DNA from: a virus
Reading direction: 5' to 3' (one strand)
Virus genome (UHGV): UHGV-0212814
Length of the DNA stretch: 49,586 nt
This document shows positions 1-49,586 of the stretch, piece by piece. Positions within the stretch are counted from its first letter, which is position 1, and each line of letters opens with the position of its first letter. The translations under genes were made by a program, and so were the position numbers. The notes below the pieces were generated by a model, which was not told where the DNA came from, did no database searches, and saw only the letters and a program-made list of their open reading frames with translations.

Positions 1-26
1 CTGACATGTCCTGCACACATCGTTCA

Positions 27-236
27 TCATAGCCCTCCGTCCCCTAAGTCCTTGATGTATACGGACTGGGTATCATTGTTGTACACCAGCCGGAGTGTGT
101 TCCCTACTTCGTCCTCCACCATGGCTTCGTTATTCTCCACGGCCAGTTTCGGGTACCGCATGTTGAAACGCTCCTCAAGCCAGCTACGGACTGCATACTC
201 CGCGATGCTCTTTGCCTTCTTCATCATCTTTCTCAC
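27..236 (-). CDS. hypothetical protein (early region)
   Basis: 69-aa ORF co-oriented with neighbouring early genes; no recognisable motif. Confidence 0.35.
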   Translation of the reverse strand: MRKMMKKAKSIAEYAVRSWLEERFNMRYPKLAVENNEAMVEDEVGNTLRLVYNNDTQSVYIKDLGDGGL

Positions 237-242
237 CTCCTT

Positions 243-509
243 TCATAGTCTCACCCCCAGCGCCCATGCCATGATTACAATGGACACCATCCACATCCCC
301 ACTCCCCAGATGACCATGGGCACCAGCCGCTTGGCCAGCCGCATCCACGGACCGTCATACCGCTTCCTGCGCCGCCGGAGCGTGACCGTCCGCCGTCTGC
401 CCATCACATTGGTAAGCACTGCAGTGGTGGGGCCTACGATGTCCAAGCGCCAGCCAGGGTATCGGATGGCCGCCTTGGCGCGGATGGTTAACTCGGTTGC
501 TCTCGTCAT
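243..509 (-). CDS. hypothetical small membrane protein
   Basis: 88 aa with a hydrophobic C-terminal segment (MVIWGVGMWMVSIVIMAWALGV); overlaps downstream gene by 4 nt. Confidence 0.4.
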   Translation of the reverse strand: MTRATELTIRAKAAIRYPGWRLDIVGPTTAVLTNVMGRRRTVTLRRRRKRYDGPWMRLAKRLVPMVIWGVGMWMVSIVIMAWALGVRL

Positions 510-703
510 TGCTCCTGCCCTCCTGTGATTTTGTATAGTTTTGCTGGATAGATTTTAAACTTCCAGTTCTTTCGTCCAGTTTTTTTGGGGTCTAATGCCA
601 GCCCCAAATCCAGCGCCCCATTCCGCATGTTTCTTCTGATATCTTTCGGGCTTATCCCCAACAACGGAGCGGCTTCTTCTGGACTCATGTATGCTTTTGC
701 CAC
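506..703 (-). CDS. excisionase/MerR-like HTH DNA-binding protein
   Basis: SPEEAAPLLGISPKDIRRNMRNG matches the Xis/HTH_17-type helix-turn-helix pattern; GTG start preceded by GGAGGGGGGG. Confidence 0.55.
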   Translation of the reverse strand: MAKAYMSPEEAAPLLGISPKDIRRNMRNGALDLGLALDPKKTGRKNWKFKIYPAKLYKITGGQEQ

Positions 704-746
704 CTCTCCCCCCTCCTTTCCTTATCTTCCCATTGACACACGCCTA

Positions 747-962
747 CTACATAAACTGTGACAGCGCCGCCCTCATATATGGGCGAATGATAGCATCTTT
801 AGTCTGACATTCGCCCATAGTGGTTTTTTTATAATTCGGCATTTCATCCCACCCAGCCGGTTTTTCCCCGAGCAATGGTGTCCATTCCCAATAGTTCAGA
901 CTTTTATAAATACTTATAAGTGTCAAATTTGACATTTGATTCAAGTCCGAAACTGATATCAT
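747..962 (-). CDS. hypothetical protein
   Basis: 71-aa ORF; TTGACACACG motif upstream. Confidence 0.35.
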   Translation of the reverse strand: MISVSDLNQMSNLTLISIYKSLNYWEWTPLLGEKPAGWDEMPNYKKTTMGECQTKDAIIRPYMRAALSQFM

Positions 963-1013
963 CCTCTCTCACCCTCCTTTTCCAGTTGACACACGTCCCT
1001 CATAGTGGTATAT

Positions 1014-1268
1014 TTATCGAATCGAACGTGTGTTTGTTTCACTTTCCCTCATGTCACATTTCGTGTCATTATTGTTAAAAAAAATGGCCTGCACACTTTT
1101 ATGGTAATACTTTGCTATCCGAATTTTTATTTCATCTCGCGGTATCCGGCTACCATTTTCGTACATTGATAAAGCAGACTTGCTGATTCCGACAGCTTTT
1201 GCAACTTCTTCCTGGGTTTTCTCACCCCTTAGTTGTATAAGGCGTTTAGAAATAGCCTCGGCATCCAT
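1014..1268 (-). CDS. XRE-family HTH regulator (Cro-like)
   Basis: EEVAKAVGISKSALSMYENG HTH_3 motif; RBS GGAGGTG 5 nt before the ATG at 1268 (track ORF extends to 1295); divergent from the ImmR-like gene. Confidence 0.8.
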   Translation of the reverse strand: MDAEAISKRLIQLRGEKTQEEVAKAVGISKSALSMYENGSRIPRDEIKIRIAKYYHKSVQAIFFNNNDTKCDMRESETNTRSIR

Positions 1269-1312
1269 AGATTCACCTCCTTTCCATTCTGACACATATC
1301 GTGTCTGTTCAT

Positions 1313-1341
1313 GTTATACCACCGTTTACACTTCGTGTCAA
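1313..1341 (-). promoter_or_regulatory. sigma70-like promoter for the cro-like gene (TTGACA-17-TATAAC)
   Basis: read on the minus strand; the palindromic GACACATATCGTGTC operator (1291-1305) lies between promoter and RBS. Confidence 0.5.
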
Positions 1342-1382
1342 TACGTAAAACAGATTTTTATTACAAAGTGTGTCATTCTTTC

Positions 1383-1411
1383 TTTACAACGTTCACAAAT
1401 TGTGATATCAT
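1383..1411 (+). promoter_or_regulatory. putative promoter for the ImmR-like repressor (TTTACA-17-TATCAT)
   Basis: sequence inspection upstream of the RBS GAGGTG at 1424-1429. Confidence 0.4.
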
Positions 1412-1435
1412 TTAGTATAGAAGCGAGGTGTAACC

Positions 1436-1780
1436 ATGGGAGAATTTAATAAAATATTTAAATTACTACGACAGACTCGTGGATATTCTCAAGCAGATTT
1501 ATCAGAGGCATTAGAAATCTCAAGAAGTTCTATCAGTATGTATGAAAATGGGAATAGAGAACCCGATTTCGAGACTCTAGAAAAAATTGCTGATTTTTTT
1601 AATGTAGATATAGATTATCTTTTGGGACGTAAGAAAGACACCACGGTAATCCAGTCTCAGATAAGGTTGTATGAACCAACTTATGAGGATATCCAAAGTC
1701 TTATTGCAAGGAACGGAAAAAAACTCACGGTCGAACAAAAACAGGATATCATCAGAACTTTATTATCTGATGATGATTAA
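1436..1780 (+). CDS. XRE-family HTH repressor (ImmR/CI-like)
   Basis: QADLSEALEISRSSISMYENG HTH_3 motif; immediately followed by an ImmA-type protease gene. Confidence 0.8.
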   Translation: MGEFNKIFKLLRQTRGYSQADLSEALEISRSSISMYENGNREPDFETLEKIADFFNVDIDYLLGRKKDTTVIQSQIRLYEPTYEDIQSLIARNGKKLTVEQKQDIIRTLLSDDD

Positions 1781-1794
1781 AGGAGTGGTTTTGT

Positions 1795-2496
1795 TTGGAA
1801 CAATACGACTTTTTCCGCGTTATCTTAGATGCGTATGAAATATGCGGCATCAGAAGTTTTCCTATTGACTGTATAGAAGTCATAAAAAGATTAAAGATTC
1901 CCCTGTTTAAGTATTCTGAGTTATCCGCCAAAAAGGAACGGGAATGTTACAGGGTAAGTGATGATGCATTTAAATTAAAGGGGAAAATTTATTACAATGA
2001 TGCTTTCCCATATATTTATCGCCAACGTTTTACGTTAATGCACGAAGTTGGTCACATACTATTGGGGCATGTTGGAGATACAAAAGAAAACGATGATGAG
2101 GCTGATGACTTTGCCAGTCACTTTCTGGCGCCGCGTATCATGATACATAAATACGGCTACCGGGACGCGGAACAGCTGCATGATGCTTTCGGCCTGTCCT
2201 ATCGGGCCGCCAACCGAGCATTATTGTCCTACAAGGAATGGTTCCGCAACATCTCCTACAGTGCGACTGGAAAGCCCACAAAACCGGAGCTACAGCTTGA
2301 GCATATCTTTTTCCCAGAAGTAGAACTCGTACCAATCCGGCAAGGTATTGTCCAACCAGCCAAGGAATGCTATGTGGATGAAGATTACAAGGAAAACGAT
2401 GAGCGTTCCGATTTTATGAAATTCTTAAGTAGATGGCGCGGAGACTTGGGATTTGGTATGGCAGAAAATAAGTGGCTCTATGGGAATGACTTATGA
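1795..2496 (+). CDS. ImmA/IrrE-family zinc metallopeptidase (anti-repressor protease)
   Basis: HEVGHILLGH HEXXH motif; conserved position downstream of the XRE repressor; TTG start with an AGGAG RBS. Confidence 0.85.
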   Translation: MEQYDFFRVILDAYEICGIRSFPIDCIEVIKRLKIPLFKYSELSAKKERECYRVSDDAFKLKGKIYYNDAFPYIYRQRFTLMHEVGHILLGHVGDTKENDDEADDFASHFLAPRIMIHKYGYRDAEQLHDAFGLSYRAANRALLSYKEWFRNISYSATGKPTKPELQLEHIFFPEVELVPIRQGIVQPAKECYVDEDYKENDERSDFMKFLSRWRGDLGFGMAENKWLYGNDL

Positions 2497-2547
2497 TTAA
2501 AATAGCCTATGGCTTTTTAATAAACCAAATGAAAAGAGGGAATAGGT

Positions 2548-2994
2548 ATGGGAAAAGAAAAATCTGCAACAAAAAAATGTAAGTTCTGCCAGTCGGAAAT
2601 AGACTCTAAGGCTAAAGTATGCCCAGTGTGTAAAAGAGCATTAAAGGGCCGACATGGTTGTCTAATGACAATACTTATATTTTTAATTCTTGTTTGTGGA
2701 GGATTTGCAATCTCTATGAATATGAATAGTTCACTGCAGAAATCTGTATCCGGTGTCAATGATGAATCTGAATATATCACTTTAGATGAGTATAATAAAA
2801 TTGATACTGGTATGACTTATGATGAGGTCAAGGAAATCGTGGGAAGCGAGGGAACCGTTTCTTCCCAAGTTGAATCAAACGGCTATAAGATTGTAATCAT
2901 AACCTGGTATGGCAATGGAACAGCTGGTTCCAACGCCAATGTGACATTTACCAATGACTCTGTATCCGGAAAAGCACAAGTCGGATTAAAATAA
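2548..2994 (+). CDS. zinc-ribbon / single-TM protein with BLIP-like (DUF3862-type) C-terminal domain
   Basis: N-terminal CxxC...CxxC, then TM LMTILIFLILVCGGFAI, then a domain with MTYDEVKEIVGSEG; placed between immA and int, a typical moron position. Confidence 0.6.
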   Translation: MGKEKSATKKCKFCQSEIDSKAKVCPVCKRALKGRHGCLMTILIFLILVCGGFAISMNMNSSLQKSVSGVNDESEYITLDEYNKIDTGMTYDEVKEIVGSEGTVSSQVESNGYKIVIITWYGNGTAGSNANVTFTNDSVSGKAQVGLK

Positions 2995-3012
2995 CATTTT
3001 ACACGGTAAAAT

Positions 3013-3037
3013 CCCCTGTGCAGGTAGCACAGGGGGC
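3013..3037. terminator. hairpin CCCCTGTGC-aggta-GCACAGGGG after the zinc-ribbon gene
   Basis: perfect 9-bp stem; flanking U/A-rich on the minus-strand reading; approximate coordinates. Confidence 0.4.
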
Positions 3038-3124
3038 ACACTGACAACATAATATCCTTACCCGGGCAACCGGGAGGGCGTGCGTGCCATTCGTTCTGAG
3101 TCTTGACAGGAAGGATGGTTGCTT

Positions 3125-3205
3125 ATGAGTACATATGAGGAATTTCAGATTATATTAGGCGTTGCCTTGTTAATCGTTGCAATCCTGAACATGAAAAATA
3201 AGTAA
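3125..3205 (+). CDS. 26-aa hydrophobic peptide (MSTYEEFQIILGVALLIVAILNMKNK)
   Basis: RBS GGAAGGATGG 6 nt upstream; followed by an 11/12-bp inverted repeat; lies in the 520-bp non-coding leader upstream of int. Confidence 0.3.
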   Translation: MSTYEEFQIILGVALLIVAILNMKNK

Positions 3206-3481
3206 GCCGCCCTGCTCCTTGGCCGGATGGGCGACTTACTAAAGTTGTTATAATTCGCCAGGACGGATAGGCTTAATCTATCTCCCGGCTGTCTTGTTAA
3301 GTATATTATACCAAATATACGGAAATTGTCAAATGTGAAAGCGGCCCTGTTACCAGCAGGAGCCGCCCTCACATAGATTTCTCTTACCGGACTGCTCCGG
3401 CACGATATAGTCAACTAACATCTGAATTATATCATTCCTGGAACGTCCTGGCAAGGGGCGTATTATTTATACCCAAAATCA

Positions 3482-3497
3482 GTTGCGATATCGCAAC
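3482..3497. promoter_or_regulatory. perfect 16-bp palindrome GTTGCGATATCGCAAC, 16 nt upstream of the int start
   Basis: the identical palindrome recurs at 6466-6481 upstream of the endolysin. Confidence 0.5.
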
Positions 3498-3513
3498 GGG
3501 AAGGAATGATATC

Positions 3514-4650
3514 ATGCCAAAACGAAAGAAACATCCCAGGCTCCCCAACGGCTACGGCTCCATCCGATACCTTGGCAAGAGCCGGAAGAACCCCTATGCG
3601 GTCCACCCGCCGGCAGACATTGACGGGAACCGGCCTCCGGCCCTCTGTTACGTGGATGACTGGATGAAGGGTTTCATAATCCTCACATCCTACAAGGCAG
3701 GTACCTATACCCCAGGTATGGAGGCCGCCCTGAATCTGCCTAATACCCCCGATACCCTTGATTCCCTGGCAGGGAAAATCATGGCCGATTACAACCGTGT
3801 CAAGGGAATCGAACCTGAGGAACCTGAGAAGACCTTCTCAGCGGTCTACGATGCATTCTATGCCGATAAATTTGCAGAAGGCAATAAATACTCTGCGGCA
3901 ACTAAATATTCAATCAAGGCCGCTTATAAGAACTGTGCATCCCTCTACGGTAAAGTGTTTTCTGCACTCCGTACAAAGGACCTGCAGGATAACCTGGATG
4001 CCTGTGGTCTAAAATATGCCAGCCTGGAACTTATCAGGAATCTGTACAGGCAGATGTATAAATATGCTGACAGTCAAGGGTGGTGCGATAAGGACTATAG
4101 TCAGTATGTTAAAATTAAAAGGGATGACGATGACGAACATGGTGTGCCCTTCTCAGACGCAGACCTGAAAATCCTGTGGGATAACAAAACTGACGAAACT
4201 GCAGAGATGCTTCTCATTATGTGCTATTCCGGATGGCGTATATCAGAATACATTGGCCTTGAAGTCAATCTGCCGGAAAAGTATTTTATGGGTGGAATGA
4301 AAACGGAAGCTGGTAAGGGGCGTATCGTTCCTATCCATTCTGCAATTCTCCCTTTGGTCGGGCGCCGGATGGGAAAGTATGGAAAGCTCCTTCCGTGCAG
4401 CGACAAGGATTTCAGGAAACAAATGGAGGAGCTACTGAACCGGCTCGGAATCCCAGGTGACCCCAAGCATACACCACATGACTGCCGGCATACATTCTCC
4501 ATGTTGTGCGAAAAGTATGAGGTAAAAGAAAACGACCGTAAACGGATGATGGGGCACTCATTCAAAGCCGACATCACCAACAAGGTCTACGGCCACCGCG
4601 ACATGGAAGACCTGAAAAAAGAGATAGAAAAAATAACCGTTGATTTGTGA
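3514..4650 (+). CDS. int: tyrosine site-specific integrase
   Basis: C-terminal HDCRHTFS...MGHS...Y catalytic pattern of phage integrases; 378 aa. Confidence 0.9.
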   Translation: MPKRKKHPRLPNGYGSIRYLGKSRKNPYAVHPPADIDGNRPPALCYVDDWMKGFIILTSYKAGTYTPGMEAALNLPNTPDTLDSLAGKIMADYNRVKGIEPEEPEKTFSAVYDAFYADKFAEGNKYSAATKYSIKAAYKNCASLYGKVFSALRTKDLQDNLDACGLKYASLELIRNLYRQMYKYADSQGWCDKDYSQYVKIKRDDDDEHGVPFSDADLKILWDNKTDETAEMLLIMCYSGWRISEYIGLEVNLPEKYFMGGMKTEAGKGRIVPIHSAILPLVGRRMGKYGKLLPCSDKDFRKQMEELLNRLGIPGDPKHTPHDCRHTFSMLCEKYEVKENDRKRMMGHSFKADITNKVYGHRDMEDLKKEIEKITVDL

Positions 4651-4660
4651 CTTTATTGTG
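4643..4660 (+). repeat. ATTTGTGACTTTATTGTG arm-type repeat (copy 1, overlaps int stop)
   Basis: 17/18 identical to copy 2 at 4853-4870; each copy contains tandem TTGTGAC half-sites. Confidence 0.5.
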
Positions 4661-4852
4661 ACCAATAAACCCTAATAACGTGGTAGAAAGCGGTAGGAAC
4701 CGGAAGTTTCAAAAATGCCGCAAACCCGCATAAAACCTACCATTTTCACCCCATATCTTATATAAATCCTACCATTCTGAAAACCACTCCGTATTAAAGT
4801 GTCGTTAATATTTATGGCCTAAAAAGTACGGTTTTACAAGGTTTTTCAGTGC

Positions 4853-4870
4853 ATTTGTGACTTTACTGTG
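4853..4870 (+). repeat. ATTTGTGACTTTACTGTG arm-type repeat (copy 2)
   Basis: direct repeat of 4643-4660, 210 bp downstream. Confidence 0.5.
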
Positions 4871-4946
4871 TCTAATAGGGCGGCATATATAGGTATGAAA
4901 TAGTATGAAATTGGCGGGTCCGGTCAATCCGGTTCCCGCCTTTTCC

Positions 4947-5204
4947 TTACTTTCCATGTCCATCCTGAATCCGTTTCCACACCTTCTCAAACTCATCTGG
5001 CGCCGGTTGCGGCACCTCGCCATCCGGGATGTGGTCCCTCACCCACTCAAACTCCTTGAGCAGTCCTTCTGGTGGTTCTTCTGGCGGCTTGTCTTCCTGT
5101 TTCCTTTCCATACCGTGTCCCTCCTTTATAAGGACATTGTACGCCTGTCCAGCGCAAATGGAGCATGGTAAATTATGGTAGTTACCGTCTTTTCTTATAT
5201 CCAT
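4947..5204 (-). CDS. hypothetical protein
   Basis: 85 aa; RBS GAGGGGGG upstream; divergent from the XRE gene at 5298. Confidence 0.45.
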   Translation of the reverse strand: MDIRKDGNYHNLPCSICAGQAYNVLIKEGHGMERKQEDKPPEEPPEGLLKEFEWVRDHIPDGEVPQPAPDEFEKVWKRIQDGHGK

Positions 5205-5297
5205 CTCACAATCCCCCCTCGCTACATATTTTAGGCCAAATTAGAGTAAATTTCAATAGGCCAATACAGACTAAATTATAATGCTCTGTATTGGAGG

Positions 5298-5531
5298 ATG
5301 ATTATGAGATTGGAACGACTACGGGATTTACGGGATGACAAGGATTTGACACAGCAATATGTTGCGGATTACCTGCATATAAACCAACGGACCTATTCCA
5401 GGTATGAGAATGACCAACGGATGATACCGTTCCAGATTCTATCTGCGCTTGCTGATTTATATGACACCAGTGTTGATTATCTGATAGGACGGACAGATGT
5501 TAAGGATCCGTATCCCAAGAAGAAAAGGTAA
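5298..5531 (+). CDS. XRE-family HTH regulator
   Basis: LTQQYVADYLHINQRTYSRYENDQ HTH_3 motif; RBS GGAGGA; a 9-bp inverted repeat CCAATACAG/CTGTATTGG brackets the TATAAT -10 just upstream. Confidence 0.75.
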   Translation: MIMRLERLRDLRDDKDLTQQYVADYLHINQRTYSRYENDQRMIPFQILSALADLYDTSVDYLIGRTDVKDPYPKKKR

Positions 5532-5568
5532 CATTACGGCGAGGACCGATAATCCCCGCCGCTTTTTA

Positions 5569-6411
5569 TTACTCTCCTAGTCCTGGCCAGCGCAACGCCC
5601 CATCCTTATCCGGTGTTAGTGTCACAGGCTCCGTGGCCATCTTACCATCCGGCATCAGGTAATAGTAGTTGCCTCCACCGGCCTGCAGTCCCTGAACCAT
5701 AGCCCCATCCGCGCCCAGGTAGTACCAGTCACCTTTGTACTGATACCAGGTATCGGTGACCATGTGGCCGGTGCCGTCAAACCAGTACCACTTGCCATCC
5801 GTATCAAGGTACCAGGAGTTGCGGACCGGCTCACCGGTATTTCCCAGGTAAAAGCTCCAGGCACCGTCCGCATTCTGCTCCCAGCCGGATTTCCTTGGCT
5901 GCTCCGGCTCCTGGATTACATCATCCTGTATGTATCTACGCACACACACCAGCCCCTTACGCCATCCTCCGGACGCCCAGGAATTGTACCGACTCTTACA
6001 GTAGGCCACCAGGTCCTTATAGGACGGCCTGCCGGAACCGTGACCACAGATAATGCCGTTGCCGCAGTACATCTCCACATGGCCTATCCTGAGTGGCCTG
6101 GAAGCATCCGTACCAGCAAACAGTAGCATGTCCCCCGGCCGGAGCCTGGACGTATCCGGGATGCCTTGGGCTATGTCCGCATCCACGGTGGTCAGCTTTT
6201 TGGACTGGTAGATGCCTGCGGTGTTAAGATTTCCGAATCCCATTCCTACCGCCTCATAGGTAAGGCAGATGGAGCTGCTGCAGTCACTGTAGTAATTACC
6301 ATCCTTATATCGTACATAGCAGTAATCCCTCAGGGACTGGCTGTATATGTTACGGCCTATAATCTCTGCGTACTTATCAATTACGGCCTGTCTCCTTAAT
6401 AATGCTGTCAT
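5569..6411 (-). CDS. endolysin: NlpC/P60-like cysteine peptidase plus C-terminal cell-wall-binding repeats
   Basis: Cys...His...His pattern (CLTYEAVG, IGHVEMYCGNG) and YG/W-rich repeats (GWEQNADGAW, WYLDTDGKWYW, WYQYKGDWYYL). The track ORF runs to a TTG at 6480; the ATG at 6411 has RBS TGGAGGAAAG and is preferred. Confidence 0.75.
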   Translation of the reverse strand: MTALLRRQAVIDKYAEIIGRNIYSQSLRDYCYVRYKDGNYYSDCSSSICLTYEAVGMGFGNLNTAGIYQSKKLTTVDADIAQGIPDTSRLRPGDMLLFAGTDASRPLRIGHVEMYCGNGIICGHGSGRPSYKDLVAYCKSRYNSWASGGWRKGLVCVRRYIQDDVIQEPEQPRKSGWEQNADGAWSFYLGNTGEPVRNSWYLDTDGKWYWFDGTGHMVTDTWYQYKGDWYYLGADGAMVQGLQAGGGNYYYLMPDGKMATEPVTLTPDKDGALRWPGLGE

Positions 6412-6480
6412 ATCTTTCCTCCAATCCAAATAAGGCCCAGGGATATCCCCAGGCCTGCCCACATTGTTGCGATATCGCAA

Positions 6481-6705
6481 CTAATCCCGGACAATATTCC
6501 CGGATGTATCCACATGCCAGCCAACGGCAATCACAAACTTCCCGGTATCATCGTGATAGTCAATCCCGTGGTCCGGGCCATCATACAGGGATTTAAGGGT
6601 GCCATATTCAGGTGTTCCCTTGGCAGCCGCAATCTTTGCCTCCAGGTCAGGGATTTCCGCAACATTAATAGGCTTCCATGGTTCGTTGTTCAATGGATAA
6701 TTCAT
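6481..6705 (-). CDS. hypothetical protein in the lysis cassette
   Basis: 74 aa; RBS GAGGGAAAG. Confidence 0.55.
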   Translation of the reverse strand: MNYPLNNEPWKPINVAEIPDLEAKIAAAKGTPEYGTLKSLYDGPDHGIDYHDDTGKFVIAVGWHVDTSGNIVRD

Positions 6706-6785
6706 AGTCTTTCCCTCTCTTTCATGATTTGGTTGATAGTTCCGCCTTAACCCTGACGGCTGGGAGATGTATGGACCACCTCCCC

Positions 6786-6998
6786 TCAGGCATCAGTCTT
6801 GGTATCCAGTTCCGGTAGTCCGGCTATGGATGTAGCCATGGACAGGATGCCCGCCAGTACGGATGCGGATGCTACCATGGGCCAGTTAACCTCACCCATT
6901 ACGGCAGCCGTCCCCACTGTTGCTATAAACGTCTGTGCTACCGTCTTGACCGCCCTGCGCCCTGCTGCCCTGAACCATTTCCTTGTGTTCTCACTCAT
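6786..6998 (-). CDS. holin (XhlB/SPP1-type, two TM segments)
   Basis: 70 aa from the second ATG (RBS AGAGGAG); two hydrophobic stretches; sits between the XhlA-like gene and the endolysin. Confidence 0.7.
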   Translation of the reverse strand: MSENTRKWFRAAGRRAVKTVAQTFIATVGTAAVMGEVNWPMVASASVLAGILSMATSIAGLPELDTKTDA

Positions 6999-7012
6999 AG
7001 ATATATCTCCTC

Positions 7013-7345
7013 TCATTTGATGATGTACTGAGCCATCATTGCGATAAGACCGATTGCCAATGCCGCAGCACCGGCCCCAATCATTTGGTTAAATACAGTC
7101 CGTTTCATACTACTCCACCGCTCTCCTGGCTCCGCCTTTAGTTTCTCAATGTCTTCTCCCTGTTTCTTCTGCTCATGGAGCATGTTCCCCATATTGATAG
7201 TCAGTTCTTTTACTGACAGGGCAAGGTCCTGTATAGCCTGATTCTGTACTTCCAGGTCATCAATCCGGTGTTTTGCTGACTTTGTCTCATGTTCCAACGC
7301 AGTAAGTTTTATGGCGATTTCTTCATCATTCACATGTGGCACCAT
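7013..7345 (-). CDS. xhlA: XhlA-family haemolysin-like lysis protein
   Basis: coiled-coil N-terminus plus C-terminal TM (MIGAGAAALAIGLIAMMAQYII), as in PBSX XhlA. Confidence 0.65.
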   Translation of the reverse strand: MVPHVNDEEIAIKLTALEHETKSAKHRIDDLEVQNQAIQDLALSVKELTINMGNMLHEQKKQGEDIEKLKAEPGERWSSMKRTVFNQMIGAGAAALAIGLIAMMAQYIIK

Positions 7346-7350
7346 CCTTC

Positions 7351-7818
7351 CTATGATATTTGGGGCAACCAGATTATCTTAGGCCTGCGCCGTGTAATGC
7401 CTACGTTATAACGTGGCCGCTCCTCACCCCACCATCGGTACCGCAGCCAGTCATCCAGCACAATCCCGGTCAGGGATACCGGCAGCCAGAGCAGGCAGTA
7501 CTGTGGGCATATCTGCCCCAGGACGTTGCCCGGAAGGCCGCTGTAGTCCCATACCCCCCAACCCAGCCACAGGTTGACGATGCACCCGGTCAGGAACTCC
7601 AGCGCCGTCACGATGCAGGCGCCGGTTAGTATCTGCTGCCACAGGGGCATGTCCCAGGGTAATACCTCATTGATTAGTCCCAACGCCACGAAACAGATGC
7701 CGCCCAGAAGGAACATCGTCCAATGGCTCCTGCCGCGCCAGGCCATCTCCAGGATTATGTACAACAGCCCTCCTGTAACCAGCAGGGCCGCATACTTGTC
7801 AACCTTCCGGTGTGGCAT
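7351..7818 (-). CDS. hypothetical 4-TM membrane protein
   Basis: four hydrophobic segments; start MPHRKV with RBS GAGGTGG; the track ORF extends to 7896. Confidence 0.5.
   Translation of the reverse strand: MPHRKVDKYAALLVTGGLLYIILEMAWRGRSHWTMFLLGGICFVALGLINEVLPWDMPLWQQILTGACIVTALEFLTGCIVNLWLGWGVWDYSGLPGNVLGQICPQYCLLWLPVSLTGIVLDDWLRYRWWGEERPRYNVGITRRRPKIIWLPQIS
7402..7416. promoter_or_regulatory. palindrome ACGTTATAACGTGG (second copy of the 35101-35116 palindrome)
   Basis: 14-15 of 16 nt identical to CCACGTTATAACGTGG at 35101. Confidence 0.35.
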
Positions 7819-8539
7819 CCGTTCCACCTCCTGCAATTGTAGTAATCTCCACCAAGTAGGCCTTAAGCACATCTGACTGATACTGCTCCGGCACATCGGC
7901 GCCGTAGAATATCTCGGCTACCTCATCCGTGGTCTGGCAGCCAGCAATCCACATGTTAAGTGCGTTACAGTACGTGGTGTGATAGGACACATGCCACATG
8001 GCCGCCTGGATGATGGCCTGCATGTCTGCCGCGCTGTAATACCTGCAGGGCTGTCCATCGGCATGGTACTCCAGCTGAGTTGCCCCGGCAGTTATCTGGC
8101 TCAGCTTACCGAACAGGTTAAGCTGGTCCTCGATGGTCAGAGCATAATGCTCCACGCTGCCATCAGCCAACGCCACGTTGATACCGGCATAGATAAGCCC
8201 CTCACACTCCGCTGCCACCTCCCGGCGCTTACCTGCCTGCAGCTCCCCCAAGGTCGGGACATAAGGTTCCGGAGGCTCCCCTGGTCCATCCGGCGTATCA
8301 GGTGCCTGATACACGCTGCCATCATTGGACAGATACACCGTCTGTCCATCGTCCCGATACACCGTGTCATACCCGGTTAGGGTTGCTGCCTCCGTGCCAT
8401 CCTCGGTGTAGATGGTGATGTCTCCCCAGGAGATGGGCACGGGGTCGGCAAACACAATCTGCATGACATTGGGAGACATGGGGCGGATACCCTTAATCTC
8501 ATACAGCGGCTCATCCTTTCCTATTCTGATTTTTTCCAT
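7799..8539 (-). CDS. hypothetical tail-associated protein
   Basis: 246 aa from the ATG with RBS GAAGGT; lies between the fibre genes and the lysis cassette. Confidence 0.5.
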   Translation of the reverse strand: MEKIRIGKDEPLYEIKGIRPMSPNVMQIVFADPVPISWGDITIYTEDGTEAATLTGYDTVYRDDGQTVYLSNDGSVYQAPDTPDGPGEPPEPYVPTLGELQAGKRREVAAECEGLIYAGINVALADGSVEHYALTIEDQLNLFGKLSQITAGATQLEYHADGQPCRYYSAADMQAIIQAAMWHVSYHTTYCNALNMWIAGCQTTDEVAEIFYGADVPEQYQSDVLKAYLVEITTIAGGGTDATPEG

Positions 8540-8610
8540 GTTTTTACCTTCTTTCTGCATTTTTATGTATTATAAAAGGCCCTTGGAGGGCCTGAATTTT
8601 CGTTTTTGCT

Positions 8611-9207
8611 GTGTGTTATACCAATTTAGATGGTAGGACTGCAGTGGCTGATTTGCTTGCAATTGCTAATATTGGGCCATCTGGTAGACGGATTGTACAA
8701 TGCAATGAAAACACGCTTAATACACCGTATGAGGCAGGACTGACCAATGGTAAAAGTGGCACAGCATACATCAACATGTCATCTGTCGATTATGGGACAA
8801 TATTATATATCGTATCTGGGACTAATCGGATATTTTTGCGGTCCAAAGATAACGGAATCTGGAGTAATTGGGGTGAACTCTTAAAAAAAGCGGATTATGA
8901 AGCAAAAAAAATCACTAATTCTTACGGCCTTACAATAGTTTTATTTACGTTTGGCAGTGATACTATTAAAGCAATAAAAATCGGGGGATATGTAAATAAA
9001 GCCCTGTCTGCGGGTACAGCATATACTATTGCTACTAATACTGAGGTCAAATCCCGCGTGGAATGGTATCACAATATACATTGTGGTATCAACGGAATAA
9101 ATACAGTTGCCTATCTGCGTATTACTACAGATGGAAATATTGTACTTACGCCACAAACAGCAATTGCTTCTGGAGTTGGCATAAATATCGCAGAGTATTA
9201 TGTATAA
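8611..9207 (+). CDS. start-less alternative tail-fibre C-terminal cassette (silent in this orientation)
   Basis: 198-codon open frame in low-GC DNA with no ATG or SD; convergent with the fibre gene; begins exactly at a 12-bp inverted repeat shared in frame with that gene; contains a W..W motif similar to the fibre C-terminus. Confidence 0.4.
   Translation: MCYTNLDGRTAVADLLAIANIGPSGRRIVQCNENTLNTPYEAGLTNGKSGTAYINMSSVDYGTILYIVSGTNRIFLRSKDNGIWSNWGELLKKADYEAKKITNSYGLTIVLFTFGSDTIKAIKIGGYVNKALSAGTAYTIATNTEVKSRVEWYHNIHCGINGINTVAYLRITTDGNIVLTPQTAIASGVGINIAEYYV
8618..8629. repeat. inverted repeat ATACCAATTTAG (left copy)
   Basis: its reverse complement lies at 9660-9671; both encode T-N-L in frame. 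Confidence 0.6.
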
Positions 9208-9222
9208 TAATCAGTTAGATGA

Positions 9223-10044
9223 TTATTTATCGAAATAGATATATCCTATCAAAGCATTAGCATTATTGTCATAAACTGCAAGGGATTTTGTTCCTTGTGG
9301 TGATGGTTCGACTTGCAGACGAATCTGATGATAGTTCGAGCCAGCCAGCACACTCCCTGTTGCCATTCGGAAGGCAGAATTCTCATTTAAATCCGCATTT
9401 GACATTACTTTTTCCCATGAGGACCAACCTGTTTCCGCCACATATCGCCGGGTAAATAATTGTCCCATGTTACTTTTTGTTGTACTATACACACATTGGG
9501 CTAACTGCGAAAAGTTGGTATCGCTATCACCATTGGGCTGTACAACAAACGTATTTATGCCTGATATAGGCATATTTAGGCCATCGTAGATTCTATATGT
9601 TAATGCTGTGTTTGTGATATCTGGCTTAGCGTTATTACAATTGGTTATAGTTTTTATTGCTAAATTGGTATTGAGCACAGTATAAAGGTCCATCAAAGCC
9701 TTACCCTGTGCCGCCGAAAGGGGCAGTTTGGCATTATCCGTCACACAGTTGTTGACTATGCTGCCAATCAGGCAGACCCCCGTCATCCAGTTCTTGGTAT
9801 CCTCAAAAAATTTCTTGACCTTCCCCAGGAATGTCTTCGGCTTCTCACCGGCCACCGGGACCGGGAAATCTGTGGTTATGTTATCCAGCGTCTTTACCGT
9901 CATCTCAGATATATCCCCACCGGAGGATTCCGCCTTCTTTTTCAGCGCTGCGTCTACCACATCTGCGTTGTCATTGAAATCCTGTATATCAACCGGATCC
10001 GTACCTTCCGGCTTTTTTAGATTATAATTAGGTGTTAACTGCAT
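9223..10044 (-). CDS. tail fibre / receptor-binding protein (constant N-term plus variable C-term)
   Basis: 273 aa; GC drops from about 48% to about 40% near codon 128, where the inverted repeat sits. Confidence 0.6.
   Translation of the reverse strand: MQLTPNYNLKKPEGTDPVDIQDFNDNADVVDAALKKKAESSGGDISEMTVKTLDNITTDFPVPVAGEKPKTFLGKVKKFFEDTKNWMTGVCLIGSIVNNCVTDNAKLPLSAAQGKALMDLYTVLNTNLAIKTITNCNNAKPDITNTALTYRIYDGLNMPISGINTFVVQPNGDSDTNFSQLAQCVYSTTKSNMGQLFTRRYVAETGWSSWEKVMSNADLNENSAFRMATGSVLAGSNYHQIRLQVEPSPQGTKSLAVYDNNANALIGYIYFDK
9660..9671. repeat. inverted repeat CTAAATTGGTAT (right copy, inside the fibre gene at codons 125-128)
   Basis: perfect reverse complement of 8618-8629; imperfect extension to about 27 nt (21/27). 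Confidence 0.6.
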
Positions 10045-10047
10045 ATC

Positions 10048-10662
10048 CTATGCCTCCTTTAATGTCCTTACGTCATCCCAGGTCATGTCCCCAAGACGGT
10101 TCCATATATATGGTTTCAGTTCGTTCCATGTGGTGTATCGGTACTCAAACCGGTAGGCCAGATGCGCTGGCTTTATGTCCTCCAACATGGAGACAAATGC
10201 CTGCATGTTCCGGGGGATCCCTTTGATGCCGATAAACTGGATAATAAAAAAGTGATTGGGGTTATCCTCAATCACCTTTACCTCCCCGCCCGAAAAGGCC
10301 ACGGCCGTATCCTCTATCATCTTCCGGGTTGTGGTCCCCTGGCCCCGGAGTTTTGCCATGAGTATTTCCCGGCGCTGCTCATAGGTCAGGGACATGTTCG
10401 TGGCCACACCCAGCATCTGCTCCCACCTGGACAGCCCCCAGGTGGCCGTCACGATATAGCATTGGTCAATCAGGTCCTCCAGGTCATGTTGTAGCTGCCC
10501 TACCTCATAGCCCTGTGTCCGGTATATCTCCGCCATCTCCCGGAGCTCTGCCAGGAATGGCGGTGCATACCGCGCCAGGTCCACAAAATACTCCTCCGGG
10601 ACAGTACTGCCTGAGCCCTCCTGGGCGTACTGGCTGCGGCCATATAATGTCTTCCCATACAT
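10048..10662 (-). CDS. phage tail protein (possibly DUF2313/XkdU-like)
   Basis: 204 aa; position between the fibre genes; WGLSRWEQMLG motif. Confidence 0.45.
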   Translation of the reverse strand: MYGKTLYGRSQYAQEGSGSTVPEEYFVDLARYAPPFLAELREMAEIYRTQGYEVGQLQHDLEDLIDQCYIVTATWGLSRWEQMLGVATNMSLTYEQRREILMAKLRGQGTTTRKMIEDTAVAFSGGEVKVIEDNPNHFFIIQFIGIKGIPRNMQAFVSMLEDIKPAHLAYRFEYRYTTWNELKPYIWNRLGDMTWDDVRTLKEA

Positions 10663-10665
10663 GCC

Positions 10666-12741
10666 TTACACCCCCTTCAGGTCATTCCATGTCAGCGCCG
10701 GATTACTGCCGGCCGTCACATGGCCCTGCGCATTGACCGTGACACTCCGGTAGGTTCCGGCTGTCACCCCGCTGCTTGGATGGCTATATTTCGTATCAGG
10801 CGGTGTCTGCCAGGTCCCATCCGCCCTTAAATATTTTGTCTGCGCCCCTGCTGCTGGGGCCGGGACCAGACCAGTCCCGCCAGCGGCGCTTGAGGTGGCT
10901 GCCTTGAATACGGCATATGTGGTATTGTCATCCGCCCCCCACGCCGCAGTCCCATCAGCACTCCATCGTAGTATCTGCCCGCTGGACCCGCCGGATGGGA
11001 CATGCTTATTCCCTGCCGTAGTGGGGTGCACATACTTATTGGCCCCCTCCGCAATCCCCGCCAGCTTATCTAACATGGCCTGGGTGATTTTGTCCAGTAC
11101 CGTCTTATTCGCATGTGTGTGCTCCTGGCTGGTGTCCACATCCGCAGCAGTCAGATAGCCGGAATCGTTCGTGAACTGTGACAGCTTCGTGGGCATGTCC
11201 GTAATCTGGCTCTTGGTATGGCTATGGGAGGATGGCGGGAAGGTTGATGGCTTACTGCCTATCTCTGTCCAGGCATATGCAGGCTTTGCAGATGCCTTTG
11301 CCCAGGCTGGGACATCCGATGCGGGCATGGAGGACGGTTTGTTCCTGATATAGGCATCGGAGCCGGTATCCGTCACATCCCAGTCTGGCTGTACGTTGAC
11401 CTCAGCCCCTGATGCAATCCCCGCCAGCTTATCCAGCATGGCCTGGGTCAGCTTGTCAATCACGCCCTTATTGCTGTGGGCATGCTTCTTGGTATCGGCA
11501 TCGTTCCAGTTCGCCCGTTCCGTTGCCGTGATATGCTGGACCGTATCGGCTTTATGGGTGATGAAATCCGCTATGGCCTTTGCAATCTTCCCCATGGCCG
11601 CACCCAGTTTATCTCCGCTGGTCAGATTGGCCAGTGTGGTCGCCTGCGTATAGGTCGGTACCTGGTCATTGGTCGCCACATTGGGCACGCTCCCCAGCCC
11701 CACCTGTGACTTTGTCACCCCATGTGGATTACTTTTATTACTGATGTGGGTATAGGCATCCGACCAATTGGCCAGCAGTGTTTCCGTCAGCTTATCCAGG
11801 GTGGATTTGTTGCCATGGGAATGACGCTTATTGTATGCGTCATCATAATGGGTCTTATCCTCCTTGCTGAGCAGCCCATCCACACTCTGGGTCGCCTTGG
11901 GGATTGCATTGGCAGATATGGCAATCCAGGCAGTGCCATCCCAACGGTATGTGTAATCCGTGTCCTTGACATTTACCGTCCATCCATCATCGGGGTGAGG
12001 ATACGTTGCTGCAAGGTCTGCATAGGTATCAACCGCCTCTTTCCAGTCGATGGCTGTCTCCAGGGCGGAGAACTTATTGTCCACCTCGTTACGGGTGTAT
12101 TTATCATCCCAACTGGGCTTATTGGTATTGATGGTAGCCCGTATGGCATCCTCTGCAGCCGTGGCCCTGGATTTCTCCGCTGTGACTGCATCGCTATTTA
12201 CTTTCTCCGCTGCCTTTGCCCGCGTCACCTCGGCCGCCAGGTCAACCTTCAGCCCCTGTTCCGCTTCTTCCGCCCGTCTGGCCTCCGTATCAACCCGGCC
12301 ATCCAGACGGTCCTCCTCCTGCGTGGCGCGGTTGGTTTCTGCCTGCAGGTCATCTGTTAATTTCTTCTCTGCCCCCAGGGCCCTGGTTTCCTCCGCATTC
12401 AGCGCCTCCTGTGTTGCAACGATGGATTCCTGCACCCGGTTGATGTCGTCCCCCTCAACGGTATCCCCGTCAGTCTCATAGCTGATGTAGACCACCGGCG
12501 CATCCGCATACACCCGGACTATCCGTTTCCAGGGCGCCAGGCTGGGCGTTGACAGGGTATATGTTTCCAGGCGCTCCCCTGTCAGCTTCGGGCCGGTGAA
12601 CACAGCGAAGGTAGCCTCGTTGATGTTGTCATGCTGCAGCTCCGCCTCATACACGCCATTGGTAAGATGGATTTCCTCCTCCACGACATAGATGTTCCCA
12701 TCAACCTTATTCAATTTCTCATAAAAAACGTTTACCTGCAT
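10666..12741 (-). CDS. tail fibre protein with internal tandem repeats
   Basis: 691 aa; three copies of H-x-H-x-NK..LDK(L/I)TQAMLDKLAGIA plus coiled-coil; about 360-nt DNA direct repeats (11045-11110 and 11405-11470). Confidence 0.7.
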   Translation of the reverse strand: MQVNVFYEKLNKVDGNIYVVEEEIHLTNGVYEAELQHDNINEATFAVFTGPKLTGERLETYTLSTPSLAPWKRIVRVYADAPVVYISYETDGDTVEGDDINRVQESIVATQEALNAEETRALGAEKKLTDDLQAETNRATQEEDRLDGRVDTEARRAEEAEQGLKVDLAAEVTRAKAAEKVNSDAVTAEKSRATAAEDAIRATINTNKPSWDDKYTRNEVDNKFSALETAIDWKEAVDTYADLAATYPHPDDGWTVNVKDTDYTYRWDGTAWIAISANAIPKATQSVDGLLSKEDKTHYDDAYNKRHSHGNKSTLDKLTETLLANWSDAYTHISNKSNPHGVTKSQVGLGSVPNVATNDQVPTYTQATTLANLTSGDKLGAAMGKIAKAIADFITHKADTVQHITATERANWNDADTKKHAHSNKGVIDKLTQAMLDKLAGIASGAEVNVQPDWDVTDTGSDAYIRNKPSSMPASDVPAWAKASAKPAYAWTEIGSKPSTFPPSSHSHTKSQITDMPTKLSQFTNDSGYLTAADVDTSQEHTHANKTVLDKITQAMLDKLAGIAEGANKYVHPTTAGNKHVPSGGSSGQILRWSADGTAAWGADDNTTYAVFKAATSSAAGGTGLVPAPAAGAQTKYLRADGTWQTPPDTKYSHPSSGVTAGTYRSVTVNAQGHVTAGSNPALTWNDLKGV

Positions 12742-13775
12742 CAGCCCACCTCCAGTGTGACCGTACCGGCCACCGCAATCTCATCCTCCATCAGGGCCAC
12801 GTTGCCGGATACGCCGTTAAGCAGCAGGTTGGAATAATCCTCCACGCCCTCAGTCCCCAGCAGCAGGTTCCCTACCCTGGCCAGGCTCACATAGGACAGG
12901 TCCAGGGCCTCATTGTGCAGGTAGCCTGTCAACTTTGCCTGGAATGCATTCTGGACGACCCCCAGGTTCATGCCTGCCTGCAGCTTGATTCCAGCCGATA
13001 CATTGACAGCCTTCTCCACCACAGATGCCACCGTGACATCCGCGCCGATGGGGCGCAACTCCTCGATATGCCCCCGTACCATCTCCAACAGGCCGGTACC
13101 GGCGGCGGACATGTTGGCATCCGCTATGATGACCTTGACCGTCCCCGGTCCGCTGGACAGCGGGAAGACCTTGGCAGCCCCTACGCCCTCACACTCCATG
13201 GCCCAGTTGTAATAATCATACCGGTTGCCACTGGTGGAAGGCTTCTGTACCTTTGTCAGGTACCGCTCCAGCAGGGCCTCCGTGGGTTCCTCATCGCTCC
13301 CGTCCATGATGATTCCTGTCAGTTCCGCCCTCGTGAGTCCCTGGATGTAATCAATGGGGACCAAGGTTCCCAGCTCCCGGTTCCCGGCAGAGCCTGCCGT
13401 CTCGCATTCCATGCGGTAAATACCTTCCTCCATACGGTCTATGGCGACATAATTTAAGGTCCCCAGGGAGAACCGGGAACCTATCTCGATATCAATGTTA
13501 AATTCACCTTTCAAGACAGCCTTGGTTGCCGGATGTGGGGTCATATCCCATTCCGCGCAACGCCTGATTAGGTACTCGCGGGTTGCTGTGCCGGCGAACA
13601 CCTGGTCAAGGGTCCAGTCAAGCCCTATGTACGCATTCTGCAGTTCCACCGCAGTAGGTGCAAGGGCCGTATATATGGGGGAACTCTGCCTTGTATCCAT
13701 CCCCGGGCTATAATCCTTTGCCCTCCGGAGCATCCTGTCAAGGATGACCTCATATGTAGTATCTTCATACATCAC
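12741..13775 (-). CDS. baseplate J-like protein (XkdT-like)
   Basis: 344 aa; conserved order after the XkdS-like gene. Confidence 0.75.
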   Translation of the reverse strand: MMYEDTTYEVILDRMLRRAKDYSPGMDTRQSSPIYTALAPTAVELQNAYIGLDWTLDQVFAGTATREYLIRRCAEWDMTPHPATKAVLKGEFNIDIEIGSRFSLGTLNYVAIDRMEEGIYRMECETAGSAGNRELGTLVPIDYIQGLTRAELTGIIMDGSDEEPTEALLERYLTKVQKPSTSGNRYDYYNWAMECEGVGAAKVFPLSSGPGTVKVIIADANMSAAGTGLLEMVRGHIEELRPIGADVTVASVVEKAVNVSAGIKLQAGMNLGVVQNAFQAKLTGYLHNEALDLSYVSLARVGNLLLGTEGVEDYSNLLLNGVSGNVALMEDEIAVAGTVTLEVG

Positions 13776-14167
13776 ACATCCACCTCCTTGGTTGCACCAA
13801 TATCACCGTACCGGGTATGGACCGTAAACGTCACGGAAAGTTTCCGGCCGGAACCCTCAAAGGAAAACGCATCAACCCCCTGTATCCGGTCATCCTGCAT
13901 CAATGCCTCCTTTATACGCTTCTTTATTTTTGATTTGACCAGACCCATGGGTTTCCCGAACAGTCCCCTCAGTTCCACACCATAATTCCAGTCGTATATA
14001 AGCCAATCATACCTCTCCGTGTTGAGGATGCAGTGTACGGCCTGCTGCACCGCATCCCTTCCATCCACATAACCGGACAATGTGTCATCATTCATCCGGA
14101 ATGCCTTTGATGGAATCTCCTGTACCTCAAAATCAGACTCCAGGATGTCTCCCGTCTTCGGCAGCAT
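13772..14167 (-). CDS. baseplate protein (XkdS/gp25-like)
   Basis: about 131 aa from the ATG with RBS AAGGAGGTG; the track ORF extends to 14221. Confidence 0.55.
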   Translation of the reverse strand: MLPKTGDILESDFEVQEIPSKAFRMNDDTLSGYVDGRDAVQQAVHCILNTERYDWLIYDWNYGVELRGLFGKPMGLVKSKIKKRIKEALMQDDRIQGVDAFSFEGSGRKLSVTFTVHTRYGDIGATKEVDV

Positions 14168-14183
14168 CTTAAACACCTCCTTA

Positions 14184-14495
14184 TTAATACCGGTCCACCA
14201 CAAGATACTGTTGGGCACCACGCTTCTGCACCAGGATTACCGTATCGCCCGCTTTCAAGGCATTCTTAATGGCAGCGGAAACAATACCCACACCGGGGAT
14301 GGACATCTGCTGCGCATGGTCCGTCAGATATTGCGGCACCAGAAGCTGGTTTCCAGTGACCGTGGTCTTCTGGTCAATCTGTACCGCCAGGGGTGTTGCG
14401 GATACAACGGTCCCCTGCATCACGTCACACGGCCTTCCGGCCTCCACGGCCTGCATGGAAATCTGCCGCATATTCTCAATCCACACATTATCCAT
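14184..14495 (-). CDS. XkdR-like small tail protein
   Basis: 103 aa between the XkdQ-like and XkdS-like genes. Confidence 0.5.
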   Translation of the reverse strand: MDNVWIENMRQISMQAVEAGRPCDVMQGTVVSATPLAVQIDQKTTVTGNQLLVPQYLTDHAQQMSIPGVGIVSAAIKNALKAGDTVILVQKRGAQQYLVVDRY

Positions 14496-15447
14496 TGATA
14501 CCAGCTCCTCTCAATGCCAGGTCCATTGTATGTATTCCTTCATCAATCTTATGCGTGACGGACTCCACCAGGAGATAGTTCTTCAGCTGCATGTCCTTCA
14601 CGTCCAGGAACACGGGGATGAGGCATCCTGCACGCACCTTGATGTCCCCAAATGCCCCCTTGACGGACAGGCTCCTGGTGGGACGGTTATACAGCCCCAG
14701 GTACGTCTCCGCTATTTTCTGCCCGTCCACCCCCTTATCCAGTGACTCGCTCATCTGCAGCACACCCCATTTATTGATGTTCTCCGTGTGCCTGGTCATG
14801 AAGACATCCCGTTTCTTGGTATCATCATTGTCGCGGTAAAGCTTAATCTGGTTATAGGTATCCTTATCAATGCTGATTGTGAAGTCATAATCCTGGGCCG
14901 TGCCGTCATCTATCATGATGTCCAGTTTCATGTCCTCTACATTCCTCAGTGCCAGCTTACCGACATCGTCATAAAGGACATACATTTTACCTGTGGCCAT
15001 CATGGTCAGGTCCAGGGCATTCAGGATGATGTCAAACAGGGTGGTGTCCGGCTCATTCCGGTATGGTATCTTATACCCCGTATCGTCAAGCACGCCCGTC
15101 CGTAGGTTGAAATCCCCGGCTATCATCTGGATTACCTCTCCTGCCGTCCTATCCTCATAGCTGTAGCTGTCCTTGTTCTTAAGGTACCGGAGCTGGTCAT
15201 AGGCCGTGACCTTGACTTCCCCATCACTGCTCCAGTTCCGCTCAAAGATGAATCCAAAGAATACCGGTTTCCCGTTCACATCCAGCCGGACGGCATTTCC
15301 TTCCTCAATCTCCAGCTTCCCGTCCGGGATGACAGTGAAGGAACATTTCCCCGGCTGCCCCTTACGTGCGGTATCCCAGGTGACACTCCCCTCCACCACC
15401 GGCTCATAGACCGCCTGGCCATTCTGTATATAGACATGTACATTCAT
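14488..15447 (-). CDS. XkdQ-like tail/baseplate protein
   Basis: 319 aa following the LysM XkdP-like gene. Confidence 0.65.
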   Translation of the reverse strand: MNVHVYIQNGQAVYEPVVEGSVTWDTARKGQPGKCSFTVIPDGKLEIEEGNAVRLDVNGKPVFFGFIFERNWSSDGEVKVTAYDQLRYLKNKDSYSYEDRTAGEVIQMIAGDFNLRTGVLDDTGYKIPYRNEPDTTLFDIILNALDLTMMATGKMYVLYDDVGKLALRNVEDMKLDIMIDDGTAQDYDFTISIDKDTYNQIKLYRDNDDTKKRDVFMTRHTENINKWGVLQMSESLDKGVDGQKIAETYLGLYNRPTRSLSVKGAFGDIKVRAGCLIPVFLDVKDMQLKNYLLVESVTHKIDEGIHTMDLALRGAGING

Positions 15448-15459
15448 GGACCCACCTCC

Positions 15460-16110
15460 TTATGGCATTGTCAATACCTGGCCGGTATTAATTTTATTTG
15501 GGTTGCTTATCTTATCCAGGTTGAGGTTATGGATTTCCTTCCACCTGCCCCCATCCCCAAGCTGCTTCTTTGCTATGTTCCAGAGGCAGTCACCGCCTTG
15601 TACGGTATAGGTCCTGGCCTGTGGCTGCTCCGCCGGCCGGTCATCCTGTGGCGTTTCAGCGGTTGGGGTGGGCTGGTCCTCAACGATAGTGAAGTTCATG
15701 ACCTTTGTCCCGTAATGCCTGGCCTCCTTCATGGTGATGGAGATTACCAGGTCCAGGCCTTCCTTCACATCATCCGATACCTTGTAATCCTCCAGGGTCA
15801 CGTCCATGTTGGTGTCGAAGGAATCACGGATGACGATGAACTCAAAGGAGCCTCTGCTGTCCTTCAGGTCCTGCAGATGGCTTATGAAGTCCTCCGCATC
15901 GTCCACGCTCCCATCCCAGACAGCACTTGGATAGTCCATCTGGGGCAGGATTATGTCCAGGCTGATTTCCGCAAGGCCCGGAGGCCGTAGGAGGTTGATT
16001 TCATCCCCGTTTATCAGCGTGACCGTCTTGTTCTGGCCGGGATACTTGATGGGTATCTTTTGGGGTGGGACTGGGAGGAGCATGTCATCTATGTATACCT
16101 CATATGCCAT
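15460..16110 (-). CDS. LysM-domain tail protein (XkdP-like)
   Basis: C-terminal LysM: YTVQGGDCLWNIAKKQLGDGGRWKEIHNLN...INTGQVLTMP. Confidence 0.8.
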   Translation of the reverse strand: MAYEVYIDDMLLPVPPQKIPIKYPGQNKTVTLINGDEINLLRPPGLAEISLDIILPQMDYPSAVWDGSVDDAEDFISHLQDLKDSRGSFEFIVIRDSFDTNMDVTLEDYKVSDDVKEGLDLVISITMKEARHYGTKVMNFTIVEDQPTPTAETPQDDRPAEQPQARTYTVQGGDCLWNIAKKQLGDGGRWKEIHNLNLDKISNPNKINTGQVLTMP

Positions 16111-18713
16111 CAGATATGCCCTCCTTCCGCGGCGGCCGCCAGGAACTCACTGGTGAACATGGACAGCGCCCGGCCCATGTCATCAAAGTCGGTCTTCTTG
16201 GTCAGGGTGTTGTTGTTCTTGACATCCACCTTTAACTCAGCCAGGGTGAACCGGTTGATGATTTCCTGCTCCGCAGCATCACGCATGTATTTTAAGTCCT
16301 CGTCCATTATGTCCATTGAATCCTTTATGGCTGCAGTATTGGCGGCAGTGCTTCCAGTGTTACCAGCTATTTCCGGGCCTACACCACCGGAATAATAATT
16401 TTCCTCGGCTGTATTCTTAGCGTTCTTCTTTTCTTCTGCCTCCGCCTTCGCTGCAGCAATCCTACGTTCCCGCTCCTTCTGGCTTTGGTTGGCCTCGTAC
16501 TGCATCCAATACAAATTCTGTGCTCTGGCCTTCTTGTCAGCCAGATTCTGGTTCTGCAATGTTGCAAGGTCTGCGGCTCTCTGTTTTTGCTTTGCTTCCT
16601 CTTCCAACGCCGCGCCGGTTGCAAATTCGACGTGTGAAATTACCTCAATGGAAGTTCCCGCGATACTATTGGTCAGCTCAATTAGTCTGTTGATTCGGTC
16701 AATCGCACCATTTATAAAATCCTGCAGGATTGTCAGACCGGCCACCTTTAGGTTTCCAAGGGTGTTTAGTACGCCTGTTCTGAATGCGGCAAAGCCATAC
16801 TGCATGTTGTCTATGCCGTTTTGGATGCCGTTCCACGTGGTCACGAATCCGATTCGTAGCTTATCAGCCCAGGTAAGGACAGAGTTTACTACCGTCAGCC
16901 AGGCCACCTTAATCCCGCCTACGTGATGAATCCATACCAAGATAGCCGCTATGACTGCCATGATAGCGATTACTATCCATGTTAATGGACAGGCTAATAA
17001 AGCCATATTCAATCCATTTTGTGCTCCTGCGGCTGTCGCTGTAGCGGCTGCCTCCGCTAAATCTGCACTTGTTTTTAAAGCTGCCCTTGCCGCCGCAATA
17101 GCTTTTAATCCGTTACTAACTGCCTGTACAGTATTATAAGCAATTACAACTCCCTTATAAGCAATCAAAGCGGCTGCAACACCTCCTATAACAGGTCCAA
17201 GCCATGACCAGTTATCACGTATGAATCCAGCTGCGCCCACCATCGATTCAATCACTTGTCCAACGATAGGTATGATATCACTTAAGACTCCTGCAAAACC
17301 CATCACTGCTGTTTCCGCAGCTGGCATATTGGCATTTACAGTGGCAAAAAACTGCATCATAGCCGGATAGAGCCTAGCCCCCACAGTCTCCTTGATGTCC
17401 CCCCAGGTATTTGCCATCTGTTGAATCTGGCCTTGCGGTGTATTCGCCATGATGGCATTCATGTTGCTCACGTTGTTCGTAACTACCTCCGCAAGGGTGG
17501 CCGCACGCTCCTGCTCATTTCCATACTTTAATATCTTCTCCTGGGCGGCATCGAACGTGACGCCTACCCTCGTAAGCGCTCCGACCTGTCCCTGCATGAC
17601 CTTTCCCATCATGTTACCAATATTGACAGCATCCTGTGTACTTACGTTAACACCATTCTGCTGCACAGCCAGGTTGTTCATAGCAGGTATCAGTGTGTTT
17701 AAGGCATCTGTTGAGTTAAGGAATGTAGCCAATTGTTGAGCGCCTGAAAGCTGCACCTCATCCCCAACAACACCAAGTGCCTGCTGGGCCGCTGTGAGTT
17801 CCTTTACGGATTGTATATCAGCTGGACTTGCTCCCATGCGCTGACTCATGATGGCTCCCAGTTTCGTCTCGGCCTCGCTTTGCACGTTTTGAAGCGAAGT
17901 CGTGTCACTGACGAAATTAACTGCCATCTTGATTCCCTGGACACCCGTATACATTCCTACTAACTGCTTTATGCGGCTCCCCAAGCCATCATAAGCATTT
18001 CCACCGTTTCTGACTGATTGATTAAACTGCTCCTGGGCTGTTATGTTATCCCTTATGTTCCTTTCCGCAGTGGACACGGCAGAATTAAGCTGTTGGTATG
18101 CCTTATTCGCGGCACTGATATCCATACGAGACATGGCATTGTTTAACTCATCCTGTATGGATACAGCCTGGCCCAGTTGTCCCCTCAATGTTTCCAACTG
18201 ATTATTGGTCTGTTCGGTCCGCAAATTTACTGGGATATTATTTAATTCCTGGACTCGCATCGATACGGCCTGTATTCGGTTCTGTAAGGCTGCCATGTCA
18301 TTCAGCATACCCGGAGGGATTACTGACATCCTATTTGCCTGTGATGATATCGCCTGCTGGGTCTGATACAACTTCTGCGCCATCTGATTGGCTGACTGAT
18401 ATTCGGCCGCAAACCTGTCTGCCCCAGAGCTTGTAAATACTTTAGGTTCTGATGTCTGTGCCCAAGAGGGTTCTGGCACACTTACCGGCTTGTTTTGTAC
18501 GCGTTCCAGTTCTTCCTGGTATTGCGCTACTGCTACGGATGCACTATTTACCTGCTGTACTGTTGCTTCCCATTGGGCTGTATTGATTGCTGTCTCGCTG
18601 GCCGTCTGTGCAGCTCCAAAACTGCTTACCATCATATTCATGGCAGTAGTAATGGAGGATAGAACTGGTGACATCCTATCGTCTATTTGGATAGATGTTG
18701 ATATAGCAGACAT
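16110..18713 (-). CDS. tail tape-measure protein
   Basis: 867 aa; extensive coiled-coil; hydrophobic TM-like block (residues about 560-600); RBS AGGAAAGGAG. Confidence 0.9.
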   Translation of the reverse strand: MSAISTSIQIDDRMSPVLSSITTAMNMMVSSFGAAQTASETAINTAQWEATVQQVNSASVAVAQYQEELERVQNKPVSVPEPSWAQTSEPKVFTSSGADRFAAEYQSANQMAQKLYQTQQAISSQANRMSVIPPGMLNDMAALQNRIQAVSMRVQELNNIPVNLRTEQTNNQLETLRGQLGQAVSIQDELNNAMSRMDISAANKAYQQLNSAVSTAERNIRDNITAQEQFNQSVRNGGNAYDGLGSRIKQLVGMYTGVQGIKMAVNFVSDTTSLQNVQSEAETKLGAIMSQRMGASPADIQSVKELTAAQQALGVVGDEVQLSGAQQLATFLNSTDALNTLIPAMNNLAVQQNGVNVSTQDAVNIGNMMGKVMQGQVGALTRVGVTFDAAQEKILKYGNEQERAATLAEVVTNNVSNMNAIMANTPQGQIQQMANTWGDIKETVGARLYPAMMQFFATVNANMPAAETAVMGFAGVLSDIIPIVGQVIESMVGAAGFIRDNWSWLGPVIGGVAAALIAYKGVVIAYNTVQAVSNGLKAIAAARAALKTSADLAEAAATATAAGAQNGLNMALLACPLTWIVIAIMAVIAAILVWIHHVGGIKVAWLTVVNSVLTWADKLRIGFVTTWNGIQNGIDNMQYGFAAFRTGVLNTLGNLKVAGLTILQDFINGAIDRINRLIELTNSIAGTSIEVISHVEFATGAALEEEAKQKQRAADLATLQNQNLADKKARAQNLYWMQYEANQSQKERERRIAAAKAEAEEKKNAKNTAEENYYSGGVGPEIAGNTGSTAANTAAIKDSMDIMDEDLKYMRDAAEQEIINRFTLAELKVDVKNNNTLTKKTDFDDMGRALSMFTSEFLAAAAEGGHI

Positions 18714-18744
18714 GCGTCACTCTCCTTTCCTAAAAATTTGTATA

Positions 18745-18769
18745 AAAAGAACGCCCCGAAGGACGTTCT
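18745..18769 (-). terminator. intrinsic terminator after the mini-CRISPR array
   Basis: GAACGTCC-TTCG-GGGCGTTC stem followed by TTTTTAT on the minus strand; coordinates +/-1. Confidence 0.5.
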
Positions 18770-18777
18770 GATTATTG

Positions 18778-18941
18778 TTGCATTCTACGCTCCCCGAATA
18801 GGGAGCGACTGGGAGATGCCGGAGCAATTTAGTCACTTGCAGGATTTCAATCCACGCCCCCAAATAGGGAGCGACGATATCAACCTTGAGAATTTTTGAT
18901 AATTTTACTATTTCAATCCACGCCCCCAAATAGGGAGCGAC
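18778..18941 (-). CRISPR. mini-CRISPR array: three 32-nt type I-C-like repeats, two 34-nt spacers
   Basis: minus-strand repeat GTCGCTCCCTATTTGGGGGCGTGGATTGAAAT at 18910-18941 and 18844-18875; degenerate terminal copy at 18778-18809; spacers at 18876-18909 and 18810-18843; leader side with TATAAT promoter at high coordinates. Confidence 0.8.
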
Positions 18942-18965
18942 CGCAAGTATTGCTACTTGCAACTA

Positions 18966-18994
18966 CTATTATACTACATTTTGTGCTATCGCAA
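18966..18994 (-). promoter_or_regulatory. leader promoter for the mini-array (TTGCGA-15-TATAAT)
   Basis: consensus -10 hexamer about 26 nt upstream of the first repeat on the minus strand; coordinates approximate. Confidence 0.5.
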
Positions 18995-19034
18995 CACATA
19001 CTACGCATAACTTCCTTTTTGGGGTAGAAAAACT

Positions 19035-19092
19035 GGTGCGAATGCTTTAGCAGTATCATGTCAGCTTGACATTCGCACCGGCCCCTTTTTTA
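19035..19092. terminator. bidirectional intrinsic terminator (GGTGCGAATG...CATTCGCACC)
   Basis: 10-bp stem flanked by a T-run on both strands; ends the Bro-N operon on the minus strand. Confidence 0.55.
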
Positions 19093-19209
19093 CTGCGTCT
19101 TATGTGTTTCCAACTGCTCCCGCAAGGCCATCAGTTCCTTGATTGTATCATCATAACTTTTCAACATCTTCTCATACTGTTCCACGGGGATGATTATTAA
19201 TTTCTGCAT
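19090..19209 (-). CDS. 39-aa hypothetical protein (MQKLIIIPVEQYEKMLKSYDDTIKELMALREQLETHKTQ)
   Basis: RBS GAAGGAGG 7 nt upstream; stop codon lies inside the terminator. Confidence 0.35.
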   Translation of the reverse strand: MQKLIIIPVEQYEKMLKSYDDTIKELMALREQLETHKTQ

Positions 19210-19367
19210 ACCGCGGCCTCCTTCTTTCCATCTTCCAAGCCAGCATAATATGCCCGATTGATTTTGATTGCTATGGCCTTGAATAATTCTCTGTCGCTTT
19301 CATCTGGGTTTTTCAAATCTGCAGCCTTACAATCTGCATATGCTTCTACGTCCACTGGATATGTCAT
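19197..19367 (-). CDS. 56-aa hypothetical protein
   Basis: ATGA overlap with the Bro-N stop (translational coupling); GGAGGTG upstream. Confidence 0.35.
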   Translation of the reverse strand: MTYPVDVEAYADCKAADLKNPDESDRELFKAIAIKINRAYYAGLEDGKKEAAVCRN

Positions 19368-19945
19368 GAGCATGCCACCTCCCCACTTTTACCAAAGGTC
19401 ATTGCCAATTGCTCATACGCAGGAATCCGTATAACATAATCCGGCACATTAATGCCAGCCTGGAGGAATATATCTCGTACTGCCATTGCAATTTCGTGGG
19501 GAGGAATACCCTCACTTTTCATAATACGCTCAAAGAGACGGCCCGCATTTGTTGCACTCTCAATAGCTGCCGCCGATACTGGGTACTGACAAGTAGTGGT
19601 CACGGAATATGTACCGGTTTTGTGGAGGGCGGGAAGAACTTCGTCTGTAACCCAATCAGAAAATGCTTCAGCATTTGGCTTACGGCTTTTAAAAATCAAC
19701 TTGAATACGCCGCTTTCGGTAAGAAAATTTTCACCAGCATTGTTCAACTTTCGGATGTGAACATTAGTCACATCCGGATTTTTAAGTTTTCGCACCTGCC
19801 TGCCATTCATATGAGATACAGCCTTCCTAACCGCCTCATCGCTAAGCTCCAAACATTCACCCACATGATATGGGTTAAAGTATACTCGTCCGTCTAATTC
19901 AAATGCTTCTACCTCATGTCCATTAAAAATCATTAATTCCTGCAT
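19364..19945 (-). CDS. Bro-N domain protein (antirepressor-like)
   Basis: N-terminal IFNGHEVEAFELDGRVYFNPYHVGECLELS, typical of the Bro-N/KilA-N family; RBS GAAAGGAG. Confidence 0.65.
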   Translation of the reverse strand: MQELMIFNGHEVEAFELDGRVYFNPYHVGECLELSDEAVRKAVSHMNGRQVRKLKNPDVTNVHIRKLNNAGENFLTESGVFKLIFKSRKPNAEAFSDWVTDEVLPALHKTGTYSVTTTCQYPVSAAAIESATNAGRLFERIMKSEGIPPHEIAMAVRDIFLQAGINVPDYVIRIPAYEQLAMTFGKSGEVACS

Positions 19946-20059
19946 AACCTTTTATCTCCTTTCAAATTTGACAATTCGGAGAAAATAAGGTATAGTAACC
20001 CTAAGGATAGGACATACCCTATTCCCTCATGATTGAGTAAACACACTGCCGACCAAAGC

Positions 20060-20203
20060 TTACTGTGTTTGCTCTTTTTTTGTTTCTAAATCCTTTTGAA
20101 TCAAATCAATCACATACTGCATAAATGTCTTATCTTGCATAACAGCTTTTATCTTAGCTGTTTTATGCATTTCATCATTCATTTTAATTGTTATCCGTTT
20201 CAT
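20060..20203 (-). CDS. ribbon-helix-helix (CopG/Arc-like) DNA-binding protein
   Basis: 47 aa, MKRITIKMNDEMHKTAKIKAVMQDKTFMQYVIDLIQKDL; RBS AAAGGAGAT; divergent from the XRE gene. Confidence 0.5.
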   Translation of the reverse strand: MKRITIKMNDEMHKTAKIKAVMQDKTFMQYVIDLIQKDLETKKEQTQ

Positions 20204-20332
20204 CCCTATCTCCTTTCCCACAATTTAATTGTATGTATATTGTAGATTATACGCAATTAAATTACGTTCGTCAAGTGAAACTTGAATTAAATTGCGTATT
20301 ATGATACACTCAAAGAAAAAGGGGCGATTAAT
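20204..20332. promoter_or_regulatory. divergent promoter/operator region with three AATTnAATT sites
   Basis: ACAATTTAATTGT palindrome, plus GCAATTAAATT and its inverted copy. Confidence 0.45.
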
Positions 20333-20797
20333 ATGGCAAGTAATAAAACCATTGGAAACAACATAAAATCATATCGTCAAAAAAAAGGTATTACACAAAA
20401 ACAATTGGCTTCTCTTATTGGAAAAACTGAAAGTTCAATACAAAAATACGAAGCTGGCAAAGTTGAAATTCCTAAAAATGTACTTATTAAAATAGCCAAG
20501 CAATTGGACTGTTCCTTCTTACAACTAAATGGTATTAATGCTGATGACTTTCTTCCTCGGCTAAAAGAAGCAAACACTGATCCTGTATTAGTATTTTTAG
20601 ATTCTATAGGATATAAAGTTTCTGTTGGCGATACTGGAGGGGTTTTTATCGAAATATTTGATGAGGAAATCCCGCTAATGAGAAAACAGTATAATATCCT
20701 AAAAGAACAAATAATTTCATACGCAAAATTTGCTACCGAACGAACTCTCTATCCTCCTATTATGGAGCCTTGCGATGATTCACCCGCCACCGAGTAG
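20333..20797 (+). CDS. XRE-family HTH regulator with C-terminal extension
   Basis: ITQKQLASLIGKTESSIQKYEAG HTH_3 motif; 154 aa. Confidence 0.75.
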   Translation: MASNKTIGNNIKSYRQKKGITQKQLASLIGKTESSIQKYEAGKVEIPKNVLIKIAKQLDCSFLQLNGINADDFLPRLKEANTDPVLVFLDSIGYKVSVGDTGGVFIEIFDEEIPLMRKQYNILKEQIISYAKFATERTLYPPIMEPCDDSPATE

Positions 20798-20825
20798 ATG
20801 GCTTTTTCTGCATTATAAAAGCACC

Positions 20826-20856
20826 TGGATTCCTCCGGGTGCTTTTGTCCCTATAA
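20826..20856. terminator. bidirectional terminator between the convergent XRE gene and the SHOCT gene
   Basis: GCACCTGG-attcct-CCGGGTGC hairpin with T-runs on both sides. Confidence 0.5.
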
Positions 20857-21600
20857 ACCTAAAAGCTGTCTCTTCTTATCATCATATTCTTCTTGTGTGA
20901 TAGCCCCTGCGTCAAGAAGATTTTTATATTTTAAAATCTCATCAGCTGGTGATACTTCCGTGTTATTGCAGCCCTCAGTACTTTTTTCTATACCTCCCAT
21001 ATCACTTAATCCTAACATTATCTTCTCAGCCTTTTCACAGTAAGACTTAAATAGTATTGAATCAGATTTTACTTTTCCGGTAGGTAACAAATTTATGCTT
21101 AACTGAGGATACGAATTATTATAAAGATTAACAATAATTTTAAATTCATTTATTTCTTCTTTCTGTTTAGAGCCCGATAATCCTCCCAGAATCGCACCGA
21201 CGCCGCCAAATAGTAATCCTCCTACCAAAGCGCTTCCTACACCTACGGACAAAACACCCGTACCATTTTTTTGACATTCATAGTTAATAATATCATCAAA
21301 TGTGAAATATAAATTCCCATATGATTTTAGTTTCCACAGCCTATTTTGTTCATCAATAAAAAGTTCTTTTTCAATAACTTTAGTTTGATGAAATATTCTA
21401 CTTCTTTGTTGATTTATTTCATTATCATTAATAGCATCTTTTACTCTTTTTAGAGATATATCTTTCCATGCAAGTGTGATTAAACAAACTCCGCATTTAG
21501 CGATACATTCCTTACAAACATATCCATCTGCTATCTGCTTAACACCTTTCTGCCCACCACATATAGAACAGTTTTCCTTATTCCCCCCAAACAATCCCAT
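20851..21600 (-). CDS. MGLFG-headed zinc-ribbon / glycine-zipper TM / SHOCT-domain protein
   Basis: CSICGG...CKECIAKCG zinc ribbon; VGVGSALVGGLLFGGVGAILGGLSG TM; C-terminal SHOCT-like YKNLLDAGAITQEEYDDKKRQLLGL; ATG at 21600 with RBS GGAGGTAGG (the track ORF starts 2 codons earlier at a TTG). Confidence 0.7.
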   Translation of the reverse strand: MGLFGGNKENCSICGGQKGVKQIADGYVCKECIAKCGVCLITLAWKDISLKRVKDAINDNEINQQRSRIFHQTKVIEKELFIDEQNRLWKLKSYGNLYFTFDDIINYECQKNGTGVLSVGVGSALVGGLLFGGVGAILGGLSGSKQKEEINEFKIIVNLYNNSYPQLSINLLPTGKVKSDSILFKSYCEKAEKIMLGLSDMGGIEKSTEGCNNTEVSPADEILKYKNLLDAGAITQEEYDDKKRQLLGL

Positions 21601-21692
21601 TCTCAATACCTACCTCCGCGCCATAATAATCTATCCTTATTATAGCGTGGATTGGAAACTATTTCTACCTTTTCCTCCGGGTGCTTTACTCC
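21601..21692 (-). repeat. duplicated 5' leader (copy 1) upstream of the SHOCT gene
   Basis: about 60-nt near-identity with 22107-22191; minus-strand reading contains CGCTATAAT. Confidence 0.5.
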
Positions 21693-22106
21693 TTAAATTT
21701 CATAGCTTGATGATTGTTGATTTTCAGCTATCTTAGTTCTTATTTTCATCATCTTACTTGTTTCACTTGACACTCCCCAAAAATCAATATGCTTACTATC
21801 CCCATTCTTATCCAAGTAATTAATAACGTAATAGTGCTTAGGTATAGACTTGCATTTAGTCGTTGTTATATTCGTTCCTTTGTATTTCGCCATATATTGA
21901 TTTTCCTGCATGAAGATATCAATACTCAAAACTCTCTGCCTATCCAATCTAGCTTCAACTAATGGATTTGCTTTAGTTAGTAAGATTGCGTCATCTGTCA
22001 ATTGCAAACTACATGGAAAATTACAGACAAATCCCGGTAAATCCCCATCATAGAATTGCACAGTAACCTTTTCTGGTATCTTCTCTTTCTTCCCAAACAG
22101 TCCCAT
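21693..22106 (-). CDS. MGLFG-headed paralog B (hypothetical, beta-rich)
   Basis: about 45% identity with paralog A; identical first 11 residues MGLFGKKEKIP; shared YYVINYLDKNGD and SYEI end; the track ORF extends to 22202. Confidence 0.65.
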   Translation of the reverse strand: MGLFGKKEKIPEKVTVQFYDGDLPGFVCNFPCSLQLTDDAILLTKANPLVEARLDRQRVLSIDIFMQENQYMAKYKGTNITTTKCKSIPKHYYVINYLDKNGDSKHIDFWGVSSETSKMMKIRTKIAENQQSSSYEI

Positions 22107-22191
22107 AACATCCCCTCCACACCATAATAATCTATCCTTATTATAGCGTGGATTGGAAGTTATTTCTACCTTTTTCTCCCATACTCTACTG
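22107..22191 (-). repeat. duplicated 5' leader (copy 2) upstream of paralog B
   Basis: CCATAATAATCTATCCTTATTATAGCGTGGATTGGAA..TATTTCTACCTTTT core shared with copy 1. Confidence 0.5.
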
Positions 22192-22602
22192 CTAAATTTC
22201 ATAACTTTTTGACTTTTGTTTATTAGTCAATTCGTCCCTCAATCTCATCACTTTTAATGCTGATGACGATGCACTCCAAAAAACGATTTGTTTCTTATCC
22301 CCATTCTTATCTAAATAGTTTATGACATAATATGACGTCGGAATATCGCCCTTTCTAAAACCGCTTTCAGCGTTCCCTTTATACCTTTGCATATAATCAT
22401 TTTTACCAAGGACTTCCACAGACAATATCCGGTTTCTGTCAAGTCTCACCTCCGTGTATGGATTATTTTTAGTGATGCGCAGACAATCCTCCATTAATAA
22501 TATCTGGCAAGGCTGATTAACAGGAAACTCATTCAGCTCCCCCTCGTAATACATAACTCTTATCCCATCTGGTATCTTCTCTTTCTTCCCAAACAGTCCC
22601 AT
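22192..22602 (-). CDS. MGLFG-headed paralog A (hypothetical)
   Basis: 136 aa; RBS GGTGGAGGGG; a TATAAT lies about 30 nt upstream. Confidence 0.7.
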   Translation of the reverse strand: MGLFGKKEKIPDGIRVMYYEGELNEFPVNQPCQILLMEDCLRITKNNPYTEVRLDRNRILSVEVLGKNDYMQRYKGNAESGFRKGDIPTSYYVINYLDKNGDKKQIVFWSASSSALKVMRLRDELTNKQKSKSYEI

Positions 22603-22661
22603 AACATCCCCTCCACCTTTGCTTAATCTGGGAATATTATACCATCTCTTCTTTTCATATT

Positions 22662-22829
22662 CTACCGTTTCTTTCCCTTTTTCAGTCTCTGCGCTTCTTT
22701 TTTATCCCTTTCCAGCTTCATTTCAACCGCCGCCATCACATAAGCCTGTTCATCAATATCAAGGGCCAAGAACTCATGTGGCCACTTATGGAGTTTATGG
22801 AGGCAATAGTAGGCCACATTTGCCTCCAT
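22662..22829 (-). CDS. 55-aa protein downstream of the tail chaperone
   Basis: RBS GAAGGAGG 4 nt upstream; MEANVAYYCLHKLHKWPHEF...; may be the second (T-like) chaperone partner. Confidence 0.4.
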   Translation of the reverse strand: MEANVAYYCLHKLHKWPHEFLALDIDEQAYVMAAVEMKLERDKKEAQRLKKGKKR

Positions 22830-22843
22830 ATCGCCTCCTTCAA

Positions 22844-23275
22844 TTAGTTTTTTGCCTCATCCACCTTTTCCTGCATGGTCCTATCAAACCCATGGTACTC
22901 CTGCAGCTGGCCCATAAAAGCATTGTATTCCCCAGGGTCATCCAGCATCTCCACTATCAGCTGCTCCGCACCCATTACACCGTAAGAGTCCTGAAGTTCC
23001 TTATCATTCAGGTTTGGATATACCACACATGCAGCTGCCATCTTAGCCAGGTAACGATTGGCGTAAAACTTTGGCCGGTACATTCCTGGCTTTCCCGTCA
23101 CCTGTATATCCACGGTACAATCATCCCGCAGTGCATTATCCTCTTTTGTAGACAGCGGCCGGATTTCCCACATCATCGGTTTACCATTCTCGTCCAAAAA
23201 GGAGGCCGTTGCTGCAATCTTTAAATTCTCCTTAGTTCTCTTATTCTTCTTTAAAAATCTGCTCAAATCTCCCAT
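22844..23275 (-). CDS. XkdN-like tail assembly chaperone
   Basis: 143 aa immediately after the tail tube gene, as in PBSX-type myophages. Confidence 0.7.
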   Translation of the reverse strand: MGDLSRFLKKNKRTKENLKIAATASFLDENGKPMMWEIRPLSTKEDNALRDDCTVDIQVTGKPGMYRPKFYANRYLAKMAAACVVYPNLNDKELQDSYGVMGAEQLIVEMLDDPGEYNAFMGQLQEYHGFDRTMQEKVDEAKN

Positions 23276-23295
23276 ATCCTCTTATCCTCTCTTTC

Positions 23296-23769
23296 TTACT
23301 GCATTCCCGGAATATCAGCAAAGGCTTCCGGCATTTCAAATCCTTCGAAGGTGAAATCAAACTCATCCTCCAGGTATTCCGCATCTGCATCAAATCTTGC
23401 CAAGACCAGATTGTCTATATTGCAATCCGTCAGGATGATTGTCTGCCGCCCCACGCTGGACGATGGATCTTCGTTCGTCACTTGTATGTCAAAATATACG
23501 TCTTTCCCTGTGTTCTGGAACCTATACATCAATTCCCTAAAACGGCTCGTATTATAATGGAATGTTGCGGAACCGGACCCCTTCAGGCCGATGGCCTTGT
23601 TGCCTTTCATCATGCGACCAAGTATTGGAACCTCTGTTTTTACCTTTTCAAGCTTTGCCTCCAGGTTTAGCGCCTGCATGAACAGGAACCGTTCATTATC
23701 AATTGTAATGAAACACTCTGCCTTCGTTGCGCTGATTGCCTCCCATGCATTCATGGTTATATCATTCAT
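23296..23769 (-). CDS. tail tube protein (XkdM-like)
   Basis: 157 aa following the sheath gene. Confidence 0.8.
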   Translation of the reverse strand: MNDITMNAWEAISATKAECFITIDNERFLFMQALNLEAKLEKVKTEVPILGRMMKGNKAIGLKGSGSATFHYNTSRFRELMYRFQNTGKDVYFDIQVTNEDPSSSVGRQTIILTDCNIDNLVLARFDADAEYLEDEFDFTFEGFEMPEAFADIPGMQ

Positions 23770-23785
23770 CTATGTATCTCCTTTC

Positions 23786-25084
23786 TCAGCTAACCACCAC
23801 TGTCATATATAATTGCGACATACAGTTAATCGGCGTCACCGGGCAGTTCACCACAACAGACCGCTTGCTGTTCCCGCGCCCTACCGTGATTTCTTTGGCC
23901 TCCACGGCCTCAATCGCCCGCAGCCTTGCCAGCTCCTTGTTGTAGGTCACGATGTCATTCCAGAGGCTCACCCTGCCCGCGTCATCGTTCGGCATGATGC
24001 CCAGGTACTTCGTGTTGAACATGGATGCGATGTCATTGCCAATCTGGTCCAGTACCCTTATGGTCTGGTTGCCGGAAAAGTCCTCGCCTTTTTCCTCCGT
24101 GAAAGTCGTCAGTGTGTTGATGTCCATCAGGACACGCACGTCATCGCCCACCCGGTGGAACATGAACTTCCCGGACCGTACACCCGCTGACAGCTGCCCC
24201 TGGGTGTAATCCACATCCACGGTAAGTTCCCCATCATACACACGGTTCTCATTGGTCTTATTGACAGCACAGGCCGCCTGGGCCCCGGTTGTCCAGTACA
24301 CAAGCCCCTGCTCCTGTTCTGCTGCCTTGTTCTCAACAGATATGATTCCCTCATAGTCAGCACCGGCATTCCGGTACATGACCGTCTGGAACTTGACGCC
24401 GGCTTCATCACGCATCCGTTTTGTGTACTCCGCAAACACGGCCTTGACCGCATCATCCATGGATGGGCAGCATAATGTCTGGAATGTATGGGATTCCATT
24501 TTTGCCAGGAACCGCGCATAATCCTCACCTGTCACCGCATCCCCATCAGTCCCTCCGGTAAAGGGCATCCCGGCCGTTGCCGCAAGGGTCGCATCCTTCT
24601 TGAACACAACGTACCGGTTGTCTGTAAGCTCCGTGGCTGCCGCTACTGTCTGATGGTCCACTTCCTTCCTGTCAAGCAGTGTCCTCACATCAAATTTCGT
24701 GCTGTCATCCACATTGGCGCTGACAACCAGCGTGAGGTCCTTGCCACGTACACCGCTGTATCTTGCCTGCCCGTAATCACAGGCAGCCTTCACGCCTGCA
24801 TTGAGCCTGTAGAAGATACCCTTGGTCAAATTCCTGAACAATTCCCTTATCATCCACATCTGTGGCGCATCTGCCGGATAGCCGAATATCTCCTGGCACC
24901 GCTCCTGGTAATCCTGGGCTGTCACAATGAAAGCCTCCTTTTCCGGTCCCCAGCCGAATTCCAGAGGGATTGCCGCCGTCCCGCGGTCTGAAAGCACTGC
25001 CACACTGCTGGCAGCACTGACAAAATTGATATAAGCCCCGGGAAGTGTTTTATTCTGAGCCGTAAAGCTTCCGCCTCCTAACAT
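23786..25084 (-). CDS. contractile tail sheath protein (XkdK-like)
   Basis: 432 aa; position and size typical of the sheath; a sheath-tube-chaperone-TMP order would follow but for the intervening island. Confidence 0.85.
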   Translation of the reverse strand: MLGGGSFTAQNKTLPGAYINFVSAASSVAVLSDRGTAAIPLEFGWGPEKEAFIVTAQDYQERCQEIFGYPADAPQMWMIRELFRNLTKGIFYRLNAGVKAACDYGQARYSGVRGKDLTLVVSANVDDSTKFDVRTLLDRKEVDHQTVAAATELTDNRYVVFKKDATLAATAGMPFTGGTDGDAVTGEDYARFLAKMESHTFQTLCCPSMDDAVKAVFAEYTKRMRDEAGVKFQTVMYRNAGADYEGIISVENKAAEQEQGLVYWTTGAQAACAVNKTNENRVYDGELTVDVDYTQGQLSAGVRSGKFMFHRVGDDVRVLMDINTLTTFTEEKGEDFSGNQTIRVLDQIGNDIASMFNTKYLGIMPNDDAGRVSLWNDIVTYNKELARLRAIEAVEAKEITVGRGNSKRSVVVNCPVTPINCMSQLYMTVVVS

Positions 25085-25258
25085 CTATCTCACCTTTCCT
25101 TTCATGAATTTCTCGATTACCGCATCCACTTCTTTCAGCGAATATTTCCTGCCATCCTCCAGCAGGGCACTCACCAGGTCCTTCTTTCCCTGGTAACACT
25201 CCGCCTGTAACAGCTCCTGTTTTGAAAATGTTGCTTCTCCCTGTTTTGTTTCCTTCAA
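25085..25258 (-). CDS. 57-aa hypothetical protein (TTG start)
   Basis: GGAGGT RBS 6 nt before the TTG; fills the gap between the neck protein and the sheath exactly; not in the ORF track. Confidence 0.3.
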   Translation of the reverse strand: MKETKQGEATFSKQELLQAECYQGKKDLVSALLEDGRKYSLKEVDAVIEKFMKGKVR

Positions 25259-25259
25259 T

Positions 25260-25697
25260 TCACGACCTCCTTAACTGCGTGCTGGCCTCCAGCCCCTCCA
25301 TTGGTTCCTCCTGGGGCTCCGGTTTCATGATGAACATATTGTAGCTGACAAAGAAGGTGAGCACACCATCCTCTGTCCTGTGACTGCGTCCGTTCCCCCG
25401 CAGCAGGCTGCCATCCCCCAATGTGATATATTCCAGCCCGTCCATGAGGATGTCCGCCACACGGTTCAGTTCCCGGGAGGGTTGGACGGTATCGCCAGGA
25501 AGATGCTGGATACACATAGCCGTCTCACGATAATATCGCCGACCAACCATTGGCTTTTCAGACGGCTCCAGGAACCGCACAAAAAAACAAGGCTCCGTAA
25601 GGCCCTGTCCTACCGCATCTGTGTAAATTTCATATCCATCGCCAAACAGCTCATTCAGCCGCCTGGTGACGGCATCCATGATATCGTTAAGCATCAA
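25260..25697 (-). CDS. tail completion / neck protein
   Basis: 145 aa between the HK97 gp10-like gene and the sheath. Confidence 0.5.
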   Translation of the reverse strand: MMLNDIMDAVTRRLNELFGDGYEIYTDAVGQGLTEPCFFVRFLEPSEKPMVGRRYYRETAMCIQHLPGDTVQPSRELNRVADILMDGLEYITLGDGSLLRGNGRSHRTEDGVLTFFVSYNMFIMKPEPQEEPMEGLEASTQLRRS

Positions 25698-26259
25698 ATA
25701 CTCCCTTCAAATATTCCCTTAACTTCTTTTCCAACACACCCGGAGCCTGAGCCTCCAGTTCCTTCTCTGATATGGTAAGCATGAACTTTCCTGGAACCCA
25801 GGCTTTCTTTGCACTCACACCTAAAGCGGGGATATAGCGGCCGGGCGTCTGCCGATGACCATATTCCACGTAGGATGCATATTCGGTCGGGTTGATTATC
25901 TCAATCTGGTAGTTATCCCCTACCTTCTGGATATCACCCACCGTCCAGCCGCGTCTTAATGTCCCTCCCTGGTATCCAGCCCAGTATTTCTGCTTTATGG
26001 CGCCATTCTTTGACAGGAAGGTCCTTGACTTCCCATCGGAACCCTTTACCTTTACAGTCTTTGGCCCGTCCAGCTTTGGTGCCTTCCCTACCGACGTCCT
26101 TTGCTTGACCTTCCTCAGAAGCCGGGATGCCAGTTCCTGGATACACTCCTGGTTGAAGGCCTCCCGCTCCTGTTCAAGGCGCTCAATCTGTCTCTGCAGC
26201 TTCCTGACATCCTTAAAATCAAAACTTCCACCCTTTGCCATCATGCATACCCCTTCCAC
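25687..26259 (-). CDS. HK97 gp10-family head-tail joining protein
   Basis: 190 aa in the neck module; WAGYQGG, EYGHRQTPGRYIP motifs. Confidence 0.55.
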   Translation of the reverse strand: MEGVCMMAKGGSFDFKDVRKLQRQIERLEQEREAFNQECIQELASRLLRKVKQRTSVGKAPKLDGPKTVKVKGSDGKSRTFLSKNGAIKQKYWAGYQGGTLRRGWTVGDIQKVGDNYQIEIINPTEYASYVEYGHRQTPGRYIPALGVSAKKAWVPGKFMLTISEKELEAQAPGVLEKKLREYLKGVFDA

Positions 26260-26627
26260 AGCTCCAGCAGGATTTCCTGGTGGGAAGGGTATACGGCAGC
26301 CTTACCACTCTGGGCATAGCTTTCCGCCTGTCCCTGCTGTGTTACCTCAATCCGGCATCCGGGCGGTACTGTCAGCTCCGGGGCCAGGAACAGCTTTATG
26401 GCCTGCGCCACAGCCGTGACCGTATCACTTCCAGCCGCCGGTGACGTACTGGAATAGGACAGATGGCAGGCTATACCATCCTGTACCAGAACCTCTTCCT
26501 GCCTTGTCACCTTCGTCACAGGGTCCTTTACAGGCTTCATCCCATAAATCCTGCATGCCCCATCATAAGTGGCCTCCACGGCCTTCCTGTGCATCCTCTG
26601 GGCCTGCCTGATTGCATCCCTTATCAT
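26241..26627 (-). CDS. head closure / head-tail adaptor protein
   Basis: 128 aa after the gp6-like connector. Confidence 0.55.
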   Translation of the reverse strand: MIRDAIRQAQRMHRKAVEATYDGACRIYGMKPVKDPVTKVTRQEEVLVQDGIACHLSYSSTSPAAGSDTVTAVAQAIKLFLAPELTVPPGCRIEVTQQGQAESYAQSGKAAVYPSHQEILLELWKGYA

Positions 26628-26628
26628 C

Positions 26629-26967
26629 CTACCACCCCAGCTTCCTATACCGGTTCAGCTGTCCCTGATAATCCTTCAGGATACCGCCTGACAAGGCATC
26701 CGCCGCGCTGGTGAAGCTTGTGGATGTGTCCCCTTCTGATATGGATGACACCTGCACCGGAGCATCCCCATCCCCAGGGCGCTCATACCGATACAGGTCC
26801 ATAGCCATCCGGTATGATGTGCTGGCCAATCCCGCCGGAACTGCCTTTAAGTTACAGTAGTTCCGGATAGTCTCGTCCACATCCTCCATAAGGAACTGCA
26901 GCGCGATATCCTGTGCTGTGTCACCCTCCGGTATCCCTAACAGCCCCTTCAGCTTCTTTAGTTCCAT
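26629..26967 (-). CDS. gp6-like head-tail connector protein
   Basis: 112 aa; MELKKLKGLLGI...DIALQFLMEDVDETI, typical of Phage_connect_1. Confidence 0.65.
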   Translation of the reverse strand: MELKKLKGLLGIPEGDTAQDIALQFLMEDVDETIRNYCNLKAVPAGLASTSYRMAMDLYRYERPGDGDAPVQVSSISEGDTSTSFTSAADALSGGILKDYQGQLNRYRKLGW

Positions 26968-26978
26968 GACATCCCTCC

Positions 26979-27998
26979 TTAAGAGATGGTCGCGATGAAT
27001 ACCTGGTCCGCATACGGGAAGGAAGGCATGGCTGTTGCAACTGCCTTAATCCATCTTCCGACCGGGTCTATTGTGTCATACTGCACGACCACGACATTAC
27101 CCACTGCGGATACATCCACATCCGGGTTCTTACGCAGTTCCAGTTCCTCGGCTGTAAGCCCATAGAAGGTATCCCCAAGTTTCCCATCCGGCATCATGAT
27201 GAATGCGGATTCCGGGAGGAAGCGCGCGGACGAGTATTTCCCTTTCGCATCCTGCTGGCGGTACTGCTTGTCATAGATGGCAATCTGCGGGAGGCTCTGC
27301 TGGGCCAGGAAGGCGTTCAGTTCCGCCCTGGTAAGCACCCGGTCACTGTTCACCCCGTAGATTGCGGCGCGTATCCTGTGGTCCCGTAAGATGCGGTTCA
27401 GGTTGGTCTTGGATGTCAGGGCCCGCGTCGGCGTGAACCCGGTATCCTTGACAATCCGGTCCACGAAGGCATCCATATCCTCCAGGATGGTGGGGTCACC
27501 GCTCCCCCATGTCTTATCAGCCTTATGCGTGCTTGGAATCCCATAATCGATGCTTGCCTTGAAGCCATTCTCGTTGATGGACAGCTTACCTGTTGACAGG
27601 GCCTCCATCCTCAGGCACTCGACCCTGGTCCTCACGCCCGCCACCAGGTTGTCCACGTCATTGTAGATTTTGCGGACCATCTCGGCCTCCTCCTGGTCAT
27701 TCCTCGGACTCTCAAGGGCAATGATTTCCTTCTCATTCAGGCGGATTTTCCTCTTGATGAGGGCCAGGTCCTGCATGCTGTAATCGGCACCTTCCCTGGA
27801 CCCCAGTTCCGTCTCAGTATCGAACGCATGGATGTGGGCGGACACGGGGAGGTCGGATGCCCCCTTAATCATCCTGATTTCCATGGCTTCAGTCTTACGT
27901 TCCGGGAACAGCACTTCACCCATGTAGGCCTCGGTCTGTCTTTCCTTCGTATAATCAATCAGCTCCTGCGGTGTTAATAATTCCTCTACTCTCGGCAT
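26979..27998 (-). CDS. major capsid protein
   Basis: 339 aa after the scaffold and decoration genes; size and position as for lambda gpE-like coat proteins. Confidence 0.7.
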   Translation of the reverse strand: MPRVEELLTPQELIDYTKERQTEAYMGEVLFPERKTEAMEIRMIKGASDLPVSAHIHAFDTETELGSREGADYSMQDLALIKRKIRLNEKEIIALESPRNDQEEAEMVRKIYNDVDNLVAGVRTRVECLRMEALSTGKLSINENGFKASIDYGIPSTHKADKTWGSGDPTILEDMDAFVDRIVKDTGFTPTRALTSKTNLNRILRDHRIRAAIYGVNSDRVLTRAELNAFLAQQSLPQIAIYDKQYRQQDAKGKYSSARFLPESAFIMMPDGKLGDTFYGLTAEELELRKNPDVDVSAVGNVVVVQYDTIDPVGRWIKAVATAMPSFPYADQVFIATIS

Positions 27999-28011
27999 GT
28001 CTTAATCCTCC

Positions 28012-28434
28012 TTATACTGTGGGGGCGGCGGCCTTGACCTTCAGGCTCCCGTCCACAAAAAATTTGATGAATGGCATCTTTTCTACCAGCTGGTCCACGG
28101 CATCAACTAGGTATTCCCCCTGCAGCCGCTCCGTGTTGACGGAACCGGCTATCATCAATGCTCCGGCCTGGGGTCCATGGGTGACTTCCGTGGTCGCGAA
28201 CAGGATGCCTACCGGTTCCGTGGAAAACGCATAGGTATAAGCCCCGGAACTTCCCGCGCGGGTTACTTTGACCGCTTTCCCATCCTTATCCAACAGGCTG
28301 CCTGCCAGGACGGACTTCTTCCCCTCCGCATCTGCTGTCACCCCGGTATCCGCTACCGTACAGGTGATGTTCTCATAGTGTTCATTCCTCAGGAACTCCG
28401 GGGAATTATCGTACGTCTTCTTTACTAAATACAT
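28012..28434 (-). CDS. head decoration-like protein
   Basis: 140 aa between the scaffold and major capsid genes (gpD position). Confidence 0.45.
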   Translation of the reverse strand: MYLVKKTYDNSPEFLRNEHYENITCTVADTGVTADAEGKKSVLAGSLLDKDGKAVKVTRAGSSGAYTYAFSTEPVGILFATTEVTHGPQAGALMIAGSVNTERLQGEYLVDAVDQLVEKMPFIKFFVDGSLKVKAAAPTV

Positions 28435-28452
28435 GTCTTTTCCTCTCTTTCC

Positions 28453-29064
28453 TTATTTTGTTGCCCATGCATCTGCATAGGGGTTCCTGGCTGATTCCTT
28501 GTTCAGGCTCTCCGCCACTGTCTTGGCCCAGCCGCCTTCTGACGCCTCACCGGCCTTGGGTGCATAGGATGGCTTCTTTCCCGGTTTGTCCGGTCCGGAA
28601 GCCGTGGATTCCTTGAACAGGAATGCCTTCCCTTCCTTCAGTGTCTTAACCTGTTCGTCAAGGCCGGTAACCTTCCCGTCATCCGACAGGATTAGCTTCG
28701 ACCGGTCCAGCAATCCTGCCACCAGGTCGGCATCATGGGCGGACTCACCGATGGCAAGCTTGATGGCGGTTGTCAGCTTCAGCTCCTTCATGTCCGCCTC
28801 ATACTTCTCTTTGGCGGCCTTATTCTCCGCCTGGAGGTCCGTAATCTGTTTCTGGAGTTCCTCATTGCTGCCACTGGCCTTCTTCAGTTCCTCCAGTTGT
28901 TTGTCCCTGGTCCTGATGTCCTTCTCCAGCTGCGCCTTCGTGGTGTTGGCTGCTTCCAAATCCGTTTTTGGGACATAGGCCTCCAGTTCCTTCTTTGATT
29001 CCTGCTCCGCCTTGGCTGCCAGTTCCTCACTGATGCCAAGGGCAACAAAATCTTCTTTTTTCAT
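28453..29064 (-). CDS. capsid scaffolding protein
   Basis: highly charged coiled-coil; RBS AAAGGAAAG at the MKKEDF start; the track ORF extends to 29130. Confidence 0.65.
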   Translation of the reverse strand: MKKEDFVALGISEELAAKAEQESKKELEAYVPKTDLEAANTTKAQLEKDIRTRDKQLEELKKASGSNEELQKQITDLQAENKAAKEKYEADMKELKLTTAIKLAIGESAHDADLVAGLLDRSKLILSDDGKVTGLDEQVKTLKEGKAFLFKESTASGPDKPGKKPSYAPKAGEASEGGWAKTVAESLNKESARNPYADAWATK

Positions 29065-29204
29065 GTTCTCTTTCCTTTCTTTTTGGCATATTTCAATCCA
29101 CAAGGTCCGCATAGACCTTGACCTGACCAATCATTATTAGGGCATAAAAATAACACGTCAGGATAAACCTGCGTGCTTCCCTCTGCGCTGTTACTGCGAT
29201 ATCT

Positions 29205-29236
29205 AAACAAAATACCACCGGCCATTACTGACTGGT
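29205..29236 (-). terminator. intrinsic terminator after the putative immunity gene
   Basis: ACCACC..GGTGGT stem followed by ATTTTGTTT on the minus strand; approximate coordinates. Confidence 0.4.
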
Positions 29237-29242
29237 GGTACT

Positions 29243-29527
29243 CTATAATCTGTATTCCGCAGGAATCTCAACATTAACCGCAGAATCTAACAACCTGAAA
29301 TTACTTATATCGGGGAGATAAAACAGCTCCTGTTTTCCGCTATCCTTGACGATTGCAATTCCTTGTTTTCCGTAAACTGCTTCCCCTTCTCTGTTGGCCC
29401 CATCAAACAGCCATCTATCCCCCAAATCCTTAATTGAACATAATCCGGTATCTCCATATCCTGTTTTAAAGTACTCCATTGCAGCCTTACATGCTTCTTC
29501 AAATTTCATCCTTATCACCCGCCTCAC
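29243..29527 (-). CDS. small protein downstream of the MuF toxin-like gene (candidate immunity protein)
   Basis: 88-94 aa; overlaps the MuF gene stop; followed by a terminator. Confidence 0.4.
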   Translation of the reverse strand: MRRVIRMKFEEACKAAMEYFKTGYGDTGLCSIKDLGDRWLFDGANREGEAVYGKQGIAIVKDSGKQELFYLPDISNFRLLDSAVNVEIPAEYRL

Positions 29528-31115
29528 AAGCAGTTATGCCTCTATCTGAGGGCTCAATATTATCAATTCTCCAAAACTTCGTTTTTCCCTCTTGCACATA
29601 ATCAAAAATCTCGCTTGAAAATTCTTTGCCTGATTGTACATCATAAAAATGGACTTCCTTATCCCTCATCTCCGCGACAAAGACATGACCGTTAGCACTA
29701 TTTTTCCATCTAACTGATACCTCTGCCCTTGCTCCATCCTGCCATTCCCTCAATGTTCTTTTAATATCATTTAATCCACTTTCCGCGGTTTCTCGTACTT
29801 CCGGATTTATCCAGGCTTCCTCTGGATGTCTCTGTAAATAATGATTTCCCTTAATTGGCTTTGCAGTTACATTATACCCTCTCCTCCGCATTTCATAGGC
29901 AGAAACACAGTTTGTGCAGTTTTCGCTGTATCCGTTCTTTACATAATGTTTAAAATTCGGATTAACACTGTTAAGAGGGACTTCATCCTCATGTATCCGC
30001 TTCCAATTTTTGGGTATGCCTCCATATATGGTTCCCTTTTCTTTTATTATATCAGAATTATATGTCTTTTCAACCACGAACTGTTTTTCCCATTCCCTAT
30101 TCTTCATGTCAGAGGGAACATAATATGTTTTCCCACTACTGTCTCTGGCGGCTCTCATCTCACCCTCCGTAAATTCGTCGTCAAAATACGGCACCGTAGT
30201 GGACCTGCAGTTTGGGTGGAAGGGCGGCGCCGTAGTCCCGACTTCATAATCCTTCATGTCAAAGACCTTGCCGTCCATATCCCTGCATATCTCAGAAGTC
30301 TGACCATCCAACGTGGCCAGGATTTCATACTTCCCCACCCCCAGCCCCTTCAGGCAGTCCCTCTGGGCCGCCGAAGAGATGGCTGCTGACTCGGTCATGA
30401 TGAGACGCCCGGCCTGGCCCCGGCTGACCTCCATGGTCCTCAACAGGCTGTCTATGGCCTTCTGAGGTGACTCACCACGGATGATGTTCTGGGTCAGTTC
30501 GGTATGCAGGTTCCTGACCAGCTTATCCTTATTGGTCCAGATACGGCTTGAGAAGTTTTCCCCATCCTGTGCCCAGGGATGCCTGATGATGGCATCCATC
30601 CTCCGGTCATCCAGCCGTGCAAGGTTGGTACCCACCCCGGTTCCCTTTGCCACCTCAAAAGCGGTCCGGTAATACTGTTCCCTATAGGCTTCATGCAGAT
30701 AATCCGTCATGCCTCCATCAAACTCCGTTGACAGCAGTTCCGCATGCTGCTGCATCTGGAGCTTCATGGCCTCCAGGTATGAGATGTGGTGCCGGGCGGA
30801 TGCATTCTCCAGTTCCTTCATCCAGCGCTGGTCCACGGCATTTTCCTTGCCGGCCTTTATGTAATCCTCGACCGTCCATTTAAACTCTTCCAGTTCATCC
30901 TTTTTAAGCAGCTTCTTGGCCCCGGCATAGCTGACCCCATTATTGTCGGCCAGGCGCTGATACCACCGCATAACGTCCATCTGTATGCTGTTGGTCGCCC
31001 GCATGTATTGCCTCTGGACATCCTTGTAGTAAGCAGCACCGCGCTGGTACTGGTCATCCTCCAGGGCAGCCATGCGTTTCCCCCAATAGTCCTTATTCTT
31101 TGCCGCGGGACCCAC
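29499..31115 (-). CDS. MuF/SPP1 gp7-like minor head protein fused to a C-terminal toxin-like domain
   Basis: N-terminal Phage_Mu_F features ending in the HPNCRSTTVPYF motif. A roughly 200-aa extension follows, with a papain-like Cys...His...Asp/Gln order (NCTNCVSAY, GHVFVAE, FYDVQ). The start is uncertain: GTG at 31115 or ATG at 31073. Confidence 0.75.
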   Translation of the reverse strand: MGPAAKNKDYWGKRMAALEDDQYQRGAAYYKDVQRQYMRATNSIQMDVMRWYQRLADNNGVSYAGAKKLLKKDELEEFKWTVEDYIKAGKENAVDQRWMKELENASARHHISYLEAMKLQMQQHAELLSTEFDGGMTDYLHEAYREQYYRTAFEVAKGTGVGTNLARLDDRRMDAIIRHPWAQDGENFSSRIWTNKDKLVRNLHTELTQNIIRGESPQKAIDSLLRTMEVSRGQAGRLIMTESAAISSAAQRDCLKGLGVGKYEILATLDGQTSEICRDMDGKVFDMKDYEVGTTAPPFHPNCRSTTVPYFDDEFTEGEMRAARDSSGKTYYVPSDMKNREWEKQFVVEKTYNSDIIKEKGTIYGGIPKNWKRIHEDEVPLNSVNPNFKHYVKNGYSENCTNCVSAYEMRRRGYNVTAKPIKGNHYLQRHPEEAWINPEVRETAESGLNDIKRTLREWQDGARAEVSVRWKNSANGHVFVAEMRDKEVHFYDVQSGKEFSSEIFDYVQEGKTKFWRIDNIEPSDRGITACEAGDKDEI

Positions 31116-31124
31116 CTCCCTTCG

Positions 31125-31153
31125 TTGCTTTTCATTCTCCTCCTGGTTATAAT
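31125..31153 (+). promoter_or_regulatory. sigma70-like promoter TTGCTT-17-TATAAT for the opposite-strand Cys-rich gene
   Basis: perfect -10 hexamer and 17-nt spacer. Confidence 0.5.
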
Positions 31154-31204
31154 GTACTTACAGGCCCCTGCCAGGGCTGAATCCGAGAGAAAGGAGTTAC
31201 ACTT

Positions 31205-31393
31205 ATGTGCACAGAAGATTACTGCGAAATTGTTTCCCAGACCGTCTCAATAGAATACCATGCTATGGATGTGCCTGTTCTTGGGGAAAAACATTCGCCT
31301 GGTAGTTTTATGATTGATGACTGTTCCTGTGGAGATGATTGCTGCACCAGAACATCAGAATGTCCCATGTTCCGCAAATTAAATAACCTTTAG
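31205..31393 (+). CDS. small acidic cysteine-rich protein (7 Cys in 62 aa)
   Basis: RBS AAAGGAG 7 nt upstream; own promoter; followed by a 10-bp-stem hairpin; opposite strand inside the head module. Confidence 0.5.
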   Translation: MCTEDYCEIVSQTVSIEYHAMDVPVLGEKHSPGSFMIDDCSCGDDCCTRTSECPMFRKLNNL

Positions 31394-31596
31394 TATTTGA
31401 GGGTGAGTCCATCAGTAATCCCATCGTTTGGATCACCCTCAAGTATTTCAAGTCTGTAACCTGAATGTTTAAACGCTTCCGGTTCTTCGTTCCCGTCCTT
31501 GTACATAAACACAATTCCCTGATCTTCATCAATCAGAATTTTGTCAACGGCTTTGCGTTCTAAAACAACCCTCTTGCGCTTGGCTAAATCTGACAT
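31390..31596 (-). CDS. small hypothetical protein after the portal gene
   Basis: about 69 aa from the ATG just downstream of the portal stop; the track ORF extends to 31701. Confidence 0.35.
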   Translation of the reverse strand: MSDLAKRKRVVLERKAVDKILIDEDQGIVFMYKDGNEEPEAFKHSGYRLEILEGDPNDGITDGLTLKY

Positions 31597-31618
31597 TCTT
31601 AATGGGGGATGCGTGGGC

Positions 31619-33055
31619 TCATACACCCGTATCGTCAATTGCTTCACCCTCTTCCTTTTGTGGAGGTTTTCCCTTCTGCCCAAATGCTTGCTGGTAGACA
31701 TCCACCTTCTGGGCCTCTTCCTCTTCTTCCTTTTTCAACTGTTTCTCTTCCTCCTCCGCATTCTCCACCCACGGGTGGTTCTTGAGGATGGTCTTGTGTG
31801 AAATGACGCCCACGCTTTTTGTGGCGATGTCGGCCAGTTCTGATTCACTCCGGATGGCCGTCCTGGTCCAGGTCTGGGTAATCTGTTTACACTCAGAACC
31901 CAGATGATGGCAGATTGCGCGCACCAGCCGGCCGAAACCCAGCTTGAACTCAGTCTCCATCAGCCCTGCCTTCAACTCCAGGAGAGAATACAGGTACTTC
32001 AGTGCCTCGCCGGATGAATTGCCGAACTTCTGCGGGTCCGGGTCCACTCCCTGTCCCTGCTCAAAGATTGCCTTCCTGGTTATCTCCAGGAACTTCTCCC
32101 TGGCCTCAATCGGGATGCTGATGGTCAGCGCCTCCACTCCACCTCCACCCCCGGTTCCGTCGGTCTCCACCTTGATTGCCTTATACTGCTTCAGTTCATT
32201 TACAAAGGTCTTCAAATCCTCACCGCCATAATTGGTCAGTATGAAGATGATTTCCTGTATGTCCTCCAAGTCATTCAGGAAACCGCTGAATACCTTGTCA
32301 TAGGCATCTATCAACGGCTTCACATTGACCAGGTCATCCGTGGGGATATTGTTATTGTAGAACGGGATGAATGGGACCTCCCCGAAGCCGTGCTCAAACT
32401 CATTGGTCATCTGGACACCTCCATCCGGGGAATCGGCCATCTCATACATGTTATAGGCCTCCAGCCCCAACTCTGAGATGGAACTGCCCTTCTTCCTGTA
32501 CACATGGCATTTTTCTGCCGTCCAGTATTCCCATACATAGATGACCTTCCCATCCACGGCATCCCTTGTCTTATAATTCCGCAGCACGGCCTCCAACTGG
32601 CGGTCCAGGTCGGCGGAATAAACCGGGATGATCTGCTTCGGGTCTATGGTCCCATACTTCCACTGGCCATCATCATCCTTCCAGTAATGCAACCATGCCA
32701 CCCTATAGTTCGAAGCCTTGACACACAGGTCCTTGCATACCTTGGCATATTTGTCCCCCAGCATGTCCGCAATCTGTTTATTCATGTTTTCATTACCTAC
32801 ATCAAATAGTGGCGGGGCAGAAAACATATAGGCCGCCTTCTGGTTGACCAATAGCCCATGGAAGTTCCGTGGTATCCGGTTGTCCGCATTCCGCAACGGG
32901 TCATTATCCCGGTTCTTCCTTACGCCATAGAGGATGTCATTCTTATTCTCATAATACCGTTCCGCCACCTTGGATTCCCGTATGAAACGCCGATGTCCAA
33001 CAGAACAGCTTTTTATCAGTTCCTTCACCACATCGATTGGCATAACCTGTGGCAT
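31619..33055 (-). CDS. portal protein (SPP1 gp6-like)
   Basis: 478 aa; acidic C-terminal tail; RBS AGGAGGTG; follows terL. Confidence 0.85.
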   Translation of the reverse strand: MPQVMPIDVVKELIKSCSVGHRRFIRESKVAERYYENKNDILYGVRKNRDNDPLRNADNRIPRNFHGLLVNQKAAYMFSAPPLFDVGNENMNKQIADMLGDKYAKVCKDLCVKASNYRVAWLHYWKDDDGQWKYGTIDPKQIIPVYSADLDRQLEAVLRNYKTRDAVDGKVIYVWEYWTAEKCHVYRKKGSSISELGLEAYNMYEMADSPDGGVQMTNEFEHGFGEVPFIPFYNNNIPTDDLVNVKPLIDAYDKVFSGFLNDLEDIQEIIFILTNYGGEDLKTFVNELKQYKAIKVETDGTGGGGGVEALTISIPIEAREKFLEITRKAIFEQGQGVDPDPQKFGNSSGEALKYLYSLLELKAGLMETEFKLGFGRLVRAICHHLGSECKQITQTWTRTAIRSESELADIATKSVGVISHKTILKNHPWVENAEEEEKQLKKEEEEEAQKVDVYQQAFGQKGKPPQKEEGEAIDDTGV

Positions 33056-33068
33056 CACACCACCTCCT

Positions 33069-34469
33069 TTATTTTAAGACTGAGATTCCACCCTTCCTTG
33101 CGCAGTTCTCAGCAATACCTGTCGTGGCATCCGGTGCATCATCATGCTTGTTCTGGCCCTCACGTTGGTACTTTATCATTGCATTATGGTACTCAAGCCA
33201 ACGGTTCTTCCAATCCTCCGGGAAATAGATATGCTGCATCACCCAGGCTGAGTTGGAATATATCCTGGCCTGCTTGTTCTGTGTCTGGGTAAACCACTTT
33301 ATCGTGGTATAGTTGCTGCCCAGCTCCTGCTCCAGGATACGGCGCACATTCCGAGCAAATCCACGCCCACCATTGTTGGACTCAATCCTTGCCAGATTGA
33401 CTCCTCCGGCCTGTAACATCTTAGCCGTGGCCGGTTCCGTGACCTCCATAGGCTCCTTGGTATACAGGACATCCAGTACATACGCTTCATTGGCGAACGT
33501 AACACCATAGTTGATGCTGCACAGGTAGTCCCCGCCGGTGTCAGCCGTATCCGTATAGTTGCGTATCTCCTTGAACTGAGGCAGTTCCCCGCTGTAGGTC
33601 TTGAAGCTGGTATATAGCCTGCCCTTCAGGTCAATCGGCTCCTGCTGGTAGTTGGCTGATGCAATGTCGGCGCCCATGGCCCGTATCTTGGCCTGGTAGG
33701 ATTTATAGGACAGAACCTCAGGGCATAGCATCTCATGTGTGTACGGATTCTGGAGTGCTTTCATGGAGATATGCCGCACCTTTGCCCCTGCCTCCTTGAA
33801 ATGCTCCAGCGCACGTCCTGCCAGGTCATCGCTGGCCCACCGGGTCATGATGATGATAATCTTCCCACCCTCTTCCAGACGGGACAGCATCGTATCCGTG
33901 AACCAGGTCCAGTGCTTCTCCTTGGTCAGCTCGTTGTTGGCCTCCTCGGCGTTCTTGATAAGGTCGTCAATGATAAGAAGAGACGCGCCAAAGCCTGTTG
34001 CTGTTCCGGTCGGGGATGTGGCCAGGTAGTTGTTGTATCCGCCCTCCAGGCTCCAGAGATTCATGGCGCCGTCACCGCGCTTGATGGATACACCCGGGAA
34101 TATGTCGGAGAACACAATCCGGTTCTCATCCGCCTTCTCCTCCTGGATGTCATTACGGACGTTCTTGGAGAACATGGTGGAAAGCGTCTCGTTGTAGGAG
34201 CCGGTCATGATTTTCTGCGTCTGGTCGTTGCCCAGTACCCATTCAACCAGCAGGCCAGCCGTGCGGCTTTTTCCGTGCCTGGGAGGTTCGTTGACAATCA
34301 TTACCTCATCGTCAGACTGTATGAAGTCCTGAAACTCGCTACAGAGGTCAACCAGATACTTTCTGTCCTCCTTATAGAAGTCCGGGGCTTTGAGACTGCA
34401 ATAAAAAAAGAACTCGCGCCGCGCAAGCTCCATCTTCGCACCCCTGATTATGGTTTCCCTATCCACCAT
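33069..34469 (-). CDS. terL: terminase large subunit
   Basis: 466 aa; ATPase N-half (PRHGKSRTAG Walker A-like) plus nuclease C-half; overlaps terS. Confidence 0.9.
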   Translation of the reverse strand: MVDRETIIRGAKMELARREFFFYCSLKAPDFYKEDRKYLVDLCSEFQDFIQSDDEVMIVNEPPRHGKSRTAGLLVEWVLGNDQTQKIMTGSYNETLSTMFSKNVRNDIQEEKADENRIVFSDIFPGVSIKRGDGAMNLWSLEGGYNNYLATSPTGTATGFGASLLIIDDLIKNAEEANNELTKEKHWTWFTDTMLSRLEEGGKIIIIMTRWASDDLAGRALEHFKEAGAKVRHISMKALQNPYTHEMLCPEVLSYKSYQAKIRAMGADIASANYQQEPIDLKGRLYTSFKTYSGELPQFKEIRNYTDTADTGGDYLCSINYGVTFANEAYVLDVLYTKEPMEVTEPATAKMLQAGGVNLARIESNNGGRGFARNVRRILEQELGSNYTTIKWFTQTQNKQARIYSNSAWVMQHIYFPEDWKNRWLEYHNAMIKYQREGQNKHDDAPDATTGIAENCARKGGISVLK

Positions 34470-35010
34470 GTATCAGCTTCTTCAGTTCCTCGGTGGTCAG
34501 GCCGACATAAGGGTTTGTGGTATCAATCTGGCCAGACAGCTCCAGTTTATCCTTGAACATGCCCAGATGGCGGCCCATCAGTTCGATTGCCCTTAATTTA
34601 TCAGTCAGCTTATACTTCTTTACATATCCCGCAAACTCCCTGTCCTCGCCAGCTCCTTCGAAATAATCCACCACTTCCAGCCCTGCAATACAGGCAGCCG
34701 TGTCATCATCAAGTATCGATATATCCACTGGTTTTCCATTACTGTCAAACAACTTCCTGATATCGAATAGGACCAGTTTCTCCAGTTCCTGTAGCACCCT
34801 GTCCTGGGTAATCTCGGTACGCTTTTCCCGCTCCTTCATGCGCTCTTGTATGTATTCTGCAACGTTAACATTGGTTAACAATCTGCTCCCTGCAGCTTTT
34901 GCCACCTCATCCTTCTTTACCTTCGGGTATGCCACCTTGTAGGCCCTGGTGGCATTCAGGTCTATCAGGTACTCATCCGCAAATATTTTCTGTTTTGGCG
35001 TTAATGCCAT
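34459..35010 (-). CDS. terS: terminase small subunit
   Basis: KQKIFADEYLIDLNATRAYKVAYP, typical of the Terminase_2 family; ATG with RBS AAGAAGGTG (the track ORF starts at a GTG at 35019). Confidence 0.8.
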   Translation of the reverse strand: MALTPKQKIFADEYLIDLNATRAYKVAYPKVKKDEVAKAAGSRLLTNVNVAEYIQERMKEREKRTEITQDRVLQELEKLVLFDIRKLFDSNGKPVDISILDDDTAACIAGLEVVDYFEGAGEDREFAGYVKKYKLTDKLRAIELMGRHLGMFKDKLELSGQIDTTNPYVGLTTEELKKLIHGG

Positions 35011-35093
35011 CAGGTTCACCTTCTTTCATGCAATAAAATAGCACCTACCAGTATCAGCAGATGCAACAAACTTATAAAATATCCATATTCCGC

Positions 35094-35122
35094 TTGACTC
35101 CCACGTTATAACGTGGTATAAT
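35094..35122 (+). promoter_or_regulatory. near-consensus promoter TTGACT-17-TATAAT with palindromic spacer CCACGTTATAACGTGG
   Basis: a perfect 16-bp palindrome occupies the spacer (operator-like). Confidence 0.55.
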
Positions 35123-35152
35123 TGTATTATCAAAAGGAAAGGAGGATAGCCG

Positions 35153-35266
35153 ATGGGTAAGAAACAAAAGAAAAATGAGAACTTGTTCAACCAAATAATC
35201 AAAGCCATGGTCGCCACCGCCGCTCTGATTACCGCAATCGCACAGTTGATACAAGCTCTCAAATAG
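35153..35266 (+). CDS. 37-aa basic/hydrophobic peptide (MGKKQKKNENLFNQIIKAMVATAALITAIAQLIQALK)
   Basis: RBS AAAGGAAAGGAGG; strong promoter; followed by hairpin GGGGAGA-gaaa-TCTCCCC; type I toxin-like architecture. Confidence 0.45.
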   Translation: MGKKQKKNENLFNQIIKAMVATAALITAIAQLIQALK

Positions 35267-35470
35267 GACACCGGGGAGAGAAATCTCCCCTCCTAATAAA
35301 ATCTTACCACATCAGCTAAATTTAATCAATGAAGTTTGATACAGTACTATTAATATTCACCCTTATTTACGCCCTCGGTACAGATTGGTCCATCCCGTCA
35401 TGCATTCTTGTGATATGCTGCTCCATTTATGTACTGTGCTGTACACTCCCCAGGATAAGGAGGTCATACC

Positions 35471-35662
35471 ATGAACTTAAAAAAGATAAGAAATAACCAT
35501 GGCTTAAGCATCCGTGCCCTGTCCGAATTGGCCAACGTACCACAACGGACAATCGAAGACATAGAGAGGTTTGACCGTTGCAAGGTAGATACTGCAATCA
35601 AACTGGCGGATGCCTTGGGCGTCACACTGGATGAACTCTGTAGGGATGAGGCGGCCGAATAG
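35471..35662 (+). CDS. XRE-family HTH regulator
   Basis: LSIRALSELANVPQRTIEDIER HTH_3 motif. Confidence 0.7.
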   Translation: MNLKKIRNNHGLSIRALSELANVPQRTIEDIERFDRCKVDTAIKLADALGVTLDELCRDEAAE

Positions 35663-35733
35663 GCTGCCTTTTGTTTGTTTTGGGGTATGTAAAAGAGCCG
35701 CCCGGAGGTGGCCCTTAATCTTATAGTATGTAA

Positions 35734-36060
35734 TTAACAACGACTGACAATATCATTTAACCACGAGATATGACTTTCAAGGCTTCGCTTCTTTGCCAAC
35801 AGCTCTGGATTTTGCTCTAACTCTCTAAAACTCTTTAAAGCATCATTTAGTTGCGCATAAGCTTCCTCAATTTTTGAATCGCGCTCAAACTCTTTTGACA
35901 ATTCCCACAACACTTCTTTTTGGGCAACATCTTCTCTTTTTTTATTAAAGAGGTCTTTTAAATCTTCGTACTCTTCTAGCTTCTTATTTCTCAAATTTAA
36001 ATATTCATTTTTTATGTCGCTCAAAAACTCTTGCCGATTAATATCTGTCCAGCTTTCCAT
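35734..36060 (-). CDS. hypothetical coiled-coil protein (low-GC cassette)
   Basis: 108 aa; about 38% GC against about 53% phage background. Confidence 0.5.
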   Translation of the reverse strand: MESWTDINRQEFLSDIKNEYLNLRNKKLEEYEDLKDLFNKKREDVAQKEVLWELSKEFERDSKIEEAYAQLNDALKSFRELEQNPELLAKKRSLESHISWLNDIVSRC

Positions 36061-36149
36061 GTAAATACCCCCACAATCTTTTTTCTATTATCATACACCA
36101 AAATCTGACATAAGAAAATCCCCTGCCAAATTTTTATCCGGCAACACAT

Positions 36150-36716
36150 TTAGAACCTCGGTAAATTCTCATTAATCTCTTTCACAGATTCTTCTGATAT
36201 TTCATTAGCACATACTTTCTCATTAACTTTTTTCTTCTCACTAAGCAACAGACTAATAATTATGCTAATAAATCTATAAGAATTACATGCAAAGTTAAAA
36301 ATAATCCCTATCCATAGAAAAATCACTATCTTTAATACTTCTTGTCCAAAATCGTCACTTAGATAAAGTAAAACTGACAACAAAATACCACTAAGCCCAG
36401 ACAATACCACACTTTTTATTTTACCTACGAATACATCCATATTAGCGTTTTCAATAAAATATTTGACCATGGTATCATTTTTAGCCGATATTAAAGAAGG
36501 GATTAAAAAACCAAATATGCTGATAATAATTGACATGCACGTTATCAATGCTGTAAGCATATCACTGAATAACGAATTTTTACATATTTGTAAAATCTGG
36601 ATTTTTTGTTTGACTTCGGCAAAAAGTAAAATGCTTATTATAGTCATTGGAATTATTAAAGCATAATGTGAATACCAAAAAGCATGAAAATCTCCTTTAC
36701 CCCCTATTTCATTCAT
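36150..36716 (-). CDS. 4-TM membrane protein (low-GC cassette)
   Basis: 188 aa; four hydrophobic helices plus a cytoplasmic C-tail; follows the 302-aa gene by 6 nt. Confidence 0.6.
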   Translation of the reverse strand: MNEIGGKGDFHAFWYSHYALIIPMTIISILLFAEVKQKIQILQICKNSLFSDMLTALITCMSIIISIFGFLIPSLISAKNDTMVKYFIENANMDVFVGKIKSVVLSGLSGILLSVLLYLSDDFGQEVLKIVIFLWIGIIFNFACNSYRFISIIISLLLSEKKKVNEKVCANEISEESVKEINENLPRF

Positions 36717-36722
36717 TTAACC

Positions 36723-37631
36723 TCACCCTTTTTTTAATAAATTAGCTATTTGTGCCCTTGAGCCTCCTTCACTATATTTTTTAGACATCTCTTTAGAAAG
36801 CGTATAGAAGGACAACTCCCCTCTTGGCGGAACCTTATAATTAATCTTATCATTTAAGATATTTTGTAATAAATCAAATACCTCCGACTTTTGATCATCA
36901 CTCAATGTTATTCGGGCAGAAGAAATTAATTCTCGGTTATCTCCACTCCTTATTTCCCGAACTATTCCTTGCATCGTTTCAGCCTCCAACTCATCATGAT
37001 GACCATAATTATATCCCAAGCCAAATTCAAGATGTGCCGTCTTGCATTCCACCTGATTACATAATTTAATAATATCCTCAAACGTTTTGCTATTCTTAGA
37101 TACTAAACTGCGGGTATTAGCAAAACGAACATCCAGTTTCAAAAATTGTTTTTTTAACAAATCAACATTGTCATAGTCATAGTCAATTGGCCTGAAATAG
37201 CATAGATTACCATCCCCAATAAAACTATTCACATAGCTTTGTAAAGCAAATGTTCCATAACTACCTCGATTGCATTGAACCATTGCAACATGATATCTTG
37301 GATCATACAATACAACTGTATTCTTCCCAATATACTCATTTTCTCCAAGATCCACATGGCGAGCCATTGTGTCTGGAGCCAATACATATGTATTACTTAC
37401 AACATCTAAACGCATAAAATTCAATACATAAAACTCATCATTATGCACTAAAGCAATATTTTCAAGGCGCCCACTAATTCCATCAATATCTTTTATACGA
37501 TCTTGCAACGAAAGTGATTTTAGCCTCCCTATCCATTCACGTAAATCATAAGTATATTCCGTTGTTTCATCTCCTATAATTGTACACAGCTGATAATACT
37601 GATACTTAATAGTGACTCTTTTTCCATCCAT
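36723..37631 (-). CDS. 302-aa cytoplasmic protein (low-GC cassette; candidate defence sensor/effector)
   Basis: about 33% GC; own extended -10 promoter TGTGATATAAT (37661-37673) and RBS GGGGAGA. Confidence 0.6.
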   Translation of the reverse strand: MDGKRVTIKYQYYQLCTIIGDETTEYTYDLREWIGRLKSLSLQDRIKDIDGISGRLENIALVHNDEFYVLNFMRLDVVSNTYVLAPDTMARHVDLGENEYIGKNTVVLYDPRYHVAMVQCNRGSYGTFALQSYVNSFIGDGNLCYFRPIDYDYDNVDLLKKQFLKLDVRFANTRSLVSKNSKTFEDIIKLCNQVECKTAHLEFGLGYNYGHHDELEAETMQGIVREIRSGDNRELISSARITLSDDQKSEVFDLLQNILNDKINYKVPPRGELSFYTLSKEMSKKYSEGGSRAQIANLLKKG

Positions 37632-37799
37632 ATCGTTCTCCCCAATTCGACGTTTTTCTTACATTATATCACACGCCGAATGGAAAGAATATACAAATAT
37701 CCCCCTCCCAATTCCACAAATCTTACAAAAACATACCCATATCTTCTCTTCGTAACCAAAGTATAGAACATATGTTCTGTCGAGTCAAGGGTCAAATAA

Positions 37800-37832
37800 T
37801 AAAAAGGACATCTTATTTCTAGGATGTCCTAA
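37800..37832 (-). terminator. intrinsic terminator AGGACATC-N10-GATGTCCT plus TTTTTATTATTT
   Basis: 8-bp stem followed by a T-run on the minus strand. Confidence 0.55.
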
Positions 37833-38040
37833 TCGTATCTGGAAAACGTCATGGGGGATGAAACCAGATACCTCACCGCTCGCGTACCCTGCGGCATTGC
37901 CCCGTTAAAGTACAGGTCTATCTTATGAGGGATTACACATAACCGGTTAGTCAGCCACCAGGGTATGACACCTGGCGGCCGTTATCAATGGGGAGGATAA
38001 CAAAATTGAAGGCTTTTCCGCTTCATCCAATTTTGCATAT
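37833..38040 (-). ncRNA. candidate about 200-nt non-coding transcript
   Basis: TTGTCA-17-TATAAT promoter at 38045-38073 and the terminator at 37800-37832 bracket a GC-rich, structured, ORF-free segment. Confidence 0.3.
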
Positions 38041-38105
38041 TACAATTATAAATCGTCCAAGCGGACATGACAAGGACATGATTTTGACACGCTCCTGTCA
38101 AGCCC

Positions 38106-38606
38106 CTAATCCAACATGAGGGCATCCGCCCCAAAGAGATATACGCTGAGTATTCCCGTAAGCTCTGTTATCCACCGTCTGGCCGTCCGTTCCCCATATC
38201 CATAAATCTCTGCAATACTCTCATATGTCATCCCATCCAGATAGAAATACTTGAATGCCAGATACTTCTCATGCGTATTCTTTCGGCACTCCTCGTCCTC
38301 CAGGAGTTGCAGGCACTTGTCTATGTGTCCTATCATGACAATACTCCGGAGCTTACTCTTGAGGATGCTGTTAATAAAGATATCTTCCTCCGTGAACTCC
38401 TCCAGTTCATCGCCATTATCCATGTCGGACAGTTCTGCCACCCCCTCCTCCACGCTCTGACAAATGCGGTTATAATTCTCCATCAGCTTCTTGGTGTTCT
38501 GGAATACCTTTATTCTCTTTTCCCTCCGGAGCTGCTTCTCATGCTCCTTAAGGGCTTCCTTCGCGGCCAGCCTGGCCACCTCCTCCAACGCTTCTGCCTG
38601 TTTCAT
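38106..38606 (-). CDS. sigma-70 region-4-like / ArpU-type late-gene regulator
   Basis: C-terminal HTH YESIAEIYGYGERTARRWITELTGIL; start MKQAEAL with RBS GGAGGAGGTG; the track ORF extends to 38690. Confidence 0.5.
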   Translation of the reverse strand: MKQAEALEEVARLAAKEALKEHEKQLRREKRIKVFQNTKKLMENYNRICQSVEEGVAELSDMDNGDELEEFTEEDIFINSILKSKLRSIVMIGHIDKCLQLLEDEECRKNTHEKYLAFKYFYLDGMTYESIAEIYGYGERTARRWITELTGILSVYLFGADALMLD

Positions 38607-38723
38607 CGGCATCACCTCCTCCCACATCCAGGTACGGACACGCCCAACACCCGTACCGTATCCTGCCCTTATTGTTGCGCTGTCCATCACAGCTGTGGTG
38701 CCCGTTGTCTATGTAGCACTGTC

Positions 38724-38924
38724 TCATAGTACCGTATCACCCCTCATCGGCGGTCTGCGCAGTTCCGGGTCCGGGCACAGGCTGGTGTATGCATAGGCCG
38801 GCATCCTGACAGGCCACGTGTCCGGCGGCGGTTCCCGGATGGCTGATTCAGCCGATGCCGCCACGGCCGATGCCCGCAAGACCTTGTTGGCCTTGGCCTG
38901 CTTACTATCTGCTTTCTTTCTCAT
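38724..38924 (-). CDS. hypothetical basic protein
   Basis: 66 aa; RBS GAAGGAGG 6 nt upstream. Confidence 0.45.
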   Translation of the reverse strand: MRKKADSKQAKANKVLRASAVAASAESAIREPPPDTWPVRMPAYAYTSLCPDPELRRPPMRGDTVL

Positions 38925-39186
38925 CCGACGCCTCCTTCATATCGAAAATATCAGTTTAAGGGAACAACTTTCCCATTTACAAATCGAAACACTGATGCAT
39001 CCGCATCGGTGAATCCTCTTACCACATCTTTTTTTATCGGTACAGCTTGCCATTCATACTGTAGATACGCTCCCCATGCAGCACGCCTTATAGACAATTA
39101 CAAATGTCATATTCAAAATGACATATGACACCTAACTTATTAATACATAAAATGATACAATATAGATAAATTCAGGAGGTGAAAAT

Positions 39187-39588
39187 ATGAAATGGTATTT
39201 ATTATCACATCTTCTAAACCTTTATGTTTTACCCGTAACGGGTTATATGATTTTAAAATATATCTTTGTAGATGCCGATATTTTTGCTTATGAGGAGGCG
39301 CTGTTTTTTGGTTATATTCCATTAGGTTGCTTCTTGATTTCTTTTGTTTATGGTCTACGCAAAAGGAAATCTCCTTTTTCTTATTGTTTTGTATGTTCGT
39401 TTTTATGTATTCCCTTGGCGATTCTTGATAGTACCGCAAAAGATGGGCTTTTTAACTACATATCAGTAATATCATTTCTGTATTATACATATTTTTTAAT
39501 AGCATTCATGGGTAACATCACGGCTCTTGCCATCTATTCGGGCTGTGCTGCTATCAAAAAAATTTGGAATATAATCACAAAACGCTAA
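39187..39588 (+). CDS. AT-rich 4-TM membrane protein (moron)
   Basis: RBS AGGAGGTG; extended -10 TGATACAAT upstream; opposite strand to the surrounding genes; about 33% GC. Confidence 0.55.
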   Translation: MKWYLLSHLLNLYVLPVTGYMILKYIFVDADIFAYEEALFFGYIPLGCFLISFVYGLRKRKSPFSYCFVCSFLCIPLAILDSTAKDGLFNYISVISFLYYTYFLIAFMGNITALAIYSGCAAIKKIWNIITKR

Positions 39589-40712
39589 TTTTGAGAAATA
39601 AACCCGCCTGTAAAAAAATCTATCTGCCCAGGCAAGTCTACTCCATCCGGTACATTCTCCCACTCAACGCCGATGTAATCCAGCACCCGGCCCCAACCGA
39701 ATTTCTCTCCAGTCTCTGGGTCCGTACAACAGCGGTACATCCAAAACTCCCATTCTTTCTGATTCCTGACTCGCAACTGGTCAAACCGATGTGGTCGCGT
39801 CTCCATGTGTACGCCAAATCCGCACATGCTGCACCCGGTCCGCTGCGCCCCTGTGGTGTACAGGGTTCCATCTGGCCTGCGCTCGATGGTGCCGTATATC
39901 TCCGGTACCGGTGCCTCCAGGTCAAGAGCCAGCTGCAAGATATCCTGGCGCAGGAATGGCGCAAATGGCGCACTACGGATAACCCCCTTGCCGAAATAGT
40001 TACAACCGTGTTCTGTCAACGCTTCCTCCCGCTGCCCCCCTTCTGACGCCATCAGCCCCAGGTAGGGCCGGCTCTTGTGTTCTTTTGCCCACTTGTCGCA
40101 AGGCTGTTCTTTCATGTATAAGCAACACTTGTTACTGACCTTGAAAGGTGCAATCCTATAATTCACACCTTCATTCTCATTTTCATATCCCGCGAATAGT
40201 TCCAGCCATTTCTGTGGTAATTTCATGCGACTGTTCTTGGCATAATGCCCCTGGACACCACACTCGCCAGTAATGATGGCATGACGTACAGTCTTATTTT
40301 TCTCAGTTGGGCGTTGCAGTGTATCAATCCTACCTGCAACCTTTTTTGAGATGACCGGGAATCCATACTCCTGTAAAATCTGTATCTTGGGTTTTCCCGG
40401 GGCTATCGGTATCACTCCTAGTTCCCGATGTATCCGCTGGATGCTCTTATCCTCCAGTGCTGATACCGATATGGCCGGAACGTCTATGCCAATCTTCCGC
40501 AGAAACAGCAACAGCACAATACTGTCCAGCCCACCAACGCTCACATGGGCGTTCAGTTCCATGTCGTCCAGTTTCTCTATGTACTCCCTAGCCCGTAATT
40601 CTGCCTGCTTTATCTTCACCTCATAGGGCAAGGCCTGCATGGCTACCATCTGGGCTTTCTTCTTTTTTTTCTCTTCTTTCCACTCTTCTGTGGTTAATTC
40701 TGTCTTTTCCAT
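39585..40712 (-). CDS. PAPS-reductase-family (PP-loop) protein
   Basis: SVGGLDS PP-loop motif (SGGxDS); 375 aa; common phage replication-region accessory. Confidence 0.7.
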   Translation of the reverse strand: MEKTELTTEEWKEEKKKKKAQMVAMQALPYEVKIKQAELRAREYIEKLDDMELNAHVSVGGLDSIVLLLFLRKIGIDVPAISVSALEDKSIQRIHRELGVIPIAPGKPKIQILQEYGFPVISKKVAGRIDTLQRPTEKNKTVRHAIITGECGVQGHYAKNSRMKLPQKWLELFAGYENENEGVNYRIAPFKVSNKCCLYMKEQPCDKWAKEHKSRPYLGLMASEGGQREEALTEHGCNYFGKGVIRSAPFAPFLRQDILQLALDLEAPVPEIYGTIERRPDGTLYTTGAQRTGCSMCGFGVHMETRPHRFDQLRVRNQKEWEFWMYRCCTDPETGEKFGWGRVLDYIGVEWENVPDGVDLPGQIDFFTGGFISQN

Positions 40713-40997
40713 GATTGGTTGGAGTAAATCCGGATTTATTGCGGCCGCAAACCTCTTTACTCCCTTCTAAATTTTATTTACAACTTCCGTAGCAAAATCT
40801 TTATTCCTTTTCTCGATACCCTCATCTCTTAAATTACGATTTTAGTGTCCCAAATACATAACTGTCACTGCCCAGAACCCTACTGCACAGCCCGCTCCAA
40901 TCCACACTCCGATAAATATACAGGTGGCCATGTCCTCAATGTATTTCTTAATCTTCTCTTTCATTGCATTCTCCTTATAATGATTTACGGTAACAAT

Positions 40998-41480
40998 TTA
41001 CAGAAAGCTCAACTGCCCTTCTAGTTCCTTTGGCTTTGCCTTCTCCTTAACAGGTCCTGAAGGATTCCGTGCTTCCTCCTTCTTCCGCTCCTCATTCGCA
41101 TTCTTCCTGGCGAGAAGTACCAGGGCCTCCTCACCCACATCATCATCTGATTGTCTGGCACGGCGCTTCTGGCATTTCTCGATGGCCTTATACCGGTCGT
41201 ATCCCATCTGCTGTTCCAGGGATTTCTGGATTTTCCTGCAGCGGTTAGCCTGGTATTCGTAGGTCATGGACTGGAATGCATTCAGCCTTTCCGGATACAT
41301 CATGCGGTAGTCATCCAATAACCCGGCGTAATCAGCCATTGCATTTATGATGATGATGATGTCACCATAGCATGAATGGATTTCCTTAAGTTCCCCATCC
41401 AGTTCCAGGTAACGGATAGGGACCATGTTCTGTTCGTCCTCATTAATCTCTGACGTCATACTGACCGTATCACATATCAT
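40998..41480 (-). CDS. hypothetical protein
   Basis: 160 aa with a basic/acidic C-terminal tail. Confidence 0.45.
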   Translation of the reverse strand: MICDTVSMTSEINEDEQNMVPIRYLELDGELKEIHSCYGDIIIIINAMADYAGLLDDYRMMYPERLNAFQSMTYEYQANRCRKIQKSLEQQMGYDRYKAIEKCQKRRARQSDDDVGEEALVLLARKNANEERKKEEARNPSGPVKEKAKPKELEGQLSFL

Positions 41481-41722
41481 TTTCCAATCCTCCTCTTACT
41501 CCTGGCTTCCAGCTGGTCCATCAGGTCCTGGAGCATGTGCAGTACCAGCGGGCAGGACCGGTACCTCTCCCGCAGCATCTTCTCCCGCTTCACCACATCC
41601 TCCCATTCTGGGGACTGCCAGTCCGGAGGGTTCTTATACTGGCGCCAGAACCCGCTATAGACATCGTTGTATATCCCCTTAACGTCCTGATCACTCAGGA
41701 TTACCACATCATCCAGGGTCAT
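41477..41722 (-). CDS. hypothetical protein
   Basis: 81 aa; 4-nt overlaps with both neighbours. Confidence 0.45.
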   Translation of the reverse strand: MTLDDVVILSDQDVKGIYNDVYSGFWRQYKNPPDWQSPEWEDVVKREKMLRERYRSCPLVLHMLQDLMDQLEARSKRRIGK

Positions 41723-42114
41723 AGGCTTTCCACCCTCACATAGATTCCGGGCTGCTTTGCCCAGTACTTGCAGATTACCTCACTGGCCACCTGCGCATCA
41801 TCCTTCCAGAACCCAAGGTCCGTCATGACATCCTTAATCATCTTGACCAGGTTGTCCGTATCTGGCTTACTGGTCTTATACTCACCGTCCCGATGGCCGC
41901 CCTGGAGTGGGAAGCACCACCAGGTTGTCAGCCGGAGTGCGCCCTGGGCCGGTTCCTCAGGTACGTGCCTGGACATGTGCGCCCTCAGCTTCGCCCTGGC
42001 CACCTTCAGCTCTGCCGGCTCATAGAATACCGGCTTTCCCTTCACCACATGCACCTGCTTCTCTTGGTGGGTGCAGGTGGGAGGTTCCATTGCCATGAAA
42101 AAATCAATCATCAT
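41719..42114 (-). CDS. rusA: RusA-family Holliday junction resolvase
   Basis: 131 aa; KPDTDNLVKMIKD (DxDN catalytic motif). Confidence 0.7.
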   Translation of the reverse strand: MMIDFFMAMEPPTCTHQEKQVHVVKGKPVFYEPAELKVARAKLRAHMSRHVPEEPAQGALRLTTWWCFPLQGGHRDGEYKTSKPDTDNLVKMIKDVMTDLGFWKDDAQVASEVICKYWAKQPGIYVRVESL

Positions 42115-42299
42115 CGCTTCACCTCTTTAAAGTAATACATCAAACTTTATTTTGAAAATCTCTTTTGTCAAAGGACAGGGGAAGGAAGGACGGCGGGCAG
42201 CGCTTAAGCCCGCCTTTCTTTCCCCCTTTGACCGTCAGGGAAAATGTATATATTACCCCCTTTAGGGGGTACCATTTTCCTTCCCTCGGAAAAACCCGG

Positions 42300-42470
42300 T
42301 ATTTTATCGACTTTTTCCCTCATAGGGAAATTCTCGGTAATTTTCGGGTTTTTCACTTTAAAAGGGAAAGGGAAATTTATCGAAGTTTTCCTTGTAAGGG
42401 AAATTGTTTCCCTTCGATTTTTTCCTTCACAGGGATATGACTTCCCTCCGTGTTTTTCCTTCTACTTTTT
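42300..42470. repeat. iteron array: 4-5 copies of about 34-nt AGGGAAAtT...CGA(A/T)NTTTTCCTT
   Basis: tandem units at about 42325, 42363, 42397 and 42431; flanked by hairpin GGCGGGC-N9-GCCCGCC (42192-42214) and palindrome TACCCCCTTTAGGGGGTA (42253-42270); adjacent to the primase gene. Confidence 0.6.
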
Positions 42471-44675
42471 ACCCACATTCCCCTCATCAATCCAGAATCC
42501 TCCATGCTCCTTTATCCGGTTCCGGACTGTTTTTTCGGTCGTCCCCATGCTCTCCGCAAGTTCCTTCACGGTCACTTTTCCATCCTGATTAAAACTTTTT
42601 AAGGACTCATACTGCTCTTCCAGGCTATCCATCCGGTCCTTCTTTGCCTGCTCCGGCGTCCGTTTCTTCTTGAAATTCTTCTGCCAGCCGGGACTATCTG
42701 CTTCTGGCTGTATGTCCCCCAGGACGCCTACGGTGTCCACTCTGTGGCACGGGTAATCAAACCATAGGTTGACTGCAGGGAACTTCGGGAACTCCCTCAG
42801 TGTCCCCTCGATGCGCCAGGCCGTCACGGCCCTGGCCCTTGTCTTAGCGGCCTCCACGATGCGCTGCAGGGCCTCCCACTGCCACTTATCAAGATTCTCC
42901 TCACAGTATTTAAGCATCTGGTAACTGCTACATAAATCATCGTCTGACAGGTCATCCTCCCATTTGAAATGGGCATCCAGGTACTGCCTGCAGACCGCGC
43001 ACACCGCCTTGTCCTCCCCGGCCTTCAGCACATCCTCAGACAGTTCCAGCTCTATCATATCCAGCATGGCATCCGGGTCGCGGGCAAACACACCGGAACC
43101 GGATGCCCGGTCCATGGCCTTCTTCCCGCCCTGGCCGCCCTTACTGTGATGATGGCAGTAGATGACCGCCACGCCCAGCTCCGTGCAGACCTTATCGAAC
43201 TGGTTACAGAAATTGGCCATCTGGTCCGCGCTGTTCTCGTCACCGGTGATGACCTTATAGATGGGGTCAATCACGATGGCTATGTAGTTCTTCTTGGCGG
43301 CCCTGCGTATGAGCATCGGCGCCAGTTTGTCCATGGGCCTGGACTTCCCACGCAGGTTCCAGATATCGATGTTCCTGAGGTTATCAGGCTTATATCCCAG
43401 GGACTGGTATACGTCCCTGAAACGGTGCAGGCAGCTTGCCCGGTCCAGCTCCAGGTTCACGTACATGACCCGCCCCTGGGTACACTTCCATCCCAGCCAC
43501 TCACGCCCCTCGGCGATTGCGATGCACATCTCAATCTGCAGGAAGGACTTACCGGCCTTGGACGGCCCGGCTATGAGCATCTTATGGCCCTGGCGGAGCA
43601 CGCCATCAATTAGGCATGGTGCCAGTTCCGGGAGGTCATCCCAGACATCCTCCAGGCTCTCCGGGTCCGGCAGGTCATCATTGACGGACTCAATCCATTC
43701 CTTCCACTCGGCCCAGTTCGCTTTCCCGATATTGGTATCCATCAGGAACTGCTTATGTCCCCCGCGGATGATGCCTGGCATCCTGGACAGCCTGGAAGGG
43801 TTCTTATTCTGCGGGTCTATCTCAAGGCCGTTCTTTTTGCAGATGGTATATAGGTAGTCCACGCGCTTCTTATATTCCATGAAGTCAGCCGCATCCACCC
43901 GCACGATGGCGTGCAGGCTCTTCTTCCCGCTATGGACCAGGCATGCCACCGGAAGTTCAAGTTCCCTTATGATGGCGTGCTGCTTCTCAATGTCCATCCC
44001 ATCCGACTCCACCAGGGAGTAGCGGTAGTCAGCCACGTTCCTGTCCTTGACATCCATCCCATCCATAGGGTTGAAACGTATCCAGGCCCCTGCCTTCGGG
44101 TTGTAATCCCCCAGCACGCTTCCGATATCACCGTTGCAGCTGGACAATGCCTCAATCAGTTGGCCAGCCGTGCGGTCGTAAGCGCCTCTGTCTGCCGGGA
44201 TCCACTTCTCATCCTTCTTCCAGCTCTTTACCACATATCCGACATTCTCCCCGGCTTCGAACAGGGTCTCCAGATAAGTGATGAGCTGTTTCACTGGGTC
44301 CCAGCTGTCCGGTTCCTTCACGTCACGGCCTTCCACCCAGTCCGTATCCACGATGATGCCATCCGATGAGATGGTATCGTCCCAGTCCAGGGCCTGGCCC
44401 GGGTCATGGGACGGGGTCCATCCCTGCTCCCTGGCATACTGTACGATGGTGCCTCCCGTCACCGGCGTTCCATGACCGTGGAAACCATTCCATTTTTTCT
44501 GGCATTCCCCAGGATGATACCTGCCGGGGTCTTTCTGGCTCCAGGCATCCCATATATCCACGCCATAGCCCTCCTGGTCCAGGGCCATGCCGACATTCAG
44601 CCATTGCTGGTAATCCAGCCCCGCCGGCTCTATGCTGTTCAAGACCTCCAACAGGTCATACTGGTTATTGTCCAT
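42462..44675 (-). CDS. replicative primase/helicase (primase-polymerase-like N-term, RecA/AAA_25 ATPase, C-terminal HTH)
   Basis: Walker A IAGPSKAGKSF; Walker B VIDPIY; 737 aa; origin iterons immediately downstream. Confidence 0.75.
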   Translation of the reverse strand: MDNNQYDLLEVLNSIEPAGLDYQQWLNVGMALDQEGYGVDIWDAWSQKDPGRYHPGECQKKWNGFHGHGTPVTGGTIVQYAREQGWTPSHDPGQALDWDDTISSDGIIVDTDWVEGRDVKEPDSWDPVKQLITYLETLFEAGENVGYVVKSWKKDEKWIPADRGAYDRTAGQLIEALSSCNGDIGSVLGDYNPKAGAWIRFNPMDGMDVKDRNVADYRYSLVESDGMDIEKQHAIIRELELPVACLVHSGKKSLHAIVRVDAADFMEYKKRVDYLYTICKKNGLEIDPQNKNPSRLSRMPGIIRGGHKQFLMDTNIGKANWAEWKEWIESVNDDLPDPESLEDVWDDLPELAPCLIDGVLRQGHKMLIAGPSKAGKSFLQIEMCIAIAEGREWLGWKCTQGRVMYVNLELDRASCLHRFRDVYQSLGYKPDNLRNIDIWNLRGKSRPMDKLAPMLIRRAAKKNYIAIVIDPIYKVITGDENSADQMANFCNQFDKVCTELGVAVIYCHHHSKGGQGGKKAMDRASGSGVFARDPDAMLDMIELELSEDVLKAGEDKAVCAVCRQYLDAHFKWEDDLSDDDLCSSYQMLKYCEENLDKWQWEALQRIVEAAKTRARAVTAWRIEGTLREFPKFPAVNLWFDYPCHRVDTVGVLGDIQPEADSPGWQKNFKKKRTPEQAKKDRMDSLEEQYESLKSFNQDGKVTVKELAESMGTTEKTVRNRIKEHGGFWIDEGNVGKK

Positions 44676-44689
44676 GCTACATGTCCCTC

Positions 44690-46273
44690 CTACGGCGTAT
44701 AGTTCCTTGGGTCAATGCCTGACGGGACACGGTTCCATCCCATGGCGGCTATCCGGTCTATCATGTTCTTTGCGTCCTCCTTCTGCCAGGTACCTACATG
44801 CTGGAAGCCATATTTCTCCAGGCAGCGTATCTGTTTGGGGGATGATAGCCCTTCCCTCCTCCGCATGTCCAGGCGGTCAAGTAATTTCGCGGCCTTACCC
44901 GCGTTGTCAATCTGGTCCGGCAGTATGCCCTGTTTCTCAAGGGCTGCCTTCTGCCTATCGGTCGGCGGCGCCATCTCCCATCCGAATGCCGGGACATAGC
45001 TGCTCAGGTCCTCCGCCTGGATGCTCATCTCATACTGCAGCGGGTCGACCAGCTTCTTCTTCCTGTTCTTCATCTCCGCAAGCTGCTTGGCCAGGGCCTC
45101 CTCGCGTTCCGCAATCACATCCTTGGATGCCTTGTTTTCCGCTTCCTCTATATCCATCGGACAGCCGCAGGCCTCCTCCATGTTTTCGGTCATCTTCTGC
45201 GCCACTTCCCGGTCCGTACAGATGAGGTCTGCCGGATGGCATAGTTCATGGCGTTCCGTATGCCACAGGAAGTCCAGGAGCAGCAGATGCTCCTTACCGG
45301 GATGCAGCCGGGTTCCACGCCCTACCATCTGGCTGTACAGGCTCCTGACCTTGGTCGGCCTCAGTACCACGATACAGTCAACGGATGGGCAGTCCCACCC
45401 TTCGGTCAGCAGCATGGAGTTGCACAGGACGTTATGGTCCCCGCGGTCAAATGCTTCCAGTACCTCCGCCCGGTCCTTACTTTCCCCGTTGACCTCGGCG
45501 GCCCTGAATCCCTTTTCAATCAGGATGTCCCTGAATTTCTGGCTGGTCCTCACCAGCGGGAGGAATACCACGGTCTTCCGGTCCTTACAGTACTTTCCCA
45601 TCTCGTCCGCAATCTGGTACAGGTACGGGTCAAGGGCTGTCGCGATATCCCCGGCCTTGAAGTCCCCGGACTGCATCGCCACGCCTGACAGGTCCAGCTT
45701 CAACGGTATGGTCAGCGCCTTGATGGGTGACAGGTATCCACCCTTGATGGCCTTGGGGAGGGTATATTCATAGGCCAGGCTGTCAAACACCTGACCCAGG
45801 TTCTGCATGTCCCCACGGTCCGGTGTCGCTGTCACACCCAGGACCTTGGCGCTGTCAAAATGGTCCAGTATCTTCCGGTAGCTGTCTGATATGCAGTGGT
45901 GGGCCTCGTCAATGATGATGGTATTGAAATAACCGGCCGGGAACTGTCCCAGCCGTTTCTCCCTCATCAGGGTCTGGACGGAACCGACCACAATCCGGAA
46001 CCAGCTGCCCAGGCATGACTGCCCCGCCTTCTCCGTGGCACATCCCAGTTTCGTTGTCTTTGCGATCTTGTCCGCCGCCTGGTCCAGTAGTTCGCCCCGG
46101 TGGGCCAGGATCAGCACCCGGTCCCCACGGCGGACACAGTCCTCGGCCACCTTCGCAAAAACTATGGTCTTGCCGCAACCTGTCGGAAGGACCAGGATCG
46201 TCTTAAGGACGCCCTTGTCCCACTCCTCAAAGATGGCTGCCTTCGCTTCAGACTGGTATGGTCTCAGTTCCAT
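44690..46273 (-). CDS. DEAD/DEAH-box (SF2) DNA helicase
   Basis: PTGCGKT Walker A; DEAH (IIDEAHH); TAT motif III; 527 aa. Confidence 0.8.
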   Translation of the reverse strand: MELRPYQSEAKAAIFEEWDKGVLKTILVLPTGCGKTIVFAKVAEDCVRRGDRVLILAHRGELLDQAADKIAKTTKLGCATEKAGQSCLGSWFRIVVGSVQTLMREKRLGQFPAGYFNTIIIDEAHHCISDSYRKILDHFDSAKVLGVTATPDRGDMQNLGQVFDSLAYEYTLPKAIKGGYLSPIKALTIPLKLDLSGVAMQSGDFKAGDIATALDPYLYQIADEMGKYCKDRKTVVFLPLVRTSQKFRDILIEKGFRAAEVNGESKDRAEVLEAFDRGDHNVLCNSMLLTEGWDCPSVDCIVVLRPTKVRSLYSQMVGRGTRLHPGKEHLLLLDFLWHTERHELCHPADLICTDREVAQKMTENMEEACGCPMDIEEAENKASKDVIAEREEALAKQLAEMKNRKKKLVDPLQYEMSIQAEDLSSYVPAFGWEMAPPTDRQKAALEKQGILPDQIDNAGKAAKLLDRLDMRRREGLSSPKQIRCLEKYGFQHVGTWQKEDAKNMIDRIAAMGWNRVPSGIDPRNYTP

Positions 46274-46734
46274 TAAAAATCACCAGCCTTGAACTGCTTC
46301 GGCTGCGGCGCAAGATACTCGTCCACCTTGTTGTTCCTGCGTGGCTTCCCATTCTTGTCCGTATATTCATTCAGATATATCTTAAACCTTCCGGTGGAAC
46401 CGACCACCTCATTCCATCTGGGTTTCAGCTTCTCCCCTTTCGCACGCTGTCCGATGCACAGGAAGAACTGGCATAACTTCCACTCCATCTTGCTGTTCAG
46501 GATGAGGTCATCGTACACATGATGTTCCTTCCCCTCGGCGTCCTTGATGATACAGTCAATGGTCGCCTTGTTGCAGGCCGCCATCTTGTCACTCCCGGCA
46601 AACCGCCCGCGTTCCATGGTCCTGACCTCAAAATCATACTCACCGTCCGGTAACGGTTCAAAGTCCGCCCCATCATTCTCTATCTGGTCATCCCAGCCTA
46701 ATTCCCTGCCTAATGCCTCGTTCATGTCTGCCAT
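46273..46734 (-). CDS. DUF669-like phage protein (Sak4-associated)
   Basis: 153 aa directly downstream of the Sak4-like ATPase; C-terminal PKQFKAGDF. Confidence 0.55.
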   Translation of the reverse strand: MADMNEALGRELGWDDQIENDGADFEPLPDGEYDFEVRTMERGRFAGSDKMAACNKATIDCIIKDAEGKEHHVYDDLILNSKMEWKLCQFFLCIGQRAKGEKLKPRWNEVVGSTGRFKIYLNEYTDKNGKPRRNNKVDEYLAPQPKQFKAGDF

Positions 46735-46747
46735 ATCTGTTTACCTC

Positions 46748-47893
46748 CTAATTAAACACCAATCCGTCTTTTTCCTTCATTTCCTTAATTATTGGATATA
46801 CCTTGTCGCTCCAGCGGGCCACCAGGCATCCATCAATAAAATCTTTTGGATAATTCCATATAGGGACATCATCTGGGAAATACCCCTTTGCCCCAACCAC
46901 GGCCTGCACATCCCACTCATCCACCTGGTTGGCCACCATGAGGTCACGCAGGTTCTTCGGGATGCGTTCATCCACATCGGATGGTCCAGGCGGGTTCATG
47001 GGTCCATCATCAGCTGGTGGCGCTGTTTCCGTTTCTTTTGCAGGCTCCGTCCTGCCCTTGTCCTTGTTAGAAGCTGTTTCCTTTGTTGGGGACTGGCTGC
47101 TTTTAGGAGGGGTTGTGTCTGTTCCATCATGTCCCGTCATCCTGTCAGCAACCGGGGGCGTAGTGGCCTGTCCCTCAATGATATGGCGGATGCTGTCATA
47201 TTCAAACGGCACCTCATCCGGAAGTCCATATCGGTTCTTGGCATCCCAGCAGCTGTGGTGGGTGGTGTACATGACGCGTTTCCCGCCCTGGGCCTTGTTC
47301 TTCCCCTTCTGGGCTCCCTGTCCATCCACATTGACCACGAACGTCTTATAGTTACAGAACAGCACCATGTCGGCCCATTCCTTCACCATGGGGGATGTCT
47401 GCTTGGTCAGCTTCATCTCCCAGCGGTCATAGGCCCCAAGTTCGTCCGGCTGTTCGAATTTCCTCATCTTTGCATGGGCTGTCAGCACGACATTGACGCC
47501 GGTCCTGACCACTTCCTCTAACAGGTTCAGGAGCCGTCCGAATTCCTCCTGGACAAATGTATACCCCTTTCCATATCCGAAGTCCTCAATACTGCCCTTA
47601 TGGTTCTTGTCGCATATCTGGGTGATGCAGAGCATCTCCGCCCAGTCTGCCGTGTCAATGACCAGTGTCCTGCACAGGCCTGGTGTGCGTCTGACCTCCA
47701 TTACCTGTTCCATGAGCATCATCCAGCTGCTGGGCGTTGGTGTCCGGGCCACATCCATGTCCTTGGTCGAACCCTCCGTGTCAATGAAGAGCGGGTCCGG
47801 GAACATGGATGCGAATGTGGACTTCCCTATCCCCTCCGGGCCATATACGACCACCTTTTTTGCCCCGGGTATCTTTCCTTTGATGATTTCCAT
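46748..47893 (-). CDS. Sak4-like AAA_24 ATPase (single-strand annealing/recombination) with C-terminal extension
   Basis: YGPEGIGKST Walker A; VIDTAD Walker B; proline-rich linker then an extra domain. Confidence 0.7.
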   Translation of the reverse strand: MEIIKGKIPGAKKVVVYGPEGIGKSTFASMFPDPLFIDTEGSTKDMDVARTPTPSSWMMLMEQVMEVRRTPGLCRTLVIDTADWAEMLCITQICDKNHKGSIEDFGYGKGYTFVQEEFGRLLNLLEEVVRTGVNVVLTAHAKMRKFEQPDELGAYDRWEMKLTKQTSPMVKEWADMVLFCNYKTFVVNVDGQGAQKGKNKAQGGKRVMYTTHHSCWDAKNRYGLPDEVPFEYDSIRHIIEGQATTPPVADRMTGHDGTDTTPPKSSQSPTKETASNKDKGRTEPAKETETAPPADDGPMNPPGPSDVDERIPKNLRDLMVANQVDEWDVQAVVGAKGYFPDDVPIWNYPKDFIDGCLVARWSDKVYPIIKEMKEKDGLVFN

Positions 47894-47899
47894 CTATCT

Positions 47900-48160
47900 T
47901 CACTCCTTCTCAATTTTTTGGACCGTATCAACAAACTGGTAGAAGGTCCTGCCGCGCTCCGTTCTGCCCATACGTCTGCCAACCTGACGGAATATACATG
48001 TGCCGGTTGTTGGGTAATAGGAGTGTACGGCCCCTTTCCTGTCAGTCACGTTGACCTGGATACCCGCATTGTAGAACTGATACTGCAGGCCGGTCTCATT
48101 CTCCAGATAGTCAGCCATCCATCTGAACTGTGGTTTGATTTCGTAATATGTATCTGCCAT
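47900..48160 (-). CDS. hypothetical protein
   Basis: 86 aa from the ATG overlapping the upstream stop (TAATG); the track ORF extends to 48181. Confidence 0.4.
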   Translation of the reverse strand: MADTYYEIKPQFRWMADYLENETGLQYQFYNAGIQVNVTDRKGAVHSYYPTTGTCIFRQVGRRMGRTERGRTFYQFVDTVQKIEKE

Positions 48161-49440
48161 TAAAAATCGCCTGCCTTCCACCCTGTCTGTTTCGGTGGCT
48201 CAGGGGCTGCCGGCACATCCTGCCCTGACACATAGCCGTCCTCGATTATGATGCTGCACTCATCTCCCGTGCTTACCCTGGTTGCAATTGCCTGCAGGCC
48301 TTCCTGTTCCAGCCACTTCCCAAACTCCTGCAGGGTGTCCAGGTCCATCTGTTCCAGCTTGTCCAGGAGTACAAAACCACAGTTGGGGTTAAGCCTGCGT
48401 ACAATGGCTGTGGAGACCTTGAGCTGTTCGGACCCGGACATGTTGTCCCATTTCTGGCCGTTATAGATAAGTTCCCCTTCCTCCACGGACAGGCCGGGAA
48501 GCGGGAGGTCGGCTCCCTTTAACAGTTCAATCTTCTGTTCCCTTACCGCCTCTATCCTGGTGGTGAGGGCGTTGTACTGCGCCCTATAGTCCTTGGCATC
48601 CTCCTCGGCCTTGTCCTTATCCAGGTTTGCCCGTACCTTACGGTTGGTTTCCTCAATATCCGCAATGTTCTGCTCCAGCTCTGCCGTGGACTGGTCCACA
48701 AGGTCCTCAGCGCTTTCCCTGGCCACCTTAAGGTCCTCCTCAAGCCGGGACTGTTCCTGCAGCAGGGCCTGTATCTGCTCCGTGACCTTCTGGTATTCCT
48801 GCTCCAGCTGATGGCGCCGTTCCCGTTTCCTCTGGTTCTCCCCATTCCGCGCCAGGATCTCCTGCTGCTGACGGATAAGTTCGGATGCGGATATGGGGGT
48901 GGATGGTACATCCGGGAAATACGGCTGTTCCTTGGCGTACTTCTCCTTCTGGTCTGCCGTCCGGCCTATGTAGGTCCGCTCGTTGAACATCTCCTTCTCC
49001 TGACGCTCCAGTTCCACCAGCTGGGGGCCGACCCCTATAATCTGCAGCAGGGTGTTTGCCTTTTCTTTACTGCTTCCCTCCATGAACTTCGGAAGGTTTA
49101 GGGCCAGCTGTTCCACGAACCCATCCAGGAGTTGCTGCCCGGCCTTCTGGCCACTTGGGTCCGTCACCTTAAGGCTGCTGTTCTTCCCCTTGCGCTCCAC
49201 GACCAGGCCGTTGTTCATGACGATTTTAAGGTTAGGTGGGATGGTGGAGCCTTCCCTGGAGGCCTGCGATGGCCTGAAGCGCTCCCCTCCCAATGTCCAG
49301 GCTATGGCATCCAGCACGGACGTCTTCCCCTGGTTGTTCTTACCTCCGATGATGGTCAGGCCGTTAGCTGATGGCTCAATCTTTACGGCTTTGACACGTT
49401 TTACATTCTCAATCTCAAGCTTGTTAATCTTCATTGACAT
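48160..49440 (-). CDS. SbcC/Rad50-like AAA ATPase
   Basis: GKNNQGKTSVLDAIAWTLGG Walker A; long coiled-coil; C-terminal ABC signature region; ends PKQTGWKAGDF. Confidence 0.7.
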   Translation of the reverse strand: MSMKINKLEIENVKRVKAVKIEPSANGLTIIGGKNNQGKTSVLDAIAWTLGGERFRPSQASREGSTIPPNLKIVMNNGLVVERKGKNSSLKVTDPSGQKAGQQLLDGFVEQLALNLPKFMEGSSKEKANTLLQIIGVGPQLVELERQEKEMFNERTYIGRTADQKEKYAKEQPYFPDVPSTPISASELIRQQQEILARNGENQRKRERRHQLEQEYQKVTEQIQALLQEQSRLEEDLKVARESAEDLVDQSTAELEQNIADIEETNRKVRANLDKDKAEEDAKDYRAQYNALTTRIEAVREQKIELLKGADLPLPGLSVEEGELIYNGQKWDNMSGSEQLKVSTAIVRRLNPNCGFVLLDKLEQMDLDTLQEFGKWLEQEGLQAIATRVSTGDECSIIIEDGYVSGQDVPAAPEPPKQTGWKAGDF

Positions 49441-49586
49441 CTTGCATTTCCTCCAAGAATCCCTTATACTAAGGGTGTAAATAAGTTTTAGTTACCTGGA
49501 CTCCGGACGGCTCCACCCGTCTGGGTCCATTTTTTGTATGACCGGCACGGTATCATCCGGCTCCGCTCCGGGTACCTGTTCCTGTA

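What the first reader, a model, noticed from the sequence alone, without database searches (positions are those of the whole stretch)
35094..35292. Type I toxin-like 37-aa peptide behind a near-consensus promoter whose spacer is a perfect 16-bp palindrome
The sequence has a TTGACT-17-TATAAT promoter with CCACGTTATAACGTGG filling the spacer. A very strong RBS follows (AAAGGAAAGGAGG). The peptide is MGKKQKKNENLFNQIIKAMVATAALITAIAQLIQALK, with a basic N-term and a hydrophobic helix, and it is followed by a hairpin. The antisense strand has only implausible ORFs. This fits a small membrane toxin or regulated lysogenic-conversion peptide. The same palindrome core recurs at 7402-7416.
Basis: seen in the sequence. 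Interest (0 to 1): 0.55.

Follow-up and report, generated by a model that had tools for sequence, protein, structure and literature searches.

The report
Autoregulated toxin-like peptide cassette in prophage
The 37-aa peptide gene is real and conserved, and it is the first gene of a ~650-bp self-contained prophage module built like a type I toxin-antitoxin system, with its promoter additionally shut by the module's own small repressor, which most likely binds the palindrome.

Summary
They form the 5' part of a ~650-bp module (about 35027-35678). The module is inserted at the head of the packaging operon of a temperate Lachnospiraceae-type phage, next to a variable cargo slot.

- **Anatomy:** promoter P1 with the palindrome in its spacer; the 37-aa membrane peptide; a stable tetraloop hairpin; a 55-aa two-TM ORF with no Shine-Dalgarno; a 63-aa XRE-type HTH; a terminator.
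- **Coding:** across about 50 distinct relatives the peptide ORF is under purifying selection (pN/pS 0.21-0.31).
- **Operator:** the palindrome half-sites change symmetrically and track three HTH residues without exception. The HTH is very probably the autorepressor.
- **Antisense promoter:** a convergent extended -10 promoter is conserved in 16 of 18 representatives. It would start an antisense RNA at the hairpin.
- **mRNA fold:** the peptide's start-codon region pairs with an element 3' of the hairpin, with compensatory changes.

This matches the hok/Sok and aapA1/IsoA1 logic. Toxicity and both transcripts are untested, and there is no homology to any known toxin. The second palindrome at 7401-7416 is not conserved.

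Verdict: a new variant of a known kind, of moderate to good interest.

The parts
35027..35678 (.). Whole module: a ~650-bp insertion relative to cassette-less phages with a homologous terS
   Evidence: blastn breakpoints in L195, L206, L200 and L270. The region -60..-14 upstream of their terS matches window 35724..35675. From -16 onward it matches window 35026 downward. L259 keeps only scars of both ends.
35031..35064 (-). Minus-strand intrinsic terminator (hairpin 35064-35041 plus a T-run). Predicted 3' end of the antisense RNA, and the gate in front of terS.
   Evidence: Terminator scan. Equivalent hairpin plus T-run in most relatives, whatever the next gene is. It lies inside the inserted segment.
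35094..35122 (+). Promoter P1: TTGACT, 17 bp, TATAAT, with TG at 35114-35115. Predicted start about 35129.
   Evidence: 11 of 12 plus TG. TTGAC[TA]-17-TATAAT conserved in about 50 distinct relatives.
35101..35116 (.). Operator: 16-bp inverted repeat CCACG-N6-CGTGG filling the P1 spacer
   Evidence: Half-sites change symmetrically in relatives (CCACG/CGTGG, GCACG/CGTGC, CCAC[AT]/[AT]GTGG, GCACT/TGTGC) while the central 6 bp are free. The outer base tracks HTH residues 15, 25 and 29 without exception.
35133..35145 (+). Shine-Dalgarno region of the peptide gene (GGAGG at 35141-35145, 7 nt before the ATG)
   Evidence: Sequence. GGAGG-type SD in all relatives.
35149..35162 (+). Translation-initiation region (GCCGAUGGGUAAGA), the 5' arm of the long-distance helix
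   Evidence: Fold z = -6.2. Cognate versus non-cognate duplex test. Closing helix of the RNAalifold consensus, with 3 of 10 pairs compensated.
35153..35266 (+). 37-aa peptide gene (basic N-terminus plus one TM-grade helix)
   Evidence: pN/pS 0.31 in its family and 0.24 and 0.21 in two other families. Kyte-Doolittle 2.0 over 19 residues, N-flank charge +3. The exact sequence is listed in 703 index blocks of public assemblies and was counted on 375 contigs.
35264..35295 (+). Stable GAAA-tetraloop hairpin (core 35273-35290) just after the stop codon, with no U-tract
   Evidence: A hairpin of -9.5 to -19.5 kcal/mol is present in all 18 representatives (-13.9 or stronger in 17) with different sequences and GAAA, UUCG or GCAA loops. 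G-U wobbles show sense-strand selection.
35302..35316 (+). Anti-TIR element (UCUUACCACAUCAGC), the 3' arm of the long-distance helix
35301..35329 (-). Antisense promoter P(as): -35 TTGATT (35329-35324), TGg (35309-35307), -10 TAAGAT (35306-35301). Predicted start about 35294.
   Evidence: Extended -10 plus TT[GT] -35 at 17 bp in 16 of 18 representatives, against 0.8% expected per locus. Predicted start lies -1 to +5 nt from the hairpin edge in 15 of those 16. Absent from cassette-less relatives.
35031..35294 (-). Predicted ~260-nt antisense RNA. It starts with the hairpin and covers the ORF, the TIR and P1, but not the anti-TIR.
   Evidence: Inferred from P and the terminator. Folds with z = -5.1. 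No transcript data.
35329..35496 (+). ORF2: 55-aa two-TM protein with no Shine-Dalgarno. It overlaps the HTH start by 26 nt.
   Evidence: Conserved at protein level at 47-96% identity. A small membrane ORF occupies this slot in other cassette types. No SD in any of the 18 representatives where ORF2 was found. Not called by gene finders in 10 of 10 places.
35471..35662 (+). 63-aa XRE/Cro-C1-type HTH protein, the predicted autorepressor of P1
   Evidence: Pfam HTH_3, E = 1.6e-11. 122 relatives in viral contigs and 38 in genomes. Covariation with the operator.
35648..35680 (+). Plus-strand intrinsic terminator ending the operon
7401..7416 (.). Second operator-like site (CTACGTTATAACGTGG, 15 of 16). 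It lies inside the 3' end of a membrane-protein ORF, about 55 bp upstream of the XhlA-like lysis gene.
   Evidence: Kept only in a near-identical contig and not conserved otherwise. Significance unresolved.

Best explanation
The finding is the front end of a self-contained ~650-bp prophage accessory module. The module works like a type I toxin-antitoxin unit placed under an extra transcriptional clamp.

Steps supported here by comparative evidence:
1. P1 is a near-consensus sigma-A promoter. Its 17-bp spacer holds an operator for the module's own 63-aa HTH dimer, giving negative autoregulation by occlusion.
2. P1 transcribes the peptide, ORF2 and the HTH as one operon.
3. The peptide is a translated membrane-type miniprotein under selection.
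4. In the full-length mRNA the peptide's start-codon region is locked in a helix with an element 3' of a very stable hairpin.
5. A convergent promoter fires from the 3' edge of that hairpin. Its antisense RNA is complementary to the ORF, the TIR and the P1 region.

Inferred steps:
6. The full-length mRNA is translationally inert.
7. 3'-to-5' trimming stops at the hairpin and removes the anti-TIR, which activates the message.
8. The antisense RNA covers exactly that processed species. It blocks the message or triggers its degradation.
9. If the peptide is made in excess, it damages the membrane.
10. The likely benefit is stabilisation of the prophage, or of the adjacent variable cargo. A possible alternative benefit is abortive killing when repression and antisense control fail.
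For: Operon and operator
- Promoter, inverted repeat, SD, small ORF and hairpin are conserved in about 50 distinct loci.
- All 19 distinct operators of GCAC/GTGC type go with P15, R25 and Q29 in the HTH.
- All 30 CCAC...GTGG-type operators have non-P, non-R and E at those positions.
- L104, L055 and L059 show the switch independently of the rest of the protein and of the peptide family.

Coding
- pN/pS is 0.31, 0.24 and 0.21, with the third codon position the most variable.
- Hydrophobic windows score Kyte-Doolittle 1.5-2.3. About half the peptide families also have a strongly basic flank.

mRNA fold
- z = -6.2.
- TIR/anti-TIR duplex: cognate -14.3 against non-cognate -8.4 kcal/mol. Nine of 14 independent groups rank first in both row and column. 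Permutation: 0 of 20,000.
- RNAalifold recovers the helix.
- 13 pairs carry double changes against 5.6 +/- 1.7 in shuffles (0 of 500). 91% of cells are paired against about 40% when slid.

Antisense promoter
- Present in 16 of 18 representatives (binomial about 1e-32, not phylogenetically corrected).
- Predicted start lies -1 to +5 nt from the hairpin edge in 15 of the 16.
- A terminator lies beyond P1.
- No conserved antisense ORF.

Module
- A discrete indel with scars in L259.
- The exact peptide is always found with the HTH.

Precedents
- C. difficile prophage type I toxins: 34-47 aa, AGGAGG RBS, sigma-A antisense RNAs, and they stabilise phiCD630-1 (PMC7699646; PMC5961336).
- aapA1/IsoA1: an inert full-length mRNA, activation by 3' processing, and an antisense RNA acting on the active form (PMC5416894).
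Against: - No expression, toxicity or binding data exist. Every step is comparative inference.
- No homology to any known type I toxin, antitoxin RNA or defence protein.
- Classical type I systems are two-gene units. They have no co-transcribed repressor and no second membrane protein.
- The 5' UTR is short (about 24 nt) and the SD itself stays unpaired in the predicted fold.
- The window's peptide has its basic stretch at the N-terminus. Most described Gram-positive type I toxins have a C-terminal charged tail.
- The relatives sampled are not phylogenetically independent, so the P values are optimistic.
- Some cassette types fit less well. The L064 and L013 groups show weak cognate pairing. 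L050 and L064 lack the antisense -10 in the scanned window.
Confidence: 0.5

Rival explanations
1. The regulatory anatomy is the same, but the peptide and ORF2 are non-toxic membrane effectors made in the lysogen. They could act in superinfection exclusion, in a defence-associated or lysogenic-conversion role, or in lysis timing. The autorepressor, the antisense RNA and the mRNA fold only keep the dose low and steady.
For: - The module sits beside a variable cargo slot holding ThsB-like TIR, DUF4747, DUF6731 and DUF8426 genes.
- It behaves as a moron with its own promoter and terminators.
- Negative autoregulation gives homeostatic expression.
- Two small membrane proteins are co-expressed.
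- My own knowledge: small prophage membrane proteins such as HK97 gp15 and T4 Imm block phage DNA entry.
Against: - Three stacked layers of repression, including a start codon locked by a covarying helix, are typical of genes whose product is harmful. They are unusual for a protective factor.
- At least six to eight unrelated peptide sequence families occupy the same slot. This points to a generic membrane-active property and not to a specific target.
Confidence: 0.28
2. The small ORF is mainly a cis-acting leader. Its translation, or its membrane insertion, remodels the hairpin and the long-distance helix to set the expression of ORF2 and the HTH. The peptide has no function in trans.
For: - ORF2 never has its own SD. 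Its ATG lies 7-12 nt 3' of the helix, while the peptide's SD lies 0-6 nt 5' of it.
- The stop codon lies inside the extended hairpin stem.
- The fold encloses the whole ORF.
Against: - The amino-acid sequence is under purifying selection in three families, strongest in the hydrophobic helix.
- The conserved antisense promoter targets the peptide ORF specifically.
- The HTH has its own strong SD.
Confidence: 0.1
3. The minus-strand promoter and terminator belong to late-gene control of the phage: a constitutive promoter plus a terminator, read through by an antiterminator as at lambda PR'-tR'. The palindrome is a late operator shared by the packaging and lysis operons. The peptide is incidental.
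For: - The module always sits directly upstream of a late-type gene.
- A terminator precedes terS in 60 cassette-less relatives, so late genes probably need read-through.
- The second palindrome lies about 55 bp upstream of the lysis cassette.
- The 194-aa sigma-r4-like protein has a faint Q-like hit, E = 0.05.
Against: - P is present only where the cassette is present. Cassette-less relatives have no counterpart.
- No relative has a second operator copy.
- Site 2 is lost in a phage whose lysis protein is 97% identical.
- The operator tracks the cassette's own HTH.
- The peptide is under selection.
Confidence: 0.05
4. The features are a chance assembly of promoter-like, palindromic and ORF-like sequence with no function.
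For: - Perfect 16-bp palindromes and promoter-like hexamers occur at near-chance rates in the window.
Against: - The whole architecture is conserved with covariation across about 50 distinct loci from many Clostridia.
Confidence: 0.01

Closest known systems
Type I toxin-antitoxin systems of Clostridioides difficile prophages (CD0977.1-RCd11, CD0956.2-RCd10 and others; PMC7699646, PMC5961336)
   Same: - A prophage-borne peptide of 34-53 aa with a hydrophobic helix and a poly-basic stretch.
- A consensus AGGAGG RBS 7-8 nt before the ATG.
- A sigma-A-type convergent antisense RNA of about 130-280 nt.
- A structured mRNA that hides the initiation region.
- A class Clostridia host.
   Different: - No sequence homology.
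- Here the toxin-like gene is the first cistron of an operon with a second membrane ORF and an HTH.
- That HTH represses the toxin promoter through an operator in the spacer.
- The window's peptide has its basic stretch at the N-terminus.
- No experimental data exist for this module.
hok/Sok (plasmid R1) and aapA1/IsoA1 (Helicobacter pylori; PMC5416894)
   Same: - A 5'-3' long-distance pairing predicted to make the full-length toxin mRNA inert.
- A stable 3' structure that would stop 3' trimming.
- An antisense RNA whose extent matches the processed, active species.
   Different: - Unrelated sequences and phylum.
- The helix here hides the start codon and not the SD.
- The mRNA continues into two further genes.
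- Processing is inferred, not shown.
- A transcription repressor is added.
Small XRE/Cro-type autorepressors such as restriction-modification controller (C) proteins and CapH
   Same: - A 60-100-aa HTH.
- A palindromic operator overlapping its own promoter.
- Feedback control of a potentially harmful co-transcribed gene.
- Weak PADLOC hits to Control_protein (5e-6) and capH (5e-5).
   Different: - No R-M or CBASS genes are adjacent.
- The operator lies wholly within an optimal 17-bp spacer, which implies pure repression. There is no activator/repressor pair of C-boxes.
- The regulated genes are membrane miniproteins.
Convergent-promoter switches with a small peptide gene (pCF10 prgQ/prgX-Anti-Q; P22 ant/sar). 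Comparison from my own knowledge.
   Same: - Face-to-face promoters about 165 nt apart.
- An antisense RNA overlapping a short peptide gene.
- A repressor operator at the sense promoter.
   Different: - The regulator is a bare 63-aa HTH with no peptide-sensing domain, and it is encoded on the sense transcript.
- The peptide is not signal-peptide-like in most cassette families.

Membership tests
Type I toxin-antitoxin system | Toxin is a small (<60 aa) hydrophobic peptide with a potential transmembrane helix | tested here: met
   37 aa. Kyte-Doolittle 2.0 over 19 residues, with a +3 N-terminal flank. All cassette peptide families score 1.5-2.3. Definition as given in PMC5961336.
Type I toxin-antitoxin system | A cis-encoded antisense RNA gene overlaps the toxin mRNA (promoter and end) | tested here: met
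   A conserved extended -10 plus -35 on the opposite strand in 16 of 18 representatives, positioned at the hairpin edge. A terminator beyond P1. This is a comparative prediction only.
Type I toxin-antitoxin system | The antisense RNA is expressed and neutralises the toxin mRNA | not testable with these tools
   No transcriptome or genetic data are available.
Type I toxin-antitoxin system | The toxin mRNA is folded so that translation initiation is blocked | tested here: met
   TIR/anti-TIR helix: z = -6.2; cognate beats non-cognate, 0 of 20,000 permutations; compensatory changes. The start codon is hidden; the SD is not.
Type I toxin-antitoxin system | Over-expression of the peptide is toxic | not testable with these tools
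   Needs an experiment.
Known type I toxin or antitoxin families (Fst/Ldr, TxpA, Hok, C. difficile toxins; Rfam RNAs) | Sequence or covariance-model homology | tested here: not met
   - Pfam: no hit.
- NCBIfam: none.
- Rfam: none credible.
- tblastn against 50,697 phage records: no match for two peptide families.
- phmmer against 1.84 billion proteins: only 5 hits; the four short ones are same-family peptides.
XRE/Cro-C1 (HTH_3) autorepressor | HTH_3 domain | tested here: met
   PF01381, E = 1.6e-11, residues 3-56 of 63.
XRE/Cro-C1 (HTH_3) autorepressor | A palindromic operator in its own promoter, recognised by the protein | tested here: met
   The inverted repeat lies in the P1 spacer of the operon that encodes the HTH. 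Half-site changes are symmetric and covary perfectly with residues 15, 25 and 29. Physical binding is not testable here.
Type II toxin-antitoxin (HTH antitoxin plus protein toxin) | The antitoxin has a toxin-binding region beside the HTH, and the partner belongs to a toxin family | tested here: not met
   The HTH domain fills the 63-aa protein. The peptide and ORF2 hit no toxin family.
Peptide quorum-sensing cassettes (RRNPP, arbitrium, Rgg/SHP, PrgX/PrgQ) | A receptor with a TPR-type peptide-binding domain, and a secreted pro-peptide | tested here: not met
   The regulator is 63 aa with an HTH only. In several cassette families the basic stretch is C-terminal, so the peptide is not signal-peptide-like.
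'Smalltalk protein' (the name UniRef gives for the identical peptide) | Match to a curated family model | tested here: not met
   The name appears only for UniRef100_A0A8S5MEM3. There is no NCBIfam or Pfam hit, even at E <= 10.
Lambda PR'-tR'-type late control region | The promoter and terminator are part of the phage family's late-operon entrance | tested here: not met
   The terminator is general, but the promoter occurs only with the cassette.

The most novel reading that the evidence does not exclude
The closing helix does more than silence the peptide. It places the peptide's free Shine-Dalgarno next to the start codon of ORF2, which has no SD of its own. One mRNA would then toggle between two states. 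Open, it translates the toxin-like peptide. Closed, the same SD is handed across the helix junction to ORF2, a candidate partner or immunity membrane protein. The whole triple-locked unit would act as an addiction anchor for the neighbouring variable defence-cargo slot.
Probability: 0.1. Interest if true: 0.8.

Novelty: new variant of a known kind. Interest (0 to 1): 0.6.

Why it matters
[quoted passage not shown] Homology searches largely fail to find them there (PMC6563280).
- **Widespread.** This module is common in human-gut Lachnospiraceae and Oscillospiraceae prophages. The exact peptide is listed in 703 index blocks of public assemblies, and relatives occur in Enterocloster, Blautia, Hungatella and others.
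- **A combined design.** The predicted design joins RNA-level toxin control with a protein repressor.
- **A natural specificity series.** Operator and repressor switch together (CCAC with Q/K..E, GCAC with R..Q). This is directly testable and could serve as orthogonal regulatory parts.
- **A landmark.** The module marks a recombination hotspot that carries defence-like cargo, so it could help in mining such cargo.
- **If the peptide is toxic.** It would be a candidate counter-selection marker or prophage-stability determinant for gut Clostridia.

Tried and rejected
1. Homology of the peptide to known families. Pfam, PHROGs (only unknown-function hits, E >= 0.006), NCBIfam, PADLOC, Rfam and tblastn against phage records gave nothing usable.
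2. The search for homologous proteins and the search for related loci refuse queries under 40 aa. I used HTH-anchored loci and one exhaustive phmmer run instead.
3. Geobacillus phage TP-84 has a 45%-identical HTH. By eye, its upstream small ORFs look Spo0E-like and are not membrane peptides, so it is not this cassette.
4. The 'Mycolicibacterium phage J1' hit is an unverified record and was not pursued.
5. A second operator as a general feature: rejected.
6. P as the late promoter: weakened by cassette-less relatives.
7. The palindrome as a MerR-type activator site: rejected, because the spacer is the optimal 17 bp and not 19-20 bp (inference from established knowledge).
8. The hairpin as an intrinsic terminator of P1 transcripts: rejected, because no relative has a U-tract after it.
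9. A conserved antisense protein: rejected.
10. The TIR/anti-TIR repeat as a DNA inverton: unlikely. The arms always include the start codon and flank the ORF body, not a promoter.
11. Structure prediction and fold search were not run. Pfam already defines the HTH fold, and a 37-aa helix model would not discriminate between the hypotheses.
Full report
**Observation**

- The promoter is TTGACT (35094-35099), 17 bp, TATAAT (35117-35122). It scores 11 of 12 with TG at -15/-14.
- The spacer is one C plus the perfect palindrome CCACGTTATAACGTGG (35101-35116).
- AAAGGAAAGGAGG lies at 35133-35145.
- The 37-codon ORF is at 35153-35266.
- A GAAA-tetraloop hairpin lies at 35273-35290.
- A 15-of-16 copy of the palindrome lies at 7401-7416.

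By themselves these features are not statistically remarkable. The window holds three perfect 16-bp palindromes against 0.65 expected. Promoter-like sites occur at about the shuffled rate. The evidence that matters is comparative.

**Context**

The window is a temperate phage that runs mostly on the minus strand.
- The lysogeny module has an integrase (3514-4650), an ImmA/IrrE-type protease (1795-2496) and XRE repressors.
- The lysis cassette has an XhlA-like gene, an r1t-type holin and an endolysin, at 5569-7345.
- The late genes run from terS (34459-35019), terL and the portal.
- Replication genes lie at 39-49 kb.

The finding lies on the plus strand between terS and a low-GC cargo island (28-36% GC, 35734-37631). 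That island holds a DUF6731 protein, a membrane protein and a 108-aa ORF.

**What the unit is**

Downstream of the peptide and hairpin lie two more genes. The first is a 55-aa two-TM ORF (35329-35496). The second is a 63-aa HTH_3 protein (35471-35662, Pfam E = 1.6e-11). A terminator follows at 35648-35670.

I used the HTH to fetch relatives: 122 in IMG/VR and 38 in species genomes. The hosts are Enterocloster, Blautia, Hungatella, Hominisplanchenecus, Oscillospiraceae, Sedimentibacter and other Clostridia.

Nearly all relatives carry the same layout:
- TTGAC[TA], 17 bp, TATAAT, with an inverted repeat in the spacer.
- A GGAGG Shine-Dalgarno.
- A 27-47-aa ORF.
- A GC-rich tetraloop hairpin without a U-tract.
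- About 60 nt further on, a small membrane ORF with no SD.
- The HTH gene.

Loci that first seemed to lack the peptide use GTG, TTG or ATT start codons. Only L027 and L032 truly lack the cassette.

The reverse check agrees. The exact 37-aa peptide is listed in 703 index blocks of public assemblies. In 10 of 10 distinct places it has the HTH at a fixed distance and a packaging gene on the other side. The terminase type varies (Terminase_2, Phage_terminase, or HNH plus Terminase_4). A different cargo lies beyond the HTH in each: ThsB-like TIR, DUF4747, DUF8426 or DUF6731.

Phages with a homologous terS but no cassette define the boundaries.
- In L195, L206, L200 and L270, the sequence matching window 35724-35675 runs directly into the sequence matching 35026 and terS.
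- The module is therefore a ~650-bp indel (about 35027-35678).
- It includes its own minus-strand terminator (35064-35041).
- L259 keeps only scars of both ends.

**The peptide is a gene**

Within three peptide families, pN/pS is 0.31 (the window's family), 0.24 and 0.21. Third codon positions vary most, and the hydrophobic helix is the best conserved part.

At least six to eight unrelated peptide sequence families fill the same slot. All have a TM-grade window (Kyte-Doolittle 1.5-2.3). About half have a strongly basic flank, N-terminal in some families and C-terminal in others.

No antisense ORF is maintained.

**The palindrome is the operator of the module's own HTH**

Across relatives the half-sites change symmetrically while the central 6 bp drift. 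The types seen are CCACG/CGTGG, GCACG/CGTGC, CCAC[AT]/[AT]GTGG, GCACT/TGTGC and GCACA/TGTGC.
- All 19 distinct proteins paired with a GCAC/GTGC-type operator have P15, R25 and Q29.
- All 30 paired with a CCAC...GTGG-type operator have non-P, non-R and E at those positions.
- Positions 25 and 29 lie in the 'VP.RTI.D' stretch, which I take to be the recognition helix.
- The switch cuts across other variation in the protein and across peptide families (L104, L055, L059).

The operator fills an optimal 17-bp spacer of the promoter that transcribes the HTH. The simplest reading is repression by occlusion, that is, negative autoregulation. Binding itself is inferred.

**A convergent antisense promoter**

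On the minus strand, 29-39 nt past the peptide stop codon (44-49 nt in L013), 17 of 18 representative loci have an extended -10 of the Gram-positive TRTGn-TAnnnT type. A TTGnTT-like -35 lies at 17 bp.
- In the window these are TTGATT (35329-35324), TGg (35309-35307) and TAAGAT (35306-35301).
- A stricter scan finds both elements in 16 of 18, against 0.8% expected per locus. The binomial value is about 1e-32, not corrected for relatedness.
- The predicted start lies -1 to +5 nt from the 3' edge of the hairpin in 15 of those 16.
- The antisense RNA would therefore begin with that hairpin. It would run antisense through the ORF, the TIR and P1.
- In the window it would end at the terminator at 35064-35041, giving about 260 nt (z = -5.1). 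Most relatives have an equivalent terminator.

**A covarying mRNA fold that hides the start codon**

The sense RNA 35129-35330 folds with z = -6.2. GCCGAUGGGUAAGA (35149-35162) pairs with UCUUACCACAUCAGC (35302-35316), just 3' of the hairpin.
- Relatives with different start regions carry matching 3' elements.
- Cognate duplexes average -14.3 kcal/mol against -8.4 for non-cognate ones.
- Nine of 14 independent groups rank first in both row and column. Permutation gave 0 of 20,000.
- Within the window's own family, RNAalifold recovers this helix as the closing helix, with compensatory changes at 3 of 10 pairs. It also finds two helices inside the ORF and the terminal hairpin.
- Overall, 13 pairs carry double changes against 5.6 +/- 1.7 in shuffles (0 of 500). 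91% of cells are paired against about 40% when partners are slid.
- G-U wobbles point to selection on the sense strand.

**Mechanism proposed**

The anatomy above is supported by comparative evidence. The following steps are inferred.
- The full-length mRNA is inert for the peptide.
- 3'-to-5' trimming stops at the tetraloop hairpin and removes the anti-TIR, which activates the message.
- The antisense RNA starts at the hairpin edge and excludes the anti-TIR, so it matches that processed species. It blocks the message or destroys it.
- The HTH keeps sense transcription below antisense transcription.

This is the logic shown experimentally for aapA1/IsoA1 (PMC5416894). To my knowledge it is also the logic of hok/Sok.

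The peptide design matches the validated C. difficile prophage type I toxins, which stabilise phiCD630-1 (PMC7699646; PMC5961336).

I rate 'type I-like toxin module with an added autorepressor' at 0.5. The regulatory anatomy alone deserves about 0.85.

**Rivals**
- **Non-toxic membrane effector under the same control (0.28).** The moron position beside defence-like cargo favours this. The triple lock argues against it.
- **Cis-acting leader for ORF2 and the HTH (0.10).** ORF2 never has an SD, and it sits 7-12 nt 3' of the helix while the peptide's SD sits 0-6 nt 5' of it. Purifying selection on the peptide argues against a purely cis role.
- **Late-operon control region (0.05).** A terminator before terS is general: it is present in the 60 of 73 relatives that lack the cassette. 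The promoter, however, occurs only with the cassette.
- **Chance (0.01).**

**Second palindrome**

Site 7401-7416 lies in the 3' end of a CmpB-like membrane ORF, about 55 bp upstream of the XhlA-like gene.
- A match with at most one mismatch is expected about 0.001 times in the window (my estimate).
- It is retained only in a near-identical contig (L161/L175).
- A phage with a 97%-identical XhlA-like protein reads CCGCGATACAAACTGA at the same codons.
- No other cassette-bearing locus or contig has a second copy.

It may be a lineage-specific secondary operator or an accident. I leave it unresolved.

**Comparison with known systems and novelty**
- There is no homology to any toxin, antitoxin RNA or defence family.
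- The UniRef name 'Smalltalk protein' for the identical peptide has no support from curated models.
- A 2019 review mentions no repressor-linked type I modules. It notes that homology searches find almost no type I toxins in Clostridia outside C. difficile (PMC6563280).

I classify the module as a new variant of a known kind. It has type I TA-like RNA control, but it is embedded as the leader of an autoregulated three-gene operon and travels as a 650-bp module at a cargo hotspot.

**Limits**
- Everything is comparative.
- The relatives are not independent samples.
- Some cassette types (the L064, L013 and L050 groups) fit the helix or the antisense promoter less well.
- No transcript, binding or toxicity data exist.

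Noticed in passing
window 3482-3497 and 6466-6481: A different perfect 16-bp palindrome, GTTGCGATATCGCAAC, occurs twice with unrelated flanks. One copy lies 17 nt upstream of the integrase start. The other lies at the start of the endolysin gene. It is probably the operator of another regulator, for example the 77-aa XRE protein at 5298-5531.
   Followed up: partly
window 35734-37631; loci L184-L193: The slot just beyond the HTH gene is a variable cargo hotspot. In the window it holds low-GC genes (28-36% GC): DUF6731, a 188-aa membrane protein and a 108-aa ORF. In otherwise similar prophages it holds ThsB-like TIR plus a 144-aa ORF, DUF4747 plus a 243-aa ORF, DUF8426, or others. None of the window's cargo proteins hits PADLOC.
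   Followed up: partly
window 35031-35064 and 35697-35712; loci L194-L273: An intrinsic terminator sits 20-40 nt before the terS RBS in this phage family, with or without the cassette. No promoter is visible between the terminator and terS. Late-gene expression therefore probably needs terminator read-through or antitermination. The sigma-r4-like 194-aa protein (38106-38690) is a candidate late regulator.
   Followed up: partly
window 7401-7416: An operator-like site (15 of 16) lies inside the 3' end of a CmpB-like membrane ORF, upstream of the lysis cassette. It is kept only in a near-identical contig.
   Followed up: yes
L259 (IMGVR_UViG_3300045988_092451), upstream of terS: A deletion scar of the cassette. 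Sequence matching window 35672-35624 (the HTH 3' end) lies about 27 nt upstream of sequence matching 35046 onward. This shows that the cassette can be lost as well as gained.
   Followed up: partly
L037, L048, L006, L028, L058, L060, L057: In several cassette families the peptide ORF starts with GTG, TTG or apparently ATT. In the 'DIIIKVLTIIW' family, the codons GAT ATA ATA also pair with the reverse complement of the antisense -10 (TGATATAAT).
   Followed up: partly
L187 334-2802: In one cassette-bearing prophage the large-terminase gene is 822 aa and carries an intein (PF14890).
   Followed up: no
public records DAD80702.1 / UniRef100_A0A8S5MEM3: UniRef names the identical 37-aa peptide 'Smalltalk protein', while the NCBI record calls it hypothetical. 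ORF2 is called in only a few records and in none of the 10 assemblies inspected.
   Followed up: partly

What the first reader, a model, noticed from the sequence alone, without database searches (positions are those of the whole stretch)
35734..37631. Low-GC three-gene cassette (302-aa protein plus 4-TM protein plus coiled-coil protein) with defence-like architecture, between the lysogeny-side regulator and the late activator
GC is about 33-38% against about 53% for the phage. The cassette has its own extended -10 promoter (TGTGATATAAT) and a strong terminator. The arrangement is a cytoplasmic about 300-aa protein immediately followed by a 4-TM membrane protein. This mirrors two-gene abortive-infection designs such as RexA/RexB and Kiwa, and it sits in the equivalent position near the regulatory genes. 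No specific family is recognisable by eye.
Basis: inference. Interest (0 to 1): 0.7.

Follow-up and report, generated by a model that had tools for sequence, protein, structure and literature searches.

The report
RexAB-type exclusion pair in gut prophage
A low-GC insert in a human-gut Enterocloster/Lachnoclostridium prophage encodes a protein with the fold of phage lambda's RexA, followed by a four-helix membrane protein. It is most likely a RexAB-type anti-phage exclusion system, and it gives the uncharacterised family DUF6731 a probable function.

Summary
Three intact minus-strand ORFs (302, 188 and 108 aa) lie in a 32.8% GC island within a 48.9% GC window. The island has an extended -10 promoter and is bracketed by terminator hairpins.

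The 188-aa protein (B) is a 4-TM bundle. It starts 6 nt after A and is paired with A in every complete locus sampled, down to 24% identity. It shows no detectable homology to RexB. The 108-aa gene (C) occurs only in near-identical phages and is not part of the core.

The pair sits in a variable cargo slot between a putative late regulator and terS, about 31 kb from the real immunity region. Kiwa membership was tested and not met.

Verdict: a RexAB-type two-gene module, a new member of a known kind. The defence function is inferred, not shown.

The parts
37800..37829 (-). Terminator-like hairpin upstream of the cassette. It insulates the cassette from read-through from the putative late-regulator gene.
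   Evidence: AGGACAUCC...GAUGUCCU followed by UUUUUAUUAUUU; -12.6 kcal/mol, z -3.9, 0 of 200 shuffles fold as well. Sequence read.
37760..37788 (-). Candidate promoter 1: TTGACT-17-TATACT.
   Evidence: 10 of 12 consensus matches in the scan. This is a consensus match only; function is not shown.
37663..37673 (-). Candidate promoter 2: extended -10 (TGTGATATAAT, i.e. TGn-TATAAT) with a weak -35, about 32 nt upstream of the start of A.
   Evidence: Read directly. A GGGGAG Shine-Dalgarno lies 8 nt before the ATG at 37631.
36723..37631 (-). Gene A: 302-aa cytoplasmic DUF6731 protein with the RexA fold. Proposed sensor/activator.
36150..36716 (-). Gene B: 188-aa integral membrane protein with 4 TM helices and a charged C-terminal tail. 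Proposed membrane effector, a RexB analogue.
   Evidence: Hydrophobic segments at 15-33, 54-72, 95-113 and 127-145. AF2 helices at 7-35, 48-77, 93-118 and 125-158, pLDDT 78.8. It starts 6 nt after the A stop codon, and its Shine-Dalgarno overlaps the end of A. It is paired with A in every complete locus. A and B co-diverge, r 0.88. No homology to RexB was detected.
36123..36144 (-). Hairpin in the B-C intergenic spacer: a possible partial terminator or attenuator that separates the core pair from C.
   Evidence: -11.6 kcal/mol, z -3.65; listed as terminator-like.
35734..36060 (-). Gene C: 108-aa acidic, highly charged helical protein. A lineage-specific passenger of unknown role, not part of the conserved system.
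   Evidence: Homologues occur only in L001-3 and L032/33 and the same two viral contigs. There are no family hits. In L032/33, two 1-nt indels create a mechanical 137-aa ORF around the same MESWTD start.
35693..35716 (-). Terminator hairpin after C. It is bidirectional and shared with the convergent plus-strand HTH unit.
   Evidence: -14.3 kcal/mol, z -3.8, followed by UUUU. The plus-strand scan also flags 35697-35712.

Best explanation
Genes A and B form a RexAB-type two-component phage-exclusion (abortive-infection-like) module. It is carried as accessory cargo by a temperate siphovirus-type prophage of Enterocloster / Lachnoclostridium pacaense.

A is a cytoplasmic protein with the two-domain RexA/RdgC-like fold. 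It probably forms a dimer that senses an incoming heterologous phage, whether through a phage protein or a replication/recombination DNA-protein intermediate.

B is a small 4-TM inner-membrane protein with predicted N-in/C-in topology. Its positively charged TM2-TM3 loop and C-terminal tail would face the cytoplasm. When activated by A, B compromises membrane integrity or potential. That arrests the infected cell and aborts the superinfecting phage.

The module would be expressed from its own promoter(s), independently of the phage's lytic programme, so it can act in the lysogen.

Shown here:
- the fold and remote homology of A to RexA;
- the 4-TM nature of B;
- tight gene coupling and universal co-occurrence of A and B;
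- cargo-slot behaviour of the insert.

Inferred by analogy with lambda RexAB, mycobacteriophage Sbash/CarolAnn and P. putida RexABpp:
- the anti-phage function;
- the sensor-to-effector direction;
- membrane damage;
- expression in the lysogen.

Gene C is a lineage-specific passenger, not a system component.

For: 2. Sequence.
- A 79-sequence DUF6731 profile against a 21-sequence RexA profile scores 39.2, P 7.8e-5, over 260 collinear columns (17-311 against 2-277).
- Reversed and 40 block-shuffled controls reach at most 23.6 over at most 49 columns.
- The conserved anchors align in order: L..DDEYIG with RexA L82..D85-E86-x-L88-G89-F90; P148 with P136; F170 with F151; and the C-terminal M..Y helix.

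3. Partner. B is a 4-TM protein. It starts 6 nt after A, in rexA-rexB order. A 164-195-aa multi-TM ORF follows A at -14 to +39 nt in every complete locus of 44 examined. These include relatives at 24-27% identity in Bacillus, Peribacillus, Psychrobacillus, Sporosarcina and phage AP45. A and B pairwise identities correlate at r 0.88, with 0 of 2000 Mantel permutations reaching that value.

4. Mobility and context.
- The pair occurs in phages with three different terminase types and in a non-phage element.
- Among 80 phages sharing the flanking regulator, the regulator-terS spacer runs from 137 nt (empty) to 3.4 kb. It is low in GC when filled, and only the two near-identical contigs carry A+B.
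- Alternative cargoes include a TIR-like effector, DUF4062, DUF2971/PDC-S31 and HicAB-like genes.
- HicAB lies directly upstream of A in L008-10, as it lies in the same prophage as P. putida RexABpp (PMC12894663).
- Neighbours of the distant chromosomal pairs include PD-Lambda-1, Abi_alpha, AbiLi and AbiEii-like genes.

Against: - No experimental evidence exists for any DUF6731 protein.
- PADLOC 2.0 gives no hit.
- Pfam RexA is not hit by any of 35 members at E<=10. Shallow profiles see nothing. The best profile-profile probability is only 61%.
- B has no detectable sequence or fold link to RexB (hhalign probability 1%; no RexB in the BFVD Foldseek search). The effector half therefore rests on analogy only.
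- A is acidic (pI 5.8) whereas RexA is basic (pI 8.6), so DNA binding may not be conserved.
- The module is not in the immunity region and is not co-transcribed with the repressor as in lambda. Expression in the lysogen rests on consensus promoter matches, which are not enriched over shuffled sequence (21 found against 15.8 +/- 3.8 expected).
- Co-divergence of A and B would also follow from simple linkage.
- Defence-type neighbours are mixed with housekeeping genes.
Confidence: 0.62

Rival explanations
1. Reversed-role (Butters-type) Rex-like system. The cytoplasmic RexA-like protein A is the toxic or antiviral effector, and membrane protein B merely sequesters or silences it until infection releases it.
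For: Mycobacteriophage Butters gp30/gp31 works this way according to PMC12894663. Everything shown here (fold of A, 4-TM partner, co-occurrence) fits either direction equally well.
Against: Four of the five described Rex-type systems use the membrane protein as effector. B is highly conserved in its TM2 and loop regions, with 23 invariant positions in 21 sequences. That suggests an active role rather than a passive anchor.
Confidence: 0.12
2. Not defence. The pair serves the prophage's own life cycle, for example by stabilising the commitment to lytic growth as RexA does for the lambda CI/Cro switch. Alternatively it is a recombination modulator like RdgC, with B as a membrane tether.
Against: - The pair is absent from 78 of 80 phages that share the same regulator and backbone, so it is dispensable for the life cycle.
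- It moves between unrelated phage backbones and into non-phage and chromosomal contexts.
- It is 31 kb from the immunity switch.
- The obligate 4-TM partner is not expected for a switch or recombination factor.
Confidence: 0.1
3. A membrane-acting addiction (toxin-antitoxin-like) or superinfection-exclusion module that blocks DNA entry. B would be the toxin or entry blocker and A its cytoplasmic regulator, with no abortive-infection logic.
For: It is a small 4-TM protein beside a cytoplasmic partner in an accessory slot. TA modules (HicAB) occupy the same slot or lie adjacent. B gives a weak PHROG hit to a 'moron membrane protein' family over one TM helix.
Against: The specific RexA homology of A points to the Rex mechanism. 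Known Sie proteins are usually single membrane proteins. There are no TA-family hits for A or B.
Confidence: 0.1
4. A Kiwa-type system: a 4-TM KwaA-like sensor plus a DNA-binding KwaB-like effector that blocks phage replication and late transcription without killing the cell.
For: The general design is the same, a 4-TM protein plus a cytoplasmic protein of about 300 aa (Kiwa preprint 10.1101/2023.02.26.530102). One UniRef record names homologue P0077 'DUF4868 domain-containing'.
Against: - No KwaA/KwaB PADLOC hit at E<=1.
- No DUF4868 hit in 35 members at E<=10.
- The gene order is the opposite of kwaA-kwaB.
- KwaB has an N-terminal Rossmann-like domain, which the A model lacks.
Confidence: 0.03

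Closest known systems
Phage lambda RexA/RexB exclusion system (RexA Pfam PF15969, PDB 8TWQ; RexB 4-TM)
   Same: - The gene order is the same: cytoplasmic protein first, then a small 4-TM protein.
- The sizes are similar (302 and 188 aa against 279 and 144 aa).
- It is encoded by a temperate phage.
- Both B and RexB have their most positively charged loop between TM2 and TM3.
   Different: - About 10% identity; Pfam RexA is not hit.
- B shows no detectable relationship to RexB.
- A is acidic (pI 5.8 against 8.6).
- The host is Bacillota, not Enterobacterales.
- It is not in the immunity region and not co-transcribed with the repressor. It has its own promoter(s) and sits in a cargo slot before terS.
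- An extra lineage-specific third gene is present.
Pseudomonas putida prophage P1 RexABpp (PP_5643/PP_5644), Sci Rep 2026 (PMC12894663)
   Same: - It is prophage cargo.
- A HicAB module lies nearby, as in loci L008-10.
- Experiments showed that both genes are required for defence and that the membrane protein is the growth-arresting effector.
   Different: It comes from a different phylum. RexABpp lies downstream of a CI-like repressor; this cassette does not.
Actinobacteriophage Rex-like pairs: Sbash gp30/gp31, CarolAnn gp44/gp43, Butters gp30/gp31
   Same: They are two-gene prophage-encoded pairs of a cytoplasmic and a membrane protein that exclude heterotypic phages. Their position and orientation relative to the repressor vary, as here.
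   Different: No sequence comparison was made here. Butters reverses the roles of the two proteins. The hosts are Actinobacteria.
Kiwa (KwaA/KwaB)
   Same: A 4-TM membrane protein plus a cytoplasmic DNA-binding protein of about 300 aa. A membrane-associated anti-phage design.
   Different: The gene order is the opposite. The KwaB Rossmann-like and DUF4868 domains are not found in A. There are no PADLOC or Pfam hits. The mechanism (non-abortive block of replication) would differ.
RdgC recombination-associated protein (PDB 2OWL)
   Different: The match is much weaker than to RexA. RdgC is a housekeeping ring-shaped dimer with no membrane partner.

Membership tests
RexAB-type exclusion systems (as used in PMC11077077 and PMC12894663) | The cytoplasmic component has the RexA two-domain fold: a split globular domain plus an inserted dimerisation domain. 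| tested here: met
   [not shown]
RexAB-type exclusion systems (as used in PMC11077077 and PMC12894663) | The adjacent gene encodes a small inner-membrane protein with four TM helices. | tested here: met
   Four hydrophobic segments. AF2 4-helix bundle, pLDDT 78.8. 6-nt intergenic gap. The partner is conserved in all complete loci.
RexAB-type exclusion systems (as used in PMC11077077 and PMC12894663) | Carried by a temperate phage or prophage as non-essential cargo. | tested here: met
   Integrase, repressor and ImmA genes are in the window. 78 of 80 phages sharing the flanking regulator lack the pair.
RexAB-type exclusion systems (as used in PMC11077077 and PMC12894663) | Both genes together exclude heterologous phages, and the membrane protein causes growth arrest or membrane damage when triggered. 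| not testable with these tools
   This needs plaque assays and membrane-potential or permeability assays.
RexAB-type exclusion systems (as used in PMC11077077 and PMC12894663) | The RexA-like protein dimerises and binds DNA non-specifically. | not testable with these tools
   No multimer or DNA modelling tool was available. The pI of 5.8 gives no support for DNA binding.
Pfam RexA (PF15969) sequence family | Scores above the Pfam gathering threshold for PF15969. | tested here: not met
   No PF15969 hit at E<=10 for any of 35 DUF6731 members. The relationship is seen only in a profile-profile comparison (P 7.8e-5, probability 61%). A is therefore a superfamily relative, not a PF15969 member.
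Pfam RexB (PF15968) / lambda RexB homologues | Sequence or fold homology of the membrane partner to RexB. | tested here: not met
   No Pfam hit for B. hhalign of the B family against lambda RexB gives probability 1%. The BFVD Foldseek search returned no RexB. The afdb50 library was unavailable.
Pfam DUF6731 (PF20505) | Full-length match above the gathering threshold. | tested here: met
   E 1.1e-36, 127 bits against a cut-off of 27, residues 7-288 on profile positions 5-289 of 295.
Kiwa (KwaA + KwaB) | KwaB with a DUF4868 domain and KwaA 4-TM, detectable with PADLOC/Pfam models, in kwaA-kwaB order. | tested here: not met
   No PADLOC hit for A or B at E<=1. No DUF4868 hit in 35 members. The order is cytoplasmic protein first. 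No KwaB-named chain appears in the structural hit lists.

The most novel reading that the evidence does not exclude
DUF6731 and its obligate 4-TM partner define a large, previously unrecognised Bacillota-wide branch of a RexA superfamily, with about 840 clusters at 50% identity. This branch has diversified into several lineages that compete for the same prophage cargo slot; a second divergent RexA-like + 4-TM pair sits in the same slot in sister phage L110.

Because the B partners are unrelated in sequence to RexB, the RexA-like sensor may have been coupled repeatedly to different membrane effectors. On that reading 'Rex' would be a modular sensor platform rather than one two-gene system. The acidic A protein might sense something other than DNA.
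Probability: 0.3. Interest if true: 0.65.

Novelty: new member of a known kind. Interest (0 to 1): 0.5.

Why it matters
Rex is the oldest known phage-exclusion system, yet only five Rex-type systems have been described, and none in Bacillota (PMC12894663).

Linking DUF6731 to RexA would have three consequences:
1. It gives a probable function to a family of about 840 sequence clusters, which is common in human-gut Lachnospiraceae prophages and in Bacillales. The exact protein A occurs on more than 120 assembled contigs.
2. It adds a detection model that is missing from the defence-annotation library tested here (PADLOC-DB 2.0, 2023).
3. It offers tractable test cases, for example the cultured Aeribacillus phage AP45 gp35/gp36.

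It also maps a variable cargo slot (late regulator to terS) in this phage group that could be mined for further candidate defence genes.

Tried and rejected
- PADLOC, NCBIfam and PHROGs on A, B and C: nothing informative beyond DUF6731 and phrog_10865 'unknown function'.
- PDB sequence searches with the profiles A1 and A4: only noise.
- hhalign of the shallow alignment A1 against a single RexA sequence and against the RexA alignment: no signal. The signal appeared only after the DUF6731 alignment was deepened through the 1.84-billion-representative search.
- B against RexB by hhalign and by Foldseek against BFVD: no relationship. The afdb50 library was not available.
- The UniRef label 'DUF4868' on P0077 could not be reproduced, so the Kiwa reading was rejected.
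- The apparent absence of B in L015 and L037-39 was an artefact of my ORF filter. B is intact there.
- The 137-aa version of C in L032/33 is a mechanical extension caused by two homopolymer indels.
- I considered the 63-aa HTH as a dedicated regulator of the cassette. I rejected it as obligatory because it also occurs in slots without A+B (L070, L081, L108) and is absent beside most A+B pairs.
- I considered B as a holin. I rejected this because the endolysin-like gene is 30 kb away and B always travels with A rather than with lysis genes.
- L050-type cargo (327 aa + 224 aa 4-TM): no detectable link to DUF6731 or RexA.
- Literature searches for DUF6731 and PF20505: zero papers.
Full report
**1. 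The observation**

The three ORFs exist exactly as reported, all on the minus strand:
- A: 36723..37631, 302 aa
- B: 36150..36716, 188 aa
- C: 35734..36060, 108 aa

GC falls to 0.28-0.38 across 35.7-37.8 kb. It is 0.328 for the cassette and 0.489 for the whole window. The quoted TGTGATATAAT is present at 37673-37663 and is a true extended -10 (TGn-TATAAT). A GGGGAG ribosome-binding site lies 8 nt before the start codon of A. A second sigma-70-like site lies at 37788-37760.

Three hairpins fold much better than shuffled sequence:
- one upstream of the cassette (37829-37800, -12.6 kcal/mol, U-rich tail);
- one between B and C (36144-36123, -11.6 kcal/mol);
- one after C (35716-35693, -14.3 kcal/mol, UUUU).

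The cassette is therefore an insulated, compositionally foreign transcription unit. Promoter-like matches as a class are not enriched over shuffles in this AT-rich stretch (21 found against 15.8 expected), so promoter function remains an inference.

**2. Context**

The window is a temperate siphovirus-type prophage laid out on the minus strand:
- replication genes at 40-49 kb;
- a 194-aa HTH/sigma-r4-like protein at 38106..38690 (phrog_1558, function unknown; 'late activator' is plausible but unproven);
- the cassette;
- terS, terL, portal and MuF from 35.0 kb downward.

The genuine lysogeny module is at the far end, about 31 kb from the cassette. It consists of an HTH_3 repressor (1436..1780), an ImmA/IrrE peptidase (1795..2496) and an integrase (3514..4650).

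The 63-aa HTH next to the cassette belongs to a separate plus-strand mini-unit with its own near-consensus promoter.

The exact proteins are annotated in Lachnoclostridium pacaense / Enterocloster as hypothetical or 'DUF6731 family' (WP_227116902-904). Protein A occurs on 123 assembled contigs.

**3. What A is**

Protein A is a full-length member of Pfam DUF6731 (E 1.1e-36). PADLOC, NCBIfam and PHROGs give no functional hit, and no paper in the library mentions the family.

*Structure.* An AlphaFold2 model built on 35 homologues is confident (pLDDT 85.4, pTM 0.75).
- Foldseek against the PDB puts lambda RexA (8TWQ) first, with probability 1.00 and E 4.5e-6 over the full length. E. coli RdgC comes next.
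- The RexA structure paper describes a split globular beta-rich domain interrupted by a four-stranded alpha/beta dimerisation domain, with RdgC as the structural relative (PMC11077077). The order of secondary-structure elements in the A model reproduces this layout.

*Sequence.* At first nothing linked the two families:
- Pfam RexA was not hit by any of 35 members at E<=10.
- Shallow profile comparisons were blank.

I then deepened the DUF6731 alignment using an exhaustive profile search. That search found 841 representatives at E<=1e-3, 339 at E<=1e-10 and 115 at E<=1e-30. From it I built a 79-sequence alignment with Neff 6.0.

Against a 21-sequence RexA alignment, hhalign now returns one collinear, end-to-end alignment: 260 columns, DUF6731 17-311 against RexA 2-277, score 39.2, P 7.8e-5, probability 61%.

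Controls show this is not background:
- reversed alignments score 17-18;
- 40 block-shuffled RexA alignments average 18.6, with a maximum of 23.6 over at most 49 columns;
- the unrelated B family scores 14.8.

The alignment places the most conserved DUF6731 motif (L95..E99-Y100-I101-G102) on RexA's near-invariant L82..D85-E86-x-L88-G89-F90. It also pairs P148 with P136 just before the RexA hinge, F170 with F151, and the C-terminal M..Y helices.

I conclude that A is a remote homologue of RexA: a superfamily relative, not a PF15969 member.

**4. What B is, and whether A and B belong together**

B has four hydrophobic segments. Its model is a four-helix membrane bundle with a disordered, charged C-terminal tail (pLDDT 78.8). 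By the positive-inside rule, the N-terminus, the TM2-TM3 loop and the C-tail carry 12 Lys/Arg against 3 on the other side. This predicts N-in/C-in topology, and lambda RexB likewise carries its most basic loop between TM2 and TM3 (inference).

B starts 6 nt after the A stop codon, and its Shine-Dalgarno overlaps the end of A.

Evidence that the two genes form a unit:
- I examined 44 loci from exact-match, genome and viral-contig searches. In every complete one, a 164-195-aa multi-TM ORF follows the DUF6731 gene at -14 to +39 nt.
- This holds for relatives at only 24-27% identity in Bacillus, Peribacillus, Psychrobacillus, Siminovitchia and Sporosarcina.
- It also holds in the cultured Aeribacillus phage AP45, as gp35/gp36 directly upstream of terS.
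- Pairwise identities of A and B across 26 loci correlate at r 0.88, with 0 of 2000 Mantel permutations reaching that value. Linkage alone could contribute to this.

B shows no detectable relationship to RexB, either by profile comparison (probability 1%) or by Foldseek against viral structure models. The same was true of the experimentally validated P. putida RexBpp.

**5. What C is**

C is acidic and 41% charged, probably helical. Homologues occur only in the near-identical phages L001-3 and L032/33 and nowhere else. Other A+B pairs are followed by unrelated small ORFs or by nothing. With the hairpin between B and C, this makes C a lineage-specific passenger. The conserved system has two genes.

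**6. Cargo behaviour**

The pair is found in phages with three different terminase types, always just upstream of the packaging genes. It also occurs in a non-phage element beside a 1657-aa PBECR3 protein.

Using the flanking 194-aa regulator as a handle, I collected 80 related phages. Where terS could be located:
- the regulator-terS spacer ranges from 137-242 nt (empty) to 3.4 kb;
- filled spacers have GC of 0.30-0.38;
- only the two near-identical contigs carry A+B+C.

Alternative cargoes:
- a TIR-like protein (PADLOC effector, 4.9e-7);
- DUF4062;
- DUF2971/PDC-S31 candidates;
- a HicA/HicB-like pair (read from the sequence; no family scan was run on it);
- a P-loop ATPase;
- two further '~330 aa + 4-TM' pairs.

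One of those two pairs (L110) is itself a distant DUF6731/RexA relative: hhalign P 7.7e-5 to DUF6731 and P 0.005 to RexA. Its membrane partner shares phrog_17119 with AP45 gp36. The other (L050) has no detectable link.

HicAB lies directly upstream of A in L008-10. Neighbours of ten distant chromosomal pairs include PD-Lambda-1, Abi_alpha, AbiLi and AbiEii-like ATPases, resolvases and conjugation genes, but also ordinary housekeeping genes. The context is that of a mobile accessory, defence-flavoured module. This evidence is circumstantial.

**7. Mechanism**

The best-supported model follows the described Rex-type systems. A cytoplasmic RexA-like protein detects infection and activates the 4-TM partner. 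The partner then damages membrane integrity or potential and arrests the infected cell.

- Shown here: the fold and homology of A; the topology of B; gene coupling and co-occurrence; mobility.
- Inferred: the anti-phage role; the direction of signalling (Butters phage reverses it); the nature of the membrane lesion; expression in lysogens; DNA binding, for which A's acidic pI gives no support.

**8. Comparison and novelty**

- Kiwa was tested and rejected.
- Membership of Pfam RexA and RexB is not met.
- Membership of the broader, structurally defined 'RexAB-type' class is met for every feature that could be tested.
- According to the 2026 paper, only five Rex-type systems have been described, in Enterobacterales, Actinobacteria and Pseudomonas.
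- I found no publication connecting DUF6731 to RexA, though the library does not cover subscription journals.

I therefore rate this a new member of a known kind. It is not mechanistically surprising, but it is a useful annotation of a sizeable orphan family that is abundant in gut Bacillota prophages, and experiments to test it are straightforward.

Noticed in passing
window 35094-35712 (+ strand): A separate mini-unit convergent with the cassette. It has a near-consensus promoter (TTGACT-17-TATAAT with an upstream TG, 11 of 12 matches), a 55-aa hydrophobic ORF (35329..35496) overlapping a 63-aa XRE/HTH_3 gene (35471..35662), and it ends at the shared bidirectional terminator. The HTH recurs after A+B in L008-10/L040, but also in slots lacking A+B (L070, L081, L108). 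Its role is unknown, and it is not the immunity repressor.
   Followed up: partly
window 39000-39600: A second low-GC island (about 0.32) carries a plus-strand 133-aa multi-TM ORF (39187..39588) wedged between minus-strand phage genes. It has no Pfam or PHROG hit and may be another moron.
   Followed up: partly
L110 6812-9250 (sister phage, same regulator-terS slot): A 330-aa protein that is a distant DUF6731/RexA relative (hhalign P 7.7e-5 to DUF6731, P 0.005 to RexA), followed by a 153-aa 4-TM protein (phrog_17119, the same PHROG as AP45 gp36) and a 283-aa TIR-like protein (PADLOC TIR effector, 4.9e-7). This is a second, divergent Rex-like lineage in the same slot, possibly with an added effector.
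   Followed up: partly
L050/L051/L052/L066, about 7083-8721: Another '327-aa cytoplasmic + 224-aa 4-TM' pair in the same slot. It has no hit in Pfam, PADLOC or PHROGs and no detectable link to DUF6731 or RexA. It is an orphan candidate two-gene module.
   Followed up: partly
L129 (Aeribacillus phage AP45, NC_048651) 3270-4756: gp35 (325 aa; DUF6731 profile, 1.8e-45) and gp36 (168 aa; multi-TM; B-family profile, 1e-8) sit directly upstream of terS in a cultured phage. Both are annotated as hypothetical. This is a ready experimental model for the family.
   Followed up: yes
window 29499-31115 (- strand): The MuF-like head-morphogenesis protein also carries a Gln_amidase (PF15644) toxin-type domain, according to the precomputed Pfam hits for the identical contig L001. 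It is a MuF-toxin fusion of the kind reported in temperate Firmicute phages.
   Followed up: no
L008-L010, about 5190-5815 (L008 coordinates): A HicA/HicB toxin-antitoxin pair lies immediately upstream of the DUF6731 + 4-TM pair. The same association of a HicAB module with a RexAB-type pair in one prophage was reported for the P. putida P1 prophage.
   Followed up: no
window 36021-36149 versus L032 7483-7896: Two single-base homopolymer indels (A6/A5 and G5/G4) between near-identical phages switch the region upstream of C between a 42-aa overlapping ORF and an in-frame 29-codon extension of C. This is probably non-coding spacer containing the B-C hairpin.
   Followed up: yes
window 39585-40712 (- strand): A 375-aa PAPS-reductase-like gene is the only stretch with more than 80% DNA identity to a cultured phage (Clostridium phage Villandry, host Enterocloster clostridioformis).
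   Followed up: no
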